A DNA stretch of 64,000 bases from Verrucomicrobiota bacterium (lineage in GTDB: Bacteria > Verrucomicrobiota > Verrucomicrobiia > Limisphaerales > Palsa-1400). The translations under genes were made by a program, and so were the position numbers. The DNA lies in contig JBEKYR010000021.1 of NCBI GenBank assembly GCA_049510745.1, positions 1 to 64,000 of the forward strand, read 5' to 3'. The notes under the pieces are model-generated. The model was not told the origin of the DNA. It saw only the letters and a program-made list of their open reading frames with translations, and did no database searches. Positions 1-64,000 of this stretch are shown in pieces. Every line of letters starts with the position of its first letter. The first letter of the stretch is position 1.

Positions 1-151
1 GGGAGTGGCGGTGCTGATTGATGGCCAGCACATGTGCGCCATGGCGCGCGGGGTCCGTGACACCCATTCCATCATGAAGGTGAACGTGATGCACGGAGCG
101 TTTCAAAAAGATCAGCATCTGCACAATGAGTTTTTGGCGAGACTGTCTTAA
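1..151 (+). CDS. folE: GTP cyclohydrolase I, C-terminal part (5' end outside window)
   Basis: My translation from base 2 gives GVAVLIDGQHMCAMARGVRDTHSIMKVNVMHGAFQKD...EFLARLS*, matching the FolE HxCxxxRGV C-terminus; TAA at 149-151. Confidence 0.85.
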   Translation, partial: GVAVLIDGQHMCAMARGVRDTHSIMKVNVMHGAFQKDQHLHNEFLARLS

Positions 152-1983
152 TATCGCGAATTGGTCTTTCCAGAGAACGAACCTCGCTGGCGGATGCTCT
201 CCTCTTCGTGGAATTTCATCCGCGCCGAAAGAATTGCCGCGCGTCCAAGATAACCCACCACGCAGCCCGGGTTGTTGCGATCCACCACTGGCAACCTGCC
301 CACGTCGCGCTCCAGCATTTTTGTGAGCGCCGCGTATAACGGTTCGTCGGGATACGCGACGACCAGATCAATGCTGCCAGCTTCGGCCACGGTCATCTCC
401 GAATTCTGCTTTTGCCGGAGCGCCCGGACAATGTCCCCTCGCGTGATGATGCCAACGAGCCGATCCTGATCGTCCACAATCAAAGTTCCCTGTCGCCGAC
501 TTAAGTTGGAATCGCCGAGAGCGATCCGATCAGAAAGCTCTGAAAGTTTCATGGTCGCCGGGACGCTGGGCACTTCCTTGTCCATCACATCGCGCACGCG
601 GGCAAGTTCGAAAGGGTCAATGCTGTATTCGCGCGTGATGTGGTGACCGCGCCGGGCCAGCTTTTCGGTGAGGATGGAACGGCGCATGATCAGCACGGTG
701 ACACCAAGTGCTGCGACTGAACCGATCAACAGGGCGGGAAAAAGGTTGAAGTCCCGCGTCAATTCCACGGCGAAAACCATCGCAGTCAAAGGCGACCTCA
801 TCGTGCCACCCATCATCGCCGCCATGCCGATCAACGCCCACAGACCCGGGTCGCCCACGGGAATCCACGAACCGGCAAAAGCTCCGAGTGCTCCGCCCAT
901 AATGAGCAAAGGCGCCAGCACGCCTCCGGAAGTGCCGGAGCCCAACGCGATCGACCACACCAGCGCTTTGGCCACCAGCAACCCAATGACCACCGCCCCG
1001 ACTAGTTCACCGCGCAGCAAACTGTGGATGGTATCGTAACCGACGCCGAGCACGCGCGGTTCAATGAAGCCGCCCACGCCGACAAAGACTGCGCCAATGG
1101 CCGGCCACCACATCCAGTGAAACGGCAGCTTTTGAAAAATATCTTCGCAGGCGTACACGAGCATGGTCAACAGCCCGGACCCGAAGCCCGCCGCCACACC
1201 AAGGCCGGCGGCAATCGCCAATTCCGTGCCGGAAAGCGGTGCATGCGCCACCACTGGGAAAATCGGTCCGACGCCGAGCAACGGCACGCGCAGCACGGAG
1301 GCGACAATCGAAGCCACTGCCACGGGAATGAAACTGCGCGGTTTCCATTCGAATAACAATAGTTCCACCGCCAGCAAGACCGCCGCCACGGGCGTGGCGA
1401 AGACCGCAGACATGCCCGCCGCCGCACCGGCCACGAGCAGCGTTTTGCGCTCTGCCGCGCTCAGATGAAATTGTTGCGCGAAGATTGAGCCGAACGCGCC
1501 ACCCGTCATAATGATCGGACCTTCCGCGCCGAAGGGTCCGCCCGTGCCGATGGAAATGGCCGCCGAAAGCGGTTTGAGCAGAGCGACCTTAAGCTGAATG
1601 CGGCTGCGACCGAGCAGAATGGCTTCCAGGGCTTCAGGAATGCCGTGCCCGCGGATTTTCTCTGAACCAAACCGCGCCATCAGTCCGATGAGGAGCGCTC
1701 CCGCCACCGGCACGAGAACCACCCATAATCCCAGATGATTTCCTTGCGGCACGGCCGGGGCGGCGGACCATCGCTGATAAAAGGCCAGGTTTGTGATCGC
1801 GGCAATCAGCCAAAGCAAAGCGTAGGCGACAAGAGCACCGATGGCGCCAATCACCAGGGCCATGGCAGACAACAGCAGCACACGGCGGTCGGTGCTGAAA
1901 TCCGCCAGTTCATCTTCCATGACCGCGTCAGACACGGCCGTTTTGCCCGTTAAGACCGATGGGATTACTGATTCAGTTTGCAT
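148..1983 (-). CDS. ClC-family chloride channel/transporter with C-terminal CBS pair
   Basis: GHGIPE, GAEGP and GGVLAP motifs, many TM helices, CBS motifs GIITRGD and VGRLPVVD. Confidence 0.93.
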   Translation of the reverse strand: MQTESVIPSVLTGKTAVSDAVMEDELADFSTDRRVLLLSAMALVIGAIGALVAYALLWLIAAITNLAFYQRWSAAPAVPQGNHLGLWVVLVPVAGALLIGLMARFGSEKIRGHGIPEALEAILLGRSRIQLKVALLKPLSAAISIGTGGPFGAEGPIIMTGGAFGSIFAQQFHLSAAERKTLLVAGAAAGMSAVFATPVAAVLLAVELLLFEWKPRSFIPVAVASIVASVLRVPLLGVGPIFPVVAHAPLSGTELAIAAGLGVAAGFGSGLLTMLVYACEDIFQKLPFHWMWWPAIGAVFVGVGGFIEPRVLGVGYDTIHSLLRGELVGAVVIGLLVAKALVWSIALGSGTSGGVLAPLLIMGGALGAFAGSWIPVGDPGLWALIGMAAMMGGTMRSPLTAMVFAVELTRDFNLFPALLIGSVAALGVTVLIMRRSILTEKLARRGHHITREYSIDPFELARVRDVMDKEVPSVPATMKLSELSDRIALGDSNLSRRQGTLIVDDQDRLVGIITRGDIVRALRQKQNSEMTVAEAGSIDLVVAYPDEPLYAALTKMLERDVGRLPVVDRNNPGCVVGYLGRAAILSARMKFHEEESIRQRGSFSGKTNSRY

Positions 1984-1994
1984 TAAGCAACCGC

Positions 1995-2023
1995 ATAGTA
2001 TATCGTATTAAGATATATGTCAA
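1995..2023 (-). promoter_or_regulatory. sigma70-like promoter of the ClC gene containing a palindromic operator (probable MarR site)
   Basis: Minus strand TTGACA (2023-2018), 17 bp, TACTAT (2000-1995); palindrome TATATC-N7-GATATA at 1999-2017; divergent MarR gene adjacent. Confidence 0.65.
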
Positions 2024-2066
2024 ACAAGGGTTGGTTTCGGATGCGTAACTGTTAGACTGACGACCG

Positions 2067-2492
2067 ATGGAAAGACCCAGGCGAATCGACAAATCGCAGT
2101 ATGAAACGCTGGCCGCGTTTCGCTACGCGCTCCGGCGGTTCCTCCGTTTTAGCGAAGGAGCCGCCGAGGCGGCTGGCATTACGGCACAACAGCATCAGGC
2201 CTTGCTGGCCATTAAGGGCTTTCCCGCGCGCGACAAGATCACCGTGGGCGAGTTGGCCGAACGATTGCAACTTCGCCACCACAGCGCGGTTGGATTGATT
2301 GATCGGTTGGTGGCGGAGAAATTGGTCGTTCGTGAACCGTCCGCCGAGGATCGCCGCCAAGTTCTCGTTCAACTCACCAGTCGCGGCGAAGCTGTCCTCG
2401 AGAAACTTGCTTCCGTCCACCGCGAACAACTGAAACGAATCGGACCTGAAATCAGCCAATTGCTTGGGCGACTTGGCCGCACGGAAGAATAA
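2067..2492 (+). CDS. MarR-family transcriptional regulator
   Basis: wHTH TVGELAERLQLRHHSAVGLIDRL and wing EDRRQVLVQLT. Confidence 0.92.
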   Translation: MERPRRIDKSQYETLAAFRYALRRFLRFSEGAAEAAGITAQQHQALLAIKGFPARDKITVGELAERLQLRHHSAVGLIDRLVAEKLVVREPSAEDRRQVLVQLTSRGEAVLEKLASVHREQLKRIGPEISQLLGRLGRTEE

Positions 2493-2511
2493 TTGCCGGG
2501 CGTCTGATAGG

Positions 2512-3231
2512 CTATTCCCCGAGATTCCGCCGCAAGAGAGCATTCAACTTGGCCGGTGACAGGACCATGATGGTCTTGCCTTTGACGGTCAGAAGCTTCT
2601 GTTCCCGGAATTTTGCCAGAGTCCGCGATAAGGTTTCACTCACTGTGCTCAATTCCGCCGCCAGCACACGTTTGGCCATGGCCAGCTCAATCCGGACGGG
2701 CTGTTCGCTTTGGAGATTTGGGCATTTTTTCAGGAGCCAGTTCGCCAGTCGAGTTTCCACATCTTTGAGAGTCAGGTCTTCGAGTTGGCCGACCAGCACC
2801 CGCAAGTGGCTGCTCATCGAACCCAGCATGCGCAGCGCGAGTTCGGGTTGGCGCCGAAGCAACGCCAAAATGCCATCCTTCTGCACAAGCAACACCTGGG
2901 TCGATTCCAGCGCACGGGCATCAGCGGGGTAGCCCTTGTCCGACGCCAGCGCCACTTCGGCAAAGGAGTCACCCATGCGAAAGACGTGGATGATCTGCTC
3001 CTTGCCCGCTGCATTGACCCGGTGGACGTTGACGGAACCGCGCTGCACAATATAAAAGCCGACGGCCGGGGATCCTTCATGAAATAGGTAATCCCCTTTG
3101 GCCAGTGATTTTACCACGGTGACATCCGCAATGTGTTCGAGGTCTTGCGAAGGCAAGCCAGTAAATAGCCGGCCGCTTCGCAGCGCGGCTGTGAGGCCGA
3201 TCCTTTTCAGTTCTCCTAGAATAGGCGGCAT
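2512..3231 (-). CDS. Crp/Fnr-family transcriptional regulator (Dnr/NnrR/HcpR-like; no N-terminal Fe-S cysteine cluster)
   Basis: cNMP-binding-like domain (LFHEG...GDSFAE...YPADA) and HTH recognition helix SETLSR. Confidence 0.92.
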   Translation of the reverse strand: MPPILGELKRIGLTAALRSGRLFTGLPSQDLEHIADVTVVKSLAKGDYLFHEGSPAVGFYIVQRGSVNVHRVNAAGKEQIIHVFRMGDSFAEVALASDKGYPADARALESTQVLLVQKDGILALLRRQPELALRMLGSMSSHLRVLVGQLEDLTLKDVETRLANWLLKKCPNLQSEQPVRIELAMAKRVLAAELSTVSETLSRTLAKFREQKLLTVKGKTIMVLSPAKLNALLRRNLGE

Positions 3232-3243
3232 GGCGGGGATGAT

Positions 3244-3489
3244 TCAACCATCTTCACGCCAGAAGTAAACCATCCAGTCCGCGCCTGAACCGCGTTCCAC
3301 TTTGGAGGCGAAGCCCTCGGATCCAAGTTTCTCAATCAACGGCGAAGGCAGAAATGGCGCCACAATGATCAAGCCTTCCGCCGGCTTGAGCCGGCCCACG
3401 CGCTGGAGGATTTCGGGAAACGGTTCGACGCCCCGGCGAATGAGATTGCGGACATCAAACCGTTTAAACTGGCTGATCGGCGGCATCAT
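3244..3489 (-). CDS. DUF2249-like small protein
   Basis: FDVR...GVEPF...IVAPFLPSPL...GF pattern, similar to the N-terminal domain of 6100-6618. Confidence 0.75.
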   Translation of the reverse strand: MMPPISQFKRFDVRNLIRRGVEPFPEILQRVGRLKPAEGLIIVAPFLPSPLIEKLGSEGFASKVERGSGADWMVYFWREDG

Positions 3490-3559
3490 GGCGTTGGTTG
3501 CGTTCGACTCATTTGAGAATGAGCGCGGCTGAATTTCAATTCCGAACTGGTTCCCAATT

Positions 3560-4003
3560 TCATTTTGCTTTCTTCATGGCGACAAAGACCGCTGCCCGTT
3601 GTTCGTCGTTCAGGATTTGGTCCATGGCGGGATACAGCGAATCCTCTTCCTTTTGGTTGTGGAGGCGAAGGACCGTTTCCAGGCGGGCCTCTTCGTCGCC
3701 GGTCGCAATGTTTCCCTGGGCGAGCATTCTGGAAATTTCATCCAAGTAAACCAGAATTTGCGCGTGCTCCCTGCGCAGAACCGCGGTCAGGCAGTTTCTG
3801 AGGTGGCCCAATTGCTGATCATACCATCGGAAGAGAATCCTTTCCTCCCACAGAATGTGCCGTTCCAAATCGGATTTGAATGCCTGAAACACCTCCGCGG
3901 CCTCGCCCGGCTTGCCGGCTTTCAAGCTTTGGAAGCGGTGCAAGGCCGCGTGGAGCTGCTCGTGGTCCTCTGTATAGTATTGATTGACAGTAGGGTCCGG
4001 CAT
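3560..4003 (-). CDS. hemerythrin-domain protein
   Basis: Start placed at MPDPT; motifs DHEQLH, HILWEE, EH and HNQKEE. Confidence 0.85.
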   Translation of the reverse strand: MPDPTVNQYYTEDHEQLHAALHRFQSLKAGKPGEAAEVFQAFKSDLERHILWEERILFRWYDQQLGHLRNCLTAVLRREHAQILVYLDEISRMLAQGNIATGDEEARLETVLRLHNQKEEDSLYPAMDQILNDEQRAAVFVAMKKAK

Positions 4004-4029
4004 GGAAACCTCCTTTGCGGCAACGATGC

Positions 4030-4344
4030 TCAGTGGCGGCAACCGCAGGCCGATTCCGTTTCGGCAACAGGTGCCTCCAAGGCTTTGAGTTTGGTGATCT
4101 TGACACGAAATTCGTCCGGACCTTTGACCCGGTGGTCCCAGGTGAAGGCCCCCGGCCATTGGGCGGAGAATTGGTAGTAGAGCGGGACGGGATCATGGTC
4201 ATTTAGCAGGATAAAATGGTCCCCGATTGGAAGGTCGAGCCATGTTTGGATGATGAGTCCGTGTTTGACGGAGCACGGAATGGGACGCACGTCCATAATT
4301 CGATCCGGTCCGATTAGATTTTCGCTTTGCATTGTTTTGTTCAT
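4030..4344 (-). CDS. DUF2249-like protein with C-terminal CGCRH tail
   Basis: DVRPIP...KHGLI...LLNDHDPVPLYYQF motif. Confidence 0.8.
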   Translation of the reverse strand: MNKTMQSENLIGPDRIMDVRPIPCSVKHGLIIQTWLDLPIGDHFILLNDHDPVPLYYQFSAQWPGAFTWDHRVKGPDEFRVKITKLKALEAPVAETESACGCRH

Positions 4345-4368
4345 ATATGTGATGGATTTTTGTTGATG

Positions 4369-4686
4369 TTAAAAATTTCCGGCGCCGGTGGCCTCCCGTC
4401 CAAATGCGGTCATCATCGAAGGATGCCACGGTGGGTCCCAGACCACTTCGACTTCGGCTGCCGCCACGCCTGCGAGGTTGAGCAGCGCCTGTTGCGCGCC
4501 CCAACGGATGCTTTCATGCATCGGGCAGCCGGGGGTTGTGAGCGTCATCACCACAATCACTTTTTGGCCGGTGATGGAGACGCTGTAAATCAAACCCAGG
4601 TCCACGATGTTACAGCCCAGTTCCGGGTCAATAACCTGGCGCAAGGTTTCAAGGATGACCTCTTCGGTGATTTCGTTGGTCGTCAT
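4369..4686 (-). CDS. metal-sulfur cluster assembly factor (DUF59/SufT-like)
   Basis: VIDPELGCNIVDLGLIY...MTLTTPGCP...WDPPW; start MTTNE overlaps the upstream stop. Confidence 0.9.
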   Translation of the reverse strand: MTTNEITEEVILETLRQVIDPELGCNIVDLGLIYSVSITGQKVIVVMTLTTPGCPMHESIRWGAQQALLNLAGVAAAEVEVVWDPPWHPSMMTAFGREATGAGNF

Positions 4687-6131
4687 GCTGTTTTGGGCAA
4701 GGTTGAAGTTGGCAGTGGGAACGGACTTGGTTTGAAGTAATGGGAGAGCATTTTGCCGACGTTCAGGGAGAGAGTCCCCACGCTCAGGGCCAGGAAACCG
4801 CAACCGATGCGGATGCCTGCTTCGTTGGACAGGACGATGGCTACGCCGGTTACGGCAAGTCCGCCCAGCCAGGCCCAATAACCCAGCGCTTGCAGCCGGG
4901 CTGAATAAAGGTCCGCCAGCGCGGGAACTTTGGTGCGGCCGATTTGCCGGCTGTAACGGCCGAACCAGACGAGAAACGGGATGATTTTGTAGAGCATGCC
5001 CATGATGGCGAACGTGACCACTCCGATCAGTCCGAGGAAGCCGTAAAGATTCTCCAGTTGTCCGGTGAAGGTGTTCTGTGGCCAACCGGACCAGGACAAC
5101 ACCAACGTCAGCACGGACAGCGGCAACAGGAGCCCGATGGCCGTCAGAAAGTATTTGATGCCCCAATCCAGTGCGCGGCGTTTGCGGGCGCGCAGAATGG
5201 CCTTGAGTTCCCAGCCGTAAACCGCCAGCGCCGCAACGACCATCAGGGCAAAAACCGGTTTCAAAGGACTTTGCCGGAGAATCGTCACGAATGAACCCGC
5301 GAGCCCGACGTTGAGCAGAATAACGCTGCCAACCGCGCGCCTTCTGTTCTGCAATTCGCTCAGGGTGAACATCGGGATGAGTTTGTAAGACACCCCGACG
5401 ATCAGCATGGTGAAGAAACCCACGCCACCCAGATGCGCATGAGCATGCATCGTGCTGATACCCCCGGAAGGCCTTAGAAACGCCGTCCCCAACTTCAATC
5501 CATGAAGGAGCGCGGCGACGGTCCCGGTGGGGGAACCATCGGGGCCGGATTCGTATTCGTTGCTTGATTTCGCCGCCGCGATGGAAAGGCCAAGGATTAT
5601 TGTCAGCGAAATCCACGCGAGCGCCGCGCTCACTGCCGTGGCCGTGACGTTCCATTTCGGCACGCGCCACAGGGTTCGCGCGATGTTATAGACAAAGAGG
5701 ACGACGCCCACCGCCAGCACGGAGCCGAAATGCCCCACTTGTTCCATATTCCACACCCGGAACATCCAGACCATTCCAATGAAGCCCACAACGTGAAAAG
5801 CGAATTGCCAGCGCGCGAGTTTTTCGCTGTAGAGCTTGGTTTCGAGAGCGACCGGCACCAGTTGATACATCGCCCCCATGACGACCGAGCAAATCCAGCC
5901 CAGCACAAACAGGTGGGTCGCAGCGATGACATTTTGGTTGTAGTGGTAGGTGGCAAGGATGCTGGGTTGGACCACGAGCCAGGCAATGCCCGCGCATAGC
6001 GCGAGCAGACCGGTCACGGTGAACATCAGCGGTAAAATCACTGAGGGCGCGTTTGTCCCCAAGAGCGGTGCTGCGGCAGCCGGACGAGACGTGGGCGGAT
6101 TAACGGCTGATATGGGTAAGGAAACTTCCAT
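4683..6131 (-). CDS. polytopic His-containing membrane protein (heme-copper oxidase subunit I-like superfamily, function unknown)
   Basis: About 12 hydrophobic segments; repeated units THLFVLGW..GAMYQLVP, HAHLGGVGF..GVSYKLIP and GMLYKIIP; start placed at MEVSL. Confidence 0.65.
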   Translation of the reverse strand: MEVSLPISAVNPPTSRPAAAAPLLGTNAPSVILPLMFTVTGLLALCAGIAWLVVQPSILATYHYNQNVIAATHLFVLGWICSVVMGAMYQLVPVALETKLYSEKLARWQFAFHVVGFIGMVWMFRVWNMEQVGHFGSVLAVGVVLFVYNIARTLWRVPKWNVTATAVSAALAWISLTIILGLSIAAAKSSNEYESGPDGSPTGTVAALLHGLKLGTAFLRPSGGISTMHAHAHLGGVGFFTMLIVGVSYKLIPMFTLSELQNRRRAVGSVILLNVGLAGSFVTILRQSPLKPVFALMVVAALAVYGWELKAILRARKRRALDWGIKYFLTAIGLLLPLSVLTLVLSWSGWPQNTFTGQLENLYGFLGLIGVVTFAIMGMLYKIIPFLVWFGRYSRQIGRTKVPALADLYSARLQALGYWAWLGGLAVTGVAIVLSNEAGIRIGCGFLALSVGTLSLNVGKMLSHYFKPSPFPLPTSTLPKTA

Positions 6132-6618
6132 CGGGCTGCTGTTCGGTTGCTGCGGTGAAGCCGCGTTCTTCAAGCTGTGGGTAGAGATGCATTGGGCGGC
6201 GGTCCGTGAGGGCGCGGAGCCCCCCGCCCGCCGGAAGGGCCACCAGGGCTTCCAGAATTTTGACCATCGGCTGGGGTGGCTCGAGACCCCGGGCGTCCAC
6301 CTCCACGATTTCCGCGGGAGCGGGCGCAATTCCGTCGCGCGCGCGAACAGGAGAGGACGCCAGCGCGGCTTCCGCCGGTGTTGCGCCCGACGGACGCGTG
6401 AACAGGATTTCCCAATCGCCAGACCCGGTGGCCTGCCCATTGTGGACGAAGCCCTGCTTTTCCATGACCCGAAACAACGGCACCGGTTCAAAAGGAGCGA
6501 TTACCAGCAACCGCTCATCTGCCTGCATCGCGGCGGCGGCATTCATGATTTTTGAAAACGGTTCGCGTCCACTGCGAATGTCATCTCGCACGTCCAAGGT
6601 TACGGTCTTGTTGTTCAT
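6100..6618 (-). CDS. protein with two DUF2249-like domains
   Basis: LDVRDDIRSGREPF..IAPFEPVPL and VDARGLEPPQPM..DRRPMHLYPQL; start placed at MNNKT. Confidence 0.8.
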   Translation of the reverse strand: MNNKTVTLDVRDDIRSGREPFSKIMNAAAAMQADERLLVIAPFEPVPLFRVMEKQGFVHNGQATGSGDWEILFTRPSGATPAEAALASSPVRARDGIAPAPAEIVEVDARGLEPPQPMVKILEALVALPAGGGLRALTDRRPMHLYPQLEERGFTAATEQQPDGSFLTHISR

Positions 6619-6632
6619 GGCGAAAAAGCAGT

Positions 6633-7025
6633 TCAGGCTTGGGCAGCCAACGCGGTTTGAGTTTTCAGCGCGGGATCTGGAATCCGGGCGGGCTTGGACA
6701 AGGTTAGGAGCATGGAGAATTGCTCTGTCGCCTTCACCGCATGAGGGAGATTTGGCGGCATATACAATAGATCGCCGGTTTTCAGGGTTCGAGGCACGCC
6801 CGACAGGGAGAATTCGCATGAGCCGGATAAAATCTGAATCAGCGCATATTGGGTGGAAGTATGTTCGGTCAGTTCCTGTCCCTCCGCGAAACCGAACAGC
6901 ACCGTGCGCGAATTGGCGGTGCGCAGCAGGGTGCGGCTGACAATGCCGTTGGGCGCGTATTGGGTTTCAGCGGGCAGCGAAAGGATTTTCTCGCACCCGG
7001 AATCAATGAGCGGTTGTTCATTCAT
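6633..7025 (-). CDS. cupin-domain protein
   Basis: FAEGQELTEHT and GDLLYMPPNLPHAV cupin motifs. Confidence 0.88.
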   Translation of the reverse strand: MNEQPLIDSGCEKILSLPAETQYAPNGIVSRTLLRTANSRTVLFGFAEGQELTEHTSTQYALIQILSGSCEFSLSGVPRTLKTGDLLYMPPNLPHAVKATEQFSMLLTLSKPARIPDPALKTQTALAAQA

Positions 7026-7059
7026 GCGCCCAACCTAACCCACCGCGGCAGTTCATGCC

Positions 7060-7073
7060 TTGACTTGCGTCAA
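7060..7073. promoter_or_regulatory. Fnr/Dnr-type box upstream of the cupin-DUF2249 operon
   Basis: TTGACTTGCGTCAA, palindromic arms. Confidence 0.75.
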
Positions 7074-7324
7074 GTAATCCTCATTTCCCCAATCTCGCCT
7101 TGACCGGCCTGAGACGCAGCCGCGAAGAAGGATCCCTCGGACAACAGGAACAACCAATTTTTGTCCAATGAATGACAAAATCGGTGTAGTCGCATCCTTC
7201 GGCTTGCCTGATGGTTATCCAATGAATCGCAATACGATACAAATAACAAGTTCGCAGGACCGCGCGTATGAGACGGATTCTGCGGCTTTGGCAAAGGAAG
7301 CCGGCAAAAAAAAACACCAATTCC

Positions 7325-7338
7325 TTGACTTGGCTCAA
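7325..7338. promoter_or_regulatory. Fnr/Dnr-type box upstream of nirK
   Basis: TTGACTTGGCTCAA about 35 bp before the nirK start. Confidence 0.7.
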
Positions 7339-7373
7339 AGAACTCCAGCCGGCCTTGCCGTAAGGTTTCCCTT

Positions 7374-8915
7374 GTGAAGACCATGATTATTCGATCTATC
7401 CCAGTCCTAGCAGGCTTGGCATTCCTTATCAGCGGCCCGTCATCTGTTTATGCGCAAAACGAAATTGTCGCGCAGACGAACCTCGCAAACCTGATTGACC
7501 CGGAAGTCAGCGGAGTGGAGACCGCCGTCCTTGCGCAAGCGCCCAATGTTCCTTCGCCCATCAAGCGTAAATTTGCCACGAAAGTCATCGTCAATCTGGA
7601 GGTCAGAGAGGTCACCAAGCGGCTTGCCGATGGCGTCGATTATGTCTTCTGGACGTTTGGTGGCGATGTGCCGGGTAGTTTCATTCGCATCCGCGAAGGC
7701 GATCAGGTGGAGTTCCACTTGAACAACCATCAGAACAATAAGATGCCGCACAGCATTGACTTGCACGCGGTCAGCGGGCCGGGCGGTGGCGCGGCTTCGT
7801 CGTTTACCGCGCCGGGGCATTCGTCGCAGTTCTCGTTCAAGGCTCTTCATTCCGGCCTTTTTGTTTATCACTGCGCGACTGCGCCGGTTGGCATGCACAT
7901 CGCCAGCGGCATGTATGGTTTGATTCTCGTCGAGCCAACGGGAGGTTTGCCGCCGGTGGATCGGGAGTATTACGCCATGCAGGGCGAGTTTTACACCACG
8001 GGCCAGTATGGCGAGGAAGGCTTGCAGGGTTTCGACATGAACAAAGCGGTGGACGAAAGACCGCCGTATGTGGTGTTCAATGGCGCGGTGGACTCGCTCG
8101 TCGGCGATCAAGCCATGACGGCGAAAGCCGGCGAAACCGTCCGGTTATTCTTCGGCAACGGCGGGCCGAATCTTACTTCCTCGTTCCACATCATCGGTGG
8201 CCAATTCGACACGCTCTACGAAGACGGCACGATGACCAACGTATTGCATAACGTTCAAACCACGGCGGTGCCCCCTGGCTCGGCGGTCGTGGTGGATTTC
8301 AGGCTCAAGGCGCCAGGCACGTATGTTCTGGTTGATCACGCGATCTTCCGCGCGTTCAACAAGGGCGCTCTCGGCATGTTGAAAGTGGACGGCCCCCAAG
8401 ACCTGCTCGTCTACTCCGGCAAGGAGGTGGATGCCACCTACATTGGCAAGGCGGCCGACGCCGGTTCGGCAGCCGAGAAGAAAGTCGTCGCGTTGACTGC
8501 TGAGGTCGCCCGGGAGATTAAGAGCAACCCAAAAATCGCCGATTTGAGCAAGCAGATTCAATTCCAGAAAGGCAAGACGGTTTATATGCAAACGTGCTTT
8601 GTCTGCCATCAACCCACCGGTCAGGGCATCCCGGAGCAGATTCCTCCACTGGCGCTTTCGGACTTTCTCGCGACCCAGGACAAAGACAACGTTATTCGCG
8701 GCGTTTTGATGGGCCGCACCGGCAAGATCACTGTCAACGGCAAAACCTACAACGGCACCATGATTCCCCTGAACTACCTTACTGACGACCAAGTTGCCAA
8801 CGTGCTGACCTACGTGCGCAATAATTGGGGCAATTCGGGCGACGCCGTGAGTGTAACGGAAGTCGCCAAGATTCGCCACGAATCCGCTCCGCCGCCGGCC
8901 AATCAATATGAATAG
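7374..8915 (+). CDS. nirK: copper-containing nitrite reductase with C-terminal cytochrome c domain
   Basis: Signal peptide; [28 protein letters not shown] and VDH Cu-ligand/catalytic motifs; C-terminal CFVCH heme motif and distal Met (GTMIP). Confidence 0.95.
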
Positions 8916-9738
8916 ACGCGAAAACAGTCAAATGGCGGGTGCCGCCTTGAAAGCTTGGAATCGAAACTTGACGGCCGTGTTAATTGTCTTTCTTGGCGCG
9001 ATGGTCCAGAGCATCGGACAATCACCGCCCAGCGGGATGGCTTTGATTTCAAACGGCGTCTATCGCCCGCTGTTTCGAGCTGAATCCGATCCCAAAGAAG
9101 TTGTTGTCAAATCATTCTATTTGGACATCCTTCCCGTCGTCAATGGCGGCTTCCTTGAATTCGTTCGCGCCAATCCACGTTGGCGGCGTTCGCAGGTGAA
9201 AAGGATTTTCGCGGACGAATCGTATCTCAAGAATTGGGCAGCCGATCTCAACCCCGGCACCAATGCGCCCGCCAATGTCCCAGTGACTGAGGTTTCGTGG
9301 TTTGCCGCCAAAGCCTACGCGCAATGGAAGGGAGAACGATTGCCTAGTGTCGCTGAGTGGGAATATGCCGCGGCAGCCAGCCCGACACGCGCGGATGGCA
9401 AGGACGACACCAATTTCACACGCCAAGTGCTCGAATGGTATTCCACCCCCGCGCCGGCGCAGCTTCCCGCGGCCGGATTGGGCCATGCCAATTTCTGGGG
9501 CGTTCGCGATTTGCACGGACTGGTCTGGGAGTGGGTCGCCGATTTCAACACTGCGTTGGTCACCGGCGACGCGCGCAGCGATACCGGCCTGGATCGCCAG
9601 CTTTTTTGCGGCGCTGGCTCGCAAGGCGCCACGGACGTTCAAAATTATCCCGCCTTCATGCGCTACGGTTTTCGCAGTAGCCTCAAAGCGAACTACTCCG
9701 TCCACAACCTCGGCTTCCGTTGCGCGAAAGATTTATGA
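8908..9738 (+). CDS. formylglycine-generating-enzyme family protein (NirV-like)
   Basis: [32 protein letters not shown] and NLGFRCA motifs; overlaps the nirK stop. Confidence 0.88.
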
Positions 9739-10358
9739 AACCCACGCCAAAAACTATATTCCTTTCACTCGCAATCCTGTCTCTGGCGGGCTGCGCGGCT
9801 GAATCGTCTTCTCGTGCCGCCAAGTCGTCTTGTTGCGCGAAGGCCGAAGTGCCGGCCGCGTTCACCGATAAATCCATTTACCAAACTGAATCCGCCTGGA
9901 TGACGGACCAGCGGACGCAAATCAAGTTGGGCGCTCTCGCTGGCCGGCCGCAAGTCGTCGCCATGTTTTTCGCCCATTGCCAATTTGCCTGCCCGATTAT
10001 TGTCAGCGATATGAAACGCATCGAGGCGGCGTTGCCAACGGACGTATCCGGTCGAATCGGTTTCACCCTCGTTTCCTTCGACGCCAAGCGGGACACACCC
10101 CCGGCGCTGGCCGAATACAGGAAGACCCGGGATTTGCCGGCGAAAAGCTGGACCTTGATGTGCGGCCGCCCGGACGACGTGCTGGAGTTGTCGGCGCTGC
10201 TCGGCCTGAGCTTCAAAGAAAATGCGGACGGCCAATTTGCGCACTCCAATGTCATCACAATTCTCAACGCGCAAGGCGAGATCGTTCATCAACAGATCGG
10301 CTTGAATCAGGACATCCATGAAACCGTTCGCCTTCTGCAACAACTGGTAAAAAATTAA
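9735..10358 (+). CDS. SCO-family copper chaperone lipoprotein
   Basis: Lipobox LAGC; CQFACP (CxxxCP) and conserved His (FAHS). Confidence 0.9.
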   Translation: MKPTPKTIFLSLAILSLAGCAAESSSRAAKSSCCAKAEVPAAFTDKSIYQTESAWMTDQRTQIKLGALAGRPQVVAMFFAHCQFACPIIVSDMKRIEAALPTDVSGRIGFTLVSFDAKRDTPPALAEYRKTRDLPAKSWTLMCGRPDDVLELSALLGLSFKENADGQFAHSNVITILNAQGEIVHQQIGLNQDIHETVRLLQQLVKN

Positions 10359-10416
10359 CCCAAGTTAAGAAACATCCAAACAGGATTGCGCCGTCAAGCT
10401 CCTGACAAAGCGGGAA

Positions 10417-10830
10417 TTACACTGCCGGCGCACGCCTGAACCCGTCCAGCCAGTGCCGCAGGCTCATAACCGGATGTTCCCAGAGCATGCGCGGTCCGGC
10501 GTAACGCATCACCACCTTGACCTGCTCGCGTCGTGCTCGCTGATAACAATGGACCGGGCACTTGGCGCAGGTCGGTTTTTCTGCGCCGAACCGGCAGCGT
10601 TCCAGGCGCACACTGGCGTAATCCAAAAGCTGCTGGCATTCCGGGCACAGGGCCGCTGTCGCCTTATGATGATCCCGGCAATGGATTCTGATCATCGCCT
10701 CCATGGTCACCCATTCGCGGTTCAACCGCTTGCTGGGGAAAGCAACGGTTTTGGTTTCGGGCGTGACGTCAGCAAAAGTGTCCGATCCGGCTTGTTCAGC
10801 AGTCATTCTCATACCGTCACCTTCGCACAC
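10417..10830 (-). CDS. YgbA-like (nitrous-oxide-stimulated promoter family) Cys-rich protein
   Basis: MIRIHC..LCPECQQLLDYA..RLERC..KPTCAKCPVHCY..VMRYAGPRML; exact start uncertain. Confidence 0.85.
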   Translation of the reverse strand: MCEGDGMRMTAEQAGSDTFADVTPETKTVAFPSKRLNREWVTMEAMIRIHCRDHHKATAALCPECQQLLDYASVRLERCRFGAEKPTCAKCPVHCYQRARREQVKVVMRYAGPRMLWEHPVMSLRHWLDGFRRAPAV

Positions 10831-10846
10831 TAGCCGTCAAAGGCCT

Positions 10847-10915
10847 TTGATCCAGGTCAAGGTTTTGATCATTTCATGGCTGCGCAAGAAAGCGCAATTC
10901 GTTGACTTAGGTCAA
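10847..10915. promoter_or_regulatory. two Fnr/Dnr-type boxes between the divergent YgbA-like and DGC genes
   Basis: TTGATCCAGGTCAA (10847-10860) and TTGACTTAGGTCAA (10902-10915). Confidence 0.75.
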
Positions 10916-10970
10916 GATGCCGTTGGCCGGAGTGAGCGATAATTATACTTTAAGAAACAATTAAGGCTCT

Positions 10971-11540
10971 ATGAACAGTGACCATTCAAATTCTCCGGCC
11001 CCAAACAAACCGTCCACCGTGGTCTATGCCTGCTCCGGCTGCTCGGACGCCGGTGAGATCGCAGACCGTATCGCGCGCCAGCTCACTCGGGAGGGTGTGG
11101 CGCAGATGTCGTGCCTCGCCGGCATCGGTGGCCGCGTCAAAAGCCTGCTTTTAACGGCGGAAAAAGCGGAGCGGATCCTGGTCGTGGACGGCTGTCCGCT
11201 GAATTGCGCGCGGCGCACGCTCGAACTGGCTGGTTTCAAAAAGTTTGATCATCTCGAATTGCACAAACTCGGCATCCGCAAAGGTTCGGCGCCCGTGACA
11301 GGAGAGCGCATCGCGACCGGTGTCTCATCAGCGAAGAAAATCCTCGCGGGCGAAACAACGCCCCTCCCTCCGCAAAAACTTGACTCGCTTCAAACCAGTC
11401 CGGAGCCGGCGGATATTAAGATGGCTGCTCTAAGCTTAGATCTCACCCTCTCCGTCGGCAGGCCTTCGGCCAACGACCAAGTCGTGGTCGATCAGTTGGA
11501 GGATTTCACCATGGTGGGCGAATTGGCGTTGACTAAGTAG
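10971..11540 (+). CDS. DGC-domain putative zinc-binding protein (C-terminal ~60 aa may be read-through)
   Basis: YACSGCS, MSCLAGIGG and VVDGCPLNCA motifs. Confidence 0.82.
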   Translation: MNSDHSNSPAPNKPSTVVYACSGCSDAGEIADRIARQLTREGVAQMSCLAGIGGRVKSLLLTAEKAERILVVDGCPLNCARRTLELAGFKKFDHLELHKLGIRKGSAPVTGERIATGVSSAKKILAGETTPLPPQKLDSLQTSPEPADIKMAALSLDLTLSVGRPSANDQVVVDQLEDFTMVGELALTK

Positions 11541-11749
11541 ATGCGGCCAAACGAAGGCGTTCTTCCGATGGCGTAACCGAATAAAAAAGTGATGGTCTTT
11601 CATAAATCCATGACGTGGAATAATCCCTGGGTCACCGAGCAATCCGGATCATTCACGCGGCCTACCGACAACAGAGGATTGCTTCAGCAGGCTAACGCCG
11701 GGCCCTTCAACTTGCGAAAGGAGCGGGCCGAATTTAAGTTGAGCCAGCC

Positions 11750-12301
11750 ATGACAATTACAGAGTTGCTTCGGACGGAACACGCAGCTTTTAACGCCATT
11801 CTTGATGAAATCGAGACCGCTTTGCCCAGTGCCGCGACTTTGGGCGAACTTCGCATACTCGTCAACCTAATCGCGGGGTTTCTGCAACAACACGGTCACA
11901 AAGAAGAGGAAATCCTTTGCCCAGCCTTGGACCAAATGCAAGGCCAACGAGGACAAATGGAAGAATTGACTCAGGAACATGGCGAACTCGACCAACAAAT
12001 CCGCCAGGTGGCCAAAAACAGGGATCTAAAAAACGCTCGGCAGCAGCTTGGCCAACTCATCCAAGCGGTGCGCCAGCACTTCGACCACGAGGAGCGCCAA
12101 CTTTTCCCGCTGGCCGAGGAAGTGCTTCTGGCCGAAAACCTGGCTGCACTGGGCAGCGCGGCCGAAGAAACGGCCCGCCAGATGCTCGCGCATAATCGTG
12201 GGCGAGGCCAGCGTCTCCAGGATGGGCACGTCACGACAGCAGGCCATGACCACGTCGGCCGTGGCTCAGGGCCAGAGCGGCACCCACGACCAGTTGGGTG
12301 A
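11750..12301 (+). CDS. hemerythrin-domain protein with a chimeric 3' end
   Basis: EH, HGHKEEE, EH and HFDHEE motifs; 3' part overlaps an antisense phosphoketolase fragment. Confidence 0.8.
   Translation: MTITELLRTEHAAFNAILDEIETALPSAATLGELRILVNLIAGFLQQHGHKEEEILCPALDQMQGQRGQMEELTQEHGELDQQIRQVAKNRDLKNARQQLGQLIQAVRQHFDHEERQLFPLAEEVLLAENLAALGSAAEETARQMLAHNRGRGQRLQDGHVTTAGHDHVGRGSGPERHPRPVG
12179..12258 (-). pseudogene. 80-bp phosphoketolase gene fragment
   Basis: Encodes DVVMACCRDVPILETLASPTIMREHL; ungapped hand alignment to 52146-52225 gives about 67/80 identical bases. Confidence 0.85.
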
Positions 12302-12751
12302 GCAGCGTTGACTGACAGGCCGCTGGTCTGTGGGGCCAGAAGACCTTCTGCGCCAGCGTTCCGCCGGCGAAGTGATATCGATGAGCGCATCGCGAAAATC
12401 ACGTTCGTGACGCATTGACGGGCGGCCCCACAAATTAAACAATGTTTACATGCGCCTGAGTCTGGGCTTTTTAATATGCTCATTGTATCTCATTACCGCC
12501 TGTTCCTGGGTTATTGACATCTAAGTGCCTGATTGTTAATTAGTTAAGCACAACCGTCTTTTGCGCATTTTCCTGCCAAAACCGCCAAAACTCTGCCCCG
12601 ACCGAAAGGATGTGGCTCAAGCTTCTCAGACAGAAAACTCTGCCATTTGGTGGATTGGCGGCATCGCATTCTGGGCAATTCCATCCCACCGGCGCCCGAT
12701 GCAACTTCAAAGATTTTGGTTATCATCTGAATCCTTGCTTGACCGTATCTT

Positions 12752-12945
12752 ATTTTCACTCATGTTGCCCACCTTGCTTTGGGTCGGGCGGAACGGGCTC
12801 CTGCTCAAGGGAGATCTCCGCCTTTGACGGGGATTATCTGACCAGCAAGGCGGGGTGTCGCACAGCAAATTCCGAGATTATCCAACCAGATTGGATAAAC
12901 AGCCGATCCAGCTACTCATTTTTCCAATTATCCGGTGATTTCGCG
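12752..12945. repeat. degenerate ~200-bp repeat, copy 1
   Basis: Shares gtcgcacagcaaatt..tatccaacc.gattgga.aaac.gccgat.cagctactc.tttttccaatt with 23981-24180. Confidence 0.8.
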
Positions 12946-13298
12946 GTTGGACGGGACGGGCGATCTTGGCTCGGCTTGACGAGACTGTCGCGGACACGGA
13001 ACATAACTGTTGACTATTTTCTTATTGGTCCTTGGTCGGATGGGTATCATTGTCCCCATGAACCTGGCTCGGAGGGGATTCCATTTTCTTAAAGATTGAG
13101 AGCAGGTCTTCTGGAATCTGCTGATACGTCCCATTGGTTGCCTCTTCCGGGCGGCAATCCATCGTGCCGGTGACATAGACGCGGGTTTCAGCCGGTTTCT
13201 CGCTCGCGACCGTTCTGGATGCCTTGTTGGCGCATCCAGGTGACCGTTCTGGCGGAACAAGGATCACGGTGCCTGGACTATACCGAAGGGCGAAATCG

Positions 13299-13380
13299 AT
13301 GATGCTGCCGATCCGTTGGCAAGGCGAACCAGCGGCGGCGGAAACGCTGGTTGAACTCGTTTACACAGAACTGCGTCAGT
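13299..13380 (+). pseudogene. N-terminal remnant of an ECF sigma factor (TIGR02999-like)
   Basis: WQGEPAAAETLVELVYTELRQ resembles GDxxAAExLLPLVYxELRxLA; similarity ends at the ankyrin gene stop. Confidence 0.55.
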
Positions 13381-14928
13381 CTAGTCTTTCCGAGATCGAG
13401 GCGTTGCAAATTCCCGCAGCACAGCCTGCACCTCCGGGGAACCGAAAATGGTTCGCGGCGGTGTCGCCCCGGCCTTTAGTAATGCCGCGACCGTCCCGGC
13501 AAAATCTGAGTTGTCCCTGAGACCGTCGCCCAGGGAACCGTGAATGGCCCAGCCGAGCGGCTCGCCCCCAAAATCGAAATCGACGACTTCAAGCGGCGGG
13601 TGGGAACCAAGGATCAGCCGCGTCATTTCAACTTGGCCTTGGAAGGCTGCCCAGTGCAGCGCGGTGCCGCCGTGCTGGCCGCGAGCGTCCACGGGCCAGC
13701 CGGCTTCCAACATCCGGCGGACCGTCTCGATATCGCGGTTTTGCGCGGCGTCCGGGAGTCGGCGTCCGTCCGCAGGCGCGAGTGATTTGGGGAGGTCCGG
13801 CGCCGCGGCTACCAGGCGGTCGAAAAGCGCGTTGTCCCCGAGTTCAAGCGCCAGCGAGAATTTTAGCGAATCGGAGCTGCGCTCCATCAAATAGCGCAGA
13901 ACCTCCCCGTGGCCGGATTCGTGGGCGAGCACGTGTGGAGTCTCGTTCGGGCCGAGCGTCCAAATATAAATGCTTCCGCCAGCGCGCGGGTTTTTCATTG
14001 GAAAGTGCTCGCGCGACACACTCATGTGAATGCGCGAGGGGTCCTCGTCGAGTTGGCGGCGGACCAGGTCCAGGTCGCCCAGCGCGGCGGCCATCAACAG
14101 GTCGGTGCGGCAGCCGCGCGAAACCAGGTATCGCGCAACCTCCCGGCGCTCGCGCATCATGTATTGGGCCGGAGTGGATTCGTGGTCGACGTCCAGCGCG
14201 TCAATGTCCGCGCCATGATCGAGGAGGAATCGCGCGACTTCCACCGAGCAGGCGAAGTGCAACGGCGTCTGGCCGTCTCCCCCGCGGGCGGCCACGACGC
14301 CAGGGTCGGCGGCGACGAGCTCGCGGAGCTTGTCAAACATTCCGAGCCGGGCGGCGGCGTGCGCGTCGACGCGGGCGCCGCGTGCGATCAAAAAGTCCGC
14401 CAGACCGTGGTCGTTATCGAGCACCCCGAAACTGCCGGCCCACCAGTGGCTGCGCGCGTTGATGTCCGCTCCGGAGCGGAGCAGGAGATCGATCATCTCG
14501 CGATTGGTCCGTTGGACCGCGGCGATCAAGGGCGTCGCGCCAAAACCGTAGTCAGGCAACGGTTCGTTAAGCCGGTCTTTCAACGCCGGGAATTTCTCCA
14601 GCAATGCGGCCACGCCGGCGGTGTCGTTGGCAAGGATGGCGGCTTGCAACGCGACTGCGGGATCATGCGAAGCGGCGAGCGTTGCGACGCGGGCCTTGAG
14701 TTTGGCCCAACTGGCGAATCCGTATTCTCGCGCCACGATGAGTTGGGCGGCAGCCAGCGAGAACTTGGCGCGGGCCAATTCGGACTCCGCGACGTTGGCA
14801 AAGTCTGGATGGAATTCGCGAAGGCGACGCACGGCATCGGGCTCGCGCGAACGGATGGATTGCAGGAATTCTTTGGCCTGTTTCTTGAGTTGCTCAAGAC
14901 TGGGCTTGGGCGGAAGCGATTTAGACAT
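13381..14928 (-). CDS. ankyrin-repeat protein with N-terminal LEQLKKQAK...AREYGFASW domain
   Basis: Ankyrin motifs GATPLIAA, GQTPLHFA and GGTALHWAA; distinct helical N-terminal domain. Confidence 0.9.
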   Translation of the reverse strand: MSKSLPPKPSLEQLKKQAKEFLQSIRSREPDAVRRLREFHPDFANVAESELARAKFSLAAAQLIVAREYGFASWAKLKARVATLAASHDPAVALQAAILANDTAGVAALLEKFPALKDRLNEPLPDYGFGATPLIAAVQRTNREMIDLLLRSGADINARSHWWAGSFGVLDNDHGLADFLIARGARVDAHAAARLGMFDKLRELVAADPGVVAARGGDGQTPLHFACSVEVARFLLDHGADIDALDVDHESTPAQYMMRERREVARYLVSRGCRTDLLMAAALGDLDLVRRQLDEDPSRIHMSVSREHFPMKNPRAGGSIYIWTLGPNETPHVLAHESGHGEVLRYLMERSSDSLKFSLALELGDNALFDRLVAAAPDLPKSLAPADGRRLPDAAQNRDIETVRRMLEAGWPVDARGQHGGTALHWAAFQGQVEMTRLILGSHPPLEVVDFDFGGEPLGWAIHGSLGDGLRDNSDFAGTVAALLKAGATPPRTIFGSPEVQAVLREFATPRSRKD

Positions 14929-15047
14929 GAGACCTTTCTGCTATGGCCTGGAGTCCGCTGGCAGGCAGCATCAAGGTTAATAATTTGTCTGACATTTTCA
15001 GGAAGGCTCAGCCCTTTCCGCGGACTCGGATGCGCCCTGAACGCGGG
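14929..15047 (-). promoter_or_regulatory. candidate structured 5' leader RNA of the ankyrin gene
   Basis: GAGUCCGC/GCGGACUC 8-bp helix (15020-15027 with 14951-14958) encloses hairpins GGAA-AG-GGC-UGA-GCC-UUCC and CUGA-AAAUG-UCAG just upstream of the AGAAAGG RBS. Confidence 0.5.
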
Positions 15048-15509
15048 TGACATTGAAGCAAAGAGCGAGGGGGCAAGTCAATGGAAATGCTAAACGCAGA
15101 ATTCCAAGTGCAGAATCATAGAGATAGAGGCGGCTGAATTCCAAATAAGGGTCAGGCTTCTGTTTTTCGTTTGCGACCTGGGCGCCCCGGATTTGCGGAC
15201 GACAACCTAGTGGGTGGTGACTTTTTTCGGCGGATCTGGCAACATACCCACCTCGAGGCAATTGGTCCCACGATCATGAAAAAGGCCAGTATTTCGAGCA
15301 AACGATCAATTCGGCCGTGGTCAAGATTTTCGGCACGAGCCCAGACGAACAAGTCGCCATCTGCCCTGGAAATTTGAGTTCCGGCATCGTCGGGTGAAAT
15401 TATCAAATCGCGAATTGGCCATTCGTGATCATTGACACCGAATCGGGCATCCGGCCTGGTGGCCGTGCGCAGCATCTTCGAACGGCGGCGTCTTTTTTAA
15501 TTGTGGCGC

Positions 15510-15538
15510 TTGACATACATAGCTACACAATGTAGAGT
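15510..15538 (+). promoter_or_regulatory. sigma70-like promoter of padR (probably leaderless) with inverted-repeat operator
   Basis: TTGACA, 17 bp, TAGAGT, then ATG 6 bp later; TACAT-N9-ATGTA at 15516-15534. Confidence 0.7.
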
Positions 15539-15544
15539 GCGGGC

Positions 15545-15877
15545 ATGATTGAAAAAGAACTCGTGGCCGCCTCGACGGAGCCGTTGATTCTGTCCTTGCT
15601 CACCAGGGGCGAAAATTACGGTTATGAACTGATTCAGGAGGTCAAGCGACTCTCCGGCGACAAAATCCAATGGACGGACGGGATGCTTTATCCGGTATTG
15701 CATCGGATGGAGGATAACAGCTGGATCAAGTCGCGCTGGGTGGAAATCGAGAACGGACGCAAGCGCAAATATTATTCCATCAAGAAGGACGGCCATCAGG
15801 CCCTCAAGGAAAAGCGCGAACAATGGACCCTGCTTTCGTCCGTTTTCAACGGTCTGTGGAAAGGGCAAAATGTTTAA
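15545..15877 (+). CDS. PadR-family transcriptional regulator
   Basis: ENYGYELIQ..GMLYPVLHRME..GRKRKYYSI. Confidence 0.93.
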   Translation: MIEKELVAASTEPLILSLLTRGENYGYELIQEVKRLSGDKIQWTDGMLYPVLHRMEDNSWIKSRWVEIENGRKRKYYSIKKDGHQALKEKREQWTLLSSVFNGLWKGQNV

Positions 15878-16607
15878 CCTTGAACAAAAAATCTCGGAAT
15901 GGCGGCAGCAGACGAAGGCCGCCGGTGTGAAAAGCCCGGAAATATTGGACGAACTGGAAAGCCATTTGCGTGAGGACGTGGAACGGCTGCTACAATCCGG
16001 CGTGAGCGCGGAGCAAGCTTTCGAAATCGCCGTGCAGCGCATCGGGCGACCTGCCGCGCTCCAGGACGAATTCGCCAAAGCCGGGGCAACCAAGTGGAGG
16101 CGGCTGCAACGTTGGAAGGAGGCGCTGCTGGTCTTCTTGGGCTTTCCGCTTCCGTTTCCGAACGCTTTGACCGCCGGCGCGCGGGAAACGCTGGAACTCG
16201 GAGGCAAGGAGGCCCTTGGTTTTCATCACGATTTTATCGGGACGGAACATGTTTTGCTGGGGCTATTGGAATTGAAGGCCGGCGTTGTGCGCGGGGTCTT
16301 GCAAAGAATGGGCGTGGATCACAAAACTGTCCGGACTGAAATCGAAAAGATCGTGGGGCAGTGGCCTATGCACCAGACTATGCGCACTCCGCCCTATACG
16401 CCGCGCGTCAAACGAGCCCTGGTGCTGGCTGGTTCAGAAGCAAAGGCGTTGAGCCAAATTCACGTCGGCCCCGAGCACATTTTTCTGGGATTGCTGCGCG
16501 AGGGAGGGGGCGTGGCGGCGGTCGTTTTGAAATCTCTGGGCGTCAATATGCAAACCGCGCGCGCGGAGATTCTTAAGGAACTGGGCCGGAGCCAGCCTGG
16601 GGCTTGA
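15870..16607 (+). CDS. permease-prefix-domain protein fused to a Clp N-terminal repeat domain
   Basis: ELESHLREDV..AFEIAVQRIGRP..L..EF; Clp-N repeats HDFIGTEHVLLGLL and HVGPEHIFLGLL. Confidence 0.85.
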   Translation: MFNLEQKISEWRQQTKAAGVKSPEILDELESHLREDVERLLQSGVSAEQAFEIAVQRIGRPAALQDEFAKAGATKWRRLQRWKEALLVFLGFPLPFPNALTAGARETLELGGKEALGFHHDFIGTEHVLLGLLELKAGVVRGVLQRMGVDHKTVRTEIEKIVGQWPMHQTMRTPPYTPRVKRALVLAGSEAKALSQIHVGPEHIFLGLLREGGGVAAVVLKSLGVNMQTARAEILKELGRSQPGA

Positions 16608-16629
16608 GACGCAACCACAAACATAAACT

Positions 16630-17472
16630 ATGCTTGACCTCGAACAGAAAATCACGGAATGGCGGCGCCAAATGCTGGCCGCCGGCATCAAACCTCCCAT
16701 GACCTTGGATGAATTGGAAAATCATCTGCGCGAGGACATCCGCGCGCATATTTCTGCTGGCAACTCGGAGGAGCAAGCGTTCCATCTTGCGGTTTCGCGC
16801 GTGGGAACTCCCGGAGCTTTGCGAACGGAGTTCCGCAAGTTGAAGCGTCCGGCGTGCTGGCCGGAGAAAATCGGCCGCTGGCTTTTCGCGGTTTTGGTCA
16901 TGGTGATGGCGGTCTGGTTGTCGCGACGCATGCTGGCCGGAAGATTGAGCCTTCTTTTGGCAGTGCATGTCTTTACTATAACGCTCGGCTACGGCGCGGG
17001 CTTTTTTGCCGGGGGATTCGGCATATTTTATGTCTGCTACAGACTGTTTCACGCCTTGTCTCTGGACCGCCGACAATCGTTGCACCGCGCCGTGCTTTTA
17101 TTCAGCCAGCTTTCGGCTGGACTGGTGATCGCGGGCTTTGTGCTGGCGATGGTGTGGTCCCATCAACACTATGGAAAATATTTGTTAGGCGATCCCAAGG
17201 AAGCGGGAGGATTGGGTGTGGCGATCTGGTTCGTCGTTCTGTCGGTCATGCAGCGACGCCGCATGAGCGAACGCGCCGTGATGCTAATGTGCCTCGGGGG
17301 CAATATCATGGTCAGCCTGGCTTGGTTCGGCGCCAACTTTCTTGACGCCAGCCGAAAAATGCAAACCAGCACAGTGGGCTACTGGCCCGTTGCATTCGCG
17401 GTTTTCCTTGGGATACAAATCTTATTCCTCGTGATGGGCCTGGCCCCCGCCCCTGAAAAAGTGGCAAAGTAG
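16630..17472 (+). CDS. permease-prefix-domain membrane protein with CcsA/CcmC-like segment
   Basis: ELENHLREDI..AVSRVGTP; LAVHVFTITLGY and AMVWSHQHYGKYLLGDPKE resemble a degenerate WGxxWxWDPKE motif. Confidence 0.7.
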   Translation: MLDLEQKITEWRRQMLAAGIKPPMTLDELENHLREDIRAHISAGNSEEQAFHLAVSRVGTPGALRTEFRKLKRPACWPEKIGRWLFAVLVMVMAVWLSRRMLAGRLSLLLAVHVFTITLGYGAGFFAGGFGIFYVCYRLFHALSLDRRQSLHRAVLLFSQLSAGLVIAGFVLAMVWSHQHYGKYLLGDPKEAGGLGVAIWFVVLSVMQRRRMSERAVMLMCLGGNIMVSLAWFGANFLDASRKMQTSTVGYWPVAFAVFLGIQILFLVMGLAPAPEKVAK

Positions 17473-17699
17473 GATTGGAACGGTCGCGCACAGTACTCGA
17501 CTACCAACTCCCGCCTCACTTGCCATCGTTGACGCAAGACGTTCAGAGCCGCGGCCTACGACTCGAAATCGTTAAGGTGAATTCTCAATTGCAACTCATG
17601 GCGCACAAAGGCGATGAAAGAGGGGCTTGCAAAAACTCGAAGACCAGGGCCTCAACAATCGGCAGAATATGCGCCGGAGGTTTTTTTCTTTTGTTATGC

Positions 17700-18026
17700 T
17701 GGCCGCTCTTCCGCATGTTCTTTTCTCGTCCAGTCGTCTGGCGGCGGCTTCGGGAAGCACTCCAGGCTCTAAGGCCGGCACACGAAGCAATGGATACGAC
17801 CCGGTTAAATCTGATTTTATCCACGCCAGTCATCCCGAAAGAAAATATATTGTTGATTGAAGGAACCCATGATTTGTTCGCGGAGAGGCAACCGGTCGAG
17901 GAACTCTGGCAAAAGTGGCAGCAGCCAGAAATCTGGCGATTGCCTCATGACCACATTAGCGGGCTGTTCGTGCCGGGCTTGACGGGCCGCGTGCTTCGGT
18001 GGCTATCGCCGCGATTGGATAAATAA
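17700..18026 (+). pseudogene. C-terminal fragment of an alpha/beta hydrolase paralogous to 21265-22215
   Basis: PVIPKENILLIEGTHDLF..WQQPEIWRLPHDHIS..RVLRWLSPRLDK; the N-terminal nucleophile region is absent; left boundary approximate. Confidence 0.75.
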
Positions 18027-18088
18027 ACAAATGAAGACACATGCTCATCGGTGGATTGTTGTGGCGGCGATCATCAGCGTGGGTGCAG
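18006..18088 (+). repeat. 83-bp direct repeat spanning a gene junction, copy 1
   Basis: About 80/83 identical to 22195-22277 by hand alignment. Confidence 0.9.
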
Positions 18089-19215
18089 CCGTGTCCGGCC
18101 TGGCGGCTGGAACGAACGATGCGGTCGTGAAGGACAGCAACTGCAAGGCCCTCAAAGACGTCGTGGAGGCGAAGGTGGACCCGGCGGTTTACGACAGCCT
18201 GGTCGGCAGATACGACTATGGCAAACTCCGCGTGCTGAGGGTGACGCGCGACGGAAACCATCTCTTCGCGCAATTTGCCGACCGGAACTGCGAGATTTTT
18301 CCCAAGTCGGAGACTGAGTATTTTTGGAAAGTGATGGATGCGCAGGTCACTTTTGTGAAGGACGGCAGGGGAAAAGTGATAAAAGCTGTTTACCATCAGG
18401 GCGGCAAGACCATTGTTGGGCGCAAAATCACTTCTCTCGAACGGTTTTGGCTGTCCTTTTATGGAACATGGTTTGGTGCTGCGGCCCTGCTCTACGCCTT
18501 TTACATCGGTATCGGCGTTTCCATTCGCGACCGTGTTCCATTTCGAATCATGCGCGAATTCTTTCATTCGTTGCCGAGAAACATCGCGGGTTGCTTCAAG
18601 GGCTGGAATATTGCCTGGCATTTCGTTGCCATCGGTCTGGGCGTTGTCCTGGTGACTTCGGGATTCGATTGGTTCTATTTGAGCGTCACGCGCAATCCGC
18701 AACTTCTGGCATGGATGATTCCCGGGATCAATCTCGGAGTATGGGTTCCATTGGCTTTGCCGCCATCGCTTCTTTTAGCTGGCATGGCCTTCAAAAGAGC
18801 GCCGATAACTCGAACGGGATGGGCGCTGGCGCAGGTAGCCCTGATTGGCTTCGTTCTGACCGAACTCATCAAGGCTGTCACCGGGCGGCCTCAGCCCCCA
18901 CGGTTTATGGGACCGGACACCAGCCATATATTTTATTTCGGTTTACTGCGTAGCGAAATTGTATCTGGCTGGCCCTCAGGCCATACGATCATTGCGTTCG
19001 CCATGTCTGTCACACTGTTTTGGTTGTTCCCGCAAAAAAAATGGCTTGGCGCTGCGTCCCTGCTCTACGCCTTTTACGTCGGTCTCAGCGTTTCCATGAC
19101 CGTCCATTGGTTTGCGGATTTTGCGTCGGGAATCATCTTTGGCATCGTCGTCGGGACGACGGTGGGACGAAGTTTTGCGGCAATGGAATTAAAGGACAAA
19201 TGGACGAGCAATTAG
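18031..19215 (+). CDS. DUF3471 domain fused to a PAP2-family membrane phosphatase-like domain
   Basis: Signal peptide; VDPAVYDSLVGRY..IFPKSETEYF..VTFVKD; KAVTGRPQP, PSGH and HWFAD. Confidence 0.8.
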   Translation: MKTHAHRWIVVAAIISVGAAVSGLAAGTNDAVVKDSNCKALKDVVEAKVDPAVYDSLVGRYDYGKLRVLRVTRDGNHLFAQFADRNCEIFPKSETEYFWKVMDAQVTFVKDGRGKVIKAVYHQGGKTIVGRKITSLERFWLSFYGTWFGAAALLYAFYIGIGVSIRDRVPFRIMREFFHSLPRNIAGCFKGWNIAWHFVAIGLGVVLVTSGFDWFYLSVTRNPQLLAWMIPGINLGVWVPLALPPSLLLAGMAFKRAPITRTGWALAQVALIGFVLTELIKAVTGRPQPPRFMGPDTSHIFYFGLLRSEIVSGWPSGHTIIAFAMSVTLFWLFPQKKWLGAASLLYAFYVGLSVSMTVHWFADFASGIIFGIVVGTTVGRSFAAMELKDKWTSN

Positions 19216-19733
19216 AGAATCGCCTTCGCTTTCTGCGGAAAGTGAGCACCGACCAAATGCCACATCCATCTGAGGTTGGTTTGTTCGACCACTTGCTTGG
19301 CACCCTGCGGTTGCTGGTCGAGTGGGAGGCGCGGCCTGCGCTCTGTGATGCCGGCCTGTTTCATTCTGTTTACAGCACCGAGCGTTACGAACTGAAAGCA
19401 ATACCACTTTCCATGCGCGACGAATTGCGGCACTTGATTGGAGACGAGGCAGAGTCATTGGTCTGGCTGTTCTGCATGATGCGGCGAAAGACCTTCGATC
19501 AAAACCTCCACAAGGAAAAAGACCTCTCTATCCAGCACCGCTTGACGGGCGAATGGATTCCATTAACCGAAGGTCAGTTTCACGATTTGATAACGATGAC
19601 GTTTGCCAATTGTTTGGAAGCATTTCCGCGGTGCTCCTGGAACGTGCGTCGGAACATTCGCCGGGGTCTTCGGCGTTTTCGGAATATCGCCATTCGACCC
19701 GCGCAAAGCGCATTTGATCGAGTTGACGCTTAA
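19200..19733 (+). CDS. DUF6817-like protein (HD-related)
   Basis: PH..LFDHLLGT..LCDAGLFHSVYST..LIGDEAESLVWLFC; start placed at MDEQL. Confidence 0.7.
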   Translation: MDEQLENRLRFLRKVSTDQMPHPSEVGLFDHLLGTLRLLVEWEARPALCDAGLFHSVYSTERYELKAIPLSMRDELRHLIGDEAESLVWLFCMMRRKTFDQNLHKEKDLSIQHRLTGEWIPLTEGQFHDLITMTFANCLEAFPRCSWNVRRNIRRGLRRFRNIAIRPAQSAFDRVDA

Positions 19734-21268
19734 TGGTGGGAGGTTTGGAAATGAGTAGGAACTGGATCATCGCCGGAGTCGCCGTCGTTTGCTTGGGTGT
19801 CGGCATCGCGCTTTCACAACTGATTGAGCCGGGCGTCCGCGTCCAAAAAGTAACGCTCGCCGAAGAGACGCCTGCGCTTAAGTTCGTTCCCGCAGGCCCG
19901 GGACCGCATCCGGTGGCACTCCTTGCCCATGGATACGCTGGCTCGAAGGAGACGCTCTTTCGCTACGGGGAGGCGCTCGCTGCGGCAGGGTTTGTGTGTT
20001 ACAGCGTGGACCAACTGGGGCATGGAGCGTCGCCGCGGACGTTTACCCTCCTGGACTCCGTGCATACGCTGGAGGCGGTCGCACGCGAGATCGGGCCGGT
20101 AGATGTTTTCGCAGGTCAATCGATGGGTGGCTTTACGGGAGGCGAGGCAGTGCGGGAAGGGGGAATGAGGCCGGGGCTTTTCATTGCCATTGGTTACGAC
20201 CCGGTCCTGGGAGACCATGCCCCTCCATTGCTTCTCCTGACGGGCCGGTTCGAGGAAGCCTTTCCACCGGCCCTCCTCAAGACCCGAACGGATGCGCGTC
20301 TGGTGATTTCCCCCTGGTCCGATCACATGCTTGAGGGGTTTGATCCTGTGCTGGTGAATGCAGCCGTCAAGGCCGCGTGCGGTGCAGTGCATAAGACGCC
20401 ACCGGCGCCTCCCACTGCATGGCGCTTGCGGCTCCTCGGCGCGGCTCTGGCAATGCTGGCAGCGGGTGCGCTGGCAAGTGGTTTGACGGACTTGTTTCCG
20501 CAATTGGCTCGCTGCCGCGGACTGTTGATCGGTGTCTTCATTACCGCCGCCTTCATGCTCACCATCGGCGGCCGGTGGCTCGAAGCGACACCGCACTTAC
20601 GATTACAGGTCATCGCCATGCCTGTTATCTTCCTCCTGGCAATAATTGCCGGCAGACTCCGCATCCCGCGATGGAGCTTCGCCGCGCTTAGTGTCCTTAT
20701 GACGGTGATTGCGGTATGCTGGTTCAAGGCGAGCCTGAGTCAGGCCGCGCTTATACGCCGAATAGTTATGGTTTCTGCTCTGGTCCTTACGCCCGCCCTG
20801 ATCGCAGGAGTGGTCATCGGCTGGTTTGCGTCTCGCCGCGGGTCCCGGCTGCAAGGCGACATCGACATGGCCATCTTCCTGGGTTGCGTCCCCTTCCAAT
20901 GCCTTGAACTGCCACGAACGGCTCCTCAAGCGTCAACACCGCATATAGCCATCAAGCTGGACGCAAAGCTTCTTGACGCCTGTGTGGGCCAATACCAATT
21001 TCCATCGGAGAACGTATTTGCCATTGAATGGAAGCTGACGATCCGGCGGCAAGGCGATCAACTGTTCGGGCAAGAGAGCACGGTGAAAAATAAAATCCTC
21101 GCCGCTTTCGAAATTTATCCCGAATCGGAAACGAATTTTTTCTTCAAGACCAGTGGTCCGCAAGAATTAACCTTCATCAAAAATGACAAAGGTGAAGGGA
21201 CGGCGGTAATTTTCCACCGTAGTCAAGGATTACCAGATAGCGAAGGGAAGAAACTTAAAAACGAATGA
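19733..21268 (+). CDS. alpha/beta hydrolase with membrane domain and C-terminal DUF3471
   Basis: AHGYAG, GQSMG and SDH; hydrophobic middle; LDAKLLDACVGQY..IYPESETNFF..LTFIKND. Confidence 0.8.
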   Translation: MVGGLEMSRNWIIAGVAVVCLGVGIALSQLIEPGVRVQKVTLAEETPALKFVPAGPGPHPVALLAHGYAGSKETLFRYGEALAAAGFVCYSVDQLGHGASPRTFTLLDSVHTLEAVAREIGPVDVFAGQSMGGFTGGEAVREGGMRPGLFIAIGYDPVLGDHAPPLLLLTGRFEEAFPPALLKTRTDARLVISPWSDHMLEGFDPVLVNAAVKAACGAVHKTPPAPPTAWRLRLLGAALAMLAAGALASGLTDLFPQLARCRGLLIGVFITAAFMLTIGGRWLEATPHLRLQVIAMPVIFLLAIIAGRLRIPRWSFAALSVLMTVIAVCWFKASLSQAALIRRIVMVSALVLTPALIAGVVIGWFASRRGSRLQGDIDMAIFLGCVPFQCLELPRTAPQASTPHIAIKLDAKLLDACVGQYQFPSENVFAIEWKLTIRRQGDQLFGQESTVKNKILAAFEIYPESETNFFFKTSGPQELTFIKNDKGEGTAVIFHRSQGLPDSEGKKLKNE

Positions 21269-22215
21269 TCGCGCCTTTGGAAAAATTGATGGACTGGTCG
21301 GCCATTCAGGTTACGACACTGATGATGCCTGCCGATAAATCTGACTGGAGGCTGGAGCAAGCCCTTCGATTTCTGGAAGGCCCGGACTTCGTTTTCACTG
21401 ATAATCAACCGGCACAGATTGAATTCAACGGCTCTCTGCATTTCCGCTTTCCCACACCCCGGCCATGCGATTTCAAGGAAAACAATGTCGTCCATGGACG
21501 GCTTTACCGCTGCCGTGAACGATGGCAGGAGCGGCCGGTGATTATTCTCCTGCCTGGCTACAATGACTCCGCCAGTTACAATCTCAGATTTCCGTTGATT
21601 GCCCGCCTCTGTAATCGCGCAGGATTTAACGTGGCTACGTTTGTGCCGCCTTACCACTTTCAACGCTGTCCCCGCCAGCGCGCGGCGTTTGACACCGAGG
21701 ATTGCCTTTTTTGGGTGGAAAGGCAGGCGCAAGCGATCGCCGAAATCCGTGTCCTGACCGGGTGGCTGCTGGGGGAAGGTTGCCCTGCGGTGGCACTGTG
21801 GGGATATTCGCGGGGAGCGAGTGATGTGGGGATGGCGGTGTGCCGCGATGCGCGGCTGGCCGCAGTTGTTATGGCAAGCTTTCCGGTGCGTTGTAAACCC
21901 GTGGTGCAACAACTGGCCGTCCGATCTGGCATTCGCCGGAGATTGCAGAGCGCTCGCGAGGTATGCGAGAGGATGAATCTGACGGCGATGAATTTGACGA
22001 TGACCCAGCCAGCCATCCCCAGGGAAAAGATATTATTGATAGAGGGGATCCATGATTTCCTCTGTTCGAAGGACGATATTGAAGACCTCTGGCACTCGTG
22101 GGGACAGCCCGACATCTGGCGGTTGCCGCGCGGACATGTCAGCGTTTGTTGCGGGTTCGTGCCAGGTTTGCCGGAACGCGTCCTGCGCTGGCTCTCGCCG
22201 CGATTGGATAAATAA
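21265..22215 (+). CDS. alpha/beta hydrolase
   Basis: ILLPGY, PYHFQR, WGYSRG nucleophile motif, HD and GH. Confidence 0.8.
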   Translation: MIAPLEKLMDWSAIQVTTLMMPADKSDWRLEQALRFLEGPDFVFTDNQPAQIEFNGSLHFRFPTPRPCDFKENNVVHGRLYRCRERWQERPVIILLPGYNDSASYNLRFPLIARLCNRAGFNVATFVPPYHFQRCPRQRAAFDTEDCLFWVERQAQAIAEIRVLTGWLLGEGCPAVALWGYSRGASDVGMAVCRDARLAAVVMASFPVRCKPVVQQLAVRSGIRRRLQSAREVCERMNLTAMNLTMTQPAIPREKILLIEGIHDFLCSKDDIEDLWHSWGQPDIWRLPRGHVSVCCGFVPGLPERVLRWLSPRLDK

Positions 22216-22277
22216 ACAAATGAAGACATCTGCTCATCGGTGGATTGTTGTGGCGGCGATCATCATCGTGGGTGCAG
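22195..22277 (+). repeat. 83-bp direct repeat spanning a gene junction, copy 2
   Basis: Matches 18006-18088. Confidence 0.9.
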
Positions 22278-23392
22278 GGGCTGCACTCTCACACATGATC
22301 GAGCCGGGCGTCCGCGTCGAAAATATAATGCTGGCTACAAACACACCCGCGCTTCGAATTTTCCCCGCGACGCCCGGCCCGCATCCGATTGCAATGCTCG
22401 CTCATGGAAACGGCGGCTCGAAAGAAATGTTGTTTCGTTTTGGCGAGGCGCTCGCCGCCGCTGGTTTTGATTGCTATTCAGTGGATCAGGCGGGATATGG
22501 AGAATCGCCGCAGCCCTGGTCCCTCACCAACATCCTGCTCAATTTCCAGGAGGTTGAGCGGGCACTTGGAGTGGTGGACGTCTTCATCGGCCATTCGATG
22601 GGTGGTGTCGTTGGCGCTTGGAGCGTGCGTCGAGCGGGATTTCGCCCAAAGCTCTTTATTGGGGTCGGCGCCCCCGTCGAGTTGGGCGAGCAAGAGCCGC
22701 CGGTGCTCTTGCTGGCAGGTTTATTTGAGGAATTTTTTCGTCCAGCACAGTTAAAAGCACGAACGAATGCGCAAGTAGTGATTTCTCCCTGGTGCGAGCA
22801 CATCACCGAAGCCTACGATCCAGTGCTCGTGAGGGCGGCGGTCAAAGCCGCGTGCGCTGCTGTTGGCAAACCAGTCCCCGCTGCTCCGACCGCGTGGCGG
22901 TGGCGATTCGCCGGGATTGTGCTGGGAATGGCGGGCGCGTTGGGATTGATGCTTTACCTGCCTGAACTTCATCCCCGCCTCGCCCGGATTCGCGGGTTTA
23001 TTGTTCCCGGTGTTCTGCTGCTCGCGCTCGTCCTGACTCTGGGGCCGTGGGTCGGCGTGACCCCGCAGTTGCGTCGCATCCCCCAACAGCTTGTTCTACT
23101 GGTTGTCATCTGGCTGGCGCTCGCCGGCCTCAGCAGACTGAGCATCCCACGATGGAGCCTGCCTGTGGTTACCGGGTTATTGGCGCTTGGCTGCCTGCCA
23201 CTTGGCTTTGTGAAAGGCATTTTTCTTTTTAACATTCTCATGTGCATCTTGGCGATCAGCACGCTGTTGTTGTTGCCGAGCGTGGTGGTCGGCAAAATTG
23301 CCGCCCGCGGCGGGTCGAGGCGGGATGGCGATATTGCGATGGCCGTCTTTGCGAGTTACGCCATCGGACAATTCATGCCGCTTTTCTATTGA
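22220..23392 (+). CDS. alpha/beta hydrolase with membrane domain (paralog of 19733-21268 lacking DUF3471)
   Basis: AHGNGG, GHSMG and ISPWCEH; start placed at MKTSAH. Confidence 0.82.
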   Translation: MKTSAHRWIVVAAIIIVGAGAALSHMIEPGVRVENIMLATNTPALRIFPATPGPHPIAMLAHGNGGSKEMLFRFGEALAAAGFDCYSVDQAGYGESPQPWSLTNILLNFQEVERALGVVDVFIGHSMGGVVGAWSVRRAGFRPKLFIGVGAPVELGEQEPPVLLLAGLFEEFFRPAQLKARTNAQVVISPWCEHITEAYDPVLVRAAVKAACAAVGKPVPAAPTAWRWRFAGIVLGMAGALGLMLYLPELHPRLARIRGFIVPGVLLLALVLTLGPWVGVTPQLRRIPQQLVLLVVIWLALAGLSRLSIPRWSLPVVTGLLALGCLPLGFVKGIFLFNILMCILAISTLLLLPSVVVGKIAARGGSRRDGDIAMAVFASYAIGQFMPLFY

Positions 23393-23502
23393 AAAGTGAG
23401 TTCAAAACCGCCTAACCAATTGCATATAACCAACGACAGAATGATCATTTTTAGGCGGATAAAAAGCGTTGCACAGAAGAATTGAGGCGGAATAATCCTG
23501 AA

Positions 23503-23966
23503 ATGGCGACCAAACCGAGAGATATGACTATACGTTTGACACAATTGTTTGGACTGATTGGTGGGGCATTGATGGCGCTGGCCGCGTTGCTCGCGGCGGC
23601 GTGGCCGGCCGCGGCGGAAACACCGTCGGAAAAGGCCGCCGCGTTGCTGCATGGATTGATCAAAACCAACGACCCCGGCCTCGCGGTCCTGGTGGCGCAA
23701 AACGGAAAAATTTTGTTTGAAAAGAGCTACGGCCTGGCCGACAGGGAAGATCATGTGCCCGTCATCCCACAAACCACCTTCCGCATCGGCTCGATGACCA
23801 AGCAATTCACGGCGTCGGCGATTTTGAAACTGCAGGAGGAGGGAAAACTGAGCGTCAACGATAAATTGTCCAAATACATCCCGGATTTTCCGCGCGGGGA
23901 CGAGGTCACCCTGCGCCATTTGCTAACCCACACCTCCGGCATCCGCGATTACACGGACGAACCGCA
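23503..23966 (+). pseudogene. truncated serine hydrolase (beta-lactamase class C-like), N-terminal part only
   Basis: FRIGSMTKQFT (SxxK) and LRHLLTHTSGI; similarity stops where repeat copy 2 begins. Confidence 0.85.
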
Positions 23967-23980
23967 CTCGGTGATCTTCG

Positions 23981-24180
23981 TTTTCATCGTGTCGCTCATA
24001 CTATTTTGGCGCGGGCGAAACCGGCTCCCGCTCAATGGGGAGACCCGGCCTCTGATCTCTGATTGGCGGTATCGGACCAACAAAGGGGATCGTCGCACAG
24101 CAAATTCTGGGAATATCCAACCGGATTGGAAAAACTGCCGATACAGCTACTCGTTTTTCCAATTTTCTGGGACTTCGCCC
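23981..24180. repeat. degenerate ~200-bp repeat, copy 2
   Basis: Similar to 12752-12945 in the same orientation. Confidence 0.8.
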
Positions 24181-24313
24181 GCAAGTCGCGATGCTCTAGT
24201 GTGGGTCTCCTCGTTGAGCGGACGGTTGTTCACGAGGAATACCGACACCGAGTGTGTTCCAGCAGGCAGACGGCTACCAATTTGACCGGCGGTGAGAACG
24301 CATTGACGGACCC

Positions 24314-25021
24314 TCATGTTTGTGTGTTTTGTGTGGGTGCAGTTTTCCCGGAACGAGCTAATCGTCGCGCCTGGGAAAGAGCAGTGAAGTGCAGCATAAT
24401 GAAGATGGGGACGAAATACGCCGGGATGAGCACCAGCGGCAATTTCGCCATCGGGCTCGTGGTGACGTTCCCCGTGAGTCCGTGGAGGAAGCCCGAACAG
24501 ATTGCCCCCAGTGACACCGCGACAACAAGGTCAGTGATCCCCATGATATTCCAAAGCACATACCGTGGACTGGCCGCGAATGACGGGTGGCGAGCAAGTC
24601 CGAGCAAGATCCATGGCGCGGTGAGCCCAATCGCCATGTCCCCGAGTCCAGCCGGGAAAGCGAACAGTCCAGGCAGAACACCATGGGCGTAGAGCGCGAG
24701 GAAGCCAAAGCCGGCCCAACGCCATGCCTGCATGGCTGCGACAAGCCGGAGGTCGGTGCTGAGGACAAACGCCCGGAATTCGCTCCATCCGAAGTATGCC
24801 GCAAAGAACACCACCAAAGGAATTGCGAAGCCGAAAAAAATCGGCAAGGGTGGCGAATCCGCGCTCCCCACAAATGCCCCTTGGGCGCCAAGGAACAAAA
24901 CAAGCCCAAACCACAAAGCCACCGCCACGGCAACGACCGACCTCACGGTCGAACGGTTGTCATTAAGTTCCGAAGCCACGTTTTCTTCGAGGCTTCCCAT
25001 GCTGGCATTTATCATTTTCAT
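24314..25021 (-). CDS. hypothetical membrane protein
   Basis: About 6 TM segments; QAWRWAG..FAFPAGLGD..WNIMGITDL..PLVLIP pattern; downstream of MarR. Confidence 0.75.
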   Translation of the reverse strand: MKMINASMGSLEENVASELNDNRSTVRSVVAVAVALWFGLVLFLGAQGAFVGSADSPPLPIFFGFAIPLVVFFAAYFGWSEFRAFVLSTDLRLVAAMQAWRWAGFGFLALYAHGVLPGLFAFPAGLGDMAIGLTAPWILLGLARHPSFAASPRYVLWNIMGITDLVVAVSLGAICSGFLHGLTGNVTTSPMAKLPLVLIPAYFVPIFIMLHFTALSQARRLARSGKTAPTQNTQT

Positions 25022-25157
25022 ATTCGTTTCCTTTCATTTTTGATTTGTTGTTCTCAATTTAGGATCTGCTTCTGTTTCCATGGTCCCGCTGTCAACATGC
25101 CGTCCAATGCGGCTATCGTTCGGCAGATTCATTTGCGACCTTCTCCGGTAACGTTGT

Positions 25158-25169
25158 GTGTATATACAC
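25158..25169. promoter_or_regulatory. palindromic operator (probable MarR site)
   Basis: GTGTATATACAC perfect palindrome; near copy TGTGCATATACACA at 25654-25667 in the marR promoter. Confidence 0.65.
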
Positions 25170-25204
25170 TTCTAGTGTGCTAAAAAGGTTCTTTGTTAAT
25201 CTTG

Positions 25205-25651
25205 TCATGATTTCCCCTTCAATTTAGTCGCTACGTCCTCCAAATCGGTGATAATGGTTGACCATCGCTCCTGGCCCAGGATCGCGACCACTTTGTCTTG
25301 GGCGGAGCGCCACGCCGGAAGCGTCTTGGCCAAAGCCGTGCGGCCCTTTACGGTAATCTCAAGTTCCACATGACCACCTCGTCCGCCGCCTTTTGCCCGC
25401 ACCAACCCGTCCCGCTGCAAAGGTCGAAGATTTCGCAACAACGAAGTGCGCTCCATTCCGAGCCATTCACTCAATTCTGCCATGCCCCACCCGTTCCTGG
25501 CCTGTAATGCCCGCAGGATCGGCGTTTGCGTTGGGCGGATCCCGTGCCGGCGCACCTCCGCGTCAAAGAACTGGGTTATAACACGCGCCACCCGGCGCAC
25601 ATTAAAACACGTGCAGTTTTCCACCGACGTCATATCCAATCGTTTCTCCAT
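25205..25651 (-). CDS. MarR-family transcriptional regulator
   Basis: CTCFNVRRVARVITQFFD..GMERTSLLRNLRPL; start placed at MEKRL because TTGACA-17-TATATG overlaps the upstream codons. Confidence 0.9.
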   Translation of the reverse strand: MEKRLDMTSVENCTCFNVRRVARVITQFFDAEVRRHGIRPTQTPILRALQARNGWGMAELSEWLGMERTSLLRNLRPLQRDGLVRAKGGGRGGHVELEITVKGRTALAKTLPAWRSAQDKVVAILGQERWSTIITDLEDVATKLKGKS

Positions 25652-25905
25652 GATGTGCATATACACATAGATAGCAATTTTGTCAATGGATTTTCGTCAG
25701 CCCGCCCTCGGCCGGCTGGAGGCGCTTACGATGTGGTCGTTATCAAATCAAAAGCACGACCAAAACACTCGAATAGCGGAGGTGGCGATGGCCCTGGTGG
25801 CGGAGGTGGAAGTAGTGGCGATACACCGGTGGTTGCTCCAGCAGAGGATAGGGCAACGCTGGGAAACGACCCGAGCGCCGATCTGGAGCCTTGCAAACGG
25901 CAAGG

Positions 25906-25933
25906 TCGGGCGGGCCGCCAATGGCCCGCCCGA
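25906..25933. terminator. GC-rich hairpin, possible terminator
   Basis: TCGGGCGGGCC-GCCAAT-GGCCCGCCCGA, 11-bp perfect stem; no clear U-tract. Confidence 0.45.
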
Positions 25934-25992
25934 TTAACCCCTTGCTGGAGCAAGTTGAAAAGCGATAAATCCACCCCTCATCTAGGCTCGAA

Positions 25993-26093
25993 ACATAACT
26001 TCCAGAACTCAGGCACGAGGGGCTGATGACGTAGGCCGCGAAAGCAGAACTGGAGACCTCATTCCGCGTTGCCTGCAGCGATTTGTGTTAGGC
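25993..26093 (-). mobile_element. integron attC-like site
   Basis: Minus strand begins GCCTAAC 5 bp after the CPBP stop and ends GTTATGT; internal imperfect palindrome CAGGCAACGCGG...CCTCGTGCCTG; 101 bp. Confidence 0.75.
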
Positions 26094-26098
26094 CGCCG

Positions 26099-26602
26099 CT
26101 ATCTTGGAAAATATGCAGTCAAATCAAATAACACATGGGCAATAAAAAGTGGCCACAGGCGACGCCATTTCCAATAAACAAATCCGAAGATCAACCCAAG
26201 CGGGAAAATCAACACCGCTGCATCAATACCTTGATATGCGTGCAGGAAAGCACGAAAGAAGGCACTCGCCAATACTGCGCTCCACATACCAAACCTTTGC
26301 AACGATTGGACAAAGTAACCAGCCTCAATAATCTCTTCACACACTGGATTGATCACTGCAAAGGAAACAAGAACAGATGACGATAGCTGACTGACCGAAT
26401 GACGATGATGCACTGTTCCTGGAAAAAAGACATTTGCAAGCGCGGTAATAGCTGACAGCGCCAAAACCGTAACCAAACACAAGATAATGCCTGCTCCAGT
26501 GGACTTCCAAGAGGGCTGGAAACCCCACGCCGCAAGCGGCCAACTACGGGCGCGGGCAATCCAGAATGTCACTGCCAACCCCAACAACTCAATGATGGCC
26601 AC
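26099..26602 (-). CDS. CPBP-family (CAAX/Abi) intramembrane metalloprotease, probably 5'-truncated gene cassette
   Basis: NPVCEEIIEAGY, FRAFLHAYQG and LWPLFIAHVLFD motifs; visibly more AT-rich; followed by attC. Confidence 0.82.
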   Translation of the reverse strand: MAIIELLGLAVTFWIARARSWPLAAWGFQPSWKSTGAGIILCLVTVLALSAITALANVFFPGTVHHRHSVSQLSSSVLVSFAVINPVCEEIIEAGYFVQSLQRFGMWSAVLASAFFRAFLHAYQGIDAAVLIFPLGLIFGFVYWKWRRLWPLFIAHVLFDLTAYFPR

Positions 26603-26678
26603 TCTGAGCGCGCTCCTGTTCGTGACGTGATCTATGTGAATTCCGTTCAGAATAATCTTGCCCAGGATTGATTTAGGA

Positions 26679-26709
26679 CGAATAGTTCAAGCATGGCTTT
26701 AACTATTCG
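26679..26709. promoter_or_regulatory. inverted repeat centred on the abiEi start codon (putative autoregulatory operator)
   Basis: CGAATAGTTCAAGC-ATG-GCTTTAACTATTCG, 14-bp arms with one mismatch. Confidence 0.65.
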
Positions 26710-27436
26710 CCACAAATTGATCAAGACCCTGCAAGGAGCTTTCCCCAGGGGAGCTCCCTTTGACAGTCGGCAATTGCGGAAATTAGGAGTGTCCTCGGCG
26801 TTGGCGCATCATTATCTTAAGTCGGATTGGCTCGCACGGTTGGGGCGCGGCGTCTTTATGTTTCCCAACGACACCTTGCGCCAGGAGGACTCGCTGAAAT
26901 TCCTGTCCCGCCACGTTGAGGGTTTTCATGTCGGCGGCAAGACCGCCTTGGCGTGGCGTGGCGTCCGCCACAATCTCCCCGCCCGTGAACCGCTTTCGTT
27001 GTGGGGCGAAGAGAAGGCCATTCTGCCGGCATGGTTCCATGAACGATTCCCCTCGCGATACACCGCGCGGAATTTGTTCTCTTCCAAATTGCCAAGGAAT
27101 TCTGGCTTGCAACCATTGCCTGAAGCGCCCAACGGCGTTCTTGTCTCGGTGCCGGAAAGGGCCGTGCTGGAAATGTTGAGCGAAGTTGGCGTCCATCAGG
27201 GCGTTGAGGAGGCCCGTCATATCATGGAGGGGATCAGGTCATTGAGAATGGAAACGCTGGCAATGTTGCTGAAAAACTGCCAGCGGGTCAAAGTGCGCCT
27301 GCTGTGCGTCCGCTGGGCCGAGGAATTAAATCTGTCCTGGGCACCCGCCGCGCGAAAAGCCGCAGGCACCCGGCGTGATCAAAGTCGGTGGACGGCGCGG
27401 CTCAAAAATGGAACCATCCTGAATATCAAGCCATGA
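26693..27436 (+). CDS. type IV toxin-antitoxin antitoxin, AbiEi family
   Basis: WLARLGRGVF, HVGGKTAL, SVPERAVLEML and CQRVKVR; coupled to AbiEii. Confidence 0.88.
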   Translation: MALTIRHKLIKTLQGAFPRGAPFDSRQLRKLGVSSALAHHYLKSDWLARLGRGVFMFPNDTLRQEDSLKFLSRHVEGFHVGGKTALAWRGVRHNLPAREPLSLWGEEKAILPAWFHERFPSRYTARNLFSSKLPRNSGLQPLPEAPNGVLVSVPERAVLEMLSEVGVHQGVEEARHIMEGIRSLRMETLAMLLKNCQRVKVRLLCVRWAEELNLSWAPAARKAAGTRRDQSRWTARLKNGTILNIKP

Positions 27437-28365
27437 TGGACAAATTCTACATCGATGCCGCCCGTCTTTTGCTGGAGAGCGTGCCAGTCATTTCAGATAT
27501 CACGTATTTTGCCATGAAAGGGGGCACGGCGATCAATCTGTTTGTCCAAAACATGCCCCGGCTGTCGGTGGATATTGATGTGGTTTATACCGATCACAGC
27601 ACGCCGCGCCCAGCAGCCTTAAAGGCCATCTCAGACGGATTGGCTCAGGCGTGCAAACAACTCGCAAAATTGGGATTGGAAGCTGAGATTTCGGCCACGA
27701 TGAAAGGGGACGAAACCAAACTCTTCATCTGGCGGGGACGCGTTCAGGTGAAAGTGGAAGTAAATCACGTCTTCCGTGGCACGGTGTTGCCAGTTGAAAC
27801 GCGGGCGTTGAATGTCGAAGCCAGGCGCATTTTCACAACCGAGTTATCAGCGCCGGTTCTCGCCCCCGCCGAACTTTACGGCAGCAAACTTGTCGCCGCA
27901 ATGGATCGCCAACATCCACGCGACATTTTTGATGTTCGCGGGCTCTATGAGACAACCGGACTGACCGACGACGTGATCGAATGTTCCGTCTGTTATCTCG
28001 CCGGCCACAATCGCCCCGTCCACGAGGTGTTATTTTCACGCGATCAGGATATGTCGGCATCATTTGAGAACGAATTCCAGGGCATGACGCAAAGCCCGAT
28101 TTCATTAGCCGAATTACAGGACGTGCGGGCGAGGCTCAAAAAGGAACTGCCCGCCAAATTGACAGCCAATCAGCGGCAGTTTTTACTTGGCCTGGTGTCC
28201 GGTGAGCCCGACTGGCAACTGATGAAATGCCCTCATCTCCAGAAATTGCCGGCTATTCAGTGGAAACTTCACAACCTCGCTCGCCTGAAAACATCCAATC
28301 CGAAAAAGTTCGCGCAGCAGGCCGAGGAACTGCGCGTCCGATTCGCTGCCAAAACAAATTCATAG
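27433..28365 (+). CDS. type IV toxin-antitoxin toxin, AbiEii nucleotidyltransferase
   Basis: KGGTAINL, RLSVDID and KLVAAMDRQHPRDIFD. Confidence 0.92.
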   Translation: MMDKFYIDAARLLLESVPVISDITYFAMKGGTAINLFVQNMPRLSVDIDVVYTDHSTPRPAALKAISDGLAQACKQLAKLGLEAEISATMKGDETKLFIWRGRVQVKVEVNHVFRGTVLPVETRALNVEARRIFTTELSAPVLAPAELYGSKLVAAMDRQHPRDIFDVRGLYETTGLTDDVIECSVCYLAGHNRPVHEVLFSRDQDMSASFENEFQGMTQSPISLAELQDVRARLKKELPAKLTANQRQFLLGLVSGEPDWQLMKCPHLQKLPAIQWKLHNLARLKTSNPKKFAQQAEELRVRFAAKTNS

Positions 28366-28755
28366 ACGCCAACGCAAGGCTGGGGCGAGCTGCTGATCCG
28401 GCCGGAATAAACAGGCCAGTCGATTCGGGCCGAAAAGCTGACCACGATTCTGCCACCGCTAAATCTGGGCAGTTGATGGATGGGCAGGTGAGAAGCGTAC
28501 TAGCGGGAGTTTCCTCAAACGGGTGAGGGAATGGGAAGCTGCGTGAATCGTCGGCGATGGTATTCGTCTTGACACATGATCAACAAGGTTCGGCTCTTGG
28601 GTCCAACGATTTTACCCTGGAAAAAGCTGAAAAAGGGTGCCAATTCTTTCCCCCCGTTTTCCCCCCGCACCTGGCGGGCGCATGATGCCGCATGACACCG
28701 CTATAGATTTCTCTCCCTCGGAAGGGCCATTTTTACGAGGGAGAATTGTTGTGGC

Positions 28756-28806
28756 TTCTGACTTCGGATCAGAAGGTTGCAGGTTCAAGTCCTGCTGGAT
28801 GCGCCA
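28756..28806 (+). mobile_element. 3' fragment of tRNA-Arg(TCG), att-like site
   Basis: Anticodon arm TCTGA-CTTCGGA-TCAGA, T arm GCAGG-TTCAAGT-CCTGC and CCA end; no D arm or 5' acceptor strand upstream. Confidence 0.85.
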
Positions 28807-28991
28807 CATTATCAACGACTTACGCAAACTCGGTTTTTTGGAAAGACGGGAGTAGTATAAAAAGTAGTATAATGTGCCTCCACGTTTCAGGGCGTTTCAG
28901 GGAGTGCCGTCCTTGGAGCATTCAATGGTCAAAACGCGACATCCTGCATGAATCCGTCGGAACGAAGGGCTTCCGCGTAGGCCTTCGAGAT

Positions 28992-29324
28992 TCAAGCAAA
29001 TCCGCCTGAATATGTCCCCAATCGAATTCCAACCAGATCGGGGTAACGGGCCTGCTGCTCGACAATTGGCCGGTCGTAGCGGACGAGGATCACTCGGCAG
29101 CCGCGATTGACAAGTTCGGAGCGAAGTTCGCGGTCGCGGGCGGCCTGGTCTGGTTGGTCGTGGACTGAGCCGTCACAATGGACGCAGACGTTTGGAGCAT
29201 GGAAAAAGTCGGGGATGCAACGCTGTTCGGCGATTGGTCGTTGAGCTTCGTCGGGGAGGCGGTGGAAGCCTGCGGCAAGAGTGCTGAGGAAATCGCGCTC
29301 GGTGCCGGACCGGGAATCAGTCAT
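28992..29324 (-). pseudogene. C-terminal fragment of a helicase-associated DUF559/Vsr-like nuclease domain
   Basis: [30 protein letters not shown]; no helicase portion upstream. Confidence 0.6.
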
Positions 29325-29362
29325 GGAGCGAAGCCGAGGCCGTCAATGCTGGCCGCGAGGCC

Positions 29363-29602
29363 GTGGCGGTAGCGACCGACCGCTACAAGGAAGGTAGAGC
29401 GAGCTATTACGAAGTTCTCGAGGCGCAGCAGCAACTCTTTCCCGCGGAAAACGCGCTATCGCAGATCGAGGCCGGGCGCCGGCTGGCGGTCGTTCAACTT
29501 TACAAAGCCTTGGGCGGCGGTTGGCCGCTCAAAGACTCAGAGTGGTCTGGAATGAGCGCCCGGGTATCATCCTCTCATCATGGCGGCACTGGAGGTCAAT
29601 GA
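29363..29602 (+). pseudogene. C-terminal fragment of an outer-membrane efflux protein (NodT/OprM family)
   Basis: RYKEGRASYYEVLEAQQQL..VQLYKALGGGW. Confidence 0.8.
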
Positions 29603-29788
29603 TGGTCTGCATGAGGAGGTTCCGCTCCTCAAGGTGCCGGTCGGAAGGCTTGCCTAGGATTCCGAATTCTCCAGCTTTTCTTTGGCCTTTCCGTAAATAA
29701 CTGCCGTGACCGAGATCAGAAATGGCCACCAAAACTGTGAAATGTTCCCGGCGGGGCGAGGCGTTGTCCCCCACAGAAGAATTGCGCT

Positions 29789-31027
29789 TTGGCCCGGCAA
29801 ACCGCAGAGTCGGTTCAGCTTTCGCGGGTCTTGAAATCACAAAACGACGCCGTTTATGCCGTGATCGCCAGCTTTTTGGGCTGGACGCTGGATGCTTTTG
29901 ACTTTTTTGTCCTGGTCTTTGTCCTCTCGAAAGCGGCGGCGGATTTTCATGTTTCCCTCAAGGACCAGATGACGCTGGCCATCACCGTGACCCTGGCTTT
30001 TCGCCCGCTGGGAGCCGTGATTTTCGGGTTGCTCGCCGACCACTACGGGCGGCGGCGTCCGATGATGGCAAATCTGGTCTTTTTCTCCGTGATGGAGGTG
30101 CTCTCCGGCTTGGCGCCAAGTTTCGGCGTGTTCATGGTCTGCCGGGCGCTCTTCGGCATCGGGATGGGCGGGGAATGGGGCGTGGGCGCGGCGCTGTCGA
30201 TGGAGAAGGTTCCGCCACGATGGCGCGGTTTTTTCTCCGGCCTCTTGCAACAAGGCTACCCGTGCGGCTACCTGCTGGCGGCGTGCTGCTTCCGCTTCCT
30301 TCCGGAAAGCTGGAGTTGGCGCGCGCTCTTTTTCATCGGCGGGCTGCCCGCGTTGCTGGCCGTGTTCGTGTGCTACAAGGTCAAGGAGTCCGATGTCTGG
30401 CAGCACAATCGGGCGGAGACGTGGTCGGGCCTGGGCCGGGCAGCGGCGCGTCACTGGAAGCTTTTTCTGTATTTGGCGGTATTGATGACGATGATGAATC
30501 TGGCCTCACACGGAACGCAGGACCTGTATCCGAGTTTTCTGGAGCAGGAGCGCCATTTCAGCAAGGCGCAGGTCGGCAACACCGCCATCATTTACAATCT
30601 GGGCGCGGTAGTCGGGGGCGTGTGTTTCGGGCTTATTTCCGATCGGGTTGGGCGGCGGCGGAGCATTGCGCTGGCATTGCTGCTGGCTGTGGGCGTGATC
30701 CCGCTCTGGTCGTCCGGCGCCACGGCCACGTCATTGGTAGCGGGGGCGTTTCTGATTCAATTCCTGGTGCAAGGGGCGTGGGGGGTGATCCCGGCGCACA
30801 TCACCGAGGTGTCGCCCAACGCTGTGCGCGGCTTCCTGCCAGGATTCGCCTACCAATGCGGTGTGTTGCTGGCCGGGAACGCGGCGCACGTCGAAGCGCA
30901 ACTGTCCAAGGGCAGCACCTATTCCAACGCAATGGCGATGACCGCCTTCACCGCCTTCTGCCTCGGCGCCGTCGTCATTGTTCTTGGGCCGGAGCGCAGG
31001 GCAGCGGCGTTTGCGGCAGAGGAATAA
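29789..31027 (+). CDS. MFS transporter, sialate/carboxylate:H+ symporter-like
   Basis: GWTLDAFDF, ADHYGRR, GMGGEWG and HGTQDLYP; start uncertain. Confidence 0.9.
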   Translation: MARQTAESVQLSRVLKSQNDAVYAVIASFLGWTLDAFDFFVLVFVLSKAAADFHVSLKDQMTLAITVTLAFRPLGAVIFGLLADHYGRRRPMMANLVFFSVMEVLSGLAPSFGVFMVCRALFGIGMGGEWGVGAALSMEKVPPRWRGFFSGLLQQGYPCGYLLAACCFRFLPESWSWRALFFIGGLPALLAVFVCYKVKESDVWQHNRAETWSGLGRAAARHWKLFLYLAVLMTMMNLASHGTQDLYPSFLEQERHFSKAQVGNTAIIYNLGAVVGGVCFGLISDRVGRRRSIALALLLAVGVIPLWSSGATATSLVAGAFLIQFLVQGAWGVIPAHITEVSPNAVRGFLPGFAYQCGVLLAGNAAHVEAQLSKGSTYSNAMAMTAFTAFCLGAVVIVLGPERRAAAFAAEE

Positions 31028-31191
31028 CGGGAATAAATTCAGTGGAGAGTGGGGAGTGGAGAGTGATGAGTGTAAAAACCCTGCCGCCCACTTTCCACTC
31101 TGCATTTTCTTCCGGTGTCTGTTCTTTGTTGTCTGACTTTAGCCTTCAGCCTTTAGCCTTTGGAAATTGGCTGCCTCGCCCGGTTTCGCTT

Positions 31192-31276
31192 CCGCCTATG
31201 CGCGTTGCGCTTCGGCGGCCAAGCCCGCGTTAAAACGAAGGCGGGCTTGGCCGCCGTAGCCGACTGGCGAAGGCGG
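31192..31276. repeat. REP-like long inverted repeat
   Basis: CGGCGGCCAAGCCCGC (31213-31228) pairs with GCGGGCTTGGCCGCCG (31241-31256); outer CCGCCT/AGGCGG. Confidence 0.65.
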
Positions 31277-31548
31277 CTCGCCCGGGAAGGTTCTGCCCCT
31301 CCGATTTCTGGGTGTAGGCCAGACGTGATGCAATTTCACCACCGAGCGGAAATTGGCTGCCGGGGCTGGATTTGTTATGTGGAGCACCGGTTTATGTGCA
31401 GTGATCAGCCCGAACACAACCGTCCCAAAGCTCCTGGCTGAAAAGATTTTTCCGAGCATCTGCACATAAGACGGCAGCCCCAGCTCCAGGGTAACGGCGA
31501 TCCAGATTTTGGTTGCATTATCGGACGCATGAACGTTTTATTTGCCTT

Positions 31549-31968
31549 ATGAAAATCCCGCATTTCCTGTGTACTTTGTCGGTCGTTTCATTGACCGCTT
31601 GTTCGACCACGACGAGCAACGAGAAGCAGGCTTCGTCGAAGACCGACCCTGAAACAGTGTTGGTGACTTACCACGTCAGGTCCGGCAAGGAAGCAGAGTT
31701 TCAAGAGTTGCTGTCGCGTGCTTGGGAGATTTATCGGAAGGAGCACTTGGTATTCGCTCAACCGCACGTTATCGTTCAGGACAAGGAAAGTGGCGATAAA
31801 CCTCGTTTCATCGAGATTTTTACATGGGTGAGCCACTCTGCGCCGGAACACGCTCCCGGCTCTGTGAAGACGATTTGGGATCAAATGCAGTCGCAATGTG
31901 AGGCGCGTGACGGACATGGTGGTCTCGTCGGTGGGGAGGTTGATCTGCTCGCCCCTCACGCGAGATGA
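31549..31968 (+). CDS. hypothetical lipoprotein
   Basis: Signal peptide with lipobox LTAC; VTYHVRSGKEAEF..FIEIFTW resembles a dimeric alpha-beta barrel. Confidence 0.65.
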   Translation: MKIPHFLCTLSVVSLTACSTTTSNEKQASSKTDPETVLVTYHVRSGKEAEFQELLSRAWEIYRKEHLVFAQPHVIVQDKESGDKPRFIEIFTWVSHSAPEHAPGSVKTIWDQMQSQCEARDGHGGLVGGEVDLLAPHAR

Positions 31969-32171
31969 AGTGTCTGCACTTCATTGGTTCGAGCAACGCA
32001 TGTGACGTGAACGTGACTGCCCGAACTGAATCCGGCTCGCTCAAGCCAGCGTCCCGTGAGGCGAATTTTTGGTTTTGTGAGGCCCTTCCATGGATCACCA
32101 TCGGCCTCAATCTTCAATTTACGACAGAACGGGTCCGGCTTAGTCGGCCTAAGCGATTTGCTTTCAAACAT
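31956..32171 (-). CDS. SymE-like small protein (possibly degenerate)
   Basis: RKLKI..PKIRLTGRWLERAGF..G..V.V pattern of the SymE family. Confidence 0.6.
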   Translation of the reverse strand: MFESKSLRPTKPDPFCRKLKIEADGDPWKGLTKPKIRLTGRWLERAGFSSGSHVHVTCVARTNEVQTLHLA

Positions 32172-32344
32172 AACACCCCTTCGAGGTGAAACCCATCTTG
32201 ACGTCAATACCGCATCCACCCGTGGAAGTAAATCCGACTCGTGGGGACACTGCCGACGCTCTCGACGTCCTGTCTCTGCCTTTTTGACTACACGAGCGAA
32301 TTGCCGTGACTTGCCCGGCACAATTCGGCTGATATAGTCGCCGC

Positions 32345-34654
32345 ATGAGGCGCTTTGAGTATCCACGTGTCGTGGCCCGGTATTCTACAATAGCGGGCTT
32401 AGCCGTCGGTTTCTTCATCTTCGCCAGTCCGCCGGCATTGCCGGCAGAATCGACCTTTAACTGGAAAGGTGGCCCCGGCGGTTGGAATGATGCTTCTATG
32501 TGGGGCGGACTCGTTCCTTCGGGAACTACTGGAGCATGGATCAACGGCACGAAAGAGAAACCCGGTGAAGTGACGTTGGCAGGGGCTGATGCCTTGGTGA
32601 ACCATCTCAGCATCGCCGACGGCGGCAACAGCGTCGCTTCTTTAGTGCTGGATGGACCCGCCTTGACCGTGAGCGGCACCGTTGACGTCGGCAAGTACAA
32701 CGGGTCGGAAGGGCGTTTCGTTCTCCGTGCAGGTCGCGTGTTTGCCAGCACGATATTCGTCTCCGGCGGCGGCGGGCCGGGGATGCGCGGACGCGGCACG
32801 ATTGCGATTGACAGTGGTTCGCTCGTCACGAAAGACATTGAACTTGGCGTGTCCGCCGGTTGCCATTCCACACTGCACATCATCGGATCGAAGAGCTCCG
32901 GCATCGCCACGGAGGACGGATTGCACATCGGTGTCTATAACTATCTCACCCTGGAGAAGGAACCGCCGCCCAGCACGACCGAATTGATCTTCGACCTCGA
33001 TGCCGACGGGGTGACGCCAATCTTTACATGGGGCAAGACGGAGGGACGGGTCAACTTTCCGGTTCCCGATGGAAAAGGCAACGGCCTGGGCAGTTGCCAG
33101 CTTGAGGTGAATCTGCTCGCGCTGCCGCCGACTGGCGACATTCTGCTGATCGGGTGTGCAAATTCATGCCACGGCACATTCACAGACCTGGCCGAGGGCA
33201 GGCCTGTGCGAGCGAAATTCAACGGGAAAACGTACGAGTGGAAGCTGACGTATCGGGGTGGTCCAACGGGACATGACATCCTGTTGACCGACGCTCGCGT
33301 TGTCACCGCCGACGGCAAAATGGTTTCTTACGTGGACGGAAAACCGGCGAAGGCTTTCCGGTTCGATCGGACCCTGGTGGAATCCGCGTATCGGACGTTC
33401 TATAGGCAATCTGATGCGGAGGAACCTCCCTTTGGCGGCGCGACGCCGGCGTTTCCCGGCGCGGAAGGATACGGCGCCTACGCTCGCGGCGGGCGAGGCG
33501 GACAGGTTCTTTTTGTCACGAATCTCAACGATTCGGGCCCCGGCAGCTTGCGCGAAGCGATTGAGACAAAAGGTCCCCGCACGGTCCTCTTCCGCGTGGG
33601 GGGCGTGATCGAGACCAAGGGGCTGGAAATCCGCGAGCCGTACATCACCATCGCAGGCCAAGCCGCTCCGGGGGATGGAATTTGCATCAAGCGTGTCGAG
33701 AGTGGAGGGGGTGCGCTCATGCTCGTTGGAACGCACGACGTCGTCATTCGCTACCTCCGCATCCGCGCCGGCAACAACACCGGCCAGTTTCGGGGCGAGA
33801 GCTTCCGCGCCTCTGACAGCGACAACTTCATCATCGATCATTGCTCCTGTAGTTGGGGCAATCCAGAAACGCTTTCTGCATCAGGGACGGCCGACCTTTA
33901 CACGGTCCAGTGGAACATTATTTCGGAAGGCAACGCCCAGCAGCGGCATGCGTTTGCGAGCATTGCGGGCGGCAACCGAAGCACGTGGCACCATAATCTC
34001 TTTGCCCACATGCTCAGCCGCGTTCCGCGCTGGGGCGACATCACCGTGCAATGCGATTTCCGGAATAACGTGATCTATGACTGGGGATTTTACTGCGGTT
34101 ACGGAGATCTGCGGTCGTTAAACTACGTCAACAATTTCCTCCGCAAGGGCGCGTCCACGACTCAGAACCCGCCCCTTTTCGTTCTCGACCCGAAAGTAAT
34201 CCTTCCGGGGTCGCTGTATGTCAACGGCAACATCATGGAAGGATTTCCGGAGGTTTCCCGGGACAATTGGAAAGGCGTGAGCGCGGCTCGATCCTTCGAG
34301 AGCCGCCAGCCTTTCGCGGCTCCGCCGGTGCAGACGCAATCGGCGGAGGCCGCATTTGACTTGGTGCTCAGCAACGCAGGCGCCACGTTGCCGCGGCGCG
34401 ATTTAGTGGACCTCCGTGACGTCTCCGATGTGCGCAATCGCACCGGCAAAATCATCAACAACGAGAACCAGGTCGGCGGTTGGCCAGTGTACGCTTCGGG
34501 TGAACCGCCGGCCGACGGCACCCATGATGGGATTCCGGACCAGTGGAAAAAGAGCCACGGATTGTCCGTGAGCGATCCAGGTTTGGGCAAATCCGTCAAC
34601 GCCGATGGCTACACGGAATTGGAAGTGTATTTGAATTCGCTAACGACGAAATAG
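32345..34654 (+). CDS. secreted pectate lyase-like (PL1) protein with N-terminal beta-rich extension
   Basis: AFPGAEGYG..GGRGG..VTNLNDSGPGSLREA, TIAGQAAPGDG, IIDHCSCSW, HHNLFAH..RVPR and DFRNNVIY. Confidence 0.9.
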   Translation: MRRFEYPRVVARYSTIAGLAVGFFIFASPPALPAESTFNWKGGPGGWNDASMWGGLVPSGTTGAWINGTKEKPGEVTLAGADALVNHLSIADGGNSVASLVLDGPALTVSGTVDVGKYNGSEGRFVLRAGRVFASTIFVSGGGGPGMRGRGTIAIDSGSLVTKDIELGVSAGCHSTLHIIGSKSSGIATEDGLHIGVYNYLTLEKEPPPSTTELIFDLDADGVTPIFTWGKTEGRVNFPVPDGKGNGLGSCQLEVNLLALPPTGDILLIGCANSCHGTFTDLAEGRPVRAKFNGKTYEWKLTYRGGPTGHDILLTDARVVTADGKMVSYVDGKPAKAFRFDRTLVESAYRTFYRQSDAEEPPFGGATPAFPGAEGYGAYARGGRGGQVLFVTNLNDSGPGSLREAIETKGPRTVLFRVGGVIETKGLEIREPYITIAGQAAPGDGICIKRVESGGGALMLVGTHDVVIRYLRIRAGNNTGQFRGESFRASDSDNFIIDHCSCSWGNPETLSASGTADLYTVQWNIISEGNAQQRHAFASIAGGNRSTWHHNLFAHMLSRVPRWGDITVQCDFRNNVIYDWGFYCGYGDLRSLNYVNNFLRKGASTTQNPPLFVLDPKVILPGSLYVNGNIMEGFPEVSRDNWKGVSAARSFESRQPFAAPPVQTQSAEAAFDLVLSNAGATLPRRDLVDLRDVSDVRNRTGKIINNENQVGGWPVYASGEPPADGTHDGIPDQWKKSHGLSVSDPGLGKSVNADGYTELEVYLNSLTTK

Positions 34655-34790
34655 GCGCCGATTGTTGGCTGGACTACACCACAGGGACAGAAATGGCCTG
34701 CCAGCCGTAGCCGCGCAGGAGCAACAATGGAGGTTTTTTCTTGATGTCGTAATCCACAAACGCCTACTTTGCCTCGTTGACCATTTGCTT

Positions 34791-36029
34791 ATGAAAAAAA
34801 CTGCGTTTCTGTTCGGCCTGATTTTGACATCGCTCACACTGGCTTCGTCCGCGCGCGAGATTCCCGTGGTGGCTCCGGAAAAGGCCGGATTGTCCGAAGC
34901 CAAACTCGCCGAGGTGGACCGGTTCATGGATCGCCAGGTCGGCGAGCAGAAACTTGCCGGCGGCATCGTGATGGTTTCGCACGGAGGCAAGATCGGCTTT
35001 TTCCACACTTACGGTCTGATGGATCGCGAGGCGCAGAAACTGATGAGACCCGACACGATCTTCCGCATCTACTCGATGAGCAAGGCGATCACCACCGCCG
35101 CCGCGCTGAATCTTCATGATGCCGGCAAAATGGGTTTGGACGATCCGGTTTCCAAATACATTCCCAGCTTCGCGCATCTCATGGTGGCGACGACGAACGG
35201 GCTGCGCGCGCCGGCGCGATCGGTGACCATTCGCGATCTGATGCTGCACATCTCCGGCCTGACATACGGTGACGGCCCCGACGCGCTCAAGAAAGCTTAC
35301 TCACGCTTGAAACCGTTGGAGTCCACCAACCTCGCCGAGATGGCGGAGAAGCTTTCCCAAGTGCCACTGGCGTTCGATCCCGGGATGGACTGGAATTATG
35401 GCGTCGGGATTGATGTTTTGGGCCGCGTGATCGAAGTCGTGAGCGGCAAGGGCCTCGATGAGTTTCTGGCCCAAACCATTTTCCGGCCGCTGGACATGAA
35501 AGACACCGCCTTCAGCGTGCCGCCGGAAAAACTCGACCGGTTTGCGGCGAATTACAGCCGGACCAACGGATTGAAAGTGATTGACGCTCCCGCTGAATCG
35601 AAGTTCGCGGGGAAAGTCACCTTTTTCTCCGGCGGCGGCGGGCTGGTCAGTACGGCTCACGATTACATGCGGTTCCTGGCGATGATCGAGCGCGGCGGCA
35701 CACTGGACGGACATCGCATCCTGCAACCCAAGACCGTGAAACTCATGTCAAGCAATTTGCTTCCCGAAAAAGCCTTCCCGATTTATTTCGGAAAAGAAAA
35801 ACGTCTGGGCGCCGGCTTTGGACTGGGCTTTGCAGTTTGCACGGAAGTCACCAGTTGGGATCCGGCGGCGCACGCCGGCGAATTCGGCTGGGACGGCGCC
35901 GCCTCCACTCATTATTGGATCAGCCCTTCGGACAAACTCATCGTGGTGACGCTGGAACAAATCATGCCTTACGAATGGGACACGGAACGCGGCGTGAAGA
36001 AAATAATCTACGACTCAATCCAGAAATAA
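34791..36029 (+). CDS. serine hydrolase, beta-lactamase class C-like
   Basis: Signal peptide; FRIYSMSKAIT (SxxK), WNYG, SGGGGLVST and FGWDG. Confidence 0.9.
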   Translation: MKKTAFLFGLILTSLTLASSAREIPVVAPEKAGLSEAKLAEVDRFMDRQVGEQKLAGGIVMVSHGGKIGFFHTYGLMDREAQKLMRPDTIFRIYSMSKAITTAAALNLHDAGKMGLDDPVSKYIPSFAHLMVATTNGLRAPARSVTIRDLMLHISGLTYGDGPDALKKAYSRLKPLESTNLAEMAEKLSQVPLAFDPGMDWNYGVGIDVLGRVIEVVSGKGLDEFLAQTIFRPLDMKDTAFSVPPEKLDRFAANYSRTNGLKVIDAPAESKFAGKVTFFSGGGGLVSTAHDYMRFLAMIERGGTLDGHRILQPKTVKLMSSNLLPEKAFPIYFGKEKRLGAGFGLGFAVCTEVTSWDPAAHAGEFGWDGAASTHYWISPSDKLIVVTLEQIMPYEWDTERGVKKIIYDSIQK

Positions 36030-36103
36030 CAGCGTGTTTCTCTCAACACTTACGCCCGGAGGGAAAACCTCGCCTGGACGGCGGCTTCGGTGTAAACAAG
36101 GGC

Positions 36104-36523
36104 ATGACCTATCAACGAGAAATCCAGGTTCAAACCACCGGCCATAAAGAAATGCACGACCTCACCGGCGAGGTGGCCCGGATCGTGAACGAATCAGGCG
36201 TGCGGTCCGGTGTGGTGCATATTTTCAACGTCGGCAGCACCGCCGCGATTGGCACGATTGAATTCGAACCGGGTCTCCAGGAAGACCTGCCAAGTATATT
36301 GGACAAACTGATTCCGCCGAGCCGTGACTACGGCCACGAACACGCCTGGCACGATGGCAACGGCCATTCCCATTTGCAGGCGACGATGCTTGGCCCTTCG
36401 CTCGCAGTGCCCATCAAAGATCGCAAACTCCTGCTGGGCACATGGCAGCAAATCTTCCATCTCGAGTGCGACATCAAACCGCGCCGGCGCACGATTGCGA
36501 TCACGGTGATGGGCGAGTCGTGA
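36104..36523 (+). CDS. yjbQ: YjbQ/UPF0047 family protein
   Basis: GSTAAI..EPGL..DGNGHSHLQA..LGTWQQI. Confidence 0.88.
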   Translation: MTYQREIQVQTTGHKEMHDLTGEVARIVNESGVRSGVVHIFNVGSTAAIGTIEFEPGLQEDLPSILDKLIPPSRDYGHEHAWHDGNGHSHLQATMLGPSLAVPIKDRKLLLGTWQQIFHLECDIKPRRRTIAITVMGES

Positions 36524-36693
36524 CCATCCGGCTGGCGTCAACGTCTCCACGTTTTTGCTCCGGCCGAAGAACGCGATGCCTTCGTCGCCCGCGTCAAGCA
36601 GTCGATGCCATAACCAGAACAGCAATTCCACTCCAAAAAGCGGCACTGGGTTGCGCCTGCGCGAATTGGGCCAAAAGGAATTCGCCAGCGTGA

Positions 36694-39603
36694 TTGCTGT
36701 TGTCTTATAATGGCCGCGTGGAAACGATTCACAAAAGCGTCGGCAACGAAGCGCGGGCGTTGATGCGGGATGCGGACGTTTCGGAGCAACCAGGCCCCAC
36801 GGTTACGAATCATTCTCCACCGGCTGCCAAGATAGAGTTGTTTCGATCTCTTTTCCGGGGCAGAGAGGATGTTTATCCCCGGCGATTCGAGAGCCGGAGG
36901 ACCGGGAAATCCGGCTATGCGCCTGCCTGCGCCAATGAATGGATTCGCGGTATCTGTGAAAAACCGCGAATTAAATGCGCCGATTGTCCCGATCGCCGTT
37001 TCTTTCCGATCACTGCCGAAGTAACCGGCTGGCATCTTTCGGGCCGGAATGACCGGGGCCTGGATTTTGTCATGGGCGTCTATGCCATGTTGCAGGACGA
37101 GACTTGCTTCTTTCTGGCGGTGGATTTCGATGACGAAGATTGGCAGCGGGATGCGGCCGCGTTTCTCGATACGTGCCGGCGGCTTGAGGTGCCCGCCGTC
37201 TTGGAGCGCTCGCGATCCGGCCATGGCGGCCACGTCTGGTTTTTCTTTGAAGAAGCCATTCCCGCCGGCTTGGCGCGCAAACTGGGTTCGCACATTCTCA
37301 CGGAGACGATGGAGCACCGTCCGGAAATTGGTTTCCATTCTTACGACCGGCTGTTTCCCAACCAGGACACGCTGCCCAAAGGCGGGTTTGGGAATCTGAT
37401 CGCCCTTCCGCTCCAGAAACAGGCGAGGCAGCGCGGCCACACTGTTTTTCTTGACGGGCAGTTCGGGCCTTACGCCGATCAATGGGCGTTCCTGGCCTCG
37501 GTGCGGCGAATGAGCCGGACGCGCATCGAGGCTCTGGTGCGCGACGCGGAATCCAAGGGACGGGTTGTTGGAGTGCGCATGGCCTTGGCGGATGAGGACG
37601 ATGACGATCCCTGGACGGCGCCCCCGTCACGCCGCCGCAAGGAACCACCCATTCCAGGGCCTTTTCCAGAAAAGATCGAGGTAATCCTCGGAGACCAAAT
37701 CTATATCGCCAAAGAGAACCTTGTGCCCGGGCTGCGCAACCGACTGCTGCGTTTGGCCGCGTTTCAGAATCCCGAGTTCTATCGCGCGCAAGCCATGCGC
37801 CTGCCGGCCTACAACAAGCCAAGAATCGTTTCATGCGCCGAGGATCATCCAAAGCACTTCGCCCTTCCGCGAGGGTGTCTGGATGAGGTTCGGCAAATGC
37901 TTGAGGCTCTCCACATCCGCCCGGAAATCCGCGATGAACGTTACGGAGGCGTTCCGCTCAAGTTGTCTTTCCGCGGCGTCCTGCGGCCTGAGCAGCAAGC
38001 AGCGGCTGAAGCGTTGTTCGGACATGACACGGGCGTTCTGGCAGCGACCACGGCTTTTGGCAAAACCGTGGTGGCGGCCTGGCTCATTGCCCAACGCGGC
38101 GTCAACACGCTGATATTGGTTCACCGCCAGCAACTTCTCGAACAGTGGATCGAGCGATTATCCTCGTTTCTGGATTTGCCAGCGAAGGACATCGGGCGAT
38201 TGGGCGGCGGACGCAACAAGCTGACAGGCGCGCTGGACGTGGCCCTGATGCAAAGCCTTGTTCGCAGAGAAGTGGTCGATGATCGCGTGGCCGATTACGG
38301 CCATCTAATTGCGGATGAGTGCCATCATATTTCCGCGCGCAGCTTTGAATTGGCCGTCCGCCGCGCCAAAGCGAAGTTCATCACCGGTTTGTCCGCCACG
38401 GTGACTCGCAAGGACGGGCACCACCCGATCATTTTCATGCAGTGCGGCCCGGTTCGCCATCGTGTGGACGCGAAAACCCAGGCGGCGGCGCGGCCGTTCA
38501 CGCATCATGTCCTGGTCCGTCCGACCGGTTTTCGGCCGAGTGCGGCGTCCGACCCGGATCCGCGCGCGGAATTTCACCAATTGTATGAGGCCTTGCGGAA
38601 TGACGAGAAGCGGAACCAAATGATTTGTGCGGACATCGTAAGTGCCATCAGGGAGGGGCGGTCACCTCTGGTGCTGACCGAACGGAGAGAACGCCTTGAA
38701 CATTTGGCTCAATTGCTTTCCACGGATGTTCCGCACTTGATTCTGTTGCGCGGAGGTCAAAGCAAGAAAGTATTGGCCGCCGCCCTCGCGCAATTGGCCC
38801 AGATCCCAGAGACCGCAGGGCGGGCGGTTCTGGCCACGGGAGGATACATCGGCGAAGGCTTCGACGACCCTCGATTGGACACGTTGTTTTTGGCGTTACC
38901 GGTTTCATGGCGGGGAACCATTGCGCAGTACGTCGGGCGGCTTCATCGTCTGCACGAAGGCAAACGCGAAGTGCGCGTTTATGACTACGCCGACCTGGAT
39001 GTTCCGATGCTTTCCAGGATGTTCGACAAACGGTGCCGCGGATATGAAGCGAATGGCTACACCATCCTGCTTCCGGGCAGCGCCTTGCCGGGCTGGCCGG
39101 CCGAAGTTCCACTTCCGATTGATCCAGAATGGAAAAAGGATTACGCCGCCAGTGTTCGCCGGCTCATCCGCGACGGAGTGGATGTTCCCCTGGCGACTCT
39201 TTTCGTGCATGTGGCCCGGACTCCCGACGCCAATGCCAAGGGAGAAGATCGTGCCAGAAGCGCCAGCGAAGCCTTTCTTTTTCGCCGCCTGCAAACCTTG
39301 CCCGCAACGTCCGGTCGTTTTCGCTTGAATGTGGAGTTGCCAATTTCGTTTGACGGCGATGGCAAAATGGAGGTGGACCTGTTATGCGCGGAAGCCGGCG
39401 TGGTTATTGAGTTGGATGGCGCGCAACATTTCGCTAATATGGACGCGTATCGGCGGGACCGGAGGAAAGACGCCCTGCTGCAGCAAAATGGATATTTTGT
39501 GTTGCGATTCCTGACGGAAGACACAGGCAAGCGCCTCGACCAAGTCTTGGATGCCATTTGGGCCGCTCTCATTTATCGTGAGAACCACCCGAGACGCAAG
39601 TAA
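36694..39603 (+). CDS. TOTE-type primase-like domain, SF2 helicase and DUF559 nuclease-like fusion
   Basis: LFRGREDVY, FLAVDFD, ERSRSGHGGHVW, GNLIALPLQ; TAFGKT, DECHH, LSAT, QYVGRLHR; VDLLC..IELDGAQH..DRRKD; start may be near 36763. Confidence 0.85.
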   Translation: MLLSYNGRVETIHKSVGNEARALMRDADVSEQPGPTVTNHSPPAAKIELFRSLFRGREDVYPRRFESRRTGKSGYAPACANEWIRGICEKPRIKCADCPDRRFFPITAEVTGWHLSGRNDRGLDFVMGVYAMLQDETCFFLAVDFDDEDWQRDAAAFLDTCRRLEVPAVLERSRSGHGGHVWFFFEEAIPAGLARKLGSHILTETMEHRPEIGFHSYDRLFPNQDTLPKGGFGNLIALPLQKQARQRGHTVFLDGQFGPYADQWAFLASVRRMSRTRIEALVRDAESKGRVVGVRMALADEDDDDPWTAPPSRRRKEPPIPGPFPEKIEVILGDQIYIAKENLVPGLRNRLLRLAAFQNPEFYRAQAMRLPAYNKPRIVSCAEDHPKHFALPRGCLDEVRQMLEALHIRPEIRDERYGGVPLKLSFRGVLRPEQQAAAEALFGHDTGVLAATTAFGKTVVAAWLIAQRGVNTLILVHRQQLLEQWIERLSSFLDLPAKDIGRLGGGRNKLTGALDVALMQSLVRREVVDDRVADYGHLIADECHHISARSFELAVRRAKAKFITGLSATVTRKDGHHPIIFMQCGPVRHRVDAKTQAAARPFTHHVLVRPTGFRPSAASDPDPRAEFHQLYEALRNDEKRNQMICADIVSAIREGRSPLVLTERRERLEHLAQLLSTDVPHLILLRGGQSKKVLAAALAQLAQIPETAGRAVLATGGYIGEGFDDPRLDTLFLALPVSWRGTIAQYVGRLHRLHEGKREVRVYDYADLDVPMLSRMFDKRCRGYEANGYTILLPGSALPGWPAEVPLPIDPEWKKDYAASVRRLIRDGVDVPLATLFVHVARTPDANAKGEDRARSASEAFLFRRLQTLPATSGRFRLNVELPISFDGDGKMEVDLLCAEAGVVIELDGAQHFANMDAYRRDRRKDALLQQNGYFVLRFLTEDTGKRLDQVLDAIWAALIYRENHPRRK

Positions 39604-39618
39604 TTCCAGTATCTGCAT

Positions 39619-40866
39619 TTATTTGCCTGCCGCCCAAAGGAGAGGCAATGGCAAGCCGTGCAGGTTGCCGGCAAATGGAATGACTTCTGTCCCGGTATAA
39701 AGCAGCACTCCACGAACCCACCTTTTACCCGCTGCGTTGGCCATAGCCTGCAAACCACGAACATCGCTTCCGCCCAACGTTGCGCCAGCTTTTATTTCCA
39801 CCCCGACCAGCCGCCCGGCACTATCTTCGAGCACGATGTCCACCTCCTGTCCGGAAGCCGTGCGCCAATAGAAAAACTCCGGCTGAATCTCGCTCCAAGC
39901 CGATTGCTTGCGCAGTTCCATCAGCACGAAATTCTCCAGCACCCCGCCCGCCAGTGTCCCGTCAACCTTCAACCGATCCGCCGTCAATCCCAATAGATGG
40001 GCCAAGAGCCCGGTGTCATTCAAATAAGCCTTCGGCGTTTGAATGAGCCGCTGTCCAAGGTTGCTCGACCAAGGCCGCAACAGTTGCACCAAGAACGTTG
40101 CTTCCAATAGGGCGAAGTAGCGTTTCAATGTTGTTTGCGGCAACGCGAGAGTTCGCGACAAGTCAGCGAAATTCAACAGTCCGCCGCACCGGGCGGCCAC
40201 GACTGAGAGCAGGCGGGGCACAGCCGTAACGTCGGCGACATTTGCCAGGTCACGAACATCACGCTGAAGAATCGTCGTCAGGTAGGACCGAAACCAAGCC
40301 GTGCGACGCGCGCCGACGTTTCGAGCAACCACCAGGGGATAGCCGCCAACCAAGACCTTCCCAAGCAATTCATCACGCCCAACGCCGCTTGATTTTCCTG
40401 AAGACCAGACCGGCTGTTTGGAGAATAAGGCGTCAATGAAGCCTTCGCTAACGCTGTTCATTTCGCCCTGCGAAAACGGCCAGAGGGTCAATATCTCCAT
40501 GCGGCCCGCCAGGGACTCGGACAATTTCGGCAGAAGCATCACGTTCGCGGAACCCGTCAGCAAAAACCGTCCTGGCTCCCGTTTCCGGTCAACGGACACT
40601 TTGATGGCGGGAAAGAGTTCGGGCGCATGCTGCACTTCATCCAGGGTGACCAGGGGGTTCAAGCCGGCAATGAAGCCGTTGGGGTCGCGCTTGGCCGCTG
40701 CCAATACGCCGGGATCATCGAGCGTCAAATACTGGCGGTCGTGCTTGGTCAATTCCGCCGATTGCACCAAAGTGCTCTTGCCGGTTTGTCGGGCGCCGTT
40801 GACCAGAACCACCGGCGTGTCCGCCAAAGCTTGCAGAAGAGGCTTGGTAATGTGGCGACGAATCAT
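39619..40866 (-). CDS. AAA_14 ATPase with DUF4143 domain
   Basis: GARQTGKST, DEVQ, LTGSA, SLAGR, GGYP, PKAYLNDTGL and EVDIVLE..VEIK; start placed at MIRRH. Confidence 0.92.
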   Translation of the reverse strand: MIRRHITKPLLQALADTPVVLVNGARQTGKSTLVQSAELTKHDRQYLTLDDPGVLAAAKRDPNGFIAGLNPLVTLDEVQHAPELFPAIKVSVDRKREPGRFLLTGSANVMLLPKLSESLAGRMEILTLWPFSQGEMNSVSEGFIDALFSKQPVWSSGKSSGVGRDELLGKVLVGGYPLVVARNVGARRTAWFRSYLTTILQRDVRDLANVADVTAVPRLLSVVAARCGGLLNFADLSRTLALPQTTLKRYFALLEATFLVQLLRPWSSNLGQRLIQTPKAYLNDTGLLAHLLGLTADRLKVDGTLAGGVLENFVLMELRKQSAWSEIQPEFFYWRTASGQEVDIVLEDSAGRLVGVEIKAGATLGGSDVRGLQAMANAAGKRWVRGVLLYTGTEVIPFAGNLHGLPLPLLWAAGK

Positions 40867-40872
40867 GGTCGT

Positions 40873-40908
40873 ATAATCAACCACAACACGGATGATAATC
40901 AACCACAA
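40873..40908. repeat. 14-bp direct repeat in the ATPase promoter region
   Basis: ATAATCAACCACAA at 40873-40886 and 40895-40908. Confidence 0.8.
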
Positions 40909-40975
40909 TTTTGCCGGTACTGAAATCCACTCGGCGAGCGGTGGAGGTCGCACGTCTGCATCAACCCTCGAGAAA

Positions 40976-41023
40976 TGACTTCGGATCAGAAGGGTGGCAG
41001 TTCAAGTCCCTCCGGATGCGTCA
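40976..41023 (+). mobile_element. degenerate 3' fragment of tRNA-Arg(TCG), second att-like site
   Basis: TGACTTCGGATCAGAAGG..GTTCAAGTCC..GGATGCG.CA aligns with 28759-28806. Confidence 0.78.
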
Positions 41024-41064
41024 ATTTCCCAGCCCGGACATGCCGAGCAGGTGGCCGGCGGAAA

Positions 41065-44000
41065 TTACGGCCCCAGACGCACGCGGTAAAACCGCTGGCT
41101 GCCGTTTGTGGCGCCGGAATCCTCGAACAGCCACGGCGTGTCTGGCGAGTTGGTTGTGAAAATGGGGGTCCACGTTGCCAGATTTGTGGACGCGAGAATG
41201 GAATAATCGGGGCCGCTATCGCCCGAGATGAACGACTCAAAGACGCCGTTGCTCCAGCTTAGCGCGCCGAACGTCGGCGGCATTGGCAGGATAACGGACA
41301 CCATGAAGTACTGGGTGGCTCCCAGGCTGGGCAAGCCGTTGTCGAACACGGCGACGGCCACCGGATACGTGGCGCCGCCCTGGGCGATCGTTGGCCGCCA
41401 ACTAAACAGGCCGGCGGCCGAATCCATCACAGCGCCGGGCGGCGCCATTGCCAGGCTGTAACGAAGCAGTTGCGGCGGCGAATTGGCGTCCGTGGCTGCA
41501 TTCTGGATTTGCAGTGTCCGGCCGGCGAGGATCGTCTGATTGGCGACAGCGGCCAGCGCCGGTCGGATGTTCAAGTCGGCGAGCGAGGCGGCCACGGCCG
41601 CGGAACCGGGGCCGGAACCACAATTATTGACAGCTTCGACTTCATAATAGTATGTGGCCGTGTCTGTAATTGTGACGTCGGCGTAGTTTGTGGCCGCGAC
41701 ATTCAGCGCCAACATCGTAAACGGTCCCCCTGCGTTGGTGGAGCGAAGGACGTTGTAACCGGTGGCGCCGGGCGACGGCGGAGAAGGCGGCCACGCGAGA
41801 ATGATTTGTCCATTTTCCGCCGTAAACGCCAGCCCGGCCGGCGCCGGAGGAGTCTGGCAGGAAACTGTGGCGCCGGCTTCGCCGGAGTTGGCGCTTTCTC
41901 CAGCGGCGTTGGTGGCGGAAACGACGTAGTAGTAATTGCCGGCGGCGAGACCGAGGTCCATGTGCAACGTGGCGGCACGATTGGCGATGAGCGCATAGGG
42001 TCCTCCCTGCACTGAGGCGCGTTTGATATTATAGCTCGAAGCGCGTGAGCTTGCATCCCACGAAAGCCCGACTTCGCCGTTGCCTGGCGTGGCAGTCAAT
42101 CCAGCGGGGACGGCGGGAACAGTCAAGCCGGACGCACTGCCACCGATGCCGTACTTAGCCTTGAGCGTGCTCTCCATGTATTGACGATTTGGATCTGTCA
42201 AGGCGCCTCCGAATATTCTCACTTCCGCAATATCGCCGGAGAAAAAATTGCTCAACTCCTGTTGCGCGCCCAGGACCAGGCGCGGCGGCGAGGTCAGCGA
42301 GGCGGTGACGCCTGTCACGCTGGAGGCCAGCACGCCGTCCACGTAGAGCGAAATCAGGCCCGTGCTTTGAACGCGCTCAAACGTAAAGACGTGTGGAGCG
42401 CCGTTGTTGTAGCCGGTGGCAGACACAGCCGAATTGTCCGGGCTGCCGTCGCCGCACAAAATTTGTCCGCTGGCATTGAGTGAACTGGCAAATTTGTTGG
42501 CCGTGCCCGCAACGTCGCCGCTCACCAATCCGGCGCCCTGCCAATACTGGGTGCCCGTGCCCAGCCCTTGCGCGCTTTGGAAAACACAGGCCACCGTAAA
42601 GTCATTCGAGATCACGTCAGGGAAGGCCAGGAACAGGCTGTATCCGGCAATGAAACGAACCACAGGCAGACCGTTCATGGCATTGGTGACAAAGACCGGT
42701 TGCTGCGCGACGACGCCGTTCGTGGCGTTGCGGCCCCCTCCGGTCGAGTCACTCCACACCGCCACGCGCGCGCCATTATGAAGGCCCATGGCGTCGGCTT
42801 TGTACCACACGAGCGGTTGAAGCAGATTGACGGGCACGAGTTGGAATCCGCACACGCCGACACCATCGCCGCTGGAACTGCTGTCCCACTGAACGTAAAT
42901 TGTGAGCGCGTTGGAAGCGTTGGGCGGCAGGCCGGACAATTCGACATAGTTGCCGAGGTCCGGAGTTCCCGGCGTGGTGTCAACGGATTGGACAAAGTTG
43001 CTGGCGTCCGAAAACGTCTGCCATTCCGGTCCGGCGTAATTGGTCACTCCGGCCCCTCCGCTGATATCCGCAACGTTGGCGGTATTATCATTGAGATACA
43101 AATAAACATTATAGATTTGGTTGGAGTTCAGGTTGGCGAACGTGACTTGCATCAGCCCTGATCCCAGGGTCGCGGGGCTTCCGGTTCTTGCCTTCCAAAA
43201 TGTGTTCATCATCCGTGTGTTCGCCTGGCTTGATCCGCTGACGTTGCCGCTGTGCCAGCCGTCGCTGATGCCGCAAGCGGTCATTGAAAGCGGAGTCGCC
43301 GTGCCGTTGGTGTCCTTCAAGTAATTTACGGTCAGGCCGCTGGCGGCGAGAACGGAAGAGGGAGTGACAGGCACGACGTTCCAATTGGAAGCGGCATAGG
43401 CCCCTGCCCTATCGCCGGGCCGGAGAAAGAATCCACTGTAGCCGAAGTAATTGGTGATCGCGCATTGGACGCTGACGGCGCCCGGCGAGCCGGCCACGAC
43501 CTGCGAGATCGCCATTGACGCCACAGAGCTGGTGACGCTGCCATAGGCGTTGCCAACAACCACGCAAAAGCCGACGGAACTGCTGGCGTCGCTTGCGGTT
43601 GTGAGATGAGTATAAAAACTGTTTGTGGCGCCGGGAATGATGTTGGTCGCTCCGCCGCTGATTTCCCGCCATTGGTAAAAAAGCGGCTGCCCATTGGTCG
43701 CCAGGACGGAAAATGTAATCGGAACATTCGAATAGATGGGCGTCGAAGCCGCAAAAGATTGCGGCTGCGAAATAATCGACGGCGGCAACGCGGAAAGGCC
43801 GGGTGTGGCGCTGGCTTCAATTGAATTGGCGCTCTCGCCATTGCCATTGACGGCGGAGACAACATAGTAGTAGGTCGCGCCGCCGGTCACATTGGTGTCG
43901 ATGTAACCAACGGCTGTGTAGTTCGCGATGGTTGTATAAGGACCGCCTTGAACCTGCGAACGTTTGACGTTGTAGCTGGTGGCGTTGAAGTTGATGGTCC

Positions 44001-47000
44001 AGTTCAAGGCCACTTGACTGGGGCCGGGAGCGGCCGCAAGGGCCGAGGGCGCCGCCGGCGGGCTGTTAGTTGACAGAGCTTGAAAGGTTTGGGTTGCAGG
44101 AGCCAGTCCCGGCGACGACGCCGTGAGGGTTATTGGCCCGCCCGTTTGCGCTCCAATCAAGCCCATGCACCAGCCATTGAAGGCGTGCCGCTGGGATGAA
44201 CGGTCCGGCTCATGGCTGGCGGGATCGCCATTGCCAACGCCGGCGACCATTCCCCCCGCCGAAACGCTGAAAGTCACCAGATTGGAGGCGGTCGGAACGA
44301 CGCGCCCTTGTGCGTCCAAAACAGACGCGTACACCACCGTGAGGTCCTCGCCATCGGCGGTGACAGTGGTGCGGTCGGTCGTCAACCGGAGCGCCGCCGG
44401 GACTCCCGCGGTGGCGGCCTGGTCTGTGGCAACAGTGTTTCCGTTGGCGTCATAGCCTTTTGCCAGCAACATTCCGGCGGCGTACGGAACAGACCATTCG
44501 AGATGTCCGTAGGCGGGCATAGTCTGCGCCCCCTGGCTGACGCCGTTAAGAAACAGCTCGATGCTGGCGGTGTTGCCGTAGCACCAGACACTGATCGTCT
44601 GGCCGGAGGACCAATTCCAGTGAGGCAAAATGTGAACCAGCGGCTGGCCGCCCCACCACGCCTGGTAATAATAGGCCATATCTTTAGGCAGGCCGCAGAG
44701 GTCCAGGATTCCAAACTTAGAACTGATGCAAGGCCAGCCATACGGGGTCGGCTCTCCCTTGTAGTCGAAACCGGTCCAGGTAAACGAGCCGGCCATAAAA
44801 GGGCGTTCGACCACAGGCTGCCAGGCGCCTTCCGGACTGCTATAGGAACTGAGATAGGCCATGTTGTCGTTGGTGTACTCGCCACGGTCGGCCATGGCCG
44901 AGGAGGTTTCGCTGCCATACATCGGCTGCGACGGATAGTCTTGGTGAAAGGCGTCATACTCGCCCGGACTGTAGTTGAAGCCTTCGATGTCCTCGACCAA
45001 AGTGATGCCCAGATCGAACCAGCCGCCATTCATCGCGCAGGTGACCGGCCGGCTGGCGTCAAATTCGAGCACCCGTTTCTTCATCGCATAGAAAATGTCC
45101 GCGCCGGCTTGAGTTCCTGAAATGGATTCTTCATTGCACATCGACCACATGATGACGCTCGGATGGTTGCGGTCGCGCAGGATCATGCTGGCGAGGGCGG
45201 AGAGGTCTGAATAAGGGGTCTGCGCCGTGGTTGGAGCATAGCCGCCGGTCGCGTCGCCGAGGTTGCGATTCTCGTCCATCACCAACATGCCGAGCCGGTC
45301 GCAGGCGTCGAGGAGGGCGGGAGAGGGCGGATTGTGGGAGCAGCGCCAGGCGTTGGCGCCCCTTTCTTTGAGTTTCATCACGCGCCAGTAAAACAGGTTG
45401 TCTGGAATCCCGATTCCCACCCCCGCCAGGTCCTGGTGATTGCACATTCCTTTCAACTCCACGCGTTTGCCATTGAGGAAAAAGCCGTTATTGACGTCGT
45501 AATAGATCGAGCGAATCCCAAAAGGCGTCACGCACGAGTCAATCAGTTGGGTGCCCTGTTGAATGCTGGTCTGGAGCTGATAGAGCTGCGGCATTTCCAG
45601 CGACCAGAGGTGAGCGTTGGCAATGGAGAGAGACTGAATTACGTTGGTGACCGCGCCGGCGGGAAGCGTCACCGCCGTGGTGGCTGTTCCGGCGGAAAGT
45701 CCGTCCGGCCCGCTGGCTTGCGAAACCAGCGTGAAGGTTTGAGCCAGCGCGGAGGCGTTGGTGATGGTGGTGGTTATCGTCAGGCCCGCCGAGGCATTTC
45801 CGTTGCTGTCCGGCCCCTGCACCTGGGCGGTGACGAAGGCGCCCGAAGGGGCGACATGGAGAGGATTGGCCATATTGAGCCAGACGTGGCGGTAAATGCC
45901 GGCGCCTTCATACCACCAGCCTTCATCGACGTGCGGGTCCACATGCACGGCCAGAAGATTCGTCCCACCGGCAATCGTGTAAGGAGTGATGTCGTACCGA
46001 AAGCTCGCGTAGCCACTGTGCCAGTATCCCAGACAGTGGCTGTTGATCCACACCGTTGAATTATGGTACACGCCGTCGAAGTCGATCCAGACACTTTGGC
46101 CGGCGGCGGAGGAAGGAAGGGTGAACGTCTGGCGATACCACGCGTTGGCCAGCGGCAGGGAGGCATGACCCGTTTCCGCGGTGTTGGTGAAGCTTCCTTC
46201 GACCACGTAATCGTGCGGCAGTTGCACGAGGCGCCACAAGCTGTCATTGAAGTCCGGGTCCGTCGGGCTGATGTCCTGGAGATCGTCCCCGGATTGCAGC
46301 AATACCGGCTTGAGAATCCCGCCGCCTCCGTTGGTGTTCCGCACGGCGACCGCCAGAACATTTGGGCCGGAACCCGACCAAAACGGGTCCAGCGCAGGAA
46401 TGTCGAACGCGCCGGAATACTCTCCAAGAAGGGCGCCGTTCAGATAAACGCTGGCGCTGTCGTTCGAGCCAAAACCCGGGAAGTGAAGAGCCAGGGGCCT
46501 GCCGCCGGTCGCGGCAGCATCCAGCGTCGTCCGAAACCAGGCCGCGCCGGCGCCGCCCTGGAACACGTCCTGTCCCACGGCCGCCTTCGCCCAGGCGGAT
46601 GTGTTCAGATTTGTGGCCGCCATGGCCGCCGCGTCACCGGGCGCATTAGTGTCATTGAGCCAGACCCATTGCGTCAAGGGAATGCCGGGCGGAGGCACAG
46701 AGTTGCCCGATTGCAACAGCACAGGCCCCATGATCCCCCCGGAGCCGCCGGTGTTTTGCACTGCCAGCGCCAAAACGTTTGGGCCGTTGCTCGACCATGC
46801 GTAATCCAGCGGCGCAATGTCGAATGCCTCCGAACCACCGGCGTGTCGTCCAATCAGATTGCCATTCAAATAAACACTCGCGTTGTCGTCCACCTCGACG
46901 AAATGAAGCGACAGCGGCCGGGCTGACAACGCCAGAGCGTCCAACGACGCCCGAAACCAGGCGTAGCCGACGCGCCCATTGAAGACATCTTGTCCGACGG

Positions 47001-47706
47001 CGGCGTTTGACCAACCGGATGTGTCCAGGTTTGTGGCGGTCATGGCCGCCGCGTCGTTCGTTGCGTGGTCATCGGCAAGCCAAACCCATTGCGTGATTGG
47101 AATCCCAGGAGGCTCAAGCTGTGGCGCGCCCGACTGCAAGAGAACCGGCGCATAAATTCCTCCCGGTCCTCCCGTGTTTTGCACCGCCACGGCGAGAACG
47201 TTTGTGCCGCCGGCAATCCAGGCCGGGCTAAGGGGGGAAACGCTGAACGGCACTGACCAGCCCTGGTGCTGCCCAATGAGCGAGCCGTTCAGATACACCG
47301 TCCCATTGTCATCGACGCCCTCGAAATAAATGGCCGCCGGTTGCAGGGGCAAACTGGAGGCGACGATGGTGGAGCGGAACCAAGCGTAGCCGATGCGTCC
47401 GTTAAAGACGTCGGTTCCAATCGCCACATCGGTCCACGCCGAGGTATCCAGGCCCGGCGCCGCCATGGTGGCAGCGTCGTTGGGAGCGTTGTCGTCAGCG
47501 ATCCAAACCCATTGGGTCACCGGAATCCCCGGGGGCGCGATCTCTGAATTGCCATCCACCTCATTCAGATGAAAACGCCAGCCACTGTCCAGCAACTGGC
47601 GTTGTCTTGGCCCGCCGGGCGCGGCGGGTGCGAGCAGCAGAAACACCGCCACGCACGCCGCCGCGCCCATGCTCGGACAGCGGTCAACAGAATGTTCGCT
47701 CTTCAA
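41065..47706 (-). CDS. secreted multimodular GH2 beta-galactosidase-like glycoside hydrolase
   Basis: LPHDY, GWWYEGAGIYR, RCSHNP, RDRNHPSVIMWSMCNE, GSET and WTGFDYKGEP; followed by Fn3, Ig-like and LamG-like modules. Confidence 0.92.
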   Translation of the reverse strand: MKSEHSVDRCPSMGAAACVAVFLLLAPAAPGGPRQRQLLDSGWRFHLNEVDGNSEIAPPGIPVTQWVWIADDNAPNDAATMAAPGLDTSAWTDVAIGTDVFNGRIGYAWFRSTIVASSLPLQPAAIYFEGVDDNGTVYLNGSLIGQHQGWSVPFSVSPLSPAWIAGGTNVLAVAVQNTGGPGGIYAPVLLQSGAPQLEPPGIPITQWVWLADDHATNDAAAMTATNLDTSGWSNAAVGQDVFNGRVGYAWFRASLDALALSARPLSLHFVEVDDNASVYLNGNLIGRHAGGSEAFDIAPLDYAWSSNGPNVLALAVQNTGGSGGIMGPVLLQSGNSVPPPGIPLTQWVWLNDTNAPGDAAAMAATNLNTSAWAKAAVGQDVFQGGAGAAWFRTTLDAAATGGRPLALHFPGFGSNDSASVYLNGALLGEYSGAFDIPALDPFWSGSGPNVLAVAVRNTNGGGGILKPVLLQSGDDLQDISPTDPDFNDSLWRLVQLPHDYVVEGSFTNTAETGHASLPLANAWYRQTFTLPSSAAGQSVWIDFDGVYHNSTVWINSHCLGYWHSGYASFRYDITPYTIAGGTNLLAVHVDPHVDEGWWYEGAGIYRHVWLNMANPLHVAPSGAFVTAQVQGPDSNGNASAGLTITTTITNASALAQTFTLVSQASGPDGLSAGTATTAVTLPAGAVTNVIQSLSIANAHLWSLEMPQLYQLQTSIQQGTQLIDSCVTPFGIRSIYYDVNNGFFLNGKRVELKGMCNHQDLAGVGIGIPDNLFYWRVMKLKERGANAWRCSHNPPSPALLDACDRLGMLVMDENRNLGDATGGYAPTTAQTPYSDLSALASMILRDRNHPSVIMWSMCNEESISGTQAGADIFYAMKKRVLEFDASRPVTCAMNGGWFDLGITLVEDIEGFNYSPGEYDAFHQDYPSQPMYGSETSSAMADRGEYTNDNMAYLSSYSSPEGAWQPVVERPFMAGSFTWTGFDYKGEPTPYGWPCISSKFGILDLCGLPKDMAYYYQAWWGGQPLVHILPHWNWSSGQTISVWCYGNTASIELFLNGVSQGAQTMPAYGHLEWSVPYAAGMLLAKGYDANGNTVATDQAATAGVPAALRLTTDRTTVTADGEDLTVVYASVLDAQGRVVPTASNLVTFSVSAGGMVAGVGNGDPASHEPDRSSQRHAFNGWCMGLIGAQTGGPITLTASSPGLAPATQTFQALSTNSPPAAPSALAAAPGPSQVALNWTINFNATSYNVKRSQVQGGPYTTIANYTAVGYIDTNVTGGATYYYVVSAVNGNGESANSIEASATPGLSALPPSIISQPQSFAASTPIYSNVPITFSVLATNGQPLFYQWREISGGATNIIPGATNSFYTHLTTASDASSSVGFCVVVGNAYGSVTSSVASMAISQVVAGSPGAVSVQCAITNYFGYSGFFLRPGDRAGAYAASNWNVVPVTPSSVLAASGLTVNYLKDTNGTATPLSMTACGISDGWHSGNVSGSSQANTRMMNTFWKARTGSPATLGSGLMQVTFANLNSNQIYNVYLYLNDNTANVADISGGAGVTNYAGPEWQTFSDASNFVQSVDTTPGTPDLGNYVELSGLPPNASNALTIYVQWDSSSSGDGVGVCGFQLVPVNLLQPLVWYKADAMGLHNGARVAVWSDSTGGGRNATNGVVAQQPVFVTNAMNGLPVVRFIAGYSLFLAFPDVISNDFTVACVFQSAQGLGTGTQYWQGAGLVSGDVAGTANKFASSLNASGQILCGDGSPDNSAVSATGYNNGAPHVFTFERVQSTGLISLYVDGVLASSVTGVTASLTSPPRLVLGAQQELSNFFSGDIAEVRIFGGALTDPNRQYMESTLKAKYGIGGSASGLTVPAVPAGLTATPGNGEVGLSWDASSRASSYNIKRASVQGGPYALIANRAATLHMDLGLAAGNYYYVVSATNAAGESANSGEAGATVSCQTPPAPAGLAFTAENGQIILAWPPSPPSPGATGYNVLRSTNAGGPFTMLALNVAATNYADVTITDTATYYYEVEAVNNCGSGPGSAAVAASLADLNIRPALAAVANQTILAGRTLQIQNAATDANSPPQLLRYSLAMAPPGAVMDSAAGLFSWRPTIAQGGATYPVAVAVFDNGLPSLGATQYFMVSVILPMPPTFGALSWSNGVFESFISGDSGPDYSILASTNLATWTPIFTTNSPDTPWLFEDSGATNGSQRFYRVRLGP

Positions 47707-47715
47707 TTGATCCGC

Positions 47716-50700
47716 CTACGGAGCAATAATCTTGTAGAACATTTGCGGCGCCGCCGGCGTCGGCGTCACGGTGTAGGGCGACGAGGCGGAATTGGTCGTC
47801 CACGGTCCAGTGACAGCGGGAGCCTGCAAGAGCGTGCCCGCGGACCACTGCAACTGCACTTGCCCATTGGCCAGGCGCTGGGCGCTCATGGTCACGGCAG
47901 GGCCGAGGTACTGCAACTGGGCGCCATTCAAGCTGCCGTAACTCTTTCCAGCGGCGGCCGTGCATGTCCCGCTCAACGCCGCGCCGGTGACGACAACGTT
48001 GGGGAAGACGACGTAATTGACGCCTTGAACAAAGTTCGTGTCTTGAGTGGGCAACACCGTCTGGCTGACGCCATTGAGGGTCATCACGGCTCCTCCGTTG
48101 GTGGTGAAAGACTCCGTGCCATTGCATGAAAACAGAACCACATTGTAAAAGCCGTTGGGGAGGGTGAATGTGAAACTCGCCGGGGATTCCGTGGGACGGA
48201 TGGTCACGGCGGAATCGAGCAGAGCAATGACAGGTGTGCTGTCCCAATCCCAACATTCAGGGGCAACCACAGTCCAGGTGAAGCCGCGATTAGTGCTCCC
48301 GTCATCCGAAAGGCCGCCGGAACTGGTGAAAGTGCCGCCAGCCGAGGTTGAGGGGCCGATCACCTGATTCCACCAAGTTCCCGTCCCACATCCAGGAACC
48401 CCATGACCGAAGTACTGGAGCACGTCATAGCCGCTCGCGGCGACTGTGGAATGCCATTGGAAGTTGACGGTGAACGGCCCGGCAGCAGGTTGAGCCATGA
48501 CCGTCAAAACCGCCGTGCCGGTCGTGTTCGTGCCCACCGAGTTGTAGGCAACGAGCAGGTAGTAGCCTGAATTAGTCACTGCCAGATTACCAAGAGTCAG
48601 CGTGTCGTTAGTCTGACCCGCCAAGCTGGTGAAGGTGGTTCCGTTCACGCTGAACTGCCACTGATAATAGATCGGCAGTGTGCCCTGAAACGAAGTATCG
48701 CTCAGCGTGACTGAACCGGTGACGAATGCCGTCAACTGCGATGAATTCTGGTTCAAGGAATTGGTGATGTCAGTAACAAAAAACGGCGCCTGCGCCGAAC
48801 TGATGATCAGCGGGGACACTTCGCTCGTCGTTGCGCCGGAACCATTGGTCGCCACCAAATCATAATTTGCGGTCATCCCACCCATTTCCGTCGTATCTAC
48901 CGTCAACGTCAGATTAGTTGCTCCAGTTATGTTGGTCAGAGCGCCGCCGCCGCCGCCATCCGTCTGCCACTGATAGGTAAACGGGCCGGGGCCGGTGACA
49001 TTGGCCGTGACCCCAACCAGCGTGCCGGCATAGACGGCGCTGGACGGCGAAAAAACGGGTGGACTGACAAGGGGATATCCCGGGAGCGTCAAACCCAGGA
49101 TGAATGTCGCGTCCTCGTCGCCGCTTCTGCTGAACTTAATCTGGCCGCCGTTGGGTGGAACCAAACAGGCGCCGCCGTTGTAAACCGGCGGGCTGTTGCT
49201 GACGCACGAGAGACTGTCCCAACCCACGCCCGAGGAGATTCTCCCGAAAGTGAAGGCGTAGCTGGTGCTGGCCGCCAAGGGCACCGAGAAGCCTGTCCAC
49301 CGCAACCAATCCAGGTCGGTGAAGCCGAAATTAGTCTCAGAACTGTAAACCGCGTACGCGATCGCCGTCGATCCGGAGACCGAGTACAGGCGCAATAGAT
49401 ACTCCTGTCCAGTTCCGGCCGCGGGAAGCCCTCCGCTTCCGCCGCCCATTTTCAAAGCCAGCGAATTCAGCACGTATCCGCCCGGATTGCTCCCGGTGGT
49501 GAAGACCTGGCCCGGAGGACTGGCGTTATCGAAGTAGTAGTTCAAACCGTCGGGACTGCCGCCCGCCGACTGGGAGTTCCCAATCACCGGCTGTGCAAGA
49601 TCATTGGCTTCAACAGAAGGCGTGCCGGCGCCCACATCCGTAAGCGTGGCAGTGGTATTCGCGTAAAGGATATTCAAGTCCAAAACGGCGCTCTTTGAAG
49701 AGCCGAAAGAGTTGCTGGCCGTGACGTCGAACTGATAAATGCCGGGATTCCAACCCGTCGTGTTGACAACCAGGTTGGAGCTGTCGTTGCCTGGAATGTT
49801 GGTGATTGTTCCACTGCCACCGTCGGTCTGCCAGTGGTAATGCAGCGGGGCCTGGCCCGTGGCGTTCTCGTTGAGAGTCACTTGGGTTCCCGCCGTGACC
49901 AACCGCGCGGGGGAAGCGGAAAGCGGGTTGGCATACGGAACCGGGCTGGGTCCGACTCCAATGGGCAGCAGCCCCAAATCGAAGACGGCGGCCGAATAGC
50001 CCCCGCCGGCTCCAATCAGCCCGCCGTCCTGTGGGATGATGCAGATGACTCCGTTGGTGTAGGGGCCTGGGGCATTCGTCGGGCTGTAGTTCAGCGCGGC
50101 CCAACCCGTGCCGCTGGAGTCCCGCCCGAACGTGTAAGCATAGGTGGTATTAGGCCTGAGGGTTACCGAGAAACCGCTCCAGGTCAGCCAATCGCCGAAC
50201 GCGTAACTAAAGGCTCCGTTGGTAAAATGCGCCATGAGCGTGGCGTTGTTTCCCTGGATCGTATAAAGAAACAAATGGTACTCCTGCGTGGTCGTGGTGC
50301 CGCCGCCGCCGCCGGTGCCGCCGGTCTGAATGGCAACCGAGTCAAGATAATAACCCTGGGAATTGGTCCCGGTGGTGAAGGTTTGACCGGTGTAATTGCC
50401 GCCGTGATTAGCGCCGTTGTCGTCGTAGTAATTAAGCCCGTTGCCGGAGCCGCCGCCAATGAACTGACTGATATCATACGCGCCGGTGACGATGGTGTCC
50501 CCCGAATCCGTCAAGGTGGCGGCCACGGTGGGATAGGGAATGCCCAACCCCGCCACCGCGCTGGTGACCACGCCTAAGGCGTTGCTCACCACGACGGCGT
50601 AATCGTAAGAGCCTGGATTCCAATTGGAGGTGTTCAGAGACAAAGTCGCGCCGGTGGCGCCGGGGATATTGGTCAAGGCGCCGGTGCCGCCGCCGTCTGT

Positions 50701-51456
50701 GCGCCATTGGTAAGACAGCGTGGGCGTGCCCGCCGCTACTGCCGAAACCGTAACCGCCGTCCCGGCTGCGACGGAGATGGACGGTGAAAGGCCAGGAGGG
50801 TCAACCACAGGCGCCCCCGCTGCGTCCGCCAAGCCAAGGTCGAACGTGGCGACGTAAGTAGCGCTGGAGCCCAGAGTCATCTCGCCCCCGCCTGTCGGGA
50901 CCAGCGCCACGTCGCCGCTGGACGGACTGCCATAGACTGTCGGGCTGCTGCCCATCGTGGCCATGTTCTCCCAGCCATTGCCTGAGGAAATCCTGCCAAA
51001 GGAGTAGGCAAATTCAGCATTCGGCGCCAGGGCCAGCCCAAGATTGGTCCACTGCAGCCAATCAGTATCGACAAAAATGAAATTGTTCGTGGAAACGTAG
51101 GACGTCAGAAACGTCGCGTTGGATACACCGGAAACGGCGTAAAAACGCAGTAAATAGGCCTGTCCTCCCGCCGGAATCGAGCCGCTGCCGCCAGCGGTTT
51201 GAAGCGCCAGGGAGGTGATGATGTACCCATTGGCATCGCTCCCGGTGGTGAACGTTTGTCCGGGCGGCGACCCGTTGTCGAAGTAATAATTCAAACCATC
51301 CGGGTTGACGGTGCCGCCAGACCAATTGGTCTGGTAAATGTCGTAGGAACCAGCCGTCGGCGCAACGGCGCCGATGTCCGTAAGTGTCGCGAGGGATTGC
51401 GCTGAAGCGGCTCCTGCCAGAGCGGTGGCCAGCGCCATAATCAATGTTTTTTTCAT
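47716..51456 (-). CDS. secreted Ig-like repeat protein with three copies of an uncharacterised domain
   Basis: Signal peptide; three GLNYY..GQ.FTTG units each followed by Y.W.TDGG Ig-like modules; no catalytic motif recognised. Confidence 0.85.
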   Translation of the reverse strand: MKKTLIMALATALAGAASAQSLATLTDIGAVAPTAGSYDIYQTNWSGGTVNPDGLNYYFDNGSPPGQTFTTGSDANGYIITSLALQTAGGSGSIPAGGQAYLLRFYAVSGVSNATFLTSYVSTNNFIFVDTDWLQWTNLGLALAPNAEFAYSFGRISSGNGWENMATMGSSPTVYGSPSSGDVALVPTGGGEMTLGSSATYVATFDLGLADAAGAPVVDPPGLSPSISVAAGTAVTVSAVAAGTPTLSYQWRTDGGGTGALTNIPGATGATLSLNTSNWNPGSYDYAVVVSNALGVVTSAVAGLGIPYPTVAATLTDSGDTIVTGAYDISQFIGGGSGNGLNYYDDNGANHGGNYTGQTFTTGTNSQGYYLDSVAIQTGGTGGGGGTTTTQEYHLFLYTIQGNNATLMAHFTNGAFSYAFGDWLTWSGFSVTLRPNTTYAYTFGRDSSGTGWAALNYSPTNAPGPYTNGVICIIPQDGGLIGAGGGYSAAVFDLGLLPIGVGPSPVPYANPLSASPARLVTAGTQVTLNENATGQAPLHYHWQTDGGSGTITNIPGNDSSNLVVNTTGWNPGIYQFDVTASNSFGSSKSAVLDLNILYANTTATLTDVGAGTPSVEANDLAQPVIGNSQSAGGSPDGLNYYFDNASPPGQVFTTGSNPGGYVLNSLALKMGGGSGGLPAAGTGQEYLLRLYSVSGSTAIAYAVYSSETNFGFTDLDWLRWTGFSVPLAASTSYAFTFGRISSGVGWDSLSCVSNSPPVYNGGACLVPPNGGQIKFSRSGDEDATFILGLTLPGYPLVSPPVFSPSSAVYAGTLVGVTANVTGPGPFTYQWQTDGGGGGALTNITGATNLTLTVDTTEMGGMTANYDLVATNGSGATTSEVSPLIISSAQAPFFVTDITNSLNQNSSQLTAFVTGSVTLSDTSFQGTLPIYYQWQFSVNGTTFTSLAGQTNDTLTLGNLAVTNSGYYLLVAYNSVGTNTTGTAVLTVMAQPAAGPFTVNFQWHSTVAASGYDVLQYFGHGVPGCGTGTWWNQVIGPSTSAGGTFTSSGGLSDDGSTNRGFTWTVVAPECWDWDSTPVIALLDSAVTIRPTESPASFTFTLPNGFYNVVLFSCNGTESFTTNGGAVMTLNGVSQTVLPTQDTNFVQGVNYVVFPNVVVTGAALSGTCTAAAGKSYGSLNGAQLQYLGPAVTMSAQRLANGQVQLQWSAGTLLQAPAVTGPWTTNSASSPYTVTPTPAAPQMFYKIIAP

Positions 51457-51707
51457 AAGGCTTGATGAACTAGAGCAGAGTTATTGGTCGTCCCTTTAGC
51501 AAACACGCCTTGGGACTTGCAGCAGCCTAACAAACGCGCCGCATCCCTGTCACCTACCCGTACGGGTAAGGGGTTTGGCCGGATTTATGCGGCTTGGATG
51601 GTGCCGTGGCGGATGGCGCAAACAGCGGTTTCCGTCCGATCCTGCGCGTCCCATCGGGCGAGCAGCCTCTTGGAATGAAACTTGGCGGGGTCTTCCAAAA
51701 AAACCGT

Positions 51708-54083
51708 TCAGCCGCGTTTGCCCCATTTCCAATTCCGAATCTCCGGCAGGTCCTCGCCGTATTTGTCGATGTATTCCTTGTGCTCGATCAGTTTGTCCTT
51801 GAGCTGCTGCTTCAGGTAGATGCCCTTGTCGCCCGTTCGCGGCAGGCGGTCGATGGTGTCCATTACCAGGTGGAAGCGGTCCAGATCGTTGAGCACCGTC
51901 ATGTCAAAGGGCGTGGTGATGGTGCCCTCTTCCTTGTAGCCGCGGACGTGGATGTTGTCGTGGTTGCGGCGGCGGTAGGTGAGCCGGTGGATCAACCACG
52001 GATAGGCATGGAAGGCGAAGATGACCGGCTTGTCCTTCGTGAAAAGCTCGTCGAATTCCAGGTCGCTCAACCCGTGCGGATGCTCGGTTTGCGGCTGGAG
52101 CTTCATCAGGTCAACGACGTTGACCACCCGGATTTTCAGGTCGGGCAGATGCTCGCGCAGGATGGAAACGGCGGCCAGCGTCTCCAGCGTGGGCACGTCG
52201 CCACAGCAGGCCATGACCACGTCGGGCGCCACGTCCTGGTCGTTGCTGGCCCATTGCCAGATGCCGATGCCCTTGGTGCAATGCTTGACGGCGGCGTCCA
52301 TCGTCAGCCACTGCGGCGCCGGGTGTTTGCCCGCGATCACGACGTTGACGTAATGGCGGCTGCGCAGGCAATGGTCCATCACCGAGAGCAGGCAGTTGGC
52401 GTCCGGCGGAAGGTAAACCCGCACGACCTCGGCCTTCTTGTTCATGACGTGGTCGATGAAGCCGGGGTCCTGGTGGGTGAAGCCGTTGTGGTCCTGGCGC
52501 CAGACATGCGAGGCCAGCAGGTAGTTTAACGAGGCGACCTTCCGCCGCCACGGCAAATGCGATGTGACCTTCAGCCACTTGGCGTGCTGGTTGAACATCG
52601 AATCCACGATGTGGATGAACGCTTCGTAGCAGTTGAACAGTCCATGCCGCCCGGTGAGCAGGTAGCCCTCCAGCCAGCCCTCGCATTGGTGCTCGCTGAG
52701 CATTTCCACCACGCGGCCGGCGGGCGCGAGAAACTCGTCGTTCGGCACGGTCGCGGCGTCCCACTGGCGTTGGGTCACTTCAAAGAGCGCTTCCAGGCCG
52801 TTGGAGAGCGTCTCGTCCGGGCCAAAGACCCGGAAATTCCGCTGCTCGCTGTTGAGCTTGGCCACGTCGCGCAGGAACCGCCCAAGCACGTGCGTGTCGC
52901 CAATGCCAGGCGACCCGGGCGAGGGCACCTCGACCGCGTAGTCGCGGAAATCCGGCATCCGCAAGTCGCGGAGCAGGATGCCGCCGTTGGCATGGGGATT
53001 GGCGCCCATGCGCCGTTCGCCCTTGGGAGCCAGTTCGGCCAATTCCGGTTTCAGGCGGCCCTGCTCGTCGAAGAGTTCCTCCGGCCGGTAGCTCCTGAGC
53101 CAATCCTCCAACAGTTTAAGGTGTTCGGGATGGGAGGCCGGGTCGGAAAGCGGCACTTGGTGCGAACGGAACGTGCCTTCCACCTGCAGGCCATCGACCA
53201 TCTTCGGCCCCGTCCAGCCCTTGGGTGAATTGAGGACGATCATCGGCCAGCGCGGACGCTCGCTGTGTCCGTGAACGCGGGCGTCTTGCTGGATTAGTTT
53301 GATCTGCTCCACCGCCGTGTCGAGCATCGCCGCCATGGCCTCGTGCATCAGCGCCGGCTCGTGACCTTCGACGAAGTAAGGCGTCCACCCGTAGCCGCGG
53401 AGCAACTGCTCCAATTCCTCGCGGGTGATGCGGGCCAGGAGGGTCGGGTTGGAAATCTTGTAGCCGTTGAGATGCAGGATCGGCAGCACCGCGCCGTCGG
53501 TGCCCGGATTGAGGAACTTGTTGGAATGCCACGCCGTGGCCAGCGGTCCGGTTTCCGCCTCGCCATCGCCGACGACGCAGGCGACGATGAGATCGGGATT
53601 GTCGAACACCGCCCCGAACGAATGGCTGAGCGAATAGCCCAGTTCTCCGCCCTCGTGAATCGAGCCTGGGCATTCCGGCGAGGCGTGGCTGGGAATCCCG
53701 CCGGGAAACGAAAACTGAAGAAAGAGCTTTCGCAGCCCGGCCTCATCCTGGCTGATGTTGGGATAAATCTCGCTGTAAGTGCCCTCCAGGTAAGTGTTGC
53801 CCACCACGGCCGGGCCGCCGTGCCCGGGGCCGGAGACGTAAATCATGTCGAGGTCGTATTTCTTGATGACCCGGTTCAAGTGGGCGTAAATGAAGTTCTG
53901 CCCCGGGGTCGTGCCCCAGTGTCCCAGCAGCATGTGCTTGACATCCGCCAGCGTCAGCGGCCGCTTCAACAGCGGATTGTCGTAAAGATAAATCTGGCCG
54001 ACCGACAGATAGTTGGCGGCCCGCCAGTAGGCGTCCATCTTGTGGAGCAGTTCCGGCGTCAGAGTCGGTGCTTTTGTTTTCAT
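51708..54083 (-). CDS. xfp: phosphoketolase (XFP family)
   Basis: [31 protein letters not shown] and [12 protein letters not shown]. Confidence 0.96.
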
Positions 54084-54203
54084 CGTTCAATCCCTTTTCG
54101 GTCGTGTCCGAAACCTGATATTCGCCTCCCTGCCGCGAAACGTAAATCAAAAGTTAACGACACCCGTCTCGATCCCGGCCTTCTCTTCTGACGCGAATCC
54201 TGC

Positions 54204-54359
54204 TCAAATTCTGCCCAGCAGAAGCAGGACCACGAGGAGAACCAGAACCAAGCCCAGTCCGCCGCTCGGATAATAACCCCATTTCCGGCTGTGCGGCCAG
54301 GTAGGGAGGGCGCCGAGCAACATGAGAACGAGCAGTACCACTAAGACAGTGCCTAACAT
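54204..54359 (-). CDS. DUF3309-family small membrane protein (51 aa, absent from ORF track)
   Basis: My translation: MLGTVLVVLLVLMLLGALPTWPHSRKWGYYPSGGLGLVLVLLVVLLLLGRI; RBS AAGGA upstream. Confidence 0.88.
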   Translation of the reverse strand: MLGTVLVVLLVLMLLGALPTWPHSRKWGYYPSGGLGLVLVLLVVLLLLGRI

Positions 54360-54541
54360 AATTGTCCTTTCAAGGTGCGAAATGTGTTCAGCCGGCCCGC
54401 CAGCAGCGGTCGTGCGCTGTCTGACTTTCCATTTTGGATGAGTCGTCTGCTTTTCGTCACATGAGAATAGAACCGAAAAACCGCGCTCGCGCTATGGGGT
54501 GTTACCCTACCAAACATGATCAATCCAGCCTTGGCGGGCGC

Positions 54542-55102
54542 TCAAGGCAGCGAGGTCTGCGGCGTTTTTGTTTTCGAAAGCAACAGCGCGAACACTTCCT
54601 GATAAAGGTTCTTCATATCCTCACTCACGCCTGCCAGCGCGCGGGCGCGATCGGGTTGAGACTCGTTTTCGCCGGCGACTTTCGCCAAATGCCAGGCATA
54701 ACTCAGCGCCTCGGTCTGGGTCAAAAGCAAGCTCAACTCAAATTCGTCGCCGGTTTGACCCAATAATTCCTTCTTTTCGGTGGAAGCAATCGCTTCGCGT
54801 GTGGCTGCCTCCCCTGGTGGAAGCCGGATGTCGTCCAGATCGATCGAAGGATCATGTCTGGCGAATTCTTCCAACAGCTTTGATCCGGCCCCGGAAGCAG
54901 CGGCAATCTTTTTCACCAGGTTCTTGACATCGGAATGTTCCCGCTTGATGAAGCGCAGGATGCTGACGTCCTTTTGTTCGTCCAGGAGTTGATGGAGCAA
55001 ACTGTAGCAATTGTTTCGCGTCGATGGCGCAGCACCGCTCCCGGCCGGAGACCCGCCCTTTGGCGATTGACAGCCGGTCAGCATGCAAGCGACCGATAAC
55101 AT
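54542..55102 (-). CDS. hypothetical lipoprotein (ferritin-like helical, DUF4142-like); 5' end possibly lost
   Basis: Lipobox LTGC; helical body; abuts the truncated aldehyde dehydrogenase. Confidence 0.55.
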   Translation of the reverse strand: MLSVACMLTGCQSPKGGSPAGSGAAPSTRNNCYSLLHQLLDEQKDVSILRFIKREHSDVKNLVKKIAAASGAGSKLLEEFARHDPSIDLDDIRLPPGEAATREAIASTEKKELLGQTGDEFELSLLLTQTEALSYAWHLAKVAGENESQPDRARALAGVSEDMKNLYQEVFALLLSKTKTPQTSLP

Positions 55103-55137
55103 CACCAAAGGCAAGTTGAAGCAGAAGTGGGCCAAGC

Positions 55138-55497
55138 TCACGGATAGCGATCTCCAGTGTCCGCGCTGAGCGCCACTTCGCCCCGGGCCTGCTCGATGAG
55201 CTTGCCCATTTCGAGCGTCACCGGGCGGGCGAACTCGTCCACGCGCGCGCGCATGATGGCGGCGGCCTTTGCGGCCATGACCGCTCGCCCGGCGAACGTC
55301 GTGCGCCGCCATGTCTCAAAGCAGGTCGCGGCGGTTTTAAGCGCCTTCTCAAGCTGCTTGTCGGTGAGTTCCCTGAACGTCTTCAGGATTCTGCCGTCGT
55401 AAGGGTTGACGCTTTGGTAGGCCGGCCGAATCTCCGGGTTCGCAGTTTTTGGCATGGAAATAATCCGGTTTGGCCGGTCAATGATGTGTTTGGCCAT
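55138..55497 (-). pseudogene. N-terminal fragment of a succinate-semialdehyde dehydrogenase-like ALDH
   Basis: YQSVNPYDG..TLEMGKLIEQARGEV, then stop after about 120 aa; no catalytic domain. Confidence 0.85.
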
Positions 55498-55546
55498 GAT
55501 TTTTATCGTTTTTCCGGTTCGGTTTGTGTGCTGGAAGGTGGGTCTT

Positions 55547-56095
55547 TTATTTCGGCGCCTGGGAATGGGCTTCAACAAACCACAGCCATTTATCTATTCC
55601 GCGCGAGATTTCGGTGAACAGATCCGCCGTGTCGGCATCATCCAGTTCGCCTGCTTCATTGATCGTGTGGCGGGCTTCCTCTCCGAAAGTGGACAGTGCC
55701 TTGGCGACCGCTTCGACATGGGCAAGTCCGTCGCCGATGGTGAGCGGATACTCCTCAAGCTGCGAGCGCGCCGCCGCCACGCGCGCCGTGCCCTGGGCGA
55801 TGCCGCCCAGTTGCACGATGCGTTCGGCAATCATGTCCACATACGACTCCACGGCTTCGTCCACCTGGTCAAAGAGTTCGTGCAGGCCGATGAAGCTCGG
55901 GCCTTTCACGTTCCAATGCGCCTGCTTCATCTGCGTTTGCAGATCCACGGCGGACGCCAGCCGCTGGTTCATGAGCGCGTTCAGTTCCGTCCGGCGCTTT
56001 TCTGAGATGTCGTTTTCAGTTTCATATGTTTTGGGCGCTTCCGCGAGGTTGGCGATGGATCTTTTCGTGTTTTGATTCTTAATGGATGTTTTCAT
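55547..56095 (-). CDS. dps: DNA starvation/stationary-phase protection protein
   Basis: KQAHWNVKGPSFIGLHELFD..DMIAERI..DKWLWFVEAH. Confidence 0.95.
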   Translation of the reverse strand: MKTSIKNQNTKRSIANLAEAPKTYETENDISEKRRTELNALMNQRLASAVDLQTQMKQAHWNVKGPSFIGLHELFDQVDEAVESYVDMIAERIVQLGGIAQGTARVAAARSQLEEYPLTIGDGLAHVEAVAKALSTFGEEARHTINEAGELDDADTADLFTEISRGIDKWLWFVEAHSQAPK

Positions 56096-56164
56096 ATTTT
56101 GATTCTTTCATGGTGGGTTGCCTATGACATTTGTTTTACGTCTGCCTGTGAAACCCGAGGTGGT

Positions 56165-57217
56165 TCACAACGCCTCTTTCAACGATGCCATATCGATGAC
56201 GAAACGGTATTTCACGTCGTTCTTCACCACCCGGTCGTAGGCCTCATTTATTTTCTGGATGGGGATGAGTTCGATGTCGGAAGTGATATTGTGCTTGCCA
56301 CAGAAGTCCAGCATCTCCTGGGTTTCCTTGATGCCGCCAATGAGCGAGCCGCTGAAGTTGCGCCGGCCAAAGATGAGGCTGCCGACCTGAATGGAAAGCG
56401 GCTCGGCGGGCACGCCGACTTGCGTGAGGGTGCCGTCGCGTCTCAAGAGCACGAGGCAGGCGTTGATGTCATGTTGCGCAGCCACGGTGTCGAGGATGAA
56501 GTGAAAGCTGTTGAGATGTTTCTTCATCTCGTCTTCGTTCCTGGAATTGACGACTTCATCCGCGCCAAGCCGCAAGGCATCTTTGACTTTGTTTGGCGAG
56601 TGGGTAATGACAACCACGTGCGCGCCGAAAGCCTTCGCCAATTTCACCCCCATGTGCCCCAGTCCGCCCAGGCCCACGACGCCAACTTTCTGGCCTTTGG
56701 CAACTTTGTTGTGCCGCAAAGGGGAATAAGTGGTGATCCCCGCGCACAGGAGCGGGGCGGCGGCGGCGAGATTCAAATTCTTTGGGACGCGCAGCACAAA
56801 GGCTTCATCCACGACGACGCTCTCGGAGTAGCCGCCGTAGGTCATGCCGCCGGTGTGTTTGTCCGGGGCGTTGTAGGTAAAGGTCGTGCCTTTTTCGCAG
56901 AATTGTTCGAGGCCGTCCTTGCAGCTTTCACATGCGCGGCAGGAATCCACCATGCAACCGACGCCGGCGATGTCGCCCTCCTTGAATTTCTTGACCTGCG
57001 CGCCGGCTTTTACGACGCGTCCGATGATTTCGTGGCCGGGCACGCAAGGGTAGGTGGTGCCATGCCATTCATTGCGGACGATATGCACGTCCGTGTGACA
57101 GACGCCGCAATATAGAATCTGGATTTGCACGTCGCGCGCGCCGGGATCACGGCGTTGAAAGCTGAAGGGCGCCAGCGGCGTCGTGGCGTTTTGTGCCGCG
57201 TAAGAATTAGTTTTCAT
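56165..57217 (-). CDS. Zn-dependent NAD(P) alcohol dehydrogenase (cinnamyl ADH/YahK-like)
   Basis: CGVCHTD, GHE, CRACESC..C and GLGGLG. Confidence 0.93.
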   Translation of the reverse strand: MKTNSYAAQNATTPLAPFSFQRRDPGARDVQIQILYCGVCHTDVHIVRNEWHGTTYPCVPGHEIIGRVVKAGAQVKKFKEGDIAGVGCMVDSCRACESCKDGLEQFCEKGTTFTYNAPDKHTGGMTYGGYSESVVVDEAFVLRVPKNLNLAAAAPLLCAGITTYSPLRHNKVAKGQKVGVVGLGGLGHMGVKLAKAFGAHVVVITHSPNKVKDALRLGADEVVNSRNEDEMKKHLNSFHFILDTVAAQHDINACLVLLRRDGTLTQVGVPAEPLSIQVGSLIFGRRNFSGSLIGGIKETQEMLDFCGKHNITSDIELIPIQKINEAYDRVVKNDVKYRFVIDMASLKEAL

Positions 57218-57374
57218 AATGGCATTGAGTTGTTCAGTCGTCCGCTCTGGCAGGGCCTTCGCCCGAAAAACATCAGCGGCGCAGGCCTGCCAATGGCAGC
57301 AACGTTAAGCGACGGGCCGAGACTTTCCTATGGGGTAAAACCCTACTGTGGATATTTGATGGCTGATTCCTTCC

Positions 57375-58373
57375 TCAACGGCTTTCCCTGCCTTTGAAAA
57401 TGTGAAACAGGAAAGCCAAAGAGGGCAGCAGGACAATGGCGCCGGCGCCCAAGGCCAGCACCAGCAAGCGCAAGGTGATTTCAGGGGCGCGAGCATTGTT
57501 CACGTTGACGTCCGGCGTGATGAGATTGGGATATTGCGCCAGGCACCACCCCACGAGGATGAGCGTGACCTCGCCGATGGCGGCCATTCGCGCCAGGGCA
57601 AACCGCCGCCGCCACAGGGCCGCCAGCGCGACGATGAACATCAAACTCGTCCATGCCAAAAGCAGCGGCGCCCACCAGTGAGTCAATCCGTTATACATTT
57701 CCGGCGCGCCTTGTTTGGAGGCGAGAAAAACCACTCCCGCAATGGGCGCCAAAGTCAATCCGGACCAAAGCGCCCGCCGCCGGAAATCATTTTGCAGATC
57801 AGGCTGATCCTTCGTGTCAAGCGTCAGGTAGGTGGCCGCCAGAAACGCAAACAGCCCCAGCGCGAAGACACCGCAAGCCAGCGCGAAGAGCGTCAACCAG
57901 CCCGCGAAGAAACCGGTGACGACCTGGCCATTGACGATGCGAATCTGACCCGTGGTTAACGCGCCGAGTATCATGCCCTGGAAAAACGGAGTAAAAAAGC
58001 TGGCCGTGCCAAACACCAGGCTCCAGCGGCGCTGTGGCGTGTCCGACCGGGAATCGTATCGGCGGAAAATAAAAGCCGAGCCGCGCAGCACGATGCCGAG
58101 GAGCATCGCGGTGAACGGGATGTTCAGCGCGGTCATCATCCCGGCGAAACCCGTGGGGAAACCGGTGAACAAAAGCACCACCACCAGGATGAGCCAGACA
58201 TGGTTGGCCTCCCAGATGGGGCCGATCGCTTCGGCGATGGCTTTCCTTTGCCGCGCGGCGCGCGGCCCGGCCGCCAGCAAATCCCACATGCCGCCGCCAA
58301 AATCCGCGCCGCCCATCAGGGCATACAGGATCAGCGACAGCAAAATGCAAACGGCAACGATGAGTTCAAGCAT
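57375..58373 (-). CDS. cydB: cytochrome bd ubiquinol oxidase subunit II
   Basis: GADFGGG and IGPIWEANHVWL; start placed at MLELI. Confidence 0.92.
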   Translation of the reverse strand: MLELIVAVCILLSLILYALMGGADFGGGMWDLLAAGPRAARQRKAIAEAIGPIWEANHVWLILVVVLLFTGFPTGFAGMMTALNIPFTAMLLGIVLRGSAFIFRRYDSRSDTPQRRWSLVFGTASFFTPFFQGMILGALTTGQIRIVNGQVVTGFFAGWLTLFALACGVFALGLFAFLAATYLTLDTKDQPDLQNDFRRRALWSGLTLAPIAGVVFLASKQGAPEMYNGLTHWWAPLLLAWTSLMFIVALAALWRRRFALARMAAIGEVTLILVGWCLAQYPNLITPDVNVNNARAPEITLRLLVLALGAGAIVLLPSLAFLFHIFKGRESR

Positions 58374-58377
58374 GGGT

Positions 58378-59697
58378 TCAATTCGGTGACGGCTCGGAAA
58401 CCGGCCCGGGCGTCTCCAAAAACTGGCGGCGCAACAGGAAGAAAACGACGGAGGCGAGAAAAACGTACAATCCCGTGAAGACGACAAAGGGCGCCGCGAT
58501 CCAAGGCATCGGCGTGACCGCGTCTTCAGTTCGCATCACCCCGTAAATGATCCAAGGCTGGCGCCCGGCTTCGGTCACGACCCAGCCTGCTTCAATCGCC
58601 ACAAACCCCAGCGGCCCGGCTGCAACCAAGGCGCGCAGCAGGCGCGGGTGGCCGGCCAGAGGCCGGCGCTGCCGCCACAGCCAGCCCGACCACACGGCCA
58701 AAGCCAGCATCGCCATTCCTGCGGCAACCATGAGGTCAAACGACCAATGAACAATCCGCACGTTGGGCCAGTTGTTTTGCGGGAACTCCTCCAACCCGGT
58801 GACGCTGGCGTTGGGGCTGTCGGCGAGAAGCAGACTCAGGCCGCGCGGGATGCTGATCGCATAGTCGGTCGTGCGCGTCTCATCGTGAGGAATCCCCCCG
58901 ATGAGCAAGGGCGCTCCATTTTGCGTCCGGTAATGCGCTTCCATCGCCGCCAGTTTGGCCGGTTGCAACCGGCCCACGACGCGGGCGCTATGGTCGCCGC
59001 TCAGAATCTGCAGCGGGATGCTGAGGCAGGCGACCGCCAGCGCAATGCCCAGCGCGCTGCGATGGAAAAGGCTGTTCGGATTTCGCAGCAGAAAGAACGC
59101 ATGGACCGCCGCCACCGCGAAGCCCGTCGCAACGAAAGCCGCCAGCGTCATGTGCAAGACTTCATGGAAGCTGGCCTGATTCACCATGGCCGCGATCGGG
59201 TCAATATCGGTGATCTGGCCATCAACCATTTTGAAGCCCGCGGGCGAGTTCATCCACGCATTGGCCGTCACGACGAAAATACCGGAAAAGATACCGCTGA
59301 CGGCGACGACCAATCCCGAAAGCCAGTGCAGGAAGGGCGACAGGCGGTTCCAGCCATAGAGATACACGCCGATAAAAATCGCTTCGGTGAAAAAGGCGAA
59401 ACCTTCCAGGGAAAATGGCATCCCGATGATCGCTCCGGCCTTTGCCATGAAGCCCGGCCATAACAAACCCAGTTCGAAAGACAGCACGGTGCCGGACACC
59501 GCGCCCACCGCGAAGAGAATAGCTGTGCCGCGCGCCCATCGTTTGCTTAACTCCAGATAAACCGGGCGCCGGGTGCGGAGATACATCCCCTCCGCAATGG
59601 CCATGAACAACGGCATCCCGATGCCCAGGGCCGCGAAAATAATGTGGAAGGCCAGCGACATGGCCATTTGTGAACGAGCAAAGAAAAAATCAGTCAT
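58378..59697 (-). CDS. cydA: cytochrome bd ubiquinol oxidase subunit I (short Q-loop)
   Basis: FHII, GAVSG, NAWM, QPAKLAAME and EAGRQPW. Confidence 0.94.
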   Translation of the reverse strand: MTDFFFARSQMAMSLAFHIIFAALGIGMPLFMAIAEGMYLRTRRPVYLELSKRWARGTAILFAVGAVSGTVLSFELGLLWPGFMAKAGAIIGMPFSLEGFAFFTEAIFIGVYLYGWNRLSPFLHWLSGLVVAVSGIFSGIFVVTANAWMNSPAGFKMVDGQITDIDPIAAMVNQASFHEVLHMTLAAFVATGFAVAAVHAFFLLRNPNSLFHRSALGIALAVACLSIPLQILSGDHSARVVGRLQPAKLAAMEAHYRTQNGAPLLIGGIPHDETRTTDYAISIPRGLSLLLADSPNASVTGLEEFPQNNWPNVRIVHWSFDLMVAAGMAMLALAVWSGWLWRQRRPLAGHPRLLRALVAAGPLGFVAIEAGWVVTEAGRQPWIIYGVMRTEDAVTPMPWIAAPFVVFTGLYVFLASVVFFLLRRQFLETPGPVSEPSPN

Positions 59698-59750
59698 GCG
59701 ATACCGGCCGCAATTCTCAGGCGTTCGGCCTCCCTTTGGTTGTTCGCCAG

Positions 59751-59933
59751 TCAGTTTTCCAAGATCGGCTTTGTCATGGCCTGGTACATCATTTCCTCGC
59801 TGAAGAACGGTGCGCCATACAATTCGTATCCGCCCCTTAGTTTTTCGTTCACTTTCTGCGCCAGCTCGTCGTGGGTGGCGGCATCGGCGTGAAAAGGCAC
59901 CGCGACGATGGTGTATTCAATCGGAGTTTTCAT
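59751..59933 (-). CDS. DUF1737-like small protein
   Basis: L..KVNEKL..GYELYGAP..YQAM. Confidence 0.7.
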   Translation of the reverse strand: MKTPIEYTIVAVPFHADAATHDELAQKVNEKLRGGYELYGAPFFSEEMMYQAMTKPILEN

Positions 59934-59961
59934 GTTATTTTGAGCATGGGATCCAACAAGA

Positions 59962-62514
59962 TCAACGCTGCCATAGGATTCGCGCGTCTTCCAGCGGGAT
60001 CGCGACGCCGTCGCAGCGCGGTATCACTCGCGCCGTGTAGTCCGCCGCCGGGCGGGCGGCGGAAACAGCCGCGCGGTAAACGCAGCCGCCCGACGCTCCG
60101 GCCTGTTGTCCCGACGAGTCGGGATTCATCTCCTGCCGCACGCGATCGCCGCCCATGACTGCGTCGGCGTAAAGTTCAACTCGCACAGCCTTGGGGTCGA
60201 GGCCATTGAGATAGACCTGGACCTCGAAGACGTGCTGCCCGACGCGAGTCTCCACTTTCATTTCGCCGAAACGCAGCGTGGCCCATTTCTGGTCCAGAGT
60301 GCGCCGCCACTCGATCATTTGCCTGCCGACGGCGCCTTTATTGGCCATGCGCAAATGGTAGGCGGCAGCCACCGGGAGGTAGTGTTGCTCGGTGTATTCA
60401 CGCACCGCGCGGTTGGCGGAGAAGCGCGGGGTCAGCCGCGCCATGCTTTCGCGCATCCGCGCCACCCACGCGGTGGAAATGCCCTTGGCGTCGCGGGCAT
60501 AAAACTCCGGGATCACCTCTCGTTCGAGCCGCTCGTAAAGCGTGGCGGCTTCGGCCGCGTCCCAGGCCGGATCGTCGCCGTGCTCCTGGCCGTCCCCCAG
60601 CGCCCACCCCACCTCGGGCGTGTAGGCCTCGGCCCACCAGCCGTCCAATTCCGAGAGGTTGATGCCTCCATTGACAAGCACCTTCATGCCGCTGGTTCCA
60701 CACGCCTCCCAAGGCCGCCGCGGCGTGTTCAGCCAGACATCGACCCCCTGCACCAAGTGGTCCGTCAGGAGCATATCGTAATCACTGAGAAAGATCGCAT
60801 GAGGACGGACCTTGGGCTGGCGGATGAAGTGTATCCATTCCTGAATCAGGGCCTGTCCCGCCGCGTCTGCGGGATGGGCCTTGCCCGCGATGACGAGTTG
60901 CACCGGGCGCTGAGGATTGGATAACAGGCGCAGCAGCCGCTCCGGATCGTGCAGCAGCAGGTTCGGCCGTTTGTAGGTGGCGAAGCGGCGCGCAAAGCCC
61001 AGGGTCAACGCGTTGGGATCGAAGAGATGCCTCGCCTCCTCAACCGTCTCGGGCGACGCGCCGGCGGCGGCAAAATGCCGGGCCAGGCGTTGGCGGGCAT
61101 AGTCAATCAGCCCCTTGCTGGCGGCCGTGCGGAATTGCCAGAGTCTGGCATCGGAGACGCGGCGGATGTCCTGCTCCAGGCATTCTGTCGTCCCCAGCCA
61201 GCGGTCTTTGCCACAGGCTTCCGTCCAAAGATCGTCGGCCGCCGCCGAGTCCCAGGTCGGCATGTGGACTCCATTGGTCACGTGTCCCACAGGCACTTCG
61301 TCCGCCGGCCAGTTGGGGAAAAGAGGCTCAAAGAGATGCCGGCTGACTTTCCCATGCAAGCGGCTGACGCCATTGACCGCCCCGCTGCCGCGGATGGCCA
61401 GATAGGCCATGTTGAAACTCTCCGACGCGTCATTCGGGTTCTGGCGGCCCAGGGCCAGCAGATCATGGAGCGGAATACCGAGCTTCTTCCCGGCATACGC
61501 CCCCAGGTATTGCTCGATGAGAGCCGGCGCAAAACGATCAAAGCCGGCGGCCACCGCCGTGTGGGTGGTAAAGAGGTTGCCCGCTCGCGTGACGGCCAGT
61601 GCGACTGCGAACGGCTGCGCGTTCTCTTGCATGAAGCTGCGCGCGCGTTCCAACACGGCGAACGCCGCATGTCCTTCGTTCAAGTGACACACTTCGGGTT
61701 GGAGGCCAAGTGCGGCCAGCAGCCGCCATCCGCCGATCCCGAGAAGCAGTTCTTGCTTGAGGCGCAACTCCGGCCCGCCCCCATACAGCTCGCTGGTGAT
61801 CCCTCGATGCGCCGGAAAATTCGCCGCGTCATTGCTGTCCAGCAGGTAAAGCTTGACTCGGCCAACCTGGACCTGCCAGGCGCGCAGCCAGACCGAGTAA
61901 CCGGGCAAGGCGATCTCCAACCGCAGCCACTCGCCGTTCGGGTGGCGCACCGGCGTGATCGGCAACTGCCCGGGGTCGTTATAGGGGTAAAGGGCCTCTT
62001 GCGCCCCGTCCTTGTCAATCACTTGGCGGAAATAGCCTCGTTGGTAGAGCAGCCCCACGCCGACCACCGGCACGCCCAGGTCGCTGGCGGTTTTGAGTTG
62101 ATCGCCGGCCACGTTGCCTAGCCCGCCCGAGTAAATGGGCAGCGCCTCGCTCAACATGAATTCCATGCTGAAATACGCCACGCAGGTCAAAGGAGCCCGC
62201 GGATGATGTTGCTGAAACCACGCCGGCGCCTCCGCCGTTTGACGCTTGGCTCGCAGCAGGTCGTCCACCTTCTTGCGGAAGGCGGAATCGGCCAGCACGC
62301 GCTCGAGTTGATCCCGCGAGACCGTCTGCAAGACAACCCAGGGGTTCTGCGTCAGTTCCCACAACGCGGGATCAAGCTGCCGCCACACTTCGTCGGCGCA
62401 ATGGTTCCACGACCAGCGCATATCCAGGGCCAACTCCGCCAGGGAGTCGAATCCCTCGACTTCCGTGGGCAAAAAGCTGTAGATCGGGTTGCTGACACGT
62501 GTTTGTTTGCTCAT
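59962..62514 (-). CDS. glgP: alpha-glucan (glycogen) phosphorylase
   Basis: YSGGLG, HLNEGH, ARRFATYKR and EACGTSGMK; start placed at MSKQT. Confidence 0.95.
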   Translation of the reverse strand: MSKQTRVSNPIYSFLPTEVEGFDSLAELALDMRWSWNHCADEVWRQLDPALWELTQNPWVVLQTVSRDQLERVLADSAFRKKVDDLLRAKRQTAEAPAWFQQHHPRAPLTCVAYFSMEFMLSEALPIYSGGLGNVAGDQLKTASDLGVPVVGVGLLYQRGYFRQVIDKDGAQEALYPYNDPGQLPITPVRHPNGEWLRLEIALPGYSVWLRAWQVQVGRVKLYLLDSNDAANFPAHRGITSELYGGGPELRLKQELLLGIGGWRLLAALGLQPEVCHLNEGHAAFAVLERARSFMQENAQPFAVALAVTRAGNLFTTHTAVAAGFDRFAPALIEQYLGAYAGKKLGIPLHDLLALGRQNPNDASESFNMAYLAIRGSGAVNGVSRLHGKVSRHLFEPLFPNWPADEVPVGHVTNGVHMPTWDSAAADDLWTEACGKDRWLGTTECLEQDIRRVSDARLWQFRTAASKGLIDYARQRLARHFAAAGASPETVEEARHLFDPNALTLGFARRFATYKRPNLLLHDPERLLRLLSNPQRPVQLVIAGKAHPADAAGQALIQEWIHFIRQPKVRPHAIFLSDYDMLLTDHLVQGVDVWLNTPRRPWEACGTSGMKVLVNGGINLSELDGWWAEAYTPEVGWALGDGQEHGDDPAWDAAEAATLYERLEREVIPEFYARDAKGISTAWVARMRESMARLTPRFSANRAVREYTEQHYLPVAAAYHLRMANKGAVGRQMIEWRRTLDQKWATLRFGEMKVETRVGQHVFEVQVYLNGLDPKAVRVELYADAVMGGDRVRQEMNPDSSGQQAGASGGCVYRAAVSAARPAADYTARVIPRCDGVAIPLEDARILWQR

Positions 62515-64000
62515 GGTTTCTCCTTCGGTTTTGGCTCGGAGGGAATCGCTGGCGGCTGCGGCGCCGCCGCCAAAGCATCGCTGACAATCCTTTGGGCTTC
62601 CTCCAGGATGCGGCGCAGATGATCCGCTCCCCGGAAACTCTCCGCATAAATTTTGTAGATATTCTCGGTCCCTGATGGACGCGCCGCGAACCATCCGCTC
62701 TCGGCCGCCACTTTCAACCCGCCGAGGGGAGCGCCGTTGCCCGGCGCCTGGGTGAGGACGGCTTGGATTTTTTCACCCGCCAACTCGGTGAGCTTGACCT
62801 GCTGCGGTGAGAGTTTCGCCAACAGGGCTTTTTCCTCCGGAGTGGCTGGCGCCTCCACGCGGTCGTAGGCCGGCTCGCCGAACTCCCGCGTAAGTTCGTG
62901 GTAGATTTCGCCGGGATCGCGGCCCATCCGGGCGGTCATCTCCGCCGCCAGCAAAGCCGGGACAATTCCGTCCTTGTCCGTCGTCCAAACGCTGCCATCC
63001 AGGCGGGCGAACGTGGCGCCGGCGCTCTCCTCTCCGACAAAGCCAAGAAAGCCGTCGAGCAATCCTTCGACGAACCACTTGAATCCAACCGGAACCTCAA
63101 AAAGCTTCCGGCCCAGTTTGGCCGCTATTCGGTCAATCATCTGGCTGCTCACCACCGTCTTGCCGATAGCCGCCGCCTTGGGCCACTTCGGCCTGTTCAG
63201 AAAAAGATAGAAGATCGCCGCGCACAAGTAGTGATTGGGCGGCAGCAATCCTTTGCTTCTGGTCACAATCCCGTGCCGGTCATGGTCCGGGTCGCAGGCG
63301 AAGGAGAGGTCAAAGCGGTCCTTCATCCCGATCAATCGCTCCATCGCATAGGCCGAGGAAGGGTCCATCCGTATCTGACCGTCCCAATCCACAGTCATAA
63401 ACCGGAAGGTGGGATCGACCGCTTCGTTGACCACGGCAAGATTCAAACCATAGCGCTCGGCAATTCGTCCCCAATAATGGACGCCGGCGCCTCCAAGGGG
63501 GTCCACGCCCATGCGAAGCGCCGCGCCGCGGATGACCTCCATTTCAACCACGTCCCCCAGATCGGCAATGTAGGCGCTGAGATAGTCGTGCCGGTGCGTC
63601 GTGGAGGCCGTCAGAGCTTTTGCCAGCGCCATCCGCTTGACGCCGCCCAGGCGGGATTCAAGCAGCTCATTGGCCCTCCTTTCGATCCAACCGGTGGCCA
63701 CCGTGTCCGCCGGGCCGCCGTTGGGCGGGTTATATTTAAAGCCTCCATCCGGCGGCGGATTATGCGAGGGCGTGACGACAATGCCATCAGCCAGACCGCT
63801 CTTCCGGCCGCGATTGTAGGTCAGGATCGCATGAGAAATCACCGGGGTCGGCGTGTATTCGTCCCCGGCTGCGATCATCACCTCGACGCCGTTTGCCGCC
63901 AGCACCTCCATCGCGGTGGCGCAGGCCGGGATCGACAGCGCGTGGGTGTCAATTCCCAGAAAGAGCGGGCCATCGGTCCCCTGCCGCTTTCGATAGAGGC
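62511..64000 (-). CDS. pgm: phosphoglucomutase (5' end outside window)
   Basis: TPSHNP, DPDHDR, GEESAG and RPSGTE; frame stays open to the window edge (GPLFLGIDTHALS). Confidence 0.95.
   Translation of the reverse strand, partial: LYRKRQGTDGPLFLGIDTHALSIPACATAMEVLAANGVEVMIAAGDEYTPTPVISHAILTYNRGRKSGLADGIVVTPSHNPPPDGGFKYNPPNGGPADTVATGWIERRANELLESRLGGVKRMALAKALTASTTHRHDYLSAYIADLGDVVEMEVIRGAALRMGVDPLGGAGVHYWGRIAERYGLNLAVVNEAVDPTFRFMTVDWDGQIRMDPSSAYAMERLIGMKDRFDLSFACDPDHDRHGIVTRSKGLLPPNHYLCAAIFYLFLNRPKWPKAAAIGKTVVSSQMIDRIAAKLGRKLFEVPVGFKWFVEGLLDGFLGFVGEESAGATFARLDGSVWTTDKDGIVPALLAAEMTARMGRDPGEIYHELTREFGEPAYDRVEAPATPEEKALLAKLSPQQVKLTELAGEKIQAVLTQAPGNGAPLGGLKVAAESGWFAARPSGTENIYKIYAESFRGADHLRRILEEAQRIVSDALAAAPQPPAIPSEPKPKEKP

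Follow-up and report, generated by a model that had tools for sequence, protein, structure and literature searches.

In E. coli, the S15 and S4 leaders form a pseudoknot that overlaps the translation initiation region and is tied to the protein encoded behind it. Such autoregulatory ribosomal-protein leaders imitate sites on rRNA, and the genes that they serve have housekeeping functions. The ZTP (pfl), preQ1-II and SAM-II riboswitches consist of a 5' domain, a variable linker and a 3' hairpin, with a pseudoknot near the Shine–Dalgarno (SD) sequence. TipA and AlbA are self-induced regulators in which a MerR domain acts on DNA. The COG3860 motif (RF02940, Cis-reg in Rfam) reportedly has PMC5737381 as its source. 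According to passages of PMC7708055 and PMC11228461, a 5' pseudoknot and a loose linker form the S1/30S standby site of tisB, and the pseudoknot is needed for translation; the same passages describe a pseudoknot in timP that is required for translation from a hidden ribosome-binding site (RBS).

The window analysed here is a stretch of 64,000 nucleotides from a Verrucomicrobiota bacterium (contig JBEKYR010000021.1). It contains a leader of 116 nt (15044–14929, minus strand) directly 5' of the ATG of an ankyrin gene. Like the S15 and S4 leaders, this is a pseudoknotted leader at the initiation region, tied to the protein encoded downstream; unlike them, it goes with an uncharacterised domain that occurs in fusion with many unrelated partners. 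It shares with the ZTP, preQ1-II and SAM-II riboswitches the 5' domain and 3' hairpin, the variable linker and the pseudoknot near the SD sequence, but it has no Rfam match, its strands are ordered differently, and the genes behind it show no metabolic theme. With tisB and timP, as those passages describe them, it shares the 5' pseudoknot and the RBS hidden in a stable structure, whereas their antisense-RNA control and small toxins were not seen here. TipA and AlbA, like the module proposed below, join a nucleic-acid-binding N-terminus to a ligand-binding C-terminus and control their own gene; they act on DNA, whereas the conserved element of the present system is an RNA fold.

The window showed no Rfam match at the gathering score, and the region 14800–15300 gave only a chance snoRNA match (E 9.4). 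Searches of Rfam 15 with 18 loci of the long and short forms of the leader gave no match at E ≤ 1, and with 16 Glyoxalase_8 and DUF1835 loci none was located on the leaders at E ≤ 2. A literature search found no description of the leader or of the domain encoded behind it. The main-text portions of PMC5737381 and PMC11109978, and one supplement of PMC8632094, contain none of the search terms; the supplements of PMC5737381, of PMC11109978 and of the preprint 10.64898/2026.10.21.760802 may hold related motifs. That preprint reports 1.52 million unnamed motif clusters, one of which precedes glyoxalase, monooxygenase and NmrA genes. The leader is real, widespread and uncatalogued, and it represents a structured RNA class for which a likely protein partner can be named.

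Fold of the leader and start of the transcript

The fold of the long form comprises four hairpins and two pseudoknots, counted as seven helices (P1, PK1, P2, PK2, P3, and the lower and upper parts of P4). All coordinates of the leader are on the minus strand. The leader starts with the hairpin P1 (15044–15032; GCGU-UCAGG-GCGC, stem GCGU/GCGC), in which 3 of 4 pairs show two-sided changes. The P1 loop UCAGG (15040–15036) is the 5' strand of PK1, and its partner is CCUGA (15002–14998); all 4 of the 4 pairs are changed on both sides in both alignments. P2 (UCC/GGA, 15030–15017) shows two-sided changes at 3/3 and 2/3 pairs in the two alignments. Its loop holds GAGUCCGC (15027–15020), the 5' strand of the kissing pseudoknot PK2, and the 3' strand GCGGACUC (14958–14951) is located in the loop of P4; 6 of 7 pairs have two-sided changes in alignment A3. 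The hairpin P3 (GGGC/GCCU, 15014–15004) follows a conserved AA and is paired in 97–98% of cells. A variable, unconserved linker (14997–14978; median about 18 nt, 58% A+U) would be a candidate ribosome standby region. In P4 (14977–14932), the anti-SD strand ACCUU..UGCU.GCCUG is paired with CAGGC..AGCA..AAGGU, which buries the SD-like AGAAAGG (14939–14933) located 11 nt past GCGGACUC. The start codon ATG follows at 14928.

All the features named in the first-pass annotation are present in the window letters. Its 5' hairpin is P1. It had also drawn GAGUCCGC and GCGGACUC as the arms of an 8-bp helix closing a junction; both arms are real, but they form the loop–loop kiss between P2 and P4 and not a closing helix. 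PK1 and the RBS-pairing P4 had been missed. The multi-branch fold was dropped in favour of P4 plus the kiss, because P4 covaries.

Folded alone as a single sequence, the leader was no better than its shuffles (z = 0.24), and therefore the structural evidence comes from homologues. In the first alignment (A3; 58 leaders after thinning to about 80% identity), 86.3% of cells were paired as against 78.2% after shuffling, and in the second (86 matches, drawn from 88 sources that were not in the training set and mostly independent of the first) 93.2% as against 80.4%; the observed value was reached by 0 of 500 shuffles in each case, counts that are not probabilities, as the shuffles ignore kinship and related sequences are not independent. 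Slid controls were paired in 37–47% of cells. In the first alignment, 32 of 36 pairs showed two-sided changes. The search pattern fixed PK2 in most of the second alignment, and the support for PK2 is that of the first. The search model was built without pseudoknots; the window leader scores 90.8 bits against it, being within the training set. The PK1 pairs, though absent from the model, rank among the highest by mutual information in alignment A5. Mutual information over 86 and 94 sequences showed no further helix except one extra P1 pair. These results indicate that the leader is conserved and covarying among homologues, a point whose failure would have refuted the annotation, and covariation supports all seven helices.

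The calculated stability of P4 is −17.6 kcal/mol in the window, and the median over 94 homologues is −20.8. Paired with its own partner strand, P4 reaches −18.6 as against −13.1 with a swapped partner (0 of 5000 permutations). An anti-anti-SD switch, in which the core strand GCGGAAAG pairs with the anti-SD, was not supported, as own pairing (−9.36) was close to permuted pairing (−9.21; 832 of 5000 permutations). In the permutation and mutual-information tests, no conserved alternative fold that would open P4 was found for the long form.

Upstream of P1, a −35 hexamer TTGACT (15081–15076, minus strand) is separated by an 18-nt spacer from a weak −10-like hexamer TTCAAT (15057–15052). This promoter, proposed in the first-pass annotation, was not called by a consensus scan of the window because the −10 hexamer is weak. 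Its position is nevertheless that of the homologues. Among 80 homologous leaders having sufficient flank, TTG[ACT][CA] was found 52–38 nt before the P1 3' strand in 46 (2, 2, 6 and 4 in four control windows), and TANNNT at −29 to −15 relative to the P1 3' strand in 55 (controls 8, 5, 7 and 5). Both hexamers of the window, at −46 and −22, coincide with the peaks of these distributions. The homologous promoter positions therefore place the start at P1, upstream of the entire fold and not downstream of the helix, and in the window transcription would start near 15045. One RNA contig from a near relative spans 14797–15036 and so includes part of the coding region. As the neighbouring PadR region is covered likewise and DNA carry-over is possible, it is weak evidence for the transcript.

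Several ribozyme classes contain two pseudoknots, as this leader does, and a self-cleaving ribozyme was considered on that ground. The strand order of the HDV-like and pistol ribozymes differs from that of the leader. No Rfam ribozyme is matched, the 5' end is explained by the promoter, and few unpaired bases of the leader are invariant. A ribozyme is highly improbable.

The N-terminal domain and its linkage to the RNA

The gene behind the leader is a 515-aa ORF (14928–13381, minus strand), in which an N-terminal helical domain (residues 1–85, 14928–14674) precedes ankyrin repeats recognized by Pfam. The ORF starts with the motifs that the annotation had described as a helical domain. The domain has a three-helix core and two optional inserted helices. 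No family scores above its cut-off for the domain; residues 1–85 match Pfam Glyoxalase_8 (PF20066) at 13.7 bits, N-terminal part only, where the cut-off is 23.7. In a profile comparison, the domain is homologous to the N-terminus of Glyoxalase_8 (97.3%, E 2.4e-11). Among 50%-identity representatives, 4468 relatives were found at E ≤ 0.001; the domain, with its thousands of relatives (4468 clusters), has no family of its own. It is present in 11 of 401 genomes of the phylum of the window. In a species-genome scan, in which the best 80 of at least 566 domain relatives were kept, the relatives came from Verrucomicrobiota (the closest among the matches listed, 71%), Acidobacteriota, Planctomycetota, Chloroflexota, Poribacteria, Alphaproteobacteria and others. 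The upstream regions of the domain relatives have one motif in common.

The predicted structure of the 85-aa domain contains five helices (pLDDT 87.8), and that of a natural 55-aa form contains three (pLDDT 83.2). The best comparisons of the domain with helix-turn-helix and other known nucleic-acid-binding folds gave Z 3.6 (rmsd 4.4, 58 aligned) and Z 4.6 (rmsd 2.6, 48 aligned), neither of them a clear match. Foldseek gave no match at E ≤ 0.001, a PDB sequence search gave nothing clear, and an Atlas search returned unnamed clusters only. The net charge of the domain has a median of +3 (10th–90th percentile −3 to +7), as compared with −2.7 per 80 aa elsewhere in 40 domain proteins. Two or three copies of the domain are present in 37 of 150 proteins. 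With the full protein as the query, Legionella ankyrin effectors of NCBIfam scored far below the cut-off, and the match was put down to generic repeats. The N-termini of two Glyoxalase_8-type proteins (L292, L298) weakly match the N-terminus of the NCBIfam PRK05973 DNA helicase, which may carry the same domain.

The linkage of RNA and domain was analysed from both sides. Starting from the domain (97 sources, 58 of them also used to build the model and many of the rest closely related), the RNA is located directly before the domain gene in 93 of 97 sources, and in 95 when operons are counted; two loci (L066, L088) are without an adjacent RNA. In the two operon cases, which are close relatives (L091, L095), the RNA heads an operon in which the second gene consists of the domain and nothing else. 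A free-standing domain ORF in an operon led by the RNA fits a trans-acting regulator. The genes at these loci (1823–3280) are a 336-aa SnoaL-like gene, the domain-only ORF of 95–97 aa and a dehydrogenase-like frame.

Starting from the RNA, a pattern scan gave at least 120 metagenome stretches and 10 viral-contig stretches, from which 40 without flanks were left out; 90 were thus examined, and 75 of these were confirmed with the model. The domain begins directly behind the RNA in 73 of these 75, a proportion for the domain-linked subtype only, since the pattern was derived from domain-linked leaders. The remaining two are a contig end and an ankyrin remnant behind the RNA. Two weak model matches with no domain behind (L104, L105) were treated as probable chance. 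In one genome (G080), nine RNA copies with differing loop and kiss letters were observed; eight have the domain behind, and the ninth (L114) has no domain ORF. The model (R1) misses diverged leaders (L249 and the Glyoxalase_8 set), and a blank means that no leader was found with R1. The genome of the window contains one RNA copy and one domain copy, and because both are single, no regulon was found.

In 31 proteins, the partners of the domain are ankyrin, VOC, DUF1835, Lon-N (the Lon substrate-binding domain), BFN plus Clp_N, a carboxypeptidase-regulatory-like domain, or none known. DUF1835 served as a control, with 16 genes from 401 Pseudomonadota genomes and two plasmid genes. Genes with the domain were preceded by the RNA in 5 of 7 cases (absent at L274 and at L278, where the domain is degenerate), and those without the domain in 0 of 11. 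DUF1835 has also been reported as an extension of ECF sigma factors. The first-pass annotation had suggested a pair of leader RNA and N-terminal domain. By these sequence comparisons, it is well supported that the RNA tracks the N-terminal domain, and not the ankyrins, across unrelated C-terminal partners. The ankyrin repeats are one of many swappable partners and are inessential to the pairing of RNA and domain.

The annotation had offered an orphan riboswitch as the alternative. Riboswitches usually precede several unrelated gene families. In the present case, 73 of 75 matches are followed by a first ORF that contains the domain, and DUF1835 genes without the domain have no RNA (0 of 11), so that an RNA almost never found before genes lacking the domain weakens this alternative. 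A riboswitch for a small molecule or an ion, perhaps a toxic electrophile, with the domain handling the ligand, would account for the compact double-pseudoknot core at the transcript start, for the variable linker to the SD hairpin and for a core that is kept while the 3' platform changes, and the VOC partners suggest detoxification. On the other hand, the loop and pseudoknot letters exchange freely among the three families described below, and the candidate anti-anti-SD pairing is without covariation by the permutation test above. We consider a riboswitch rather unlikely.

Related leaders and the COG3860 motif

In a short form of the leader, found before 12 domain-plus-VOC genes including Rhizobium johnstonii 3841 RL_RS31485 (L030, 1990–2069; L089, 2429–2515, minus strand; L245, 2421–2500; and 9 more), PK1, P2 and P3 are kept and P4 is absent. 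The 5' core is therefore the common part. The short form is paired in 96% of cells, with few changes. No clear SD was observed in 7 of 12, and a GCGCCC adjoining the start codon is able to pair with the 3' strand of P1. A competing fold of this kind is possible in the short form; the competing 3' strand is paired in 91.5% of cells, with one two-sided change. A diverged long form, with the PK1 letters strand-swapped and a different kiss, was observed at L275 (1357–1500) and, by eye, near 2330–2476 of L249 (Vibrio campbellii).

A different idea is that of a structural RNP, in which the leader, whole or processed to a 5' fragment, would remain on the domain and work with the C-terminal partner. 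An elaborate tertiary fold kept with one domain, with no other RNA copy in the genome, agrees with that idea. However, the conserved fold always reaches the start codon, pairing the SD or, in the short form, the bases before the AUG, and the RNA contig that runs from 15036 into the coding region speaks weakly against a separate piece. A structural RNP is quite improbable.

The Glyoxalase_8 N-terminus was found in 14 of 151 genomes. Its leaders in Pseudomonadota (L292–L303 and L306) are a sister form with the same strand order and both pseudoknots, in which GGUGAA is conserved and an SD hairpin is present. Partner tests were performed on 11 leaders, with omission of a divergent one (L297), a near copy of L299 (L300), a C-terminal match only (L305) and two of the DUF2087 group (L304, L307). 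PK1 had 4.82 pairs with its own partner as against 3.07 with swapped partners (0 of 20000 permutations), and PK2 had 5.64 as against 4.68 (8 of 20000).

The N-terminus of DUF2087 matches that of Glyoxalase_8 at 95.0% in the profile comparison, whereas directly against the window domain the match is weak (4.9%, E 0.008). Both pairings are present in 6 of 6 DUF2087 leaders according to an exact-complement scan, and 5 of 6 pass the gathering score of RF02940 (42.5 bits). The window itself does not match RF02940 at that score or at E ≤ 10, and its gene is without DUF2087. Hence the claim that the leader belongs to no known RNA family holds for the window leader, for which no Rfam match exists, while its probable distant relatives, the DUF2087 leaders, mostly match RF02940 and the COG3860 motif looks distantly related.

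In the COG3860 motif, a PK1-like pairing is possible between the loop of the 5' hairpin (GCAG) and a CUGC strand that comes behind an A-rich run. Like the window leader, the motif has a small hairpin and a GC strand of 6–7 nt that kisses a downstream loop, and it precedes a homologous N-terminal domain, the link being the Glyoxalase_8 N-terminus. The two differ in the position of P3: in the window leader it comes after P2, whereas in the motif it lies inside the segment that separates the kissing strand from the A-rich run. The RF02940 model (54 nt) covers the 5' core only and includes neither the SD hairpin nor the kiss partner. In leaders of this type (L304, L308–L311 and L313, the gene of L313 appearing split), the motif was observed to extend about 100 nt past the Rfam model, to a hairpin reaching the SD; the loop of this hairpin is complementary to the GC strand of the motif over 6–7 bp, and the letters change together. 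By topology and homologous domain, the window leader and the COG3860 motif would fall in one wider clan. Their common descent is likely, not proven, and the leader is probably a distant relative of this orphan Rfam motif. The pairing of RNA topology with the domain appears to survive deep divergence across three homologous domain families.

The main caveat on this linkage is that the RNA lies next to the domain gene, and joint movement as a cassette without contact would by itself predict their co-occurrence. In such a protein-independent cassette, the promoter, the pseudoknot standby, the SD hairpin and the first 55–85 codons would move as a block and give a fixed low or a stress-tuned translation, and the domain would serve dimerization, localization or turnover. 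The two or three domain copies in 37 of 150 proteins may point to such a structural role, and the 5' pseudoknots of tisB and timP drive translation without a cognate protein, according to the passages cited above (PMC7708055, PMC11228461). A cassette does not explain, however, why the coupling extends across families whose domains barely align directly (4.9%), nor does it account for the operon in which the domain stands alone as an ORF. We regard it as unlikely.

Proposed control of translation

Two properties of an autoregulatory leader are found here: linkage to one domain is strict, and the structure overlaps the initiation region, with P4 pairing the SD. The mRNA presents a pseudoknotted core (P1, PK1, P2 and P3), a loose linker and an SD-hiding hairpin whose loop kisses the core, and the first 55–85 codons specify a three-helix domain, small and mildly basic, followed by a swappable partner, which may also be DUF2087. 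Most likely, the domain whose coding sequence follows the leader has this leader as its target. We lean, with modest confidence, towards a self-regulating RNA–protein module, in which the domain would bind its own leader and set translation, gated by the swappable C-terminal partner. This reading is preferred because the coupling holds across unrelated partners and three domain families, the domain-less controls lack the RNA, and each gene has a single copy. On the other side stand the four domain genes without an adjacent RNA (L066, L088, L274 and L278), the RNA copy with no domain ORF (L114), the failure to find a second conserved fold by which P4 would open, the lack of a clear match between the domain and an RNA-binding fold, and the charge of the domain, which ranges from −3 to +7.

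In the self-regulating module, the domain would bind the core of its own leader, whereby the amount of protein is set, and the partner domain would gate this binding through occupancy by its substrate or target. Since P4 is too stable to open unaided and no alternative fold was found, an active initiation route is needed. Initiation would most likely proceed through a standby platform for S1/30S, formed by the linker together with the 5' pseudoknot, as in tisB. In one branch, by this analogy, free protein on the core would block the standby route and repress translation; in the other, loaded protein would unlock the kiss, and translation would rise by autoinduction. Repression would take a little over half of the weight given to the module.

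A broader picture, tentative at best, is a widespread clan of one-component regulators composed of a new three-helix RNA-binding domain and interchangeable sensors or scavengers, which would act on an RNA pseudoknot where other such regulators act on a DNA operator, and in which unlocking of the kiss switches on own translation. The domain would sense the occupancy of its partner (ankyrin, VOC, Lon-N, Clp_N, DUF1835 or DUF2087) and unlock the kiss-clamped SD hairpin, and the COG3860 motif would be one branch.

If the self-regulating module is correct, a domain that binds its own leader would also explain the COG3860 motif, an orphan in Rfam. Some of the carriers are in culture (Rhizobium johnstonii 3841 RL_RS31485, Variovorax paradoxus INQ48_38200, Azospirillum thermophilum and Pelagimonas varians), and therefore a short RNA and a 55-residue domain are sufficient for a test. 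A portable pair of RNA and small domain that sets translation would be a compact tool for synthetic circuits.

Two other clusters were observed in the window. On the plus strand at 15510–17472, a divergent operon has a strong sigma-70-like promoter (15510–15538) and a PadR gene (15545–15877); the genes after PadR have a common N-terminal 'LEQKI.EWR.Q' segment, and one of them is fused to Clp_N repeats. The other cluster (7374–12301, plus strand) encodes, by eye, a copper nitrite reductase–cytochrome c fusion, an FGE-sulfatase-type protein and an SCO protein, and continues with DGC-domain and hemerythrin genes according to Pfam.
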